Below, piece after piece: positions 1-27,031 of a stretch of DNA of 27,031 nt; positions within the stretch are counted from its first letter, which is position 1; the number at the start of each line of letters is the position of its first letter. The stretch is from NCBI GenBank assembly GCA_043816085.1, contig JBDRII010000028.1, positions 1 through 27,031 of the forward strand. Direction: 5' to 3'. The position numbers were made by a program, and so were the translations under genes. The notes under the pieces are model-generated. The model saw only the letters and a list, made by a program, of their open reading frames with translations. It made no database searches and was not told where the DNA came from. This DNA is from Patescibacteria group bacterium. Lineage in GTDB: Bacteria > Patescibacteriota > Patescibacteriia > UBA9570 > JAHJKD01.

Positions 1-5
1 TTTTA

Positions 6-947
6 GTGGCTCATGATATTGGTTTTGAAAAAATGAAAGAATTATACGACAACAAAGAAATCGGCAAAAACGAAAATGAAAATAATAAACAAAATTTAAA
101 TAAAAATAAATCTAATCAAAAATATTTTTTAAAATTATTAAAATTTCTAATAAAAATAATTACTTTAAATAAATATGGCACAACAGAATTAGACTATCAT
201 AAATGGGCCATGCGCCATGGTATCAAAGAAGCTAACCACATAATTACTGTCTCCGAATTCTCCAAAAAAGAAATATCAGATTTCTATAACATAAATTCAA
301 AAAACATCACTGCCATTCATAACGGCTTTGCTTCTGATGTATATCGCCCAATATTGGGTTCAGGGGGTGAGGCTTTTGAAAATATATTAAGTAAATACAA
401 AATAAAAACTCCTTTTATATTATTCATCGGCCGCTTAGAAGCAAAAAAAAATGTACCTAATTTAATTTTAGCTTATGAAAAACTAAAAAAACAATATAAT
501 ATTCCTCACAAACTAGTCCTAATTGGCACCCCTGGATACAAATACGAAGACATAGAAGCAAATATATATAAATCTAAATTAAAAGACCATATTATAGAAC
601 CAGGCTATGTAGCTGGCGACGACATCAATATTATTATGAATTTAGCAGACATTTTTGTTCTACCTTCATTATACGAAGGGTTTGGTATTCCTATTTTAGA
701 AGCTCAGTCAGCTGGTACACCTGTAAGTGCCTCAAATATTGAAGCTATAAAAGAAGTTGGGGGAGATGCTTGTCATTATTTTGATCCTAATAATTTGGAC
801 AACATGGCAAAACAAATGTTCACTTTAATTTCCGATAACGACTTAAAACAAAAATACATAAAATCAGGATTTAATAACATCAAACGCTTCTCTTGGACTA
901 AATGTGCCAACCAAACCTGGGAAGTCTTGAAAAAATATGGAAAGTAA
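6..947 (+). CDS. Glycosyltransferase family 4 (GT-B), 5'-truncated at the window edge
   Basis: Motifs IITVSEFSKKEI, FIGRLEAKKN and SLYEGFGIPILEAQSAGTPV. The frame is open to the window start, so GTG at 6 is not necessarily the real start. Confidence 0.9.
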   Translation: MAHDIGFEKMKELYDNKEIGKNENENNKQNLNKNKSNQKYFLKLLKFLIKIITLNKYGTTELDYHKWAMRHGIKEANHIITVSEFSKKEISDFYNINSKNITAIHNGFASDVYRPILGSGGEAFENILSKYKIKTPFILFIGRLEAKKNVPNLILAYEKLKKQYNIPHKLVLIGTPGYKYEDIEANIYKSKLKDHIIEPGYVAGDDINIIMNLADIFVLPSLYEGFGIPILEAQSAGTPVSASNIEAIKEVGGDACHYFDPNNLDNMAKQMFTLISDNDLKQKYIKSGFNNIKRFSWTKCANQTWEVLKKYGK

Positions 948-2127
948 TCCCTTAGCAGACAGAATGAGGCCAGAAAAGTTGGAAGACTTTTTTGGACAGG
1001 AAGAACTTGTTGGTAAAGACAGTTTTTTAAGGAAAGCCATACAAGAAGACGCTGTTCCTTCGATGATATTTTGGGGTCCACCTGGCAGTGGTAAAACTAC
1101 ACTGGCATCAATAATCGCCAAACAAACAAAATCTGAATTTGTAAAATTATCAGCCGTAAGTAGTGGAAAAAAAGATTTAATGGCCATAATAGAGAAAGCA
1201 GAACAGGGTAAGAGACTAAAAATAAAAACAATTCTCTTTATAGACGAAATCCATAGATGGAACAAAGCCCAGCAAGACGCCCTACTTCCATCTGTAGAAA
1301 AAGGAGTTCTTTCCCTTATTGGCGCCACTACAGAAAATCCCAGCTTTGAAATTAACTCTGCTTTGGTTTCTAGAACCAGAGTTTTTGTTTTAAATAAACT
1401 AGAACCAGAAGATATATTTAAAATTCTTAATAAAGCCATAAAAGATAAAGACAGGGGACTAGGCAACCAAAAAATTAATATAAATAAAAAAAATATTGAG
1501 CTTATTAGTAATTTAGCTAACGGAGATGCTAGAATGGCTTTAAACACCCTCGAAGCCTGTGTTAGCCAAAATAAAAAGATAGATGAAGAATTGGTCAAAC
1601 AAGTTTTGCAAAAATCTCATCTAATGTATGACAAACAAGGCGAAGAACATTTTAATATAATATCAGCTTTGCATAAATCTATGCGAGGCGGAGATGCTAA
1701 TGCTGCCACATACTGGCTAGCTCGAATGCTGGCGGGCGGTGAAGATCCGCTGTATATTGCCAGACGTTTAGTTCGATTTGCTTCTGAAGATATTGGTTTA
1801 ATAAATAATACAGCCCTGGTACTGGCTAATGCCACATTCGAAGCTTGCCACAAAATTGGGATGCCAGAATGTAATGTTATTCTCACACACTGCGTAATAT
1901 ATTTAAGTAACAGTAAAAAAGACATCACAGCTTATAATGCCTGTAAAAAAGCTCAAGCAGATGTAGAAGAATATGGCAATTTACCTGTTCCATTGCACCT
2001 TCGAAATGCTTCTACAAATTTGATGAAAGACTTAGGATATGGTAAAAACTATAAATACACACCTCTAGAAGATGACACTAACCAGCAATATTTACCAGAT
2101 AAACTAAAAAATAAGAAATATATATAA
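937..2127 (+). CDS. rarA: Replication-associated recombination protein A (MgsA/RarA AAA+ ATPase)
   Basis: PLADRMRP N-terminus, Walker A GPPGSGKT, Walker B LFIDEIHR, GATTENPSF, ISALHKSMRGGD, RFASEDIG and VPLHLRNA. Confidence 0.97.
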   Translation: MESNPLADRMRPEKLEDFFGQEELVGKDSFLRKAIQEDAVPSMIFWGPPGSGKTTLASIIAKQTKSEFVKLSAVSSGKKDLMAIIEKAEQGKRLKIKTILFIDEIHRWNKAQQDALLPSVEKGVLSLIGATTENPSFEINSALVSRTRVFVLNKLEPEDIFKILNKAIKDKDRGLGNQKININKKNIELISNLANGDARMALNTLEACVSQNKKIDEELVKQVLQKSHLMYDKQGEEHFNIISALHKSMRGGDANAATYWLARMLAGGEDPLYIARRLVRFASEDIGLINNTALVLANATFEACHKIGMPECNVILTHCVIYLSNSKKDITAYNACKKAQADVEEYGNLPVPLHLRNASTNLMKDLGYGKNYKYTPLEDDTNQQYLPDKLKNKKYI

Positions 2128-3137
2128 TGAAATACGAATGGGATGTAATAGGGCATAACAAAGAAATTGCTTACTTGCAAAAAATTATAGAAAATGGTAA
2201 AATCAGCCATGCATACTTAATAAATGGATCAAAAGAAAGTGGCAAGCTATCACTTGCTTTTGGGTTTATTTATTCCATATACTGCACATCTGTTGATGCT
2301 AAAAGACCTTGTAATAAATGTGTTAATTGCCAAAAAATCAAAAAAGGCGTTTTTCCAGACTTCCTGCACATTAAAAAATTAGACCTGCCTGCCGGCAAGG
2401 CAGGCAAGAAAAAAAACATTTCTATTGAACAAATCAGAACTGTTATAAAAACCCTAAATCAAACATCAGGTGCTGGCAATTATAAAATTTGTTTAATAGA
2501 AAATGCTGAATCATTATCCTTGGGCGCTGCCAATGCATTATTAAAAACCCTAGAAGAACCCAAAGGAAAAACGATCATGATATTACTAACTGAAAAAGAA
2601 ACACTTCCAGCTACTATTAAATCCAGATGCCACAGTATCAATTTAAAACCCGTGTCCACCAAAGACATTTACGATTACGTTTTCGCTAGTAAAGAAGATC
2701 GAGATTTAGCCCAAATCATATCCCATTTATCAAAAAACAAACCAGAAATAACTAAAGCATTATTAAAAAGTAACAAAAAAATTACAGCCTTTACAGAAGA
2801 AGTTGAAAAAATATCCGCCATTATAGAAGCCCCAGACAGTAAAAAAATAAAATTAACTGAAAAATTAATAAAATCAATTAGATTTGAAAATAAAGAAAAA
2901 TTAATAACTAATTTAAATATTTGGCAATCAGTTTTCCGAGACGCCTTATTAATTAAAAACTCTCATCCAGAATTAATTGTAAATATTAACTCGGAAAGAA
3001 ATATTACAAGTATTTCTAAAAAATTACAAAATAACCAGCTAGGAAATTCTATATTAAAAATTACCAAAATAAAAAAATTATTAGAGCAAAATGTAAACGC
3101 CAAACTACTAATTGAAAACTTTTTACTAGATATATAA
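2127..3137 (+). CDS. holB: DNA polymerase III subunit delta' (clamp loader)
   Basis: HAYLING with a degenerate Walker A, zinc module CNKCVNC, ISIEQIR, AANALLKTLEEP, LPATIKSRC and C-terminal NVNAKLLIENF. Confidence 0.93.
   Translation: MKYEWDVIGHNKEIAYLQKIIENGKISHAYLINGSKESGKLSLAFGFIYSIYCTSVDAKRPCNKCVNCQKIKKGVFPDFLHIKKLDLPAGKAGKKKNISIEQIRTVIKTLNQTSGAGNYKICLIENAESLSLGAANALLKTLEEPKGKTIMILLTEKETLPATIKSRCHSINLKPVSTKDIYDYVFASKEDRDLAQIISHLSKNKPEITKALLKSNKKITAFTEEVEKISAIIEAPDSKKIKLTEKLIKSIRFENKEKLITNLNIWQSVFRDALLIKNSHPELIVNINSERNITSISKKLQNNQLGNSILKITKIKKLLEQNVNAKLLIENFLLDI
2384..2404. repeat. 21-bp imperfect GC-rich palindrome CCTGCCTGCCGGCAAGGCAGG inserted in frame in holB
   Basis: It is the 20-mer at 23053-23072 plus one extra A. 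Removing it restores TTA GAC AAG AAA AAA AAC ATT (LDKKKNI). Confidence 0.9.
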
Positions 3138-3160
3138 TTAAATTAACAAACAACCTTAAG

Positions 3161-3225
3161 TAATCCTGAGTGATTTCACTCCTACGAAGCCTTGGCGAAG
3201 TAGAGTGAAATTGTATCGAAGGATA
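3161..3225. repeat. Nested palindromic REP/MITE-like element in the holB-lipoprotein intergenic region
   Basis: Outer ATCCT (3163-3167)/AGGAT (3220-3224), middle ATTTCACT (3173-3180)/AGTGAAAT (3204-3211), inner CCTACGAAGCCTTGGCGAAGTAG (3181-3203) with CTAC/GTAG ends. It is GC-rich against an AT-rich background. Confidence 0.65.
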
Positions 3226-3244
3226 CGAAAGATTTCTAAAAAAT

Positions 3245-4360
3245 ATGAACAAATTTAAAACATTTATTTTTCTAAGCCCGTTATTATTTATTTTATTGTT
3301 AGGCGCTAGCTGCAACTCCAGCAATGACGGTGGTATTTTTATGTCACTAGATCAAGCTCAAACCTGGGAACAAAAAAATCTGGCCGGCTATACCTCTGGC
3401 AGTTTTTTTAGTAAAAGCCAACCCATTACCAATAACGGAATAAATGTTTCTAAAATTGTTCAGGATTCGAATAATCCTGATACTATTTATTATGGTTCAT
3501 ATGGCAATGGAATATACAAAACCACAGACAAAGCTGAACTATGGGCTCTCACCGGACTCACCTCTGGAAACATTAATGATTTAGCAATAAACAAAGCAGA
3601 CCCTACCATAATTTTTGCCGCTCAAGACCAAAATATTATTCGTTCAGTTGATAGCGGTGAAACCTGGGAAATTATCCACACTGATCCAGAAAACCAATTA
3701 ATAACCAGCATTGTTCTAGATTGGTATAATACTGAAAATATTTTTGCTACTTCTCAAAATGGATCTATTATAAAAAGTTCAGACAGTGGCGATAATTGGA
3801 ACATTATCTACCAAGAAACCGAACCCCTAATAGACTTAGCTATAGATTACTATGATTCCCGAATTATTTATGTAATCAATGAAGATGAAGAACTTTTAAA
3901 AACATCAAATTCCGGTGAAGAATGGGTTATACTAACGGATAAAGATTTTTATAAGGACGGAAGCTGGCCATTTACTAAAAAAGGAATTTTAAGTATAACC
4001 ACTGATCCCTCTAATACCAATAAAGTATTTGCAGTTAGTAATGCTGGTATTGCAGTTTCGAGCAATGCCGGAGATACCTGGGATATAGTTAACACTTTAA
4101 TTCCTTTAGAGGATACAAAAAATAAATCTATTTCAAATATTACTATTCATCCTGAAAATTCAAAAATCGTTTATTTTACAGTTGATAACATAATCCACAA
4201 ATCTATTGATGGTGGAAAAAATTGGCAAACCATAGAAACCTTTCCCTCGGCCAGACTCATAACCTCATTAATGATTGATCAAGATAACCAAGACCTAATA
4301 TTTGCTGGAACTCGCGAAGCTGAAAAAAAAGGTGGATTTGTAACACATGATACAGAATAA
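3245..4360 (+). CDS. Predicted lipoprotein with Asp-box (BNR) repeats, beta-propeller of the YCF48/Vps10-like type
   Basis: Signal peptide ends in the lipobox-like LLGASC. Seven S/T-x-D/N-x-G/A-x-x-W repeats: SLDQAQTW, TTDKAELW, SVDSGETW, SSDSGDNW, TSNSGEEW, SSNAGDTW, SIDGGKNW. Confidence 0.8.
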   Translation: MNKFKTFIFLSPLLFILLLGASCNSSNDGGIFMSLDQAQTWEQKNLAGYTSGSFFSKSQPITNNGINVSKIVQDSNNPDTIYYGSYGNGIYKTTDKAELWALTGLTSGNINDLAINKADPTIIFAAQDQNIIRSVDSGETWEIIHTDPENQLITSIVLDWYNTENIFATSQNGSIIKSSDSGDNWNIIYQETEPLIDLAIDYYDSRIIYVINEDEELLKTSNSGEEWVILTDKDFYKDGSWPFTKKGILSITTDPSNTNKVFAVSNAGIAVSSNAGDTWDIVNTLIPLEDTKNKSISNITIHPENSKIVYFTVDNIIHKSIDGGKNWQTIETFPSARLITSLMIDQDNQDLIFAGTREAEKKGGFVTHDTE

Positions 4361-4366
4361 TATAAT
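4338..4366 (+). promoter_or_regulatory. Putative sigma70 promoter for the frr-rseP-proS-mreBCD-mrdA run
   Basis: TTGTAA (4338-4343), 17-bp spacer, TATAAT (4361-4366). Confidence 0.55.
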
Positions 4367-4387
4367 TAATATATATGTATAAAAAAT

Positions 4388-4921
4388 ATGAAAGAAAAAT
4401 TTGCCAAAGCTTTAGAGCATTTAAAGAGCGAACTAAAAAATATTAGAACAGGCCGGGCTGTTCCTACAATTTTAGAAAACATTCAAGTTGAAGCTTACGG
4501 CCAGAAAACTCCACTTTCTGGATTAGCTTCTGTTACTGCTCCTGAGCCCCAGACACTAGTAGTTACCCCATACGATAAAAATACCATCAAAGACCTAGAA
4601 AGGGGGATCAGAGACGCAAATTTAGACCTAAACCCCACAATTAATGGCGATATTATTAGAATCACTTTCCCACCGCTAACCGAAGAAAAAAGAATAGAGC
4701 TAGTTAAAATAATGAACGAGAGAGTAGAAGATACTAAAATTTCAGTAAAAAATATCCGCGAAGACATCATGAAAAATTTTAAAAATCAAAAAAATAACAA
4801 AGAAATTTCTGAAGACGATTATTTCCGTGAGGAAAAAGATCTACAAAAAATAGTAGATGATTATAATAATCAAATCCAGGAAATATCCGCTAATAAAGAA
4901 AAAGATATAATGACTGTCTAA
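4388..4921 (+). CDS. frr: Ribosome recycling factor
   Basis: IRTGRA, VEAYG, PPLTEEKR, KISVKNIRED and KEKDIMTV C-terminus. Confidence 0.98.
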   Translation: MKEKFAKALEHLKSELKNIRTGRAVPTILENIQVEAYGQKTPLSGLASVTAPEPQTLVVTPYDKNTIKDLERGIRDANLDLNPTINGDIIRITFPPLTEEKRIELVKIMNERVEDTKISVKNIREDIMKNFKNQKNNKEISEDDYFREEKDLQKIVDDYNNQIQEISANKEKDIMTV

Positions 4922-4923
4922 AT

Positions 4924-6216
4924 ATGTTTACTACACTAATTATTTTCATAATTGTTTTAGGTGTTCTAGTTTTTGTTCATGAAATGGGCCATTTTGTTTC
5001 TGCTCGAATTTTTGGTATTGGCGTAGAAGAATTTGGGTTTGGTTTTCCGCCTAAAATAGCTGGTTATAAAAAAGGCGAGACTCTTTATTCACTAAATTTA
5101 ATTCCTTTGGGCGGTTTTGTAAAAATCAAAGGAGAAAACGGTCGCTTTCCCTTTACTGAAGTAATTGCCGATTATCAAAACCGAATTGACAACAAAAGCA
5201 AATTAGAAGACAAGCAACTAAAAAAAGAAGTTTTATATCTATCAAGAATTTTTCCAGAATTTAATGAATCTAAACTGGAAAACAAATCAGACAAAGAACA
5301 ATACCAAGAATTAATTTCCTTCCTAGAAAGCCAAAAAGAAAATAAACAAGAAGATGCATTTTTTAATAAAAAAATCTGGCAACGTTTTATTGTCCTTTTT
5401 GCTGGTGTGTTTATGAATATTTTATTTTGTGCTTTTTTACTTTCCTTTGGATATATGATTGGTCTTCCCGGCTCTATTGAAGATGCACCAAAAAATGCCA
5501 CTATCGATTCTCCAGTTTTATCTGTATTGCAAATTGAAGAAGGAGCCCCAGCCTTTGATGCTGGAATTGAAGCTGGAGATACTATACTAAAAATTGACAA
5601 TCAAGAATTAACTTCAGTCCAACAATTAAGAGACTATAATACCAACAAAGAAAACCAGGAAATAATCTTATTAATTGATCAATATGGTATACAAAAGGAA
5701 GTAAAAATAACTCCTAAAATTTTAGCTAGCGGCAATGTTGGTATCGGAGCGTATCTAACTGAAACCGGAACCATCACCCTGCCTTGGTATCAAGCTTTCA
5801 TTACTGGATTTAAACAAACTGGAATTATTATATACCTAATATTCCAAGCCCTCTTTAATATTATTAAAGATGCCGTTACCAGCGGGGAAGTGGCAGAAAC
5901 AGTTTCTGGCCCAGTTGGCATTGCTGTACTTGCTGGCCGGGCAGCCAAATTAGGATTTGTTTATATTCTTCAATTTACTGCTTTAATTTCATTAAATCTA
6001 GCCATCTTTAATCTACTTCCAATTCCAGCCCTGGACGGTGGTCGAATAATATTTTTATTAATTGAAAAAATTAGAAGAAAACCAGTTAACCAAAAAATTG
6101 AAAACATTGTTCACACTATTGGCTTTGCTTCGCTAATCGGACTTTTAATGTTAGTAACATTTAGAGACATTAGTAAATTTAATGTTTTAGGATATTTAAA
6201 AGACTTTTTCTTATAA
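4924..6216 (+). CDS. rseP: RseP/RasP site-2 intramembrane zinc metalloprotease (M50) with a PDZ domain
   Basis: HEMGH zinc motif, FGFGFPP, LIPLGGFVKIKGE, SGPVGI, NLLPIPALDGGR and a PDZ-like AFDAGIEAGDTILKID. Confidence 0.95.
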   Translation: MFTTLIIFIIVLGVLVFVHEMGHFVSARIFGIGVEEFGFGFPPKIAGYKKGETLYSLNLIPLGGFVKIKGENGRFPFTEVIADYQNRIDNKSKLEDKQLKKEVLYLSRIFPEFNESKLENKSDKEQYQELISFLESQKENKQEDAFFNKKIWQRFIVLFAGVFMNILFCAFLLSFGYMIGLPGSIEDAPKNATIDSPVLSVLQIEEGAPAFDAGIEAGDTILKIDNQELTSVQQLRDYNTNKENQEIILLIDQYGIQKEVKITPKILASGNVGIGAYLTETGTITLPWYQAFITGFKQTGIIIYLIFQALFNIIKDAVTSGEVAETVSGPVGIAVLAGRAAKLGFVYILQFTALISLNLAIFNLLPIPALDGGRIIFLLIEKIRRKPVNQKIENIVHTIGFASLIGLLMLVTFRDISKFNVLGYLKDFFL

Positions 6217-6219
6217 TAT

Positions 6220-7878
6220 ATGAAACAATCACATCTTTTTTCTAGCACAATAAAATCTTTACCCAAAGATATAAAGGCACCTAGTCATAAATTACTTTAT
6301 CAAGGCGGATTTATTCGGGAATCTTCTGCTGGACGATATTATTTTTTACCTCTAGGAATGAAAGTGAGAGATAAGATAGTTAAAATAATTGAAGAAGAAA
6401 TGGATAAATCTGGAGCCATGAAAATAATTACCCCTACTCTCCATCCAATGGATTTATGGAAAGAGACCAATAGAGATAATTCAGTTGGATTTGAATTAAT
6501 GAAAGTAATAGACCGCTCTAAAAATGAATTTGCTTTAGGTGGCACTGCTGAGGAAATGATTGTAGATTTAATTCGTAAATTTAATATAAGCTATAAAAAC
6601 TTACCTTTTAATATATACCAATTTTCTCAAAAATTTAGAGATGAATTAAGAGCCAGGGGCGGATTACTTAGAGTAAGAGAATTTTTAATGAAAGATGCAT
6701 ATTCTTTTCATGTTGATGAAGCAGACTTTAAAAACGAATATCAGAAAATGTGGGATACTTATACTACTATTTTTAAACGCCTAGGCCTAGAAACAGTAGT
6801 AGTAGAATCTGATAACGGCTATATAGGAGGGGACTATTGTCATGAATTTATTGTAGAAAGTGATATAGGTGAAAGCAAATTTTTAATTTCTGAAGATAAA
6901 AAATATGCTGCTCATGAGGATATAGCTAAATTTAAAAAAGAAGAAAAAAATCTAGATGAATCAGAAGCAAAAATGAAAGAAGTTGATGCTAAACGAGGAA
7001 ATACAATGGAAGACGGGGTAAAACTACATAATTTGCCCTTATGGCAACAAATTAAAGACGTTCTATTTGTAGATGAAAATAAAAAATTTATTTTAGCTAT
7101 TATTCGTGGAGATTTTGACGTTAATGAAACTAAGCTAAAAAATTTAATAAAAGTTAATTCTCTTCGACATGCTACAGACGAAGAAATAAGAGAACTTGGC
7201 AGTGAACCTGGATTTATTTCTCCGGTTAATATATCAAAAAAAGTTATAGTAGTAGCAGATGACTCGCTACGAACAATTAAAAACGCTTATGGTGGGGCAA
7301 ATAAAAAACATCGTGATTTATTAAATGTTAATATTGACCGTGATTATAAACCAAATATTGAGGGAGATATTGCCGCTCCTAAAAACGAAGCTATTAGTCT
7401 TGAAGGTGAAAATTTAAAAGCTAGTAAAGGCATAGAAGTAGGGAACATTTTTCAGCTTGGATGCCACTATAGTAAAAAAATGAAAGCTACTTTTACTGAT
7501 AAGGATGGTAAAGAAAAATATTTTTACATGGGCTGTTATGGAATTGGAATAGGAAGAACCATGGCAACCATAGTAGAAAAATACAATGATGAAAATGGCA
7601 TTATTTGGCCAGAACAAGTAGCTCCATTTAAATATCACCTCATTAACTTGAACAAAGATAGTACTCAAGCTGATGAACTATATGCCTCTTTACAAAAACA
7701 AGAAATTGAAGTACTATATGACGACCGTGATGAGTCTCCAGGTGTCAAATTTAACGACGCTGACCTTTTAGGAATTCCATATCGATTAGTAATTTCTAAA
7801 AAAACTGGTGACCAAATCGAAATAAAAAAACGAACCGAAGAAAAAACAAAATTAGTTGACTTACAAGATATAAAATAA
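6220..7878 (+). CDS. proS: Proline--tRNA ligase with editing (INS) domain
   Basis: KFRDELRARGGLLRVREFLMKDAYSF, IEVGNIFQLG, MGCYGIGIGR, C-terminal anticodon domain GVKFNDADLLGIP, and an INS region IIRGDFDVNETKL. Confidence 0.97.
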   Translation: MKQSHLFSSTIKSLPKDIKAPSHKLLYQGGFIRESSAGRYYFLPLGMKVRDKIVKIIEEEMDKSGAMKIITPTLHPMDLWKETNRDNSVGFELMKVIDRSKNEFALGGTAEEMIVDLIRKFNISYKNLPFNIYQFSQKFRDELRARGGLLRVREFLMKDAYSFHVDEADFKNEYQKMWDTYTTIFKRLGLETVVVESDNGYIGGDYCHEFIVESDIGESKFLISEDKKYAAHEDIAKFKKEEKNLDESEAKMKEVDAKRGNTMEDGVKLHNLPLWQQIKDVLFVDENKKFILAIIRGDFDVNETKLKNLIKVNSLRHATDEEIRELGSEPGFISPVNISKKVIVVADDSLRTIKNAYGGANKKHRDLLNVNIDRDYKPNIEGDIAAPKNEAISLEGENLKASKGIEVGNIFQLGCHYSKKMKATFTDKDGKEKYFYMGCYGIGIGRTMATIVEKYNDENGIIWPEQVAPFKYHLINLNKDSTQADELYASLQKQEIEVLYDDRDESPGVKFNDADLLGIPYRLVISKKTGDQIEIKKRTEEKTKLVDLQDIK

Positions 7879-8951
7879 TGTTTAAAAACCTTTTGGGAAA
7901 ATTTTCCCGGGACATGGGAATAGATTTAGGAACTGCTAACACTCTTGTTTATGCTAAAGACAAGGGCATTGTTATTAATGAACCCTCAGTTGTTGCTATT
8001 AATGAAAAAACTCAGCAAATTTTAGCAGTTGGAGAAAGTGCTAAAAACATGATTGGAAAAACCCCAGCTCATATTACAGCTACTAAGCCCCTTAGAGACG
8101 GCGTAGTATCAGATTTTGAAGTAGCAGAAAAAATGCTTAAACATTTTATAGACAAAGTAAATAAAGAAAATTTTAGTGCCCTTCCCAAACCCAGAGTTGT
8201 TGTAGCTATTCCCTTGGGTGTTACTGAAGTAGAAAGAAAAGCTGTCGAAGACGCTGCCTTAGCTGCTGGTGCCAGGCAAGTATTTTTAATTGAAGAACCA
8301 ATGGCAGCTGCTATTGGTGCCAGACTTCCTGTTCAAGAATCTACTGGAAATATGATAGTGGATATTGGCGGTGGAACCACGGAAATTGCTATAATTTCTT
8401 TAGGTGGAGTAGTAAATTCCAGATCTTTAAGAATAGCTGGCGACAAATTAAACCAAGATATCATTAACTATGCTAGAGAAAAATTCAATATTTTATTAGG
8501 CGAAAAAACAGCCGAAGAAGTAAAAATCAAAATTGGAACTGCTATTACTCCTAAAGAAGGGGAAGAAATAGAAGCCAAAATAAGAGGACGGGATTTAATA
8601 ACTGGTTTACCAAAAGAAATTATAATAAATTCTTCTCATATCAAAGACGCTCTAAATAAAACCATTTCAAACATTATTGATAATATTAAATCCACTATTG
8701 AAACCACCCCACCAGAACTTGTGGCAGATATTTATGACCGCGGTATTTGTCTTACTGGCGGTGGCGGAAGCTTACTCGGACTTGATGAACGAATAAAAAA
8801 TTATTTAAAAATTCCTGTATATTTAATTGACGATCCTCAGACTGCTGTTGTTCGCGGAACCGGCATTATATTAGATGATCTAGATAATTTAAAGGACATG
8901 CTAATGACCACCGCCGACATGCCCATTATAGTTAACCAATCAAAACCTTAA
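7878..8951 (+). CDS. mreB: Rod shape-determining protein MreB
   Basis: GIDLGTANTL, IEEPMAAAIGA, VDIGGGTTE and LTGGGG. Confidence 0.98.
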   Translation: MFKNLLGKFSRDMGIDLGTANTLVYAKDKGIVINEPSVVAINEKTQQILAVGESAKNMIGKTPAHITATKPLRDGVVSDFEVAEKMLKHFIDKVNKENFSALPKPRVVVAIPLGVTEVERKAVEDAALAAGARQVFLIEEPMAAAIGARLPVQESTGNMIVDIGGGTTEIAIISLGGVVNSRSLRIAGDKLNQDIINYAREKFNILLGEKTAEEVKIKIGTAITPKEGEEIEAKIRGRDLITGLPKEIIINSSHIKDALNKTISNIIDNIKSTIETTPPELVADIYDRGICLTGGGGSLLGLDERIKNYLKIPVYLIDDPQTAVVRGTGIILDDLDNLKDMLMTTADMPIIVNQSKP

Positions 8952-8968
8952 AATTATTTTTAATATTT

Positions 8969-9763
8969 ATGATTAAAGATAATATTGTTAGATTAATTTT
9001 ATTGGGAGTAGTCATTGGGCTGCTCATTTTTTTGCATTATGTGGGTGTGCTTTCACCTGTAGAAAATCTTTTTGCTAGGGGATTTAAATATATCCAAAGC
9101 CCAATATATAGTTTAAGTACTAAAATCTTTAAAACTGAAAATAAAAGCACCATTGCCGAGCTGGAAGAGGAAAATAAAAATCTAACAAATCAAATACAAG
9201 AATTAATTACGGAAAACAGCAAATTAAATCAAAGAAAAGATGATGAACAAAAATATGAAAAACAACTAGAATTTCTAGAAAAAAAGGATTTCATTTCAAT
9301 TGGTGCAAAAATTATTGGAAAATCAAGCGAGGGCCATTCTGGTATTTATTTAATAAACCAGGGGAAAAATCAAAACATTAAAGAAGGGTATCCAGTAATC
9401 ACAGAAAATGGAATATTAGTAGGAAAAGTAACTACTGTAGACAGCGATACCTCAAAAATAATGCTAGTTACTAATAACCTTAGTAAAATTGGTGCCCAAG
9501 TACAAAATCAAGATTCATCCCAAGGTGTAATTTCTGGTCAACATGGATTAACTATAAAAATAGATTTAATTGCCAAAGATGAAAAATTAGAAAAATACGA
9601 TATAGTTATTACTTCCGGCCTAGAAGAAAACATTCCCCATGGATTAATCATCGGACAAATTGAAGAAATTGAAAATGAAGAAAGTGATTTATTCCAATCA
9701 GCAATTATCTCACCCCTTATTGATTACAAACAACAAACAATAGTTTCTGTAATTATCCCATAA
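8969..9763 (+). CDS. mreC: Rod shape-determining protein MreC
   Basis: N-terminal TM helix, coiled coil, INQGKNQNIKEG, GILVGKV and VITSGLEENIPHGLIIG; lies between mreB and mreD. Confidence 0.93.
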   Translation: MIKDNIVRLILLGVVIGLLIFLHYVGVLSPVENLFARGFKYIQSPIYSLSTKIFKTENKSTIAELEEENKNLTNQIQELITENSKLNQRKDDEQKYEKQLEFLEKKDFISIGAKIIGKSSEGHSGIYLINQGKNQNIKEGYPVITENGILVGKVTTVDSDTSKIMLVTNNLSKIGAQVQNQDSSQGVISGQHGLTIKIDLIAKDEKLEKYDIVITSGLEENIPHGLIIGQIEEIENEESDLFQSAIISPLIDYKQQTIVSVIIP

Positions 9764-10287
9764 TGACATTTAAAAACATTATCATATTTTTAATATTAAT
9801 CTTTTTTCTTCTAATTCAAATTAGTTTTCTTGCTAATTCTGATTTTCTCCATAAAAATCTACAACTTATTTTCATTTTTTTACTAACCATTCTTTTATTA
9901 GCTAAATTTTCTCTTTATTATTGCTTAAAGTGGGCTATTTTTGCTGGGTTAATATTAGACATTTATTCTCAGTTTGTTTTTGGCTCATATATTATCAGCT
10001 TTGTTCTGACACTATTTATTGTTTATTTAATTTTATACAAATTTTTAACTAATAAATCATATTACACATTAATTGCCCTTGTCTTGATAGGAACCGTCTC
10101 TTATAATTTAATATTATTTATATTAGCCTTATTTTTTTATATTATTAATGTTACTGCTTTTAAAATTGATTTTAATCTAGCCTTACTTACTGGAATTTTT
10201 TGGCAATGCTTAATTAATATGTTTATTGTAACAATAGTGCATCTCTTTAGAAAACGAATTCTTAAAGCATTTATTATACAAACATGA
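9763..10287 (+). CDS. mreD: Rod shape-determining protein MreD
   Basis: Polytopic hydrophobic protein of 174 aa with a GLILDIYS motif, between mreC and PBP2. Confidence 0.85.
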   Translation: MTFKNIIIFLILIFFLLIQISFLANSDFLHKNLQLIFIFLLTILLLAKFSLYYCLKWAIFAGLILDIYSQFVFGSYIISFVLTLFIVYLILYKFLTNKSYYTLIALVLIGTVSYNLILFILALFFYIINVTAFKIDFNLALLTGIFWQCLINMFIVTIVHLFRKRILKAFIIQT

Positions 10288-12227
10288 AGCCCGATCCCTT
10301 TTCGCCCTTTGAGGACAACTCAATAAAAGATACTAATATAAATACCAAATATCAAAAAAGGGTAATAAACTTTTATTTAAATAAAAAAGATAAAAACAAA
10401 TCTAGTATTTCAGTTTCTGTAGATGAAAAAAAATTATTATGGTTTGGGGGTATTGTTGGCTTTTTTCTGCTCATTTTAATCACTAGATTATTTTTTCTTC
10501 AAATTGTACAAGGAGAGGATTATTTAGAAACTGCTGAGGGCAATCGAATCCGAATCCAAACTCTCAAATCTCCCAGAGGAATAATTTATGATCGAAATAA
10601 TAATCCCTTAGTTAAAAATGTACCCAGCTTCCAGGTTGTGGCTATTCCCATTGATTTATCAAAAAATGATGAAGAAATTGAAAATATTATTTCCAAACTC
10701 TCTGATATATTAGAAATTTCTAAAAAAGAAATTAGAGAAAAATTAGACAGTATAGAAAAAAATCCTCGTGAATCACATGTACTATTTGAAGACATTGAAC
10801 TAAAAAAAGCTTTAATTCTAGATATTGAAAGTAGCACTCTTCCTGGAATACATCTACAAATAAACTCTAAAAGGGAATATTTAACTGAGCCTAGTTTTTC
10901 TCATATTTTAGGATATATTGGAAAAATTGATGAACAAGAGTATGACGAAAATAAAACCAAAGATTATCTATTAGACGATTACATTGGAAAAACTGGCATA
11001 GAACTATCATATGAAAAAGTTTTACGGGGTATTCACGGTAAAAAAAGAGTGGAAGTAGATTCATTTGGTAAAGAAAAAGAAGTTATTGCGGCCAAAGATG
11101 CCATACCTGGAAATAATATTTACTTATCTATAGACTCTGACCTACAAAATAAAGCTACTGAAATATTAAAAAACATTGTAAATGAAAGATATGCTTCAGC
11201 TGGAACAGCCATTGTAATGAATCCTAATAATGGAGAAATATTAGCTTTAGTAAACTGGCCAACTTACGACAATAATCTTTTTAGAGAAGGTATTAGTCAA
11301 GAAGAATATACTGCATTACTAGAAGACCCAGGAAAACCATTATTCAATCATGCTCTTTCTGGTGAATATCCGCCTGGTTCTACTTTTAAACCAGTAGTGG
11401 GCGCGGCTGCCCTAGAAGAAGGCGTTGTTACAAAAAACTCTACAGTTAACAGCACCGGTGGTATAGAAATTAATCAATGGTGGTTTCCAGACTGGAAAGA
11501 AGGCGGCCATGGCAGCACTAACATAACTAAGGCCATTGCCGAATCTGTAAATACATATTTCTATTTAGCTGGTGGTGGTGAATTTAATGCTGAAGAAAAT
11601 ATTATTGAAGGTGGCCTAGGAGTTGATAAAATAAAAAAATATGCAGAAAATTATGGATTTAATAATTTAACCAATATTGATCTTCCCGGAGAAAAAACGG
11701 GATTTTTACCCACTCGTGATTGGAAAGAAAAAAATAAAGGAGAAGTATGGTATATTGGTGACACCTATCATCTAGCTATCGGCCAAGGTGATATTTTAGC
11801 CACCCCACTTCAAATTGCCAATTTTACCTCTATTTTTGCCAATGGTGGAACATATTATAAGCCGCATTTAGTAAAAGAAATGTATGATCAGGAAAATGAA
11901 CAAACTATTAAAACTTCGACTGAAATCGTAAATGAAAATTTAGTTTCCAGCTATAATATTGATATTATCAGGCAAGGAATGAGAGAAGCTGTTACTTATG
12001 GTAGTGCTAAACAATTACAAAGCCTGCCCGTGTCTTCAGCTGGAAAAACCGGTACTGCTCAAGTAGGAGGAACAGACAAAACCCACTCTTGGTTTACTAG
12101 TTTTGCCCCTTATGAAAATCCAGAAATCGTAGTTACTGTTCTAGTTGAAGAAGGTGGAGAGGGGACAGAAGCCGCTCTTCCAGCCGCTAAACAAATATTA
12201 AATTATTATTTTACTAGTAAGCCCTAA
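10284..12227 (+). CDS. mrdA: Penicillin-binding protein 2 (class B transpeptidase)
   Basis: TM anchor, PRGIIYDRN, catalytic PGSTFK (SxxK), SVN (SxN), KTG triad and HSWF. Confidence 0.96.
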   Translation: MKPDPFSPFEDNSIKDTNINTKYQKRVINFYLNKKDKNKSSISVSVDEKKLLWFGGIVGFFLLILITRLFFLQIVQGEDYLETAEGNRIRIQTLKSPRGIIYDRNNNPLVKNVPSFQVVAIPIDLSKNDEEIENIISKLSDILEISKKEIREKLDSIEKNPRESHVLFEDIELKKALILDIESSTLPGIHLQINSKREYLTEPSFSHILGYIGKIDEQEYDENKTKDYLLDDYIGKTGIELSYEKVLRGIHGKKRVEVDSFGKEKEVIAAKDAIPGNNIYLSIDSDLQNKATEILKNIVNERYASAGTAIVMNPNNGEILALVNWPTYDNNLFREGISQEEYTALLEDPGKPLFNHALSGEYPPGSTFKPVVGAAALEEGVVTKNSTVNSTGGIEINQWWFPDWKEGGHGSTNITKAIAESVNTYFYLAGGGEFNAEENIIEGGLGVDKIKKYAENYGFNNLTNIDLPGEKTGFLPTRDWKEKNKGEVWYIGDTYHLAIGQGDILATPLQIANFTSIFANGGTYYKPHLVKEMYDQENEQTIKTSTEIVNENLVSSYNIDIIRQGMREAVTYGSAKQLQSLPVSSAGKTGTAQVGGTDKTHSWFTSFAPYENPEIVVTVLVEEGGEGTEAALPAAKQILNYYFTSKP

Positions 12228-12286
12228 TACTTCCCAATAATTCAATATTGATCTAAAATAACAGTATTAAATATTAATAATATAAA

Positions 12287-14047
12287 ATGAAAAAAATAAT
12301 CGCTATTCTTTTTATTCTGGGTGTTTTTTGTGCTATTCAAAGCGTTCAAGCATCTGCTACCTTAAACGGACAAGTATATGAAATAAATGGCGATTCAATT
12401 GAAAATATTAATGCTGAAGCTTTTGCTTGTTCTCAAACTAATGATGCTGATAGTGATCAAACTATAGTCTCAACTGTTGATGGATCTTTTAGTCTAACAG
12501 TCGATGGCGACAGTGAATATCAAATATATTTTAGCGACGACCTTAGCAGTGTAAATTCTAAAATTATCTATTTAGAAGATGGAGCCAATATTAATTTGAA
12601 CTTTTTTGCTGAACTTGATGAAACAATGGCCGTAGTAAGGGGTAAAATTGTTGATAATAACGGAGCTCCGCTCAGTAATGAATCTATCACTCTATATTCC
12701 AATGAAGGCGAAGATTCCGCAATAACTTATACTATTAATAGCGATAGCACTGGGAAATTTAATTTTTCCGTACCTCCTGGAAACTATGATCTAGAATCAA
12801 CCCCCCAGGGCGCCTATTGCGGGCCAGGCGTAGGCCAAGAAAATTGTCTGGGCTTTATCGACCAAAATGTAGAATTAGACCCTAATGAAATTTTAGACTT
12901 AGGTACATTAGATTTTACTCCGGCTAATAATCATTTAAACCTATACTTTTTTGCTAAAAATGGAAATGATTCCCCAGAATTATTAACCCTAACTAGAGGA
13001 CAAGTCCAAGCCCATTCCCAATCCGGCCTTTATTCTGGAATCAATAATATTACTGAATATGAAAACAACATTTCTGACATACCATTAACTTCAAATGAAA
13101 ATTGGACAATTAATGCCTCTGGAATCGCTGGAACCAGCTTTTATCATGGGACTATTACCATTTCTGGTGATACCACTTTTACTGATATTGTTTTACAAAA
13201 AAAATACGATCTGGAATCAGCCAGTATTAATAATATTGATGAAACCTTTTTAGCTAATACAGATAAAGAAATTATCTTAAGCGACGGCACAATTATTAAT
13301 ATCCCCGCCTATGCTATTGATAGTGAGGGGGAGGTTAATGTACTAATTGAACCAGCCTTTGATATTTACGGAGCCAAATTGCCAATTAATGGTTTTGTTT
13401 ATAATTTTACTGCTTATAACCACTTAGGTGCCCAAGTAGATGAATTTGACAGGGAAATTCCCATTACAATGTCCTATGACGCAGACGACCTGGAAGACCT
13501 AGGTATAGATGAAAGTAATATTGTTCCTTCATTTTATTCTGAAAGTTATGATCGATGGCTTAATGTCCCTATTTACACTTTAAACACTAATGATAATACA
13601 ATTTCTTTCAGCGTTAATCATTTTTCCCAATATGCCGTAGTAGCTGATATGAATTTAGATATTACTAAAAAATACACCAGGGGTAATAAAAAAGCCCAAC
13701 TTAGGCATGCTCCCAAAAAAGTACGAAAAGTCAAAACAAGAAAAATTGAAATATTATATAATAATTACGTTAAAATTAAAACTAGCTGGAAACGCATTAA
13801 AAATGTAAAAAAATATCAAATCCAATTATTTAAAAAAGACAAAAAAAGAGCGAAAAAATTAAATTCACTTTATCAGGTTAGTAAAAAGAAAATAAAAAAA
13901 TTAAAACGACCTTATAAAATCATTGAAAGAAATTTTAGACCCAATACCCAATATGGCTTAAGAGTAAGAGCCATGAGAAGAGCTGGTAATGAAAATTTTT
14001 ATGGTGCTTGGAGTAAAAAATCATGGCTAACACCTAACAAGCCTTGA
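12287..14047 (+). CDS. Secreted/surface protein: acidic beta-sandwich domains (carboxypeptidase-regulatory-like) plus a very basic C-terminal FN3-like domain
   Basis: Signal peptide ...QSVQA; VRGKIVDNNGAPL...SDSTGKFNFSVPPGNYDL; NHFSQYAVV; K/R-rich tail with FN3-type W..V..Y and RPNTQYGLRVRA...GAWS. Confidence 0.6.
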   Translation: MKKIIAILFILGVFCAIQSVQASATLNGQVYEINGDSIENINAEAFACSQTNDADSDQTIVSTVDGSFSLTVDGDSEYQIYFSDDLSSVNSKIIYLEDGANINLNFFAELDETMAVVRGKIVDNNGAPLSNESITLYSNEGEDSAITYTINSDSTGKFNFSVPPGNYDLESTPQGAYCGPGVGQENCLGFIDQNVELDPNEILDLGTLDFTPANNHLNLYFFAKNGNDSPELLTLTRGQVQAHSQSGLYSGINNITEYENNISDIPLTSNENWTINASGIAGTSFYHGTITISGDTTFTDIVLQKKYDLESASINNIDETFLANTDKEIILSDGTIINIPAYAIDSEGEVNVLIEPAFDIYGAKLPINGFVYNFTAYNHLGAQVDEFDREIPITMSYDADDLEDLGIDESNIVPSFYSESYDRWLNVPIYTLNTNDNTISFSVNHFSQYAVVADMNLDITKKYTRGNKKAQLRHAPKKVRKVKTRKIEILYNNYVKIKTSWKRIKNVKKYQIQLFKKDKKRAKKLNSLYQVSKKKIKKLKRPYKIIERNFRPNTQYGLRVRAMRRAGNENFYGAWSKKSWLTPNKP

Positions 14048-14072
14048 CAAAATAAGAGTCATGCAATAAAAT
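14044..14072 (+). promoter_or_regulatory. sigma70 promoter for greA, overlapping the upstream stop codon
   Basis: TTGACA (14044-14049), 17-bp spacer, TAAAAT (14067-14072); the ATG is at 14081. Confidence 0.75.
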
Positions 14073-14080
14073 ACTACAAT

Positions 14081-14551
14081 ATGAACAATCAAAAACAAAC
14101 CTACATAACTGAAGAAGGTTTAAAAAAACTAGAAGAAGAGCTAGAGTATTTAAAAAATACTAAACGCAAAAAAATTGCCGAAAGAATTAGAGACGCCAAA
14201 GAATTAGGTGATCTTTCAGAGAATGCAGAATATGCTGAAGCCAAAGAAGAGCAAGGTTTTGTAGAAAGCCGAGTTTTAGAATTACAATCTATTACTAGAA
14301 ATGTTAACTTAATTAAAAAAAGCAAAAAAGCTAATCAAATTGATGTTGGTTCTACTATTGAAGTAGAAAACGCTGAAGGTAATAAAATGACTTACACCAT
14401 AGTAGGTTCCAACGAAGCCAATCCACCCAAAGGCCTTATTTCTAATGAATCTCCTATAGGAAAAGCCTTTTTGGGTAAAAAAGTTGGTGAAGAAGCCGAA
14501 GTAGAAGCACCTTCTGGCAAAATTACTTTTAAAGTTTTAAAAATTAGTTAA
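14081..14551 (+). CDS. greA: Transcription elongation factor GreA
   Basis: GDLSENAEY, AKEEQ and ISNESPIGKAFLGKKVGE. Confidence 0.98.
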   Translation: MNNQKQTYITEEGLKKLEEELEYLKNTKRKKIAERIRDAKELGDLSENAEYAEAKEEQGFVESRVLELQSITRNVNLIKKSKKANQIDVGSTIEVENAEGNKMTYTIVGSNEANPPKGLISNESPIGKAFLGKKVGEEAEVEAPSGKITFKVLKIS

Positions 14552-14563
14552 TAAACTTTAAAT

Positions 14564-14591
14564 TTGACAAAATTAATATTCATGATAATAT
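14564..14591 (+). promoter_or_regulatory. sigma70 promoter for the leader-lysWXYZJK-lysS operon
   Basis: TTGACA (14564-14569), 16-bp spacer, extended -10 TG-A-TAATAT (TG 14583-14584; hexamer 14586-14591). Confidence 0.65.
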
Positions 14592-14610
14592 GGCAATAGT
14601 AAGAAAATAT

Positions 14611-14667
14611 ATGAAAATTCAAGCAATCCAACTTAAGAAGAACAAATTTAACTCTTTACTCGGATGA
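14611..14667 (+). CDS. Putative lysine leader peptide MKIQAIQLKKNKFNSLLG (not in the ORF track)
   Basis: 18 codons with Lys at 2, 9, 10 and 12; its 3' half and stop codon overlap the attenuator hairpins. An in-frame ATG at 14590 overlaps the predicted -10 and is probably not transcribed. Confidence 0.7.
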   Translation: MKIQAIQLKKNKFNSLLG

Positions 14668-14723
14668 GTAGCTAAATTTGTTTTATCTTAAAAAAATAGC
14701 CTCTCAACTGAGAGGTGTTTTTT
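14641..14723 (+). promoter_or_regulatory. Transcription attenuator with pause (1:2), antiterminator (2:3) and terminator (3:4) structures
   Basis: 1:2 is AACAAATTTA (14641-50)/TAAATTTGTT (14673-82) plus TACTC/GAGTA. 2:3 is TGAG (14665-68)/CTCA (14703-06), GCTA (14671-74)/TAGC (14697-700) and TTTTA/TAAAA. 3:4 is CCTCTC-AACT-GAGAGG followed by T6. Pairing was done by eye. Confidence 0.72.
14699..14723 (+). terminator. Rho-independent terminator upstream of lysW (attenuator 3:4)
   Basis: GCCTCTC AACT GAGAGGT G TTTTTT. Confidence 0.8.
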
Positions 14724-14754
14724 ATTATATATCTAATTATTTTAAGTAAAAATT

Positions 14755-14928
14755 ATGTCTAATCAAAATTTATGTCCAGAATGCGAGGGTCAAGTCGTAT
14801 TACCATCAGATGCAGAAGTAGGGGAAATCCTAACCTGTTCTGACTGCTCCTCTGAATTAGAGGTCCGCAGTTTAGAACCCTTAATCATTGAATTAGCCCC
14901 AGAAGAAGAGGAAGACTGGGGTGAATAA
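14755..14928 (+). CDS. lysW: Amino-group carrier protein LysW/ArgW, 57 aa (not in the ORF track)
   Basis: Manual translation gives [57 protein letters not shown]: two CxxC zinc pairs, very acidic, and the diagnostic C-terminal EDWGE. Confidence 0.97.
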
Positions 14929-14932
14929 AATT

Positions 14933-15775
14933 ATGAAATTAGGAATCATTTATTCACGGCTTCGAAAAGAAGAAAAATTATTATTTCTAGAAGCCAAAAA
15001 ACAAGGCATTGATCTTATTAAAATTCAAGATAATGATCTAATATTAGATTTGAATAACAACCAACCTAATATGGATGTCATACTAGAAAGAAGTGCCTAT
15101 CATAGTCGAATAATTCCCACTTTATCTATCTTAGAAAATCAAGGCATAAAAACTGTTAATAGTTTAGAATCAACTAATATATGTGATAATAAATTATTAA
15201 CCAGTGTCAGTTTAGCAAAAAATATCATTCCAACTCCTCAAATAAAAATAGCTTTTACCGAAGAAAAAGCTTTAGAGGCAGCCGAAGAATTAGGTTATCC
15301 AGTAGTAATTAAACCAGTAAGCGGTTCCTGGGGAAGATTGCTTGCTAAAATAAATGACCGCGAAGCAGCTGAGGCAATTTTTGAACATAAAAAAGTTTTA
15401 GGCTCATGTGATCATTCTATTTTTTATATTCAAGAATTCATAAATAAAAATCAAAGAGATATTAGATCGTTTGTGGTGGGCAATCAGACCATTGCGGCAA
15501 TTTACAGAGAGTCAGAGCATTGGATAACAAATACAGCCCGGGGCGGCCTAACCTCCAGGTGCCGAGTTACTGATGAAATTAATAATTTATCTCTTCAGGC
15601 AGCCAGAGCCGTTAAAGGAGAAATAGTAGCTATTGATTTATTGGAAACAAAACATGGAACACTGCTAGTAAATGAGATTAACTCAACCATGGAATTTAAA
15701 AATAGCATTGATGTTACTGGAGTAAATATACCAGGTGAAATAATTAATTATTTAAAAAAAACATATGGCAATTAA
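14933..15775 (+). CDS. lysX: Alpha-aminoadipate(/glutamate)--LysW ligase, ATP-grasp RimK family
   Basis: [24 protein letters not shown]...[26 protein letters not shown] 14933 ([11 protein letters not shown]) is preferred to the track's GTG 14921, which lies inside lysW. Confidence 0.95.
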
Positions 15776-16742
15776 TGTTTCAATTGTGGGTGGATCAGGA
15801 TATGCTGGCGGAGAGCTGGTAAGATTATTAATATCTCACCCTGAAGTTAATATCAACCAAATAACATCTGAATCAAATAAAGGAAAATTTATTTCTTTAC
15901 TCCATCCTAATTTGAGAAAAATTTGTAATTTAAAATTCTCTAGTATTAATGATCTTAAAAAATGTGATGTATTATTCCTGACTCTTCCTCATGGAATGAC
16001 AAAAAACCGATTAACAGAGTTTTCTAATTTAGCCGATATTATTATTGATCTAAGCCAAGATTTTAGATTAAGTGATAAATTTGTCTATGGAATAGCTGAA
16101 TTGCATCGAGGCGAGCTAAAAACAGCTAATTTTATAGCTTGTGCCGGCTGTAATGCCACTGCTACTATATTGGGCTTATATCCTTTTTACAAAGAAAAAC
16201 TTATTCGTGAAAACCAAACTACAGTAGAGGCCAAAATTAGTTCTTCAGCATCTGGAAATAAAGCAAATTTAGGCACACACCACCCAGAAAGAAGTGGAGT
16301 AGTGCGTTCCTATATGCCAACAGGACACAGACATATTCAAGAAATAAAACAAGAACTAAATACTAATAACGTACATTTTTCTGCTACTTCCATAGAAATG
16401 GTCAGGGGAATATTAATAACAGCCCAACTATTTCCCCAAAACAAATTATCAGATAAAGATATTTGGAAATTATATAGGAAATATTACAATGACGAACCAT
16501 TCATCAGAATAATCAAAGAAAAAAAAGGAGTTTATAGGTATCCTGAACCAAAACTTCTTCGAGGAACTAATTACTGTGATATTGGTTTTGAAGTAGACGA
16601 AGAATCTGGCCGAATAGTAATTATGTCAGCAATTGATAATTTAGTTAAAGGAGCAGCTGGTCAAGCTGTTCAAGCCTTTAATATTAGATTTAATTTTCCT
16701 GAAATCACTGGTTTGGAATTTAATGGATTACACCCATGCTAA
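15765..16742 (+). CDS. lysY: [LysW]-aminoadipyl-phosphate reductase (ArgC family)
   Basis: [11 protein letters not shown] Rossmann motif, catalytic [33 protein letters not shown] and [14 protein letters not shown]. Confidence 0.93.
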
Positions 16743-17530
16743 TAATTAAAATCGGCGGCGGCCAAACAATTAATATTAATTATATACTTGAAGATTTATC
16801 TAGTCTTCAAGAAAAATTTATTATTATTCATGGAGCAAATTATTTAATGGATGAATTTTGTACCAAACTAAATAAACCTCAAAAAACCCTAGAATCAATT
16901 TCTGGATTTACTTCCAGATACACTGACCCGGAAACTATGGACATTTTTATAATGGTATATGCTGGCCTCGCTAATAAAAGAATCGTGGAAAAATGTCATC
17001 AATACAATATTAATGCTGTTGGACTTTCTGGATTAGACGGAAAACTAGCCACTGGTCAAAGAAAAAAAGCTATTAAAGCAAAAATTAATAAAAAAATCAA
17101 ACTTATTAAAGATGATTTATCTGGAAAAACTGAAACTATTAATATAGAATTACTAAAATTATTATTAAATAATAATTACACTCCTGTAATTTGTCCTCCA
17201 ATTTTAAGTGAGGATAACCAAGCTATAAATACTGACAATGATACTTTAACCTCGATTATTTGCAGAGATATGGATATAAAAACAATTATTAATTTATTTG
17301 AAGCCCCAGGATTATTAAAAAACCCTAATGATCCAAATTCTTTAATTTTAACAATCAATAAAAATAAAATAAATAATTATATGAAATATGGAGAGGGTCG
17401 AATGAAAAAAAAATTATTAGGAGCAGAACAAGCTATTAAAAATAATGTAACTAAAATTATATTAAGTGATGGACGCATTAAAAATCCTGTTTCAAGTGCC
17501 TTAAATGGCCAAGGAACAATTATTCAATAA
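16736..17530 (+). CDS. lysZ: [LysW]-aminoadipate kinase (ArgB family)
   Basis: IIKIGG, IIHGA, SRYTD, GLSGLDG, basic GQRKK loop, NTDND and GRMKKK. Confidence 0.93.
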   Translation: MLIIKIGGGQTININYILEDLSSLQEKFIIIHGANYLMDEFCTKLNKPQKTLESISGFTSRYTDPETMDIFIMVYAGLANKRIVEKCHQYNINAVGLSGLDGKLATGQRKKAIKAKINKKIKLIKDDLSGKTETINIELLKLLLNNNYTPVICPPILSEDNQAINTDNDTLTSIICRDMDIKTIINLFEAPGLLKNPNDPNSLILTINKNKINNYMKYGEGRMKKKLLGAEQAIKNNVTKIILSDGRIKNPVSSALNGQGTIIQ

Positions 17531-17535
17531 AAAAA

Positions 17536-18681
17536 ATGAATATTCAACAAATTGAAGATCAAAATTTAATTCCAATTTATCAAAAAAGGGATATTGTCCT
17601 GGTAAAAGGCAATGGTTGTTATTTATTTGATGAAAATAATAATGAATATTTAGATCTAGCCTCTAATTATGGGGCAAATATTTTAGGTTATAATAATATT
17701 AATTTTAATAATGCACTAAAATCACAAATAGATAGGCTAACAAATTGCCACAGCAGTTTTTATAATGATACTCGTGCGGCCTTACTGTCTAAACTAAATA
17801 ATTTATTTCCAAATTTTAAATCCTTTATATGCAATACTGGAACTGAATCAGTAGAAGCAGCTCTTAAATTTGCTAAAATTATTTCTAACAAAGATGAAAT
17901 TATTAGTGCCAAACGTTCATATCATGGAAGAACCCTGGGCGCTCTATCAGCAACTGGTATTCCAAAATATCAAAAACCATTCCAACCTTTGATTCCCAAT
18001 TTTAAACAAATAAATTTTAATGATATTAATGATCTAATAAAAAATATTAGCCATAATACAGCGGCAATTTTACTTGAGCCAATTCAGGGAGAAAGTGGCG
18101 TAAATATTCCTAATATTAATTATTTAAAACAAGTAAAAAATCTTTGTGTCAAAAATAATATATTATTAATTCTAGATGAAATTCAAACAGGGTTTAGAAC
18201 AGGTAAATATTTGGCCGCTGATCATTTTAATGTTGAGCCTGATATTTTTTGTTTATCTAAAGGTTTAGGAAACGGCTTTCCTGTCGCCCTAACCCTTGTT
18301 CACAATAATGTTTTTAATAATATTGCCAGGGGAAGTCACGGAACTACTTTTGGCAGTAATCCCATGGCCTGTGCCGCCTCTTTAAAAACTCTTGAAGAAA
18401 TTGCGAATAATCAATTATTGCAAAACTCAAAAAATATGGGAGAATATTTTTTAATTAAACTTAATAATATTAATTCTCCAATAGTTAGAGAGGTTAGGGG
18501 GCTGGGATTAATGATAGCCATAGAACTAAAACAAAAAGCTGGAAAATATGTTAAAGCCTTACAAGAAGAGGGGATACTAGTAATGTCTAATAATAATATT
18601 ATAAGATTATTACCTCCTTTGATAATTACTAAAGAAGAAATTGATTTAGCTTTAAAAAAATTTAATAAAATTTTATGTTAG
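17536..18681 (+). CDS. lysJ: [LysW]-aminoadipate semialdehyde transaminase (class III PLP, ArgD family)
   Basis: SYHGRTLGALS, LEPIQGESG, DEIQTG, SKGLGNG (PLP lysine), HGTTFGSNP and RGLGLM. Confidence 0.92.
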   Translation: MNIQQIEDQNLIPIYQKRDIVLVKGNGCYLFDENNNEYLDLASNYGANILGYNNINFNNALKSQIDRLTNCHSSFYNDTRAALLSKLNNLFPNFKSFICNTGTESVEAALKFAKIISNKDEIISAKRSYHGRTLGALSATGIPKYQKPFQPLIPNFKQINFNDINDLIKNISHNTAAILLEPIQGESGVNIPNINYLKQVKNLCVKNNILLILDEIQTGFRTGKYLAADHFNVEPDIFCLSKGLGNGFPVALTLVHNNVFNNIARGSHGTTFGSNPMACAASLKTLEEIANNQLLQNSKNMGEYFLIKLNNINSPIVREVRGLGLMIAIELKQKAGKYVKALQEEGILVMSNNNIIRLLPPLIITKEEIDLALKKFNKILC

Positions 18682-19688
18682 ATAATATTAAATTACTACA
18701 AAAATTAGTAGAAATAGAAAGCCTATCTGGTCAAGAAAAAAAAGCAGCTAATTTTTTAATTAGGCACACTAAAAAATTAAATTTTGACAAAACTTATAAA
18801 GATGACGCTGGAAATTTTGTAGCTGAAAGGGGAGGCGGAAATAATATAATTTTATTAGTTGGGCATGTTGATACTGTTTCCGGAAAAATACCAGTCCGCA
18901 TAAAAAATAATAATCTGTATGGAAGGGGAAGCGTAGATGCTAAGGGATGTTTAGCTACTTTTATCAGTGCTGTAAATAATTTAGTTAATCTAGAAAATAA
19001 CAAATTTATAATAATAGGCGCAGTAGAAGAAGAATGTGAAACATCTAAAGGCGCAAAATTTATTTTAGATAAATATAATCCAAACGCAATATTTATTGGT
19101 GAACCAAGTGGTTGGTCTAATATTACTATTGGTTACAAAGGCAGTCTTAGGCTTGAATATGCAGATGAGTGCCAAAACTTGCATTACGCTAATCCTGATT
19201 CAAATTTAATAAATAAAGCAATTAATTTTATTAATAATTTAAAAAATAATCTTAGTGAAGACGAAATATTAGAAATTAGAAATTTTAATACAACCAACAA
19301 TGGACTAACTCAAAAAGTTAACATAAAAATTAATATCCGAACATCTCCTAATTTTAATATAAATAAAATTGACAATTTATTGAAAAATAAACAAATTACT
19401 ATCAAAGAAAACATTCCTGGAATAATAGCAAATAAAAATAATTTTTTAGTAAAATCCATGTTAAAAAGTATTAGAAAATCCAGTGGTAAACCAAAATTTT
19501 TACGAAAAACCGGTACTTCAGACTTTAATTATTTAGCGAAGAATTGGCCAAATATTCCTATTTTGGCTTATGGTCCAGGTAATTCTAAACTTGATCATGC
19601 CCCGAATGAACATTTAGATCTAAATGAGTATAAAAAAGCCATAAAAGTTTTGACTTTTGCATTAAATAGTGTTAAAATGGGCGCATGA
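18675..19688 (+). CDS. lysK: [LysW]-lysine/ornithine hydrolase (M20 family)
   Basis: GHVDTV, GRGSVDAKG, VEEE, IGEP, GTSD and YGPG...DHAPNEH metal-binding motifs; last gene of the LysW cassette. Confidence 0.92.
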   Translation: MLDNIKLLQKLVEIESLSGQEKKAANFLIRHTKKLNFDKTYKDDAGNFVAERGGGNNIILLVGHVDTVSGKIPVRIKNNNLYGRGSVDAKGCLATFISAVNNLVNLENNKFIIIGAVEEECETSKGAKFILDKYNPNAIFIGEPSGWSNITIGYKGSLRLEYADECQNLHYANPDSNLINKAINFINNLKNNLSEDEILEIRNFNTTNNGLTQKVNIKINIRTSPNFNINKIDNLLKNKQITIKENIPGIIANKNNFLVKSMLKSIRKSSGKPKFLRKTGTSDFNYLAKNWPNIPILAYGPGNSKLDHAPNEHLDLNEYKKAIKVLTFALNSVKMGA

Positions 19689-21772
19689 TAAAATCTGAAC
19701 AAGAAATCCGGAGGGAAAAACTAACAACAATTAAAGATCAGGGGTCAAACCCTTATCCAAGTACTAGTAAAAGAGATGCTTTAATTTTAGATTTTTTAGA
19801 AAATTTTAATAAGCTAAAAAGAAAGAAAAAAGAAGTAACTATTTCTGGGCGAATAATGACATTTAGAGCACATGGCAAATTAGCCTTTGCCAACCTTTTA
19901 GATCGTACTGGAAAATTACAAATTATTTTTTCTCAAAATGAATTAGGCCCGGATAAATATAAATTTCTAAAAAATATTGATATCGGTGACATTATCCAGG
20001 TTACTGGAACTGCTTTTATTACAGAAAAAAAAGAAGAGTCCCTACTTATTACTGACTATAAATTATTATCCAAAGCCCTAGAACCACTTCCAGACAAATG
20101 GCATGGCATTAAAGATGAAGAAACAAGATATAGAAAAAGATATCTAGATATTTTATTAAACCCAGAGCTCCAAGATATGTTTAGAAAAAAGGCTATTTTT
20201 TGGAATAGTATGAGACAATTTTTACTAGACAACAAATTTATTGAAGTAGAAACCCCAGTATTAGAGACTACTCCTGGTGGCGCAGATGCTGAGCCTTTTA
20301 TTACACACCATAACGCCCTAGACATAGACCTATATCTTAGAATTTCTATGGGGGAGCTTTGGCAAAAAAAATTAATGGTAGCCGGATATGAACGGACTTT
20401 TGAAATTGGTCGCCAATTCAGAAATGAAGGAATTGATCCAGAACATTTACAAGATTATACTCAAATGGAATTTTACATGGCCTACACAAATTATGAAGAA
20501 GGTATGAAACTGGTTGAAGAGATGTACAAGTATGTTATAGCTAAAACTTTTGGAAAATTAAAATTTAAAATAAAAGATTTTGATTTAGATTTTAGTCAAA
20601 AATGGGAAAAAATTGATTATGTTTCTGCCATTGAAAAAAAATATCAAATCAACATATTAGACGCTGATGAAAAAAAATTACAAAAAAAATGTCAGGAATT
20701 AAAACTAGATGTTTCAGATAAAGCAGGCAAAGGCAGATTAATGGATACTTTATGGAAACAAGTTAGAAAAACTATTGCTGGGCCAGCATTTTTAGTAAAC
20801 CAGCCTGTTGAAGTTTCACCCCTGGCAAAAAGACAAGAAAAAAATCCAAAATTAGTAGAACGATTTCAAGTAATAACAGCTGGATCAGAAAACGGAAACG
20901 GTTATTCCGAACTTAATGATCCAATTGACCAAGAAAACCGATTTAAAGAACAAGCCGCCCTTCGAGAAGCCGGGGACTCTGAAGCTCAAATGCATGACGA
21001 AGAATTTGTAGAAGCCCTTAAGCATGGTATGCCACCAACTTGCGGATTCGGCGTATCTGAACGTTTATTTTCATTTTTGATGGATAAGCCAATTCGTGAA
21101 TGTGTTCTCTTTCCCTTACTTCGTCCAAAAAATAATCACGAAATCACGAAAAAACCGAATGTCGCGAAAAAAGAAGAAAAAGAAGAAAAAATTGATTTTA
21201 ATATTTCCCGTGAAAAATCTTTAGAACTTTTAAAAGCCCACATGAAAGACGAGGCTAATCTAAATCATAGTTTAGAAAGTGAAGCTGTGATGAGAGGGGT
21301 AGCAGAACACTTGGGTGAAGATGTAAAATATTGGGGAGCATTAGGGTTGCTACACGACGTAGATTGGGAATACGGAGAAGATGAACATTGTGTAAAATGT
21401 TCTGAGATCTTAAAGGACGCTGGATATGATGATTTATTTGTAGAAACAGTTATATCTCATGGATGGGGAGTAGAAGATTGTGGTAAAGGAACATTAAAAG
21501 ATTTTAAACGAGAAACTAAAGTTCAGCATGCTCTAGCAGCTAGTGAAACTATTACAGGTTTAATTTTTGCGTCGGCCTTAGTTCGCCCAGATAAAAAACT
21601 AGAATCTGTAAAAGTAAAGTCAATTAAGAAAAAAATAAAAGACAAATCTTTTGCCGCCAAAGTTAACAGAAACGTAATAAAAGAATGCGAACAAGTTGGA
21701 CTAGAATTAGATGAATTTTTAGCCATAGCATTAAAATCCATGCAGGGCATAGCAAAAGAAATAGGATTATAA
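19685..21772 (+). CDS. lysS: Lysine--tRNA ligase (class II) fused to a C-terminal HD-domain hydrolase
   Basis: OB-fold GRIMTFRAHGK, RYRKRYLD, IGRQFRNEG, GMPPTCGFG..ER and LFPLLRP ending about aa 481. After a linker, aa ~507-695 carry H528, HD 557-558, ETITGLI, ALVRP and KKIKDKSFAAKV. Confidence 0.96.
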   Translation: MIKSEQEIRREKLTTIKDQGSNPYPSTSKRDALILDFLENFNKLKRKKKEVTISGRIMTFRAHGKLAFANLLDRTGKLQIIFSQNELGPDKYKFLKNIDIGDIIQVTGTAFITEKKEESLLITDYKLLSKALEPLPDKWHGIKDEETRYRKRYLDILLNPELQDMFRKKAIFWNSMRQFLLDNKFIEVETPVLETTPGGADAEPFITHHNALDIDLYLRISMGELWQKKLMVAGYERTFEIGRQFRNEGIDPEHLQDYTQMEFYMAYTNYEEGMKLVEEMYKYVIAKTFGKLKFKIKDFDLDFSQKWEKIDYVSAIEKKYQINILDADEKKLQKKCQELKLDVSDKAGKGRLMDTLWKQVRKTIAGPAFLVNQPVEVSPLAKRQEKNPKLVERFQVITAGSENGNGYSELNDPIDQENRFKEQAALREAGDSEAQMHDEEFVEALKHGMPPTCGFGVSERLFSFLMDKPIRECVLFPLLRPKNNHEITKKPNVAKKEEKEEKIDFNISREKSLELLKAHMKDEANLNHSLESEAVMRGVAEHLGEDVKYWGALGLLHDVDWEYGEDEHCVKCSEILKDAGYDDLFVETVISHGWGVEDCGKGTLKDFKRETKVQHALAASETITGLIFASALVRPDKKLESVKVKSIKKKIKDKSFAAKVNRNVIKECEQVGLELDEFLAIALKSMQGIAKEIGL

Positions 21773-21782
21773 ATAAAAAAAT

Positions 21783-23021
21783 ATGATAGACATAAAACAA
21801 TTACAGGAAAATTTAGCCAAATATAAAAAAGGTGCTGAAGATAAAGGTGTGGAAGTTGAGTTTGAAAAAATTATTCGAGCAGACGAGGAAAGAAAAAACC
21901 TAATTCAAAGAACAGACAAATTAAGAGCCGACCAAAATAAAGCTAATGACGAAATTGCTGCTGCTTCTCCTGAAGAAAAAAAACAAAAAATTGGTTTAAT
22001 GAAAAAATTATCAGATGAAGTTAAAGAATTAACAGTATTACTAAGAGACAAAGAAGATAATTTTCATCAATTAATGAGCAGTATTCCCAACCCTGCATTA
22101 GACGATGTTCCAGTGGGAAAATCAGACAAAGATAACAAAGTTCTAAAGAAAGTGGGGGATGTACCAAAAATGGAGTTTGAACCCAAATCATACCTTGAAA
22201 TTGGCGAAAAATTGGACATTATAGACGTAAAAAGGGCAGCCAAGGTGTCTGGGTCTAGATTTGGTTATTTAAAAGGAGACGCCGTAAAATTGCAGTTTGC
22301 CTTACTAAATTATGCTTTAGCCAAATTAGATAAAAATGGCTTCACCGCTGTACTTCCTCCGGTCATGGTAAAGAGACCAGCTATGGAAGCTATGGGCTTT
22401 TTAGACCGGTCTGAAGAGGATGTTTTTCAAACCATGCGCGACAAATATTATCTAGTAGGAACATCCGAGCAGTCGATTGGACCAATGCATATGGATGAAA
22501 TTTTAGACGAAAAAAAATTGCCTTTAAAATATTTTGGCTACTCAACATGCTTCAGGCGTGAAGCTGGTTCTTATGGAAAAGATACTAAAGGTATATTAAG
22601 AGTTCACCAATTTGATAAAGTAGAAATGTTCTGTTTTTCTAAACCTGAAGAAAGTGAAAAACTACAAGAAGACATGTTGGGGTTAATAGAAGAAATAATG
22701 CAAGAATTAAAACTTCCATATCAAGTAGTTGCACTTTGCACTGGCGACATGGGCACACCCCAGGCTCGAACTTTTGACATAGAAACCTGGGTTCCTTCAG
22801 AAAATAAATATCGTGAAACCCATTCTATTTCAACTTGCACTGATTTCCAAGCTAGAAGATTAAACACTAAATATAAAAAAGATGGCAAAAACGAATTCGT
22901 CCACACCTTAAACGGCACTTGTTTTGCCTTTGGCCGCATGATCATCGCCATTATAGAAAACTACCAAAAAGAAGATGGAACTTATGATGTTCCTGAAATA
23001 TTAACTTCTTACTATAATTAA
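21783..23021 (+). CDS. serS: Serine--tRNA ligase
   Basis: N-terminal coiled-coil arm, LVGTSEQ, CFRREAGSYGKDTKGILRVHQFDKVE, DFQARRL and HTLNGT. Confidence 0.98.
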   Translation: MIDIKQLQENLAKYKKGAEDKGVEVEFEKIIRADEERKNLIQRTDKLRADQNKANDEIAAASPEEKKQKIGLMKKLSDEVKELTVLLRDKEDNFHQLMSSIPNPALDDVPVGKSDKDNKVLKKVGDVPKMEFEPKSYLEIGEKLDIIDVKRAAKVSGSRFGYLKGDAVKLQFALLNYALAKLDKNGFTAVLPPVMVKRPAMEAMGFLDRSEEDVFQTMRDKYYLVGTSEQSIGPMHMDEILDEKKLPLKYFGYSTCFRREAGSYGKDTKGILRVHQFDKVEMFCFSKPEESEKLQEDMLGLIEEIMQELKLPYQVVALCTGDMGTPQARTFDIETWVPSENKYRETHSISTCTDFQARRLNTKYKKDGKNEFVHTLNGTCFAFGRMIIAIIENYQKEDGTYDVPEILTSYYN

Positions 23022-23039
23022 ATAACCCGGAGGCACTGA

Positions 23040-23093
23040 TGATAACTGCGGGCCTGCCTGCCGGCAGGCAGGTACGGTGCCCCGCAGTTATCA
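23040..23093. terminator. Hairpin between convergent serS and alr (likely bidirectional terminator) with a palindrome in its loop
   Basis: 13-bp inverted repeat TGATAACTGCGGG (23040-52)/CCCGCAGTTATCA (23081-93). Confidence 0.7.
23053..23072. repeat. Perfect 20-bp palindrome CCTGCCTGCCGGCAGGCAGG
   Basis: Fully self-complementary; second copy of the element found in holB. Confidence 0.92.
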
Positions 23094-23095
23094 AA

Positions 23096-24184
23096 TTATT
23101 TATAAACTCTCTCTATATTAGAATTAATTCTAGTAACAACTTCATAATTAATAGTTTCAGCCCAAGAAGCAAATTCTTCGGCAGTAATATTTTTTCCTAT
23201 TAATTCAACTTCATCATTTACTTTTACTTGTTTAATTTTAGATACATCAACTATTATTAAATTCATACAAACTCGACCTAAAATAGGACATCGATGCTTA
23301 TTTATAAATACTTCACCTCGGCCTGATAATATTCTAGGCACGCCCTCATTATAACCAACCGGTAAAACTGCAATTTTTGTATCTTTTTTTGTTTGATATG
23401 TACAACCATATCCAATAAATTCCCCTTTAGGAATAATCTTAACTTGAATAATTTTAGTTTTCCAGGTTAAAGCAGGTTTTAAAATTATTTTTGAATTATG
23501 TTTTGACGGCCGCAAACCATACAAGCTTAATCCAAGTCTCATACCATCAAATTTTCCATTAGGGGAGGATAGAATAGCAGCTGAACACGCCGCATGATAA
23601 TTATTTACCTTAATATTTATTTTATCTAATTCTTCTTTGATTAATTCAAATTTTTCAGTTTGCTTACGCGTAAATAAATTATCTTCTTCAGAATTTGCAT
23701 AATGAGTAAACACACCTTCGATCTCTAAATAGGGGAGTGCTACTACTTTTTTCACAAATAAAATAAAATCTTTTGACAAAACTCCCAATCGAGATGTTCC
23801 AGTATCAACCTTTAGATGAATTTTAACGTTTTTCTTTAAACTAGATAAAAATTTAGCCTGATCTAAATTATAAACAGAAAATTCTATTTTATTATTATTT
23901 TTAATTAATTTTTTCGCGTCTTCGCGTGCCCAATAACTTAAAATAAAAATAGGGGATTTAATATTATTTTTTTGTAGGAGTAATGCTTCGGTAGAATTTA
24001 CTGTACAAATCTTGTCTGCTAATTTCGATTTATCAATTAATTTGGCAATTTCTAAAATTCCATGGCCATAAGCATTACTCTTTACTACGGGCATTAAAAG
24101 CCTGTCTTTTCCTATTAATTTACGAAAAGATTTTAAATTATGAATAATTGCTTTTTTGTCTATTTCGACCCAAGTAAAGCCCAT
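23096..24184 (-). CDS. alr: Alanine racemase
   Basis: VVKSNAYGHG (PLP lysine), HLKVDTGTSRLG, THYA, IGYGCTY, VGYNEG and GRVCMN. Confidence 0.97.
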   Translation of the reverse strand: MGFTWVEIDKKAIIHNLKSFRKLIGKDRLLMPVVKSNAYGHGILEIAKLIDKSKLADKICTVNSTEALLLQKNNIKSPIFILSYWAREDAKKLIKNNNKIEFSVYNLDQAKFLSSLKKNVKIHLKVDTGTSRLGVLSKDFILFVKKVVALPYLEIEGVFTHYANSEEDNLFTRKQTEKFELIKEELDKINIKVNNYHAACSAAILSSPNGKFDGMRLGLSLYGLRPSKHNSKIILKPALTWKTKIIQVKIIPKGEFIGYGCTYQTKKDTKIAVLPVGYNEGVPRILSGRGEVFINKHRCPILGRVCMNLIIVDVSKIKQVKVNDEVELIGKNITAEEFASWAETINYEVVTRINSNIERVYK

Positions 24185-25092
24185 TGAATTAAGTTGTCTA
24201 ATAATTTAGGAAAATCTATGCCTGCTGCTTTAGCTGCTTCTGGTAATAGGGAAGTATCAGTCATTCCCGGAATTGTATTAGCTTCAATAAAATAAAAATT
24301 TTCATTTTGGTCTACCATAAAATCAATCCTGGACATTCCATCGCATCCAAGTAATTTATATATTTGTTCAGATGTATCTTGTAATTTTTTATTTAATCCA
24401 TTATCAATTTTTGCCGGACAAATATGAGTTGAACCACCTTTAGAATATTTAGATTTATAATTATAAAAATCTCCCTCATTTGATATAATCCGTGTTACTG
24501 GTAAAACATTTGATTTTTTATTTGGCCCAATTACGCTAACAGTATATTCTTCTCCTTCAATAAAATCTTCAACCAATATTTCTTTATTTTCACTAAACGC
24601 CACATTAATAGCTCCCAATAAATCAACTTTATTCTTAACAATAGAAACACCAACCGAAGACCCAGCCCAGTTTGGTTTAACTACACAGGGTAGGCTTATT
24701 GAGTCCATATTAATATCTTTTTTATCATAAAAAACCTGATACTTGGGTGTAATAATTCCATATGATTCAACCATTTTTTTAGTCTTTACTTTATCCATAC
24801 ATAAAGATGATGTTAAAACGCCACAACCTACATAAGGAACATGAAAAAGCTCCATTAAACCTTGAATTGTGCCATCTTCACCAAATTTTCCATGCAAAAC
24901 CGGAAAAACCACATCAAATTTCTGATCTTTCATGTCTTGAATAAATTCTAATAATTCACTTTTTGGATCATATCTAAAAACCTCATATTTTTCCTTTGAA
25001 ATATTCTCTAAAACCTTTTCACCAGATGCTAAAGAAACCTCTCTTTCAGAGGATTCTCCACCCAATAATACTGCAATTTTTATTTTTTCCAT
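24160..25092 (-). CDS. ddl: D-alanine--D-alanine ligase
   Basis: GGESSEREVSLASG, LHGKFGEDG, DKVKTK, VKPNWAGSSVG, FYNYKSKY and EANTIPGMT. Confidence 0.97.
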   Translation of the reverse strand: MEKIKIAVLLGGESSEREVSLASGEKVLENISKEKYEVFRYDPKSELLEFIQDMKDQKFDVVFPVLHGKFGEDGTIQGLMELFHVPYVGCGVLTSSLCMDKVKTKKMVESYGIITPKYQVFYDKKDINMDSISLPCVVKPNWAGSSVGVSIVKNKVDLLGAINVAFSENKEILVEDFIEGEEYTVSVIGPNKKSNVLPVTRIISNEGDFYNYKSKYSKGGSTHICPAKIDNGLNKKLQDTSEQIYKLLGCDGMSRIDFMVDQNENFYFIEANTIPGMTDTSLLPEAAKAAGIDFPKLLDNLIQWALLGSK

Positions 25093-25098
25093 AAAATC

Positions 25099-25127
25099 AT
25101 TCTAATTGATTTTTCATAAAATTTCAA
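25099..25127 (-). promoter_or_regulatory. sigma70 promoter for ddl-alr, predicting a leaderless mRNA
   Basis: Minus strand reads TTGAAA (25127-25122), 17-bp spacer, TAGAAT (25104-25099), 6 nt, then ATG at 25092. Confidence 0.65.
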
Positions 25128-25134
25128 GTATAAT
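25106..25134 (+). promoter_or_regulatory. sigma70 promoter for ftsQ, overlapping the divergent ddl promoter
   Basis: TTGATT (25106-11), 17-bp spacer, TATAAT (25129-34); the ATG is at 25144. Confidence 0.65.
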
Positions 25135-25143
25135 ATTCATTAT

Positions 25144-26340
25144 ATGAAAAAGTTATCTAAATATCTGAAAGTAGGCCGGAACCGACGTTTAAAGTATTTA
25201 AAAGGCCAGGACTATAAAAAATACAAAGAATCTGACGGTGAAGAATACGCTTTTCGAAAAAAAGAACAAAAACCGCAAACACTTCGTGAATTTTTATTAA
25301 ATTGGATCTTAAAAAAAGATGGCTGGGCTTGGTTAATTATCGTACTTATCGTTGTGGGTGGGGGGCTAACCTTTCTTTTTGCTACTCCATTTTTCAAAAT
25401 AAATGAAATAAATTTAAATGGTAATAACCATATATCATCAGAGGAATTAAATAATATAATAAATAAATATAAAAATTCAAAATCTTTATTAATTTTTCCT
25501 AGAAATAATTATATATTTTTCAATGAAAAAAAATTACAAAATATTATTACAGAAAATATTCAAAATAAATTTGCCCTAGAAAGCATCTCTATAACCAAAA
25601 AACTACCTAACAAAATAAATATTAACATTTCCGAGCGTATTCCAGGCCTTATTTGGCAATCAGGAAGTCAAAAATATCTTTTAGACATAACTGGCTTTCC
25701 TACAGAAGAATTTTCTAAACAAGAAAACCAAAAAGAAGAAGAATATCCCAAAATTACAGATCAAAATGAAAAACCAGTAGAAATAGGCCAACAAGTAATT
25801 TCAGAGGATTTAATATCATTTGTATTAGATTTAGACCAAACATTCCCCCAAAAAACCAATTTAGAAATTAAAGAATATTTTATTCCTGAAATTCAATGCC
25901 AAGAAAAAGTATATCGAGCCGAAAAAATCTTAGCTGAAGAAATAGATGAAACCGAAGACGTTGAAACTAAAAATAAAAAGAAGGAAATATTAGAACAATA
26001 TAATGCAGGGGAGTTAGATGTAGAAGAAAGTCTAGATTTATTAGATGAAATTAAACGAGAAGAGAAAAAAAACAAAGAGTCTAAGTCTCCTGACGAGGAC
26101 AGCTCTGATGAATTTATTGAATGGCGAACCTATTACGAACCAGTAGAATGTGATCTAGTTAAAATAAATACTGAAATAAACATCTTAACAGCTAATAACT
26201 TTGCCATCTATCTAGACTCAAGTCACGACTTAGACAAACAATTAGAAAATTTAAATTCCATATTACTAGAAATAGTTGACAACAAAGAAAATTTAAATTA
26301 TATTGATCTACGTTTCCAAGACAAAGTTTATTATAAATAA
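25144..26340 (+). CDS. ftsQ: Cell division protein FtsQ/DivIB-like with an acidic insertion
   Basis: Basic cytoplasmic N-terminus, single TM, POTRA-like FKINEINLNGNNHIS...ITKKLPNKININISERIP, and C-terminal YIDLRFQDKVYYK. Confidence 0.82.
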   Translation: MKKLSKYLKVGRNRRLKYLKGQDYKKYKESDGEEYAFRKKEQKPQTLREFLLNWILKKDGWAWLIIVLIVVGGGLTFLFATPFFKINEINLNGNNHISSEELNNIINKYKNSKSLLIFPRNNYIFFNEKKLQNIITENIQNKFALESISITKKLPNKININISERIPGLIWQSGSQKYLLDITGFPTEEFSKQENQKEEEYPKITDQNEKPVEIGQQVISEDLISFVLDLDQTFPQKTNLEIKEYFIPEIQCQEKVYRAEKILAEEIDETEDVETKNKKKEILEQYNAGELDVEESLDLLDEIKREEKKNKESKSPDEDSSDEFIEWRTYYEPVECDLVKINTEINILTANNFAIYLDSSHDLDKQLENLNSILLEIVDNKENLNYIDLRFQDKVYYK

Positions 26341-26352
26341 TTAAAATTAGTA

Positions 26353-26374
26353 AAGACAATTCACGAATTGTCTT
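26353..26374. repeat. 10-bp inverted repeat AAGACAATTC-AC-GAATTGTCTT just upstream of iscU
   Basis: Perfect arms with a 2-nt spacer, ending 9 nt before the ATG. Confidence 0.6.
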
Positions 26375-26383
26375 AAATAACAT

Positions 26384-26815
26384 ATGTACAATAAAACATT
26401 AATGGATCATTTCCAAAACCCACGCAACCTAGGCTCTATTAAGAGTCCAGATGGAATTGGCGAAGTTGGCAATCCTACTTGCGGTGATATTATGAAAATT
26501 TACATCAAAGTTGATAAAAATAGGTTAACTGACATCAAATTTGAGACTTTAGGCTGCGGAGCTGCAATTGGCACCTCATCTATGGTAACAGAGCTAGCCA
26601 AGGGTAAAACACTCTCTGAGGCCCTAAAAATATCAAATCAGGACGTAGCCAAGAATTTAGGCGGTTTGCCAATAGTTAAAATGCATTGTTCAAATTTAGC
26701 TGCAGATGCATTACACGTAGCTATTAAAAATTATCAAAATAAGCAAGCTGGTAAAAAGGGAAGTACAAAAAAAATTATTCCACCTTGTTGTAAGAAGTGT
26801 AAAAAAAATAAATAA
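26384..26815 (+). CDS. iscU: Fe-S cluster scaffold protein IscU/NifU-N with a Cys/Lys-rich tail
   Basis: MDHFQNPRN, GNPTCGD, FETLGCGAAI and KMHCSNLA; tail PPCCKKCKKNK. Confidence 0.93.
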   Translation: MYNKTLMDHFQNPRNLGSIKSPDGIGEVGNPTCGDIMKIYIKVDKNRLTDIKFETLGCGAAIGTSSMVTELAKGKTLSEALKISNQDVAKNLGGLPIVKMHCSNLAADALHVAIKNYQNKQAGKKGSTKKIIPPCCKKCKKNK

Positions 26816-26841
26816 CCCCGGAGCCCAGTATCCGGGGTTAT
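26812..26841. terminator. Hairpin after iscU (terminator-like or REP-like)
   Basis: 11-bp inverted repeat ATAACCCCGGA/TCCGGGGTTAT with an 8-nt loop; no clear U-tract on the + strand. Confidence 0.55.
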
Positions 26842-26870
26842 ACTATAAATATAGCCTTATTTAATATATA

Positions 26871-26898
26871 GTGTCGCATAAGATATATTGTACGACAC
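26871..26898. other. dif-like tyrosine recombinase (Xer) site, 11-6-11
   Basis: GTGTCGCATAA-GATATA-TTGTACGACAC. The arms are 9/11 inverted-identical, and the inner left arm CGCATAA and spacer end TATA match E. coli dif (GGTGCGCATAA TGTATA TTATGTTAAAT). Confidence 0.6.
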
Positions 26899-26954
26899 AT
26901 CATATCAATATTCCCCCTTATCTATATATACCTCTAAATAATTATTTTAATTAT

Positions 26955-26977
26955 AATCTCAAGCTTGTCGAGAGATT
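26955..26977. repeat. Short REP-like hairpin AATCTC-AAGCTTGTCGA-GAGATT
   Basis: 6-bp inverted arms; its layout resembles the outer ATCCTGAG...TCGAAGGAT layer at 3163-3224. Confidence 0.4.
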
Positions 26978-27031
26978 CCCTAGTCCACTCTACCCTCTTA
27001 AAAAATTATTTATATAAAATAAAAATAAATT

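Follow-up and report, generated by a model that had tools for sequence, protein, structure and literature searches.

A candidate lysine leader-peptide attenuator in front of the lysWXYZJK operon of an ultra-small patescibacterium

Tsubouchi et al. (2005, J Biol Chem) reportedly described a leader-peptide attenuator for the lysine (alpha-aminoadipate) genes of the GC-rich thermophile Thermus thermophilus; it is said to precede the major cluster at its homocitrate synthase end. This element reportedly has in common with the locus described here Lys codons within a short ORF, a set of alternative hairpins, a terminator, an association with the aminoadipate/LysW pathway and ribosome stalling, the last being predicted in our case. 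The enterobacterial attenuators trpL, hisL, leuL, thrL and pheL share with it the four-segment logic of 1:2, 2:3 and 3:4 pairings, with regulatory codons on segment 1, a stop codon beside segment 2 and a terminator before the first structural gene. Bacteria of the CPR (Patescibacteria) are thought to be minimal in biosynthesis, and little is known about their gene regulation; a literature search combining Patescibacteria/CPR with leader peptides or attenuation returned no report.

Here we analyze a window of 27,031 nucleotides (the whole stretch of DNA under study) from a genome of ~0.94 Mb with 33% G+C and 89.6% completeness. The host is an uncultured, ultra-small CPR groundwater bacterium. 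We consider it likely, with a probability of about 0.8, that the region upstream of lysW functions as a ribosome-mediated transcription attenuator which responds to the level of charged tRNA-Lys and thereby governs read-through into lysWXYZJK, and probably into lysS. The mechanism itself is textbook; the host is unusual.

The spacer between greA (14081-14551) and lysW (14755-14928) is 203 nt long and contains 22% G+C. Its features are collected in Table 1; the promoter, ORF, hairpins and terminator proposed in a preliminary description of this DNA are all present in the sequence, at the coordinates proposed there. The promoter is the only plus-strand promoter-like site between the greA stop codon and lysW, and a search of the same strand downstream of 14591, up to lysW, found no other. 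Transcription would start near 14598, leaving a 5′ UTR of about 13 nt, and the ORF MKIQAIQLKKNKFNSLLG is the only ATG ORF in the spacer downstream of this predicted start. The terminator hairpin proper (14699-14716) is directly followed by UGUUUUUU; its stem alone is worth -10.9 kcal/mol, or -14.5 kcal/mol with the A/U extension. Only 31 nt separate the end of the terminator from the lysW ATG, and the plus strand is free of promoter-like sites beyond 14591, so expression of lysW needs read-through. Among the structural genes, LysW (TIGR01206), LysX (TIGR02144) and the [LysW]-aminoadipate kinase (NF010659) score above the NCBIfam cut-offs.

Table 1. Features of the predicted attenuator and the genes downstream (positions in the window).
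Feature	Coordinates	Strand	Remarks
Sigma-70-type promoter, TTGACA-16-TAATAT, TG extension	14564..14591	+	10/12 matches
Leader ORF MKIQAIQLKKNKFNSLLG*, 18 codons + TGA	14611..14667	+	ATG 14611; TGA 14665-14667
Lys codons 9, 10 and 12 of MKIQAIQLKKNKFNSLLG (AAG AAG AAC AAA)	14635..14646	+	Putative regulatory codons
Segment 1, 5′ arm of 1:2 hairpin	14633..14652	+	Minimum-energy fold; contains Lys codons 14635-46
Segment 2	14665..14691	+	3′ arm of 1:2 hairpin 14673-14691; 5′ half of antiterminator 14665-14685
Segment 3	14689..14710	+	Pairs with segment 2 (antiterminator) or segment 4 (terminator)
Intrinsic terminator, GCCUCUC-AACU-GAGAGGU + GUUUUUU	14699..14723	+	7 pairs, 4 G-C; A-run upstream
lysW-lysX-lysY-lysZ-lysJ-lysK operon	14755..19688	+	Genes overlap or abut; Pfam and NCBIfam
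lysS (lysyl-tRNA synthetase, C-terminal extension)	19685..21772	+	Start overlaps lysK stop

The start codon of the leader ORF lies in an A-rich context with T at position -1 and no Shine-Dalgarno sequence. This is the usual context in the genome, where a Shine-Dalgarno core precedes only 11% of 456 long ORFs, and lysW starts likewise. Lysine is encoded genome-wide by AAA in 84% and by AAG in 16% of cases, which makes AAG, found at codons 9 and 10 of the leader, the rare codon; separate genes for tRNA-Lys(CUU) and tRNA-Lys(UUU) are present.

The minimum-energy fold of the leader RNA combines a long hairpin (14633-14691, the 1:2 pairing) with the terminator hairpin at a total of -31.7 kcal/mol. 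Compared with dinucleotide shuffles, it has a z-score of -4.75 over 127 nt and of -6.75 over 95 nt. The trp/his-type geometry claimed earlier is borne out: the 5′ arm of the 1:2 hairpin contains the Lys codons, segment 2 opens with the stop codon as its first triplet, and pairing is possible between segment 2 and the terminator 5′ arm. When a ribosome was masked in codon by codon, the 1:2 hairpin was lost with Lys codons 9-12 in the A site. With segment 1 masked, and on RNA ending at the terminator loop, where segment 4 is not yet made, pairing of 14665-85 with 14689-14710 (2:3) yields -7.2 to -9.8 kcal/mol; when the upstream part was shuffled 1000 times, 0.6% of the shuffles reached such an energy while also pairing the terminator 5′ arm. 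When the RNA ends at 14716, the extended antiterminator (-15.3 kcal/mol) and the terminator fold (-15.6 kcal/mol) are iso-energetic.

Folding of the leader with the Lys region masked had been suggested as a check. The antiterminator appears only on truncated RNA, whereas on the full-length leader at equilibrium the terminator fold always wins, masking of the Lys region included; the switch must therefore be kinetic. The full leader of the E. coli trp attenuator likewise favours the terminator at equilibrium. Among five leaders compared, the antiterminator of the window is the weakest, at -8 vs -17 to -21 kcal/mol.

From these features we infer translation of the leader ORF, ribosome stalling, termination and a response to lysine, which together would operate as follows. 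RNA polymerase would initiate near 14598 at the promoter upstream of the leader, or read in from greA, and the 18-codon leader would be translated while the polymerase advances. If lysine is plentiful, the ribosome would run on to its stop codon (UGA, 14665-67), where it would mask the beginning of segment 2; alternatively, it would be released and the long 1:2 hairpin would form. Either way, segment 3 would stay free for segment 4, the terminator would fold, and transcription would stop 31 nt before lysW. If lysyl-tRNA is scarce, the ribosome would stall at AAG AAG AAC AAA and mask segment 1, segments 2 and 3 would pair before segment 4 is made, and the terminator would be pre-empted, allowing transcription of the operon.

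The Lys cluster of the leader is weak evidence when taken alone. An ORF that has 3 or more Lys within 7 residues and stops near the terminator arises in 12% of shuffles of this AT-rich region (22% G+C; p ~0.12), and a comparable Lys-run ORF was also found upstream of 2 of the 86 other terminator-preceded genes in the genome. The case for an attenuator rests on comparison with other lineages, on a class statistic and on other leaders of the same genome.

In the comparison of relatives, a lysW operon was found in only two genomes, that of the window and one designated G010 (97% complete), among 32 genomes of the order and 401 sampled genomes of the class. LysX of G010 is 59% identical to that of the window. 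Upstream of its lysW, G010 carries a perfect TTGACA-16-TATAAT promoter, followed by a leader ORF of 18 codons (MENVVFTTYKAKAKKTHS) with four AAG Lys codons, an antiterminator (GUGGGCUG:CAGaCCCAC, -16 to -19 kcal/mol) and a terminator. In both genomes the leader ORF starts 144 nt and stops 87 nt before lysW, and alignment of the two leader DNAs gave no meaningful identity.

Scans of genomes and metagenome contigs for other relatives found LysX proteins of at most 62% identity, while a large protein collection contained LysX at 60-69% identity, some of it labelled Patescibacteria. Sequencing runs yielded a leader-identical copy in one matching contig, or only conserved pieces of greA. No RNA run was among those listed for the locus, and a search for it in one metatranscriptome gave no match. 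In a phylogenetic tree, LysX of the window and of G010 fall within a Patescibacteria-type clade with support 98. Five of the six lineages of this clade with readable DNA upstream of lysW possess a Lys mini-ORF together with a terminator and antiterminator; in the sixth, L222, lysW has a TrmB neighbour and no evident leader upstream. With the ribosome placed on the first Lys of the cluster, the antiterminators of the five amount to -8.1 kcal/mol for the window (MKIQAIQLKKNKFNSLLG), -19.2 for G010 (MENVVFTTYKAKAKKTHS), -20.6 for L218/L221 (MKIFISLNSYVKENKKSFWSGS), -17.2 for L226 ((M)KSTNISLNVKKSKKGSSLGS) and -17.3 for L227 (MKNVLTVSKKKSKPVR). A lack of conserved peptide and stems in orthologs had been named at the outset as a way to refute the attenuator; as regards architecture the comparison came out in its favour, the design recurring in G010 and three further Patescibacteria lineages. 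The leader nucleotide sequences are unrelated among the five lineages, and the peptide is conserved only in its Lys cluster. In every case the unit is the direct upstream neighbour of lysW and shares its strand.

MAGs of Melioribacteraceae, Bacteroidota and Pyrinomonadaceae also carry this design in front of lysW. These leaders resemble that of the window in position, design and a Lys cluster consisting mostly of AAG, and the end of their ORF is complementary to the 5′ arm of the terminator, while their nucleotide sequence is unrelated. Peptide length varies from 16 to 29 residues among the lysW Lys leaders compared. The leader of the window has a predicted transcribed 5′ UTR, whereas those of G010 and L227 look leaderless.

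For the class statistic we assembled 21 non-redundant, terminator-bearing lysW upstream regions from many phyla, allowed at most 70 nt between the ORF end and the terminator, and derived expected counts from dinucleotide shuffles. Of the 21 leaders, 9 have an ATG ORF in which 7 residues include 3 or more Lys (0.91 expected; one of the nine, L056, is doubtful), and 6 have one with 4 or more (0.22 expected). No enrichment in these 21 leaders was seen for any of the remaining 19 amino acids. The criteria were chosen after the first examples had been seen, so these numbers are indicative rather than exact.

These comparisons also bear on the possibility that the hairpin and U-run form a constitutive bidirectional terminator of greA, the ORF and pairings having arisen by chance and lysW being transcribed from an unrecognised promoter. 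The terminator at 14699-14723 does score on both strands and is the only one available to greA, a terminator also stands between greA and lysS in several relatives, and the Lys cluster alone could be a chance product at p ~0.12. However, the space between greA and the terminator holds a strong promoter that fires into the latter, the 31 nt gap before the lysW ATG holds no promoter-like site, and the enrichment over lysW leaders is specific to Lys (9 vs 0.91 expected). Furthermore, in the four other Lys-leader lineages an ORF and terminator of this design precede lysW although the upstream neighbours there are not greA. We therefore regard a constitutive greA terminator as improbable.

Another explanation is that the hairpins act as an RNA switch whose signal is a small ligand or a protein (riboswitch, T-box-like element or protein-mediated antitermination), in which case the ORF would be incidental. 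Lysine riboswitches control lysine genes in many bacteria, and the terminator and antiterminator alternatives of the window exist independently of translation, both of which speak for such a switch. Nevertheless, no Rfam family reached its threshold in the window or at 20 other lysW loci. In particular, the lysine riboswitch (RF00168) and the T-box (RF00230) gave no match in the window at the gathering score, and none up to an E-value of 10 within 14500-14800. The best match, to Phe_leader (RF01859), reached 24.4 bits (E 0.049) and stayed far below the gathering score of 55; it resembles that family only in its general hairpin-plus-terminator likeness. An aptamer would be expected to be conserved in sequence, whereas only the ORF, the Lys codons and the pairing logic recur, and the structure of the window is a plain hairpin with no junction and no obvious ligand pocket. 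Since there is no Rfam match and conservation is confined to the ORF, Lys codons and pairing logic, a riboswitch or protein-read switch is very unlikely.

Least probable of all appears an independent small gene, producing a small RNA and/or an 18-residue peptide unrelated to lysW control: the promoter, ~125 nt and terminator do make a self-contained unit, and action in trans is known for attenuated leaders, rnTrpL being one example (PMC12612679), but the peptide is not conserved outside the Lys cluster, the unit always stands immediately upstream of lysW on the same strand, and lysW transcription would be left unexplained.

Support for the attenuator also comes from a genome-wide scan for codon-run ORFs upstream of terminators. 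On contig C90, a Leu leader (MNNFSQKNQSALLLLGLLLGFE) with a terminator (CCGGCCCUAGUAGGCCGG-U6) is located ~30 nt before leuC-leuD-leuA-leuB-ilvE, all five of which score above the NCBIfam cut-offs. On contig C58, an Arg leader (MNNQINQNLDLRRRNRTFTKREVNF) that contains the run CGA CGA CGA AAC CGA and is followed by a terminator and antiterminator is located 33 nt before argG-argH-carA-carB, and the end of its ORF (AGAGAGGUUAA) is complementary to a terminator arm (UUAACCUCUC). As the Leu and Arg leaders precede matching operons, the genome appears to use leader-peptide attenuation in which codon identity tracks the pathway.

This observation is relevant to the product of the LysW cassette, as homology of the proteins does not by itself distinguish lysine from ornithine/arginine; the leader codons are independent evidence. 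That lysine rather than arginine is the regulated product had already been suggested, and the presence of the Arg leader before argGH and the Leu leader before leuCDAB supports lysine as the signal of the cassette. Apart from LysZ and LysY, the assembly contains no ArgB/ArgC-like genes, although argF (divided between the ends of two contigs), argG and argH are present. Going by gene content, the cassette may conceivably have a part in ornithine supply. We favour lysine over ornithine, given that the leader of the window has no Arg codon and that argG is missing from G010. The first half of the aminoadipate pathway, the source of aminoadipate, was not found in the genome of the window or in G010. 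Contig C90 carries the only HMGL/aconitase/Iso_dh cluster of the former genome, and a second Lys attenuator before first-half aminoadipate genes was considered there and rejected, the contig being a genuine leu operon with its Leu leader.

The overlap between the lysS start and the lysK stop suggests that lysyl-tRNA synthetase is possibly co-transcribed with the operon and thus falls under the lysW attenuator; a terminator was looked for between lysK and lysS and none was found. A promoter-like site at 19650-19678 is a possible alternative promoter for lysS. In most relatives greA and lysS are adjacent, which suggests that a cassette comprising the promoter, leader and lysWXYZJK was inserted between them in the genome of the window. 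A native lysS attenuator predating the cassette was rejected, as lysS follows greA directly in the relatives, where the spacers are short and lack a Lys leader. In G010, the cassette and lysS are on separate contigs.

The lysW cassette occupies different genomic sites in the genome of the window, G010, L218 and L227. We speculate that the promoter, Lys leader and lysWXYZJK could constitute a self-regulated mobile half-pathway module which has spread within Patescibacteria, a reading we regard as possible, though on balance doubtful. If it is true, auxotrophic cells would turn scavenged aminoadipate into lysine only at times of lysyl-tRNA shortage, and the insertion seen in the window would have put lysyl-tRNA synthetase behind an attenuator sensing Lys-tRNA, a T-box-like logic achieved via a leader peptide. 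Attenuation by Lys, Leu and Arg leaders would then be the main amino-acid control device of a genome of roughly 1 Mb.

Beyond the module, a single CPR genome of ~0.94 Mb appears to hold three candidate cognate leader-peptide attenuators, for Lys, Leu and Arg. Translation-coupled attenuation would thereby work in a lineage largely devoid of Shine-Dalgarno sites and with partly leaderless mRNAs. No Rfam family covers the lysW Lys leaders; as they are widespread, a curated family of this type would improve annotation.

The predicted attenuator can finally be set against the known systems introduced above. In contrast to what is reported for the Thermus element, the leader of the window lies directly before lysW, in a CPR genome of 33% G+C where Shine-Dalgarno sequences are rare, and its cassette covers the second half of the pathway only. 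From the enterobacterial leaders (Rfam Trp_leader, His_leader, Leu_leader, Thr_leader and Phe_leader) it differs in its amino acid and has no sequence relation to them; it also has only three regulatory codons and a weak antiterminator of about -8 kcal/mol. With the lysine riboswitch (L-box, RF00168) it would share a lysine-responsive terminator/antiterminator switch in the 5′ leader of lysine genes, the response being predicted for the window. Unlike the L-box, however, the window has neither a match to the RF00168 model nor a five-way junction, and its sensor would be the ribosome rather than an aptamer.

In most relatives of the order, greA lies immediately upstream of lysS, and at 14081-21772 of the window the promoter, leader and lysWXYZJK cassette separate the two genes. 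The lysS start and the lysK stop overlap (19685-19688). A promoter-like site ends so close to the lysS ATG that initiation from it would yield a leaderless lysS mRNA.

LysZ and LysY (window 15765-17530) are the sole ArgB/ArgC-like genes of G000, the genome holding the window. This genome also carries argF, argG and argH, with argF present as two halves at contig ends of C58 and C129. A whole-genome search of G000 found no homocitrate synthase, homoaconitase or homoisocitrate dehydrogenase besides genuine leuA/CD/B, and no citrate-synthase-family gene; none of the genes detected accounts for a supply of aminoadipate. Ornithine supply may be a role of the cassette in G000.

In several Patescibacteria relatives, lysW and lysX flank a gene of the citrate synthase family (about 397 aa), which may serve as a homocitrate synthase substitute. 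In G010, the only other operon-bearing genome among 401 sampled of the class, the lysX ortholog (L002 on contig C5, 1495-2346, minus strand) is split by one in-frame TAA into ORFs of 120 and 155 aa, a sign of gene decay or else an error in the sequencing; the leader and the remaining cassette genes appear intact.

Features identified in the window, in G000 and in relatives
Feature	Locus	Position	Remark
Promoter-like TTGACT-17-TAAAAT with TG	window	19650-19678	3′ end 7 nt before lysS ATG
Leu leader ORF MNNFSQKNQSALLLLGLLLGFE*	L209 (G000:C90)	922-990	
Terminator CCGGCCCTAGTAGGCCGG-T6	L209 (G000:C90)	1021-1044	downstream of Leu leader ORF
Arg leader ORF MNNQINQNLDLRRRNRTFTKREVNF* and terminator	L210 (G000:C58)	about 384-512	
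Citrate-synthase-family gene	L218	1304-2497	between lysW and lysX
Citrate-synthase-family gene	L221	1228-2421	between lysW and lysX
Citrate-synthase-family gene	L226	365-1558	between lysW and lysX
Citrate-synthase-family gene	L223	136-1329	between lysW and lysX

Other elements precede lysW elsewhere. The Gammaproteobacteria-type leaders L035, L040 and L139 (Arenicellales and similar) contain no Lys ORF and share a conserved hairpin GCCGCAUAGAAUGUGCGGC with a U-run at -47 to -24, which may be a different regulatory element upstream of the same operon. In Bipolaricaulia/Thermotogae-labelled MAGs (L058, L122, L052, L078, L142), a 40-42-codon ORF at -270 to -120 ends in a conserved ...LLSPLSFRPKGI; the region has no match in Rfam, and what is conserved is a small protein or, alternatively, an RNA element whose sequence is read in frame.

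G000 itself carries further candidate leader ORFs. On contig C99 (L211, about 300-490), a strong terminator lies downstream of the ORF MFIIHKTFISSSSSSLNSP*, which contains six consecutive Ser, and 26 nt upstream of a 228-aa ORF lacking an NCBIfam match; the Ser-rich ORF may be a Ser-codon leader, or have arisen by chance.

The L209 region (922-1044) is a predicted leucine leader-peptide attenuator: its terminator is complementary to the 3′ part of the leader ORF, and leuC-leuD-leuA-leuB-ilvE starts ~30 nt past it. L210 is likewise a predicted arginine leader-peptide attenuator, located 33 nt upstream of argG-argH-carA-carB-pyrB-pyrI-pyrC. Its ORF includes the codon run CGA CGA CGA AAC CGA, and the ORF end AGAGAGGTTAA is complementary to the terminator's 5′ arm; the terminator reads AACCTCTC-ATTT-GAGAGGTT-T7. 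To our knowledge, few Arg-codon leaders have been described.

Follow-up and report, generated by a model that had tools for sequence, protein, structure and literature searches.

What does a six-gene LysW cassette do in a bacterium from a group that is commonly held to be incapable of amino-acid biosynthesis? The window analyzed here, a stretch of 27,031 nucleotides, carries such a cassette, and its CPR host is a genuine exception to that rule, though not the only one. We favor, at a slightly better than even chance and from sequence comparisons, the reading that an intact LysW cassette of CPR lineage, inserted between greA and lysS and probably leader-controlled, turns imported aminoadipate into lysine.

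Cassette genes and host

The cassette consists of six ORFs, lysWXYZJK, which lie head to tail on the + strand at positions 14755-19688. All are intact and free of internal stop codons, and neighbors either overlap by 7-10 nt or are separated by a 5-nt gap. The amino-group carrier protein LysW (14755..14928, 57 aa) scores 53.9 bits with TIGR01206 (cut-off 53.2) and 57.1 bits with PF21344; it has the two CxxC pairs (CPEC...CSDC) of a zinc ribbon and a C-terminal ...EEEDWGE that supplies the terminal Glu. The gene for LysX (14921..15775), the ATP-grasp ligase that charges LysW with the substrate, opens with a GTG at 14921, the ATG at 14933 being the likelier start. LysX scores 338.9 bits with TIGR02144 (cut-off 275.6) and, among solved structures, comes closest to T. 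thermophilus LysX (3vpd, 268 bits); its residues 135-139 form the GSWGR motif, through which LysX recognizes LysW (PMC10433800). The [LysW]-aminoadipyl-phosphate reductase LysY, of the ArgC family (15765..16742), has a GCNAT active-site stretch and scores 352.3 bits with TIGR01850 (cut-off 233.6), and the [LysW]-aminoadipate kinase LysZ (16736..17530) scores 292.2 bits with NF010659 (cut-off 223). LysJ (17536..18681), a class-III aminotransferase of the ArgD subfamily, reaches 415 bits with TIGR00707 (cut-off 410) and 370.5 bits with PF00202, while its scores with LysJ equivalog models in the NCBIfam search stay far under the cut-offs. LysK (18675..19688), the M20 hydrolase that cleaves the product off LysW, matches PF01546 and TIGR01902 (306.6 bits, cut-off 163.1) and, at 346.7 bits, falls just short of the 363 cut-off of NF003367, the [LysW]-lysine hydrolase model. 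By these matches LysY, LysJ and LysK are placed at family or subfamily level only. NCBIfam and Pfam assignments agree for all six genes over nearly their full length, and thus concur with the ORFs in confirming the first-pass annotation, which had recognized six contiguous, mostly overlapping genes by their diagnostic motifs.

The host was sampled from groundwater, and its genome is a MAG of 0.94 Mb in 131 contigs (89.6% complete, 0.7% contamination); sampled relatives within its phylum (n = 440) range from 0.6 to 2.1 Mb. Its ProRS shares 54-71% identity with proteins of Patescibacteria, Parcubacteria, Peregrinibacteria, WWE3 and similar MAGs, and its LysRS 56-59% with those of Patescibacteria and Paceibacterota MAGs. 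Genome size and these nearest named relatives bear out the earlier assignment to the CPR: the host is a Parcubacteria-like member of the CPR/Patescibacteria with a genome of roughly 1 Mb.

Insertion site and origin of the cassette

Upstream the cassette is bordered by greA (14081..14551, + strand; Pfam GreA_GreB N- and C-terminal domains) and downstream by lysS (19685..21772, + strand), which encodes a LysRS with a C-terminal extension (Pfam tRNA-synt_2 and OB fold) and whose ATG overlaps the lysK stop codon (ATGA). In two genomes of the same family (G001 and G002) and one of the same order (G005), greA adjoins lysS directly, across an intact spacer that holds a greA terminator and a lysS promoter; G001 and the host share 81% identity in GreA and 78% in PBP2. 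Judged by this gene order, the cassette is an insertion into the greA-lysS junction. It would have arrived once the host lineage had diverged from the other members of its family and would have displaced the old terminator and promoter spacer. A promoter-like site in the 3' end of lysK (19650..19678, + strand; TTGACT, 17 nt, TG-TAAAAT), which stops 7 nt short of the lysS ATG, could sustain lysS expression whenever transcription is terminated at the leader.

LysX is found in 2 of the 32 genomes of the host order and in 6 of 401 genomes sampled from the phylum, the carriers being scattered over it. Among 5.8 billion proteins the closest LysX sequences (64-69% identity) come from Patescibacteria MAGs. 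The nearest kin of the cassette are likewise other Patescibacteria cassettes, with 68-69% identity in LysX and LysY. One Patescibacteria homolog has already been named LysX by NCBI. In a tree of concatenated LysX, LysY, LysZ and LysJ, the host groups with the cassettes L197 and L198 at a support of 100, which is also reached when G010 is added. A dozen or more bacterial phyla have close homologs, so that the range given earlier for the LysW route, Thermus/Deinococcus and archaea, was too narrow on this count and for other Patescibacteria as well.

The cassettes of L195/L197 (contigs of GCA_022572625.1 and GCA_022562675.1), G010 and L198 belong to the same clade as that of the host and have the FITNS signature of LysX in common with it, but they differ in detail. 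In L195/L197, which lie after tsaB, lysW and lysX are separated by a divergent citrate-synthase-family gene; in G010 the cassette is flanked by rsmB and ribH, and its lysX is interrupted by a nonsense codon; L198 has a TrmB-type regulator in place of the leader. Three contexts are thus seen, of which greA|lysS is confined to the host. The position of the cassette within its own CPR clade suggests that its source was probably another CPR lineage and not one outside the phylum; no donor lineage was identified. It would belong to a lineage of such cassettes circulating in CPR bacteria, a direction of transfer that we infer. Of the horizontal acquisition claimed at first pass, the insertion stands, given the greA-lysS adjacency in relatives and the sparse occurrence of LysX, with the likely source now placed among the CPR and no compositional break.

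Two other explanations of the locus bear on this reading. An artifact or relic (an assembly chimera, a binning contaminant or a decaying cassette) might be suspected from the 131 contigs of the source MAG and from the nonsense codon in the G010 lysX. Contigs of run X1, however, extend over 13800-17588 and 17675-20468 with matching depth (28.6 and 28.7), and those of run X2, from a separate study, cover 14366-16700 and 19228-20473 at a depth of 10.7 each; as they span the cassette edges, both junctions are bridged independently. No compositional break was found at the cassette borders, the flanks are CPR genes in conserved order, and the six host ORFs are intact, tightly coupled and host-like in composition. 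The worry that the contig is chimeric is thereby removed, and an artifact or relic is scarcely credible. Alternatively, the cassette could be an ancestral trait of Patescibacteria, inherited vertically, moved within genomes and lost in most lineages with no transfer at all. The CPR-dominated clade with its deep internal divergence (45-69% identity), the host-like composition and the scatter of LysX-bearing genomes through the phylum would all fit such a history. Yet the three close relatives that keep the greA-lysS spacer would require several clean independent deletions, and the presence of the cassette in so few genomes of the order and in three different contexts also speaks against it; we regard this history as decidedly unlikely.

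Leader region upstream of lysW

Between greA and lysW lies a promoter-like site (14564..14591, + strand; TTGACA, 16 nt, TG-TAATAT) with a 10/12 consensus match and an extended -10, followed by a leader ORF of 18 codons, MKIQAIQLKKNKFNSLLG (14611..14667, + strand). Its codons 9, 10 and 12 are Lys codons (AAG AAG AAC AAA), and AAG accounts for just 17% of host Lys codons. In the predicted fold, the Lys-codon stretch is paired with a downstream segment in a stem at 14633..14691 (+ strand). A terminator-like hairpin with a 7-bp stem, including 4 G-C pairs, and a T-run (GTTTTTTATT) occupies 14699..14725 (+ strand), about 30 nt before lysW. The minimum-energy fold of the leader has -31.7 kcal/mol and a z-score of -4.7, with 0 of 200 shuffles as stable, while the alternative antiterminator fold is weak (-7.7 kcal/mol, z -0.9).

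The succession of promoter, small ORF with a Lys cluster and terminator precedes lysW in the host, in L195/L197 and in G010. Equivalent promoter-like sites lead to ORFs at the same place, MKIFISLNSYVKENKKSFWSGS in L195/L197 and MENVVFTTYKAKAKKTHS in G010, and the folds have z-scores of -4.1 and -5.4, respectively. All of these leader ORFs have plentiful Lys codons and no Arg codon. The small ORF of L195 overlaps the terminator arm, where a stalled ribosome would cover the 5' arm directly. Across phyla, Lys-rich small ORFs upstream of lysW are not enriched (10/72 vs. 8/72 in the control), and Rfam gave no match to a curated family, the best being a sub-threshold hit to the Phe leader model (24 bits, E 0.04).

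Like the trp, his, phe, thr and leu attenuators, the host leader places a promoter, then a small ORF in which codons for the regulating amino acid are clustered, and finally an intrinsic terminator ahead of the first structural gene. In contrast to these classical systems, it has only 3-4 Lys codons and a weak alternative antiterminator. The lysine cluster of Thermus is controlled by a Lys-codon leader peptide. Transcription of the host cassette is probably controlled by the leader peptide and the terminator ahead of lysW. A conserved Lys-codon leader of this kind would be a rare lysine-responsive attenuator.

Substrate, precursor supply and known LysW pathways

An ungapped alignment to 3vpd and a MAFFT survey assign the signature F-I-T-NS to the host LysX (F184, I194, T205, N261 and S262). 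This is the signature of the aminoadipate-specific T. thermophilus enzyme (PMC12998189), while in characterized enzymes that use glutamate the signature reads I-Y-V-GF or Y-I-T-NA or ends in A-L (PMC12998189; PMC10433800). It is present in 82 of the 101 LysX homologs surveyed, including all those embedded in HCS/HACN/HICDH clusters, and in the same survey second LysX paralogs that neighbor argG and argH show different motifs. In the host genome an ArgX-type or bifunctional-type signature is absent, and no second LysX paralog was found. Taking F-I-T-NS as a predictor of aminoadipate use, the LysX signature, the LysZ score above the [LysW]-aminoadipate kinase cut-off and the Lys-codon leader point most likely to lysine and not to ornithine. 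LysX would join alpha-aminoadipate to LysW through the carrier's C-terminal Glu, LysZ would phosphorylate and LysY then reduce the bound aminoadipate, LysJ would transaminate the bound intermediate, and LysK would free lysine.

Where would the aminoadipate come from? In the 89.6%-complete host genome, homocitrate synthase, homoaconitase and homoisocitrate dehydrogenase were not found, nor were a citrate-synthase-family gene and the DAP pathway. The only HMGL-like, aconitase and Iso_dh family genes are leuA, leuC, leuD and leuB, all above leucine equivalog cut-offs. The lack of both an aminoadipate route and the DAP pathway argues for a module that relies on an outside precursor; by gene content, what the cassette offers is conversion or salvage at the end of the pathway rather than lysine made de novo. 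Of the biosynthetic capacity proposed at first, the second half of the pathway is thus retained, but no aminoadipate-making enzyme was found in the genome. Aminoadipate, or 2-oxoadipate, would be drawn from a partner host or the surroundings, although free aminoadipate is, to our knowledge, not a common nutrient.

Could the cassette instead, mainly or also, turn glutamate into ornithine in an ArgW-like manner, with a LysX that is promiscuous in vivo? This role is possible because the host has an arg/pyr supraoperon with argG (538 bits, cut-off 334), argH (304 bits, cut-off 279.5), carA and carB, as well as an argF interrupted by the C58/C129 assembly gap; fed by the cassette, these genes would yield arginine de novo from glutamate. 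No acetyl-glutamate or other ornithine route was found in the host genome in a search that left out argJ; argB is absent, and LysZ is the sole gene of the amino-acid-kinase fold. Glutamate is always available, whereas aminoadipate has no encoded source, and wild-type Thermus LysX is reported to retain glutamate loading, at about one-tenth of the rate at most, with LysZ and LysY retaining about 60% and 15-20% of normal activity on the glutamate forms (PMC12998189). With argG missing from the same-family genomes G002 and G003, both argGH and the cassette count as additions in the host genome. On the other hand, argGH does not require the cassette, given that argG occurs in four genomes of the order that have no LysX, and no arg genes are linked to the cassette in G010 and the L195/L197 lineage. 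Where the carrier serves arginine synthesis, the genome has a second paralog, with another motif, beside its arg genes, while the host has one LysX of the aminoadipate type and a leader rich in Lys codons with zero Arg codons; we hold an ornithine role to be rather unlikely. Still less likely is a complete pathway, with de novo lysine from 2-oxoglutarate and the aminoadipate-forming genes hidden in the roughly 10% of this 131-contig genome that is unassembled. The citrate-synthase-family gene of the closest relatives, L195/L197, occupies the lysW-lysX slot in which FCB-group relatives have homocitrate synthase. But the host lysW adjoins lysX with no space for another gene, family searches of the host genome yield only leuA/C/D/B, and G010, at 97% completeness, also lacks all aminoadipate-forming genes.

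Conversion of an imported precursor, our preferred reading, raises the question of whether CPR bacteria take finished amino acids or intermediates from their partners. Together with argFGH and a valine-to-leucine module (leuCDAB-ilvE), the cassette could tentatively reflect a 'last-steps-only' strategy, in which lysine is finished from partner-derived aminoadipate or 2-oxoadipate under a CPR-specific Lys attenuator, a possibility that we rate at clearly less than an even chance. If so, argFGH would be an ornithine/citrulline-to-arginine module beside the lysine and leucine end-modules of CPR symbionts. The host genome shows that, among CPR bacteria, some retain or exchange small end-of-pathway modules instead of complete pathways. 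With aminoadipate as the input, the cassette could help to predict CPR hosts or partners. The citrate-synthase-like gene of L195/L197 may be an unrecognised first pathway enzyme.

Among known systems, the Thermus pathway has the same six components, including a LysW with a zinc ribbon and EDWGE, a LysX with GSWGR and F-I-T-NS, and a counterpart to the host LysZ, which passes the aminoadipate-kinase equivalog. In contrast to Thermus, the host lacks homocitrate synthase, homoaconitase, homoisocitrate dehydrogenase and a dedicated LysN, and its six genes form one W-X-Y-Z-J-K operon fused to lysS in a roughly 1-Mb CPR genome. This gene order is that of Thermococcales-type clusters and of DPANN and Thermoplasmatota loci. 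The bifunctional LysX of Thermococcus kodakarensis, however, has Y-I-T-NA, and Sulfolobus has a separate ArgX with I-Y-V-GF, while the host has a single F-I-T-NS LysX. The host enzyme scores 215 bits with the former (Tk LysX) and 155 bits with the latter (St ArgX), both below the 268 bits reached with Thermus LysX.

Cassette genes, assembly and host

The six open reading frames that the first-pass annotation had read from the sequence at 14755-19688 were recovered at exactly matching positions, on the plus strand. LysW comprises 57 residues, with the pairs CPEC and CSDC and the motif EDWGE at its C-terminus, and the remaining five genes are lysX, lysY, lysZ, lysJ and lysK, with neighbours separated by 5 nt or overlapping by a few bases. 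The true start of lysX is likely the ATG at 14933, 5 nt past the lysW stop, and the end of lysK shares the bases ATGA with the start of lysS. In an NCBIfam profile search LysW, LysX and LysZ exceeded the equivalog cut-offs, and LysY, LysJ and LysK lay above the family cut-offs for ArgC, ArgD and DapE/ArgE-type proteins, respectively; the [LysW]-lysine hydrolase model scored LysK slightly below its threshold (346.7 vs. 363). Pfam matches agree with these assignments. Among solved proteins, T. thermophilus LysX matches the host LysX best at 268 bits; Thermococcus LysX (215) and Sulfolobus ArgX (155) score lower.

A chimeric contig, which would betray itself by a break in coverage or composition at the cassette borders, was not found: the GC content shows no step at the borders, and both are bridged, because contigs from two metagenome runs of different studies span the greA and lysS sides. 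The contigs of run X1 span 13800-17588 (depth 28.6) and 17675-20468 (depth 28.7), and those of the independent run X2 cover 14366-16700 and 19228-20473 at a depth of 10.7 each. Nearly identical copies of the stretch from greA into lysS are present in several metagenomes of groundwater and biofilms, which stem from different studies. The cassette genes lie inside the GC and GC3 range of the host, with lysZ, lysJ and lysK in the AT-rich tail of that range.

The host assembly amounts to 937 kb in 131 contigs (32.9% GC, 89.6% complete, 0.7% contamination), and the window is its largest contig. The flanks carry housekeeping genes, namely a glycosyltransferase gene, rarA, holB, frr, rseP, proS, mreB, mreC, a PBP2 gene, greA, lysS, serS, alr, ddl, ftsQ and a NifU-like gene. 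The assignment of the host to the CPR is borne out by the genome sizes of all sampled relatives at family, order, class and phylum level (0.6-2.1 Mb) and by its synthetases. The nearest named relatives of ProRS (54-71%) are MAGs of Patescibacteria, Parcubacteria, Peregrinibacteria, Moraniibacteriota, WWE3, Dojkabacteria and Berkelbacteria, and for LysRS they are MAGs of Patescibacteria and Paceibacterota.

Several MAGs deposited publicly as Gammaproteobacteria, Pseudomonadales or Bdellovibrionota (L084, L085, L161, L163, L083 and L179) have CPR-like housekeeping genes and CPR synteny, with LysRS 56-68% and ProRS 55-63% identical to those of the host; they are probably taxonomically mislabelled. 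ProRS occurs in two architectures in the host's order, a 552-residue form with an editing domain (host, 6220-7878; G005, G002 and G030) and one of about 412 residues without it in most remaining genomes, including the same-order G010, which suggests that the synthetase was replaced within the order and makes it a poor baseline for housekeeping divergence. LysRS (19685-21772; also L188, L190 and L191) has a C-terminal extension of about 200 residues in open frames of 693-703 residues; as the extension is common to the same-family genomes G001, G002 and G003, the fusion is a family trait unrelated to the cassette.

Insertion at the greA-lysS junction and distribution of the cassette

In two genomes of the same family (G001 and G002) and one of the same order (G005), greA is directly followed by lysS, with a spacer of 70-130 bp that contains the greA terminator and the lysS promoter. 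In the host, the leader and the six genes stand in place of this spacer. GreA and PBP2 of G001 are 81% and 78% identical to those of the host, and the identity values of G005 are those of the MAG L084. Within the order, the host and G010 are the two genomes out of 32 with LysX above the cut-off; of 401 genomes sampled evenly across the phylum, six have it. The closest LysX proteins among 5.8 billion proteins reach only 64-69% identity, and one of them bears the NCBI label LysX of Patescibacteria group bacterium.

The contigs with these closest matches, from other Patescibacteria, place the cassette in different surroundings: on L195 and L197 the order is tsaB, leader, lysW, then a citrate-synthase-family gene, lysX, lysY, lysZ, lysJ, and on L198 TrmB regulator, lysW-X-Y-Z-J-K. 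Their identities to the host are 68-69% for LysX and LysY, 65% for LysJ, 53-54% for LysZ and 60-63% for LysW. Under sparse sampling, a tree of LysX alone grouped the host with G010, a first concatenated tree placed the host with the CPR genome G087 and G010 elsewhere, and an AU test favoured neither placement (p 0.48). After closer relatives had been added, the host, L197 and L198, and then these with G010, formed clades at SH-aLRT 100. These clades and the locus orders together indicate a CPR-dominated cassette lineage whose carriers hold it in differing genomic contexts. The horizontal acquisition proposed at first pass gains a visible insertion at the greA-lysS junction and a likely source: the pattern is most economically read as transfer into this junction from another CPR bacterium. 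An ancient origin with vertical inheritance would demand many clean losses, and we regard it as improbable.

The lysX of G010 (L104:9166-10017) has one in-frame TAA at a Glu position of the host protein (...IQAM*EFGYPVV...), through either decay or sequencing error, and the other five genes are intact. Its cassette flanks hinted at neither a precursor transporter nor an aminotransferase.

Substrate, leader and precursor supply

A five-residue signature of substrate specificity has been defined for LysX: F-I-T-NS marks aminoadipate-specific enzymes, I-Y-V-GF glutamate-specific ArgX and Y-I-T-NA bifunctional forms (PMC12998189), and glutamate-specific haloarchaeal ArgX has a further signature that ends in Ala-Leu (PMC10433800). 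The single LysX copy of the host carries F184, I194, T205, N261 and S262, that is, F-I-T-NS. The same motif was present in 82 of 101 extracted homologs, including every LysX whose cluster also encodes homocitrate synthase, homoaconitase and homoisocitrate dehydrogenase. Second LysX paralogs beside argG and argH, in Thermotogae, Bipolaricaulia and the CPR genomes G087 and G112, read FAAES, LAAES, IVLQF or IVLPF.

The leader between greA and lysW (14564-14725) provides one argument for lysine as the product. It comprises a promoter-like site (TTGACA, 16 nt, TG-TAATAT), an 18-codon ORF (MKIQAIQLKKNKFNSLLG), a stable stem between the Lys-codon stretch and a segment further downstream, and a terminator hairpin followed by a T-run, and it folds at -31.7 kcal/mol (z -4.7). 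Its codons include AAG AAG AAC AAA, and AAG accounts for only 17% of host Lys codons. L195 and L197 have this layout ahead of lysW as well (ORF MKIFISLNSYVKENKKSFWSGS, with its 3' end serving as the terminator's 5' arm; z -4.1), as does G010 (ORF MENVVFTTYKAKAKKTHS; z -5.4); an alignment of host and G010 leader DNA gave no clear homology, so that the architecture alone is shared. Across phyla, Lys-rich leader ORFs were not enriched at lysW loci (10 of 72, vs. 8 of 72 in the reverse-complement control), and the feature is specific to the CPR cassette clade. Rfam searches at gathering and permissive thresholds returned neither a riboswitch nor a T-box, the only signal being a weak Phe-leader match, and the antiterminator alternative in the host is weak. 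The best reading of this candidate element would be lysine-responsive leader-peptide attenuation. A promoter-like site with an extended -10 lies within the end of lysK, 7 nt upstream of the lysS ATG, and may sustain expression of the essential lysS when transcription stops in the leader.

We therefore place first, with somewhat better than even confidence, a conversion of aminoadipate to lysine, as the LysX signature would predict. Could the cassette instead make ornithine, or serve both routes? This reading, once favoured, draws on the missing aminoadipate route: in the 89.6%-complete assembly the HMGL-like, aconitase-family and Iso_dh genes are confined to a leuC-leuD-leuA-leuB-ilvE cluster, and no citrate-synthase-family gene was found in the host genome. 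It also draws on the genes gatB-argG-argH-carA-carB-pyrB-pyrI-pyrC-argF, which run on into pyrD-pyrK-pyrE-pyrF across an assembly gap and would allow ornithine made by the cassette to enter arginine synthesis. However, argG occurs without LysX in four genomes of the order, and the cassette occurs without argG in G010, so the two are not tied. Those four genomes, the LysX signature survey and the Lys-codon leaders lowered the ornithine reading to a rather unlikely second place. No DHDPS or LysA-type decarboxylase was found in the host genome and LysZ is its sole amino-acid kinase, so that it has neither a DAP nor an acetyl-glutamate pathway.

The arg/pyr supraoperon lies on contigs C58 and C129 (L153:8114-19759; L154:409-4036), with the assembly gap inside argF, and the two argF fragments each match one gene of the same-family G003 at 83% identity. 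The host argH is short (398 residues, covering positions 10-388 of a 455-position profile), and argG and argH are absent from same-family genomes.

Contig C90, where aconitase-family, HMGL-like and Iso_dh genes stand side by side, was considered as the missing aminoadipate front end and rejected: leuC, leuD, leuA (of the long yeast/actinobacterial type), leuB and ilvE score above the leucine equivalog and far under the homocitrate and homoaconitase cut-offs. The cluster (L140:1076-6864) has 41-45% GC and 35-41% GC3, at the 97th-99th percentile of host ORFs, and the remainder of C90 is host-like in composition. The cluster was probably acquired more recently and would let the host make leucine from valine or 2-oxoisovalerate.

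Between lysW and lysX, L195 (5064-6257) and L197 (1228-2421) carry a very divergent citrate-synthase-superfamily gene that matches PF00285 and reaches at most 58 bits against any NCBIfam citrate synthase model. The same slot holds homocitrate synthase in Ignavibacteria, Calditrichota and Bacteroidota clusters, and the divergent gene may encode an unrecognised non-orthologous homocitrate-forming enzyme. L006, from a MAG of the DPANN archaeal group Undinarchaeales, has the order lysW-X-Y-Z-J-K with homocitrate synthase absent nearby, and may be a parallel case of the second half only in other ultra-small symbionts. In G087, a CPR genome of another class with 55% GC, one locus (L124; G087:C63:1-20000) holds a full aminoadipate cluster: it encodes HCS, both HACN subunits (large and small), HICDH, lysW, lysJ, lysY and lysZ, three LysX paralogs (FITNS, IVLQF and FMTGL) and an EgtC-like amidohydrolase (8671-9318), and lacks LysK.

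Relation to known LysW systems

LysW pathways had been described at first pass as a matter of Thermus/Deinococcus and archaea; this proved too narrow, as the cassettes are widespread in bacteria and public annotation already names a related Patescibacteria protein LysX. Our literature search turned up no paper that treats LysW or aminoadipate in CPR, the 'lysW' of PMC5584792 being an unrelated transporter. The interest of the locus lies in a half-pathway whose precursor would come from elsewhere, an insertion that couples the cassette to lysS, and a conserved Lys leader. Compared with the Thermus LysW pathway, the host genome differs in encoding no aminoadipate supply, whereas at the level of components the cassette corresponds to it throughout.

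Follow-up and report, generated by a model that had tools for sequence, protein, structure and literature searches.

The locus considered here raises the question of which substrate is joined by the ligase LysX to its carrier protein LysW, alpha-aminoadipate or glutamate, since only the second half of the LysW-dependent pathway was seen around it. The window, i.e. the whole stretch of 27,031 nucleotides that was analysed, is the entire contig C28 of a Patescibacteria group bacterium assembly (937 kb in 131 contigs, 33% G+C, completeness 89.6%, contamination 0.7%). It carries six intact genes, lysW-X-Y-Z-J-K, whose starts and stops overlap or nearly touch and which are located between greA (14081-14551) on the 5' side and lysS-HD, all six and lysS on the forward strand. 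lysW (14755..14928) encodes a 57 aa amino-group carrier, a zinc ribbon with two CxxC which ends with EEDWGE and scores 53.9 bits against TIGR01206 (cut-off 53.2). It is followed by lysX (14933..15775), coding for an ATP-grasp [LysW]-aminoadipate ligase; lysY (15765..16742), an ArgC family reductase (TIGR01850, 352 bits); lysZ (16736..17530), a [LysW]-aminoadipate kinase of the AA_kinase family (NF010659, 292 bits, cut-off 223); lysJ (17536..18681), a class III aminotransferase; and lysK (18675..19688), a hydrolase of the M20 [LysW]-lysine type, with 306.6 bits against TIGR01902 (cut-off 163.1) and 346.7 bits against NF003367, the latter below its cut-off of 363. lysS (19685..21772) codes for a lysyl-tRNA synthetase of class II carrying an HD domain at its C-terminus, and its start shares the sequence ATGA with the lysK stop. 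Using tblastn, no paralogues of LysW, X, Y, Z, J or K were found elsewhere in the assembly. A conserved greA/lysS context was considered and rejected, as the flanks differ in G010, L013, L015 and L016.

Every sizeable open reading frame of the window was searched against Pfam or NCBIfam. Apart from the cassette and lysS-HD, the families matched were GT4, RarA-like ATPase, holB, frr, rseP, proS, mreB, mreC, mrdA, greA, serS, alr, ddl and nifU; three reading frames (9763-10287, 12287-14047 and 25144-26340) matched no NCBIfam family, and 12287-14047 has CarboxypepD_reg as its only Pfam match. The preliminary description of this DNA had noted that the window lacks both the front half of the pathway and argF/G/H, and the searches bear out both statements: neither homocitrate synthase, homoaconitase, homoisocitrate dehydrogenase or LysN, nor argF, argG or argH was detected among the sizeable reading frames.

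LysX is 280 aa long when read from the ATG at 14933, or 284 aa from the upstream GTG at 14921. It scores 338.9 bits against TIGR02144 (cut-off 275.6) and is composed of a LysX pre-ATP-grasp domain (PF22626) and a RimK ATP-grasp domain (PF08443). The motifs quoted for it earlier are all present at their positions, namely IYR at 15500-15508, WITNTARGG at 15521-15547 and MEFKNS at 15689-15706; the LysW-recognising motif GSWGR is located at 15323-15337, and the adjacent LysW ends with EDWGE. For placement of the enzyme we used bit scores against PDB entries together with a five-residue signature. Its best solved relative is Thermus LysX (3vpd, 268 bits), which is strictly aminoadipate-specific (PMC12998189), while the bifunctional LysX of Thermococcus (5k2m) gives 215 bits and ArgX of Sulfurisphaera tokodaii (3vpb) 155 bits.

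The five-residue LysX/ArgX signature defined by Shi et al. 2025 reads F-I-T-NS in aminoadipate-using LysX (F182-I192-T203-N258S259 of the Thermus enzyme), I-Y-V-GF in glutamate-using ArgX of Sulfolobales and Y-I-T-NA in bifunctional LysX/ArgX (PMC12998189); in haloarchaeal ArgX, which uses glutamate only, the last pair is AL (PMC10433800). As a swap of the signature left haloarchaeal ArgX unconverted, it is not the sole determinant of specificity (PMC10433800). In the ungapped alignment to 3vpd the window LysX has F180 (15470-15472), I190 (15500-15502), T201 (15533-15535) and N257-S258 (15701-15706, all forward strand), i.e. the LysX type of a signature established on a handful of enzymes. It has neither I-Y-V-GF nor the AL pair of ArgX, and it differs from the bifunctional Y-I-T-NA by F at the first and S at the last position. 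The same F-I-T-NS was found in 120 of the 120 closest database homologues and in the copy of the relative G010. The rule given in the preliminary description, EFKN-x in LysX-type ligases against EFKGF in ArgX, and the bifunctionality stated there for Thermococcus agree with the published signature (PMC12998189). The closest LysX proteins with a named source, at 60-68% identity, are labelled as Patescibacteria group bacterium.

Some Patescibacteria possess several LysX paralogues, which read F-I-T-NS, I-V-L-QF and F-M-T-GL in G145, and F-I-T-NS, V-M-A-AL and I-V-L-PF in G170; in such genomes one F-I-T-NS copy is kept and divergent copies are added. Because the I-V-L-PF copy shares its contig with argG, and also with a second lysW-like gene, the arginine-linked ligase of Patescibacteria looks ArgX-like, and the F-I-T-NS copy would be something else.

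The end product of the cassette may also be read from the region ahead of lysW. On the forward strand there is a promoter-like site at 14564..14591 (TTGACA, 16 nt, TG-TAATAT; a consensus match only), a leader reading frame, MKIQAIQLKKNKFNSLLG, at 14611..14667 with a KKNK cluster (Lys codons 9, 10 and 12), and at 14699..14726, between the leader and lysW, an intrinsic-terminator-like hairpin with a T run (GCCTCTC/GAGAGGT). This is the layout of a leader attenuator, a short reading frame with cognate codons, an intrinsic terminator and then the regulated gene. The Lys codons (14635-14646) lie within the 5' arm of the first, long hairpin, and the fold of the leader region is far more stable than that of shuffled sequences (z = -4.7). 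A Lys-rich leader followed by a terminator and lysW was noticed also in three other Patescibacteria, L013 (...VKENKKSF...), L016 (...VSKKKSKPVR) and G010 (...YKAKAKKTHS), with unrelated flanks, and as a background such a leader reading frame occurs in only 7 of 97 comparable intergenic regions of the window's genome. In a simulation masking the ribosome footprint the terminator gave way to an antiterminator in L013 and L016, with no clear switch in the window or in G010. A riboswitch or T-box was rejected, as Rfam returned only a sub-threshold Phe_leader match (24 bits versus 55), reflecting nothing but the leader-plus-terminator shape. Since lysS lies downstream, the leader could serve lysS here; in G010 the gene after lysK is that of lumazine synthase and not lysS. 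The proposed scheme is that a scarcity of charged tRNA-Lys would stall the ribosome on the leader and let transcription read through the terminator.

Similar arrangements, each consisting of a leader and then a terminator, precede other genes of this genome: ALLLLGLLLG before leuC, LRRRNR before argG, IHHHN before hisG, a Cys-rich leader with a Cys run before cysK, and a leader with seven Thr before a reading frame with a ThrRS-like N-terminus. Ser-run and Met-run leaders occur on contigs C99 and C101, where the downstream annotation was uninformative. Because the Leu, Arg, His, Cys and Thr leaders match their operons, leader codons track the end product here, which would put the cassette on a lysine circuit and the arg operon on an arginine circuit of its own. 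The findings suggest that this organism makes wide use of ribosome-mediated attenuation, and we propose tentatively, rating it somewhat below an even chance, that the Lys, Arg, Leu, His, Cys and thrS operons are governed by cognate leader-peptide attenuators. Where it is ambiguous what an operon makes, matching leaders of this kind offer an inexpensive and widely applicable means of reading its end product.

The preliminary description had left three options for the origin of the substrate: a front half encoded elsewhere, synthesis of ornithine from glutamate, or salvage of aminoadipate. As a check of the first it had proposed an HMM search of the whole genome, which we carried out with the Pfam HMGL-like, aconitase and Iso_dh models against the whole assembly. 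Each gave one match, and all three fall in a single leuC-leuD-leuA-leuB-ilvE operon on contig C90, preceded by the Leu leader, which speaks against this option. The operon was rejected as an aminoadipate front half by its equivalog scores (LeuC 665 bits, cut-off 560; LeuD 209 bits, cut-off 116; LeuA 730 bits against TIGR00970, cut-off 697; LeuB 428 bits, cut-off 353), by the Leu leader and by the alignment of LeuA, which gives 596 bits to LeuA of Mycobacterium tuberculosis and 47 bits to a solved homocitrate synthase. The residues which we take to form the 2-oxoisovalerate site (in M. tuberculosis numbering Arg80/Asp81, Leu143, His167, Tyr169, Asn250/Pro252 and His285/His287) are conserved in the C90 LeuA. 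A complete Thermus-type aminoadipate gene set was thus not found in this assembly of 89.6% completeness. The diaminopimelate route was rejected as well: the assembly contains no DHDPS, no LysA/ODC-type decarboxylase and no member of the AA_kinase family besides lysZ, hence neither aspartokinase nor ArgB. No IlvD and no citrate synthase were detected in the assembly, and tblastn with a citrate-synthase-like gene of the relative G490 gave no match in it; as leuC is the sole gene of the aconitase family and leuB the sole one of the Iso_dh family, no route to 2-oxoglutarate is seen. Two general class I aminotransferases are encoded in the assembly.

Genes for the last steps of arginine synthesis, in contrast, are encoded outside the window. 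On contig C58 the genes argG-argH-carA-carB-pyrB-pyrI-pyrC are accompanied by a partial argF (the first 142 residues, at the contig end), with the RRRNR leader ahead. The cassette, with its KKNK leader, shows neither a genomic nor a regulatory link to these arginine genes. A second ornithine route was sought with the cassette proteins and rejected, as tblastn yielded no paralogues. Among relatives of the same class, ten that bear argG, several of them 98-100% complete, contain no ArgC/LysY homologue; therefore a de novo synthesis of ornithine does not follow from the presence of argFGH, and an argG module without such synthesis is usual in this class. The F-I-T-NS signature, the Lys leader as opposed to the Arg leader, and these ten relatives disfavour the option that the cassette makes ornithine from glutamate.

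LysX is rare in the phylum, being present in 2 of 101 relatives and in 6 of 401 genomes of a phylum sample. G010, of the same order and 97% complete, has lysW-X-Y-Z-J-K with no HMGL-like gene and no argG; its lysX contains one in-frame TAA, so this cassette may be decaying. G490 (0.6 Mb) also has the cassette without an HMGL-like gene, and its divergent citrate-synthase-like gene is located between lysW and lysX. Complete clusters are present in G145 (contig C63) and G170 (contig C57), where LysX has next to it a short homocitrate-synthase-like gene as well as genes for homoaconitase subunits and for a dehydrogenase. Large-genome relatives, one of them labelled Candidatus Methylomirabilis, have a compact lysWXYZJK around which 10 kb contain nothing of the front half, and one of them has an HCS-like gene on a different contig; a transfer of this unit alone would deliver only the back half, as is seen in the window.

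The preliminary description had also suggested that lysine or ornithine could feed the peptidoglycan stem, as alr, ddl, mrdA and ftsQ are close by, and had proposed inspection of the MurE specificity motif. In MurE (contig C100, 424 aa) EDPY takes the place of the DNPR motif of diaminopimelate-adding enzymes, in which Asn and Arg bind the distal carboxylate of diaminopimelate. This motif, together with the failure to find diaminopimelate genes, fits a stem peptide of lysine or ornithine type. The suggestion has only indirect support, from MurE, while the closeness of alr, ddl and mrdA is no evidence for it, because the flanks of the cassette differ in every other genome.

Taken together, the reading that we prefer, and to which we give about an even chance of being right, is that of an aminoadipate-specific LysX in a cassette which makes lysine from aminoadipate that is probably imported. 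LysX would attach alpha-aminoadipate to LysW (57 residues) at the glutamate that ends the carrier, after which LysZ would phosphorylate, LysY reduce and LysJ transaminate the bound intermediate, and LysK would release lysine. Aminoadipate, or 2-oxoadipate converted by a general aminotransferase, would be supplied by a host or community, and the cassette would be a salvage-type last leg to lysine, needed for protein and probably for a wall without diaminopimelate. Of the three options named above, aminoadipate salvage is thus the best one remaining, and it was reached by elimination only, as the assembled genome has no recognisable means to make aminoadipate. Several points weigh against the preferred reading. 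A front-half cluster of 4-5 kb could have escaped assembly at 89.6% completeness and 131 contigs; the assembly contains argF, argG, argH and carAB but nothing else that would supply them with ornithine; a transporter for aminoadipate was not found; and taking up aminoadipate rather than lysine has no obvious advantage. With still more reserve, and leaning slightly against it, we extend this reading to the suggestion that some Patescibacteria keep the back half as a lysine-attenuated salvage module turning external aminoadipate or 2-oxoadipate into lysine.

Four other explanations were weighed, and in our ranking the strongest of them, though unlikely, is that the front half resides in the unassembled or unbinned tenth or so of the genome, or consists of unrecognised enzymes, and that lysine is made de novo from 2-oxoglutarate. 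The incompleteness and the number of contigs leave room for it, the complete clusters of G145 and G170 have a homocitrate-synthase-like gene adjoining LysX, and the citrate-synthase-like gene of G490 hints at non-canonical condensing enzymes. Against it, G010 and G490 carry the cassette without an HMGL-like gene, no route to 2-oxoglutarate is seen, and the cassette is self-contained in the donors and in five CPR contexts. Somewhat less probable still is a LysX that takes glutamate, alone or in addition, and provides ornithine for argF-argG-argH and/or an ornithine-type peptidoglycan, after the pattern of Sulfolobus, Thermococcus or haloarchaea. Such a role would suit the presence of partial argF, argG, argH and carAB in an assembly with no ArgB/ArgC/ArgD/ArgE paralogue, as well as a MurE that is not of the diaminopimelate type; moreover, LysZ and LysY of Thermus can use intermediates of the LysW-Glu kind, and wild-type LysX shows traces of activity with glutamate. 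However, the F-I-T-NS of the window is identical to that of the strict Thermus LysX, all characterised glutamate users have another last pair, be it GF, AL or NA, and the CPR paralogue that is linked to argG reads I-V-L-PF instead; the Lys leader of the cassette against the separate Arg leader of the arg operon, and the ten argG-bearing relatives without an ArgC/LysY homologue, point in the same direction.

That the C90 leuA-leuCD-leuB products moonlight as front-half enzymes, with a general aminotransferase making aminoadipate, we regard as improbable. They are the only front-half homologues of the genome and evolutionary cousins of the missing enzymes, the two class I aminotransferases exist, and the lack of IlvD means that the normal supply of 2-oxoisovalerate is missing too. 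Nevertheless, LeuA, LeuC, LeuD and LeuB all exceed their Leu equivalog cut-offs, LeuA is far closer to its M. tuberculosis counterpart than to homocitrate synthase, the operon has a leader with a Leu run and not Lys, no source of 2-oxoglutarate is seen, and the cassette occurs in G010 and G490 although genes of this kind are absent there. Placed last, and likewise improbable, is a recently transferred passenger currently without a role, which the rarity of LysX, the flanks differing between genomes and the internal stop in lysX of G010 would allow; yet all six window genes are intact with overlapping or abutting starts and stops, and several CPR lineages have retained the cassette with its Lys leader although their LysX proteins are only 61-69% identical to that of the window.

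The ultra-small CPR bacteria are believed to rely on partners for the majority of their building blocks, and a maintained, lysine-regulated back half without a front half points to a specific exchanged metabolite, alpha-aminoadipate or 2-oxoadipate. The cassette also provides a naturally occurring example of a pathway that is divided at the carrier-protein step. Full-text literature searches returned nothing relevant on the aminoadipate pathway in Patescibacteria/CPR, and cross-feeding on one of its intermediates is, as far as we found, undiscussed for this group. If ornithine synthesis from glutamate were true instead, the published five-residue signature would not hold for one lineage of bacteria, which would matter for the annotation of these genes.

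Among known systems, that of Thermus thermophilus (LysX 3vpd/1uc8) has the same six proteins, the EDWGE end of the carrier, GSWGR and F-I-T-NS, and its lysine cluster is reportedly under leader-peptide control. Thermus, however, encodes the front half including LysN, and for arginine it has its own pathway of the acetyl type, neither of which is seen in the window's assembly, and unlike there, the window has a compact lysWXYZJK followed by lysS. Thermococcus kodakarensis (5k2m) likewise possesses a single LysW/LysX set and no separate ArgB/ArgC/ArgD set, but its signature is Y-I-T-NA, while the window LysX reads F-I-T-NS and the regulation of its cassette appears specific for Lys and distinct from that of the arg operon. 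With ArgX of Sulfolobales (3vpb) and the haloarchaeal ArgW/ArgX (Natrinema gari) the window cassette has the carrier-protein chemistry in common, and the haloarchaeal case demonstrates that such a cassette can exist without aminoadipate-forming genes (PMC10433800); these enzymes differ from the window LysX in using glutamate, in lying beside arg genes and in reading I-Y-V-GF or AL. The clusters of G145 (C63) and G170 (C57) belong to the same phylum and contain, as the window does, one F-I-T-NS LysX each, but in contrast to the window they have front-half genes beside LysX and extra LysX paralogues.

The lysyl-tRNA synthetase gene (window 19685-21772), whose product carries a C-terminal HD domain, begins in an ATGA overlap with the stop codon of lysK at the 3' end of the lysWXYZJK cassette, and a promoter-like site (window 19650-19678) is placed just within the 3' end of lysK. 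Across the whole assembly, lysZ was the sole member of the AA_kinase family to be found. UMP kinase (pyrH), which is normally essential, is therefore absent from the assembled sequence, and this absence underlines that roughly 10% of the genome lies outside the assembly.

Amino-acid synthesis in this CPR genome is richer than usual for the group. Contigs C51 and C86 together hold hisG, hisD, hisC and a HisN-like phosphatase gene, as well as a split transketolase. The argH ORF (L010:12613-13809, contig C58) encodes 398 aa and stops just past GVPFREAYKIIGEKY; compared with the 455-position model, some 55-65 residues are lacking at its end. The carA gene follows 118 nt downstream, and this gap is too short to encode the missing residues. 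The murE gene (L017:925-2199, minus strand, contig C100) encodes only 424 aa and, since its product aligns to the 472-position model only from position 68 onward, MurE lacks most of the N-terminal domain; EDPY occupies the position of DNPR, the motif of diaminopimelate-adding enzymes.

The same assembly also contains a set of leader-peptide attenuators, all of which combine a run of cognate codons with a terminator downstream: Leu x7 ahead of leuC (C90:921-989), RRRNR ahead of argG (C58:11183-11260), HHH upstream of hisG (C51, minus strand), a Cys-rich peptide upstream of cysK (C88, minus strand) and Thr x7 ahead of a ThrRS-like ORF (C3:24186-24263). Several leaders start with MNN or MK, and a Ser-run (C99:3504) and a Met-run (C101) are further candidates.

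In the only other cassette-bearing genome within the same order (G010), lysW, Y, Z, J and K are all intact, while lysX (L029:9166-10017, contig C5, minus strand) contains one in-frame TAA (…IQAM*EFGYPVV…), which marks either the onset of decay or an error in the consensus sequence. The cassette of G490 (GCA_022572625.1) is identical in make-up, apart from a divergent citrate-synthase-family gene of 397 aa located between lysW and lysX (L013:5064-6257), which scored only 57 bits against an NCBIfam citrate synthase model. No HMGL-like gene was found in genome G490, and the citrate-synthase-family gene could supply the front half of the pathway with a non-canonical condensing enzyme.

Three LysX paralogues apiece are encoded by two other Patescibacteria, G145 (L066, contig C63) and G170 (L067 and L073, contigs C57 and C123), with differing substrate signatures: F-I-T-NS, the aminoadipate-specific type, I-V-L-QF/PF, F-M-T-GL and V-M-A-AL. 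Because one LysX set has its own lysW-like gene adjoining argG, this arrangement points to distinct carrier systems for lysine and for arginine within one small genome.
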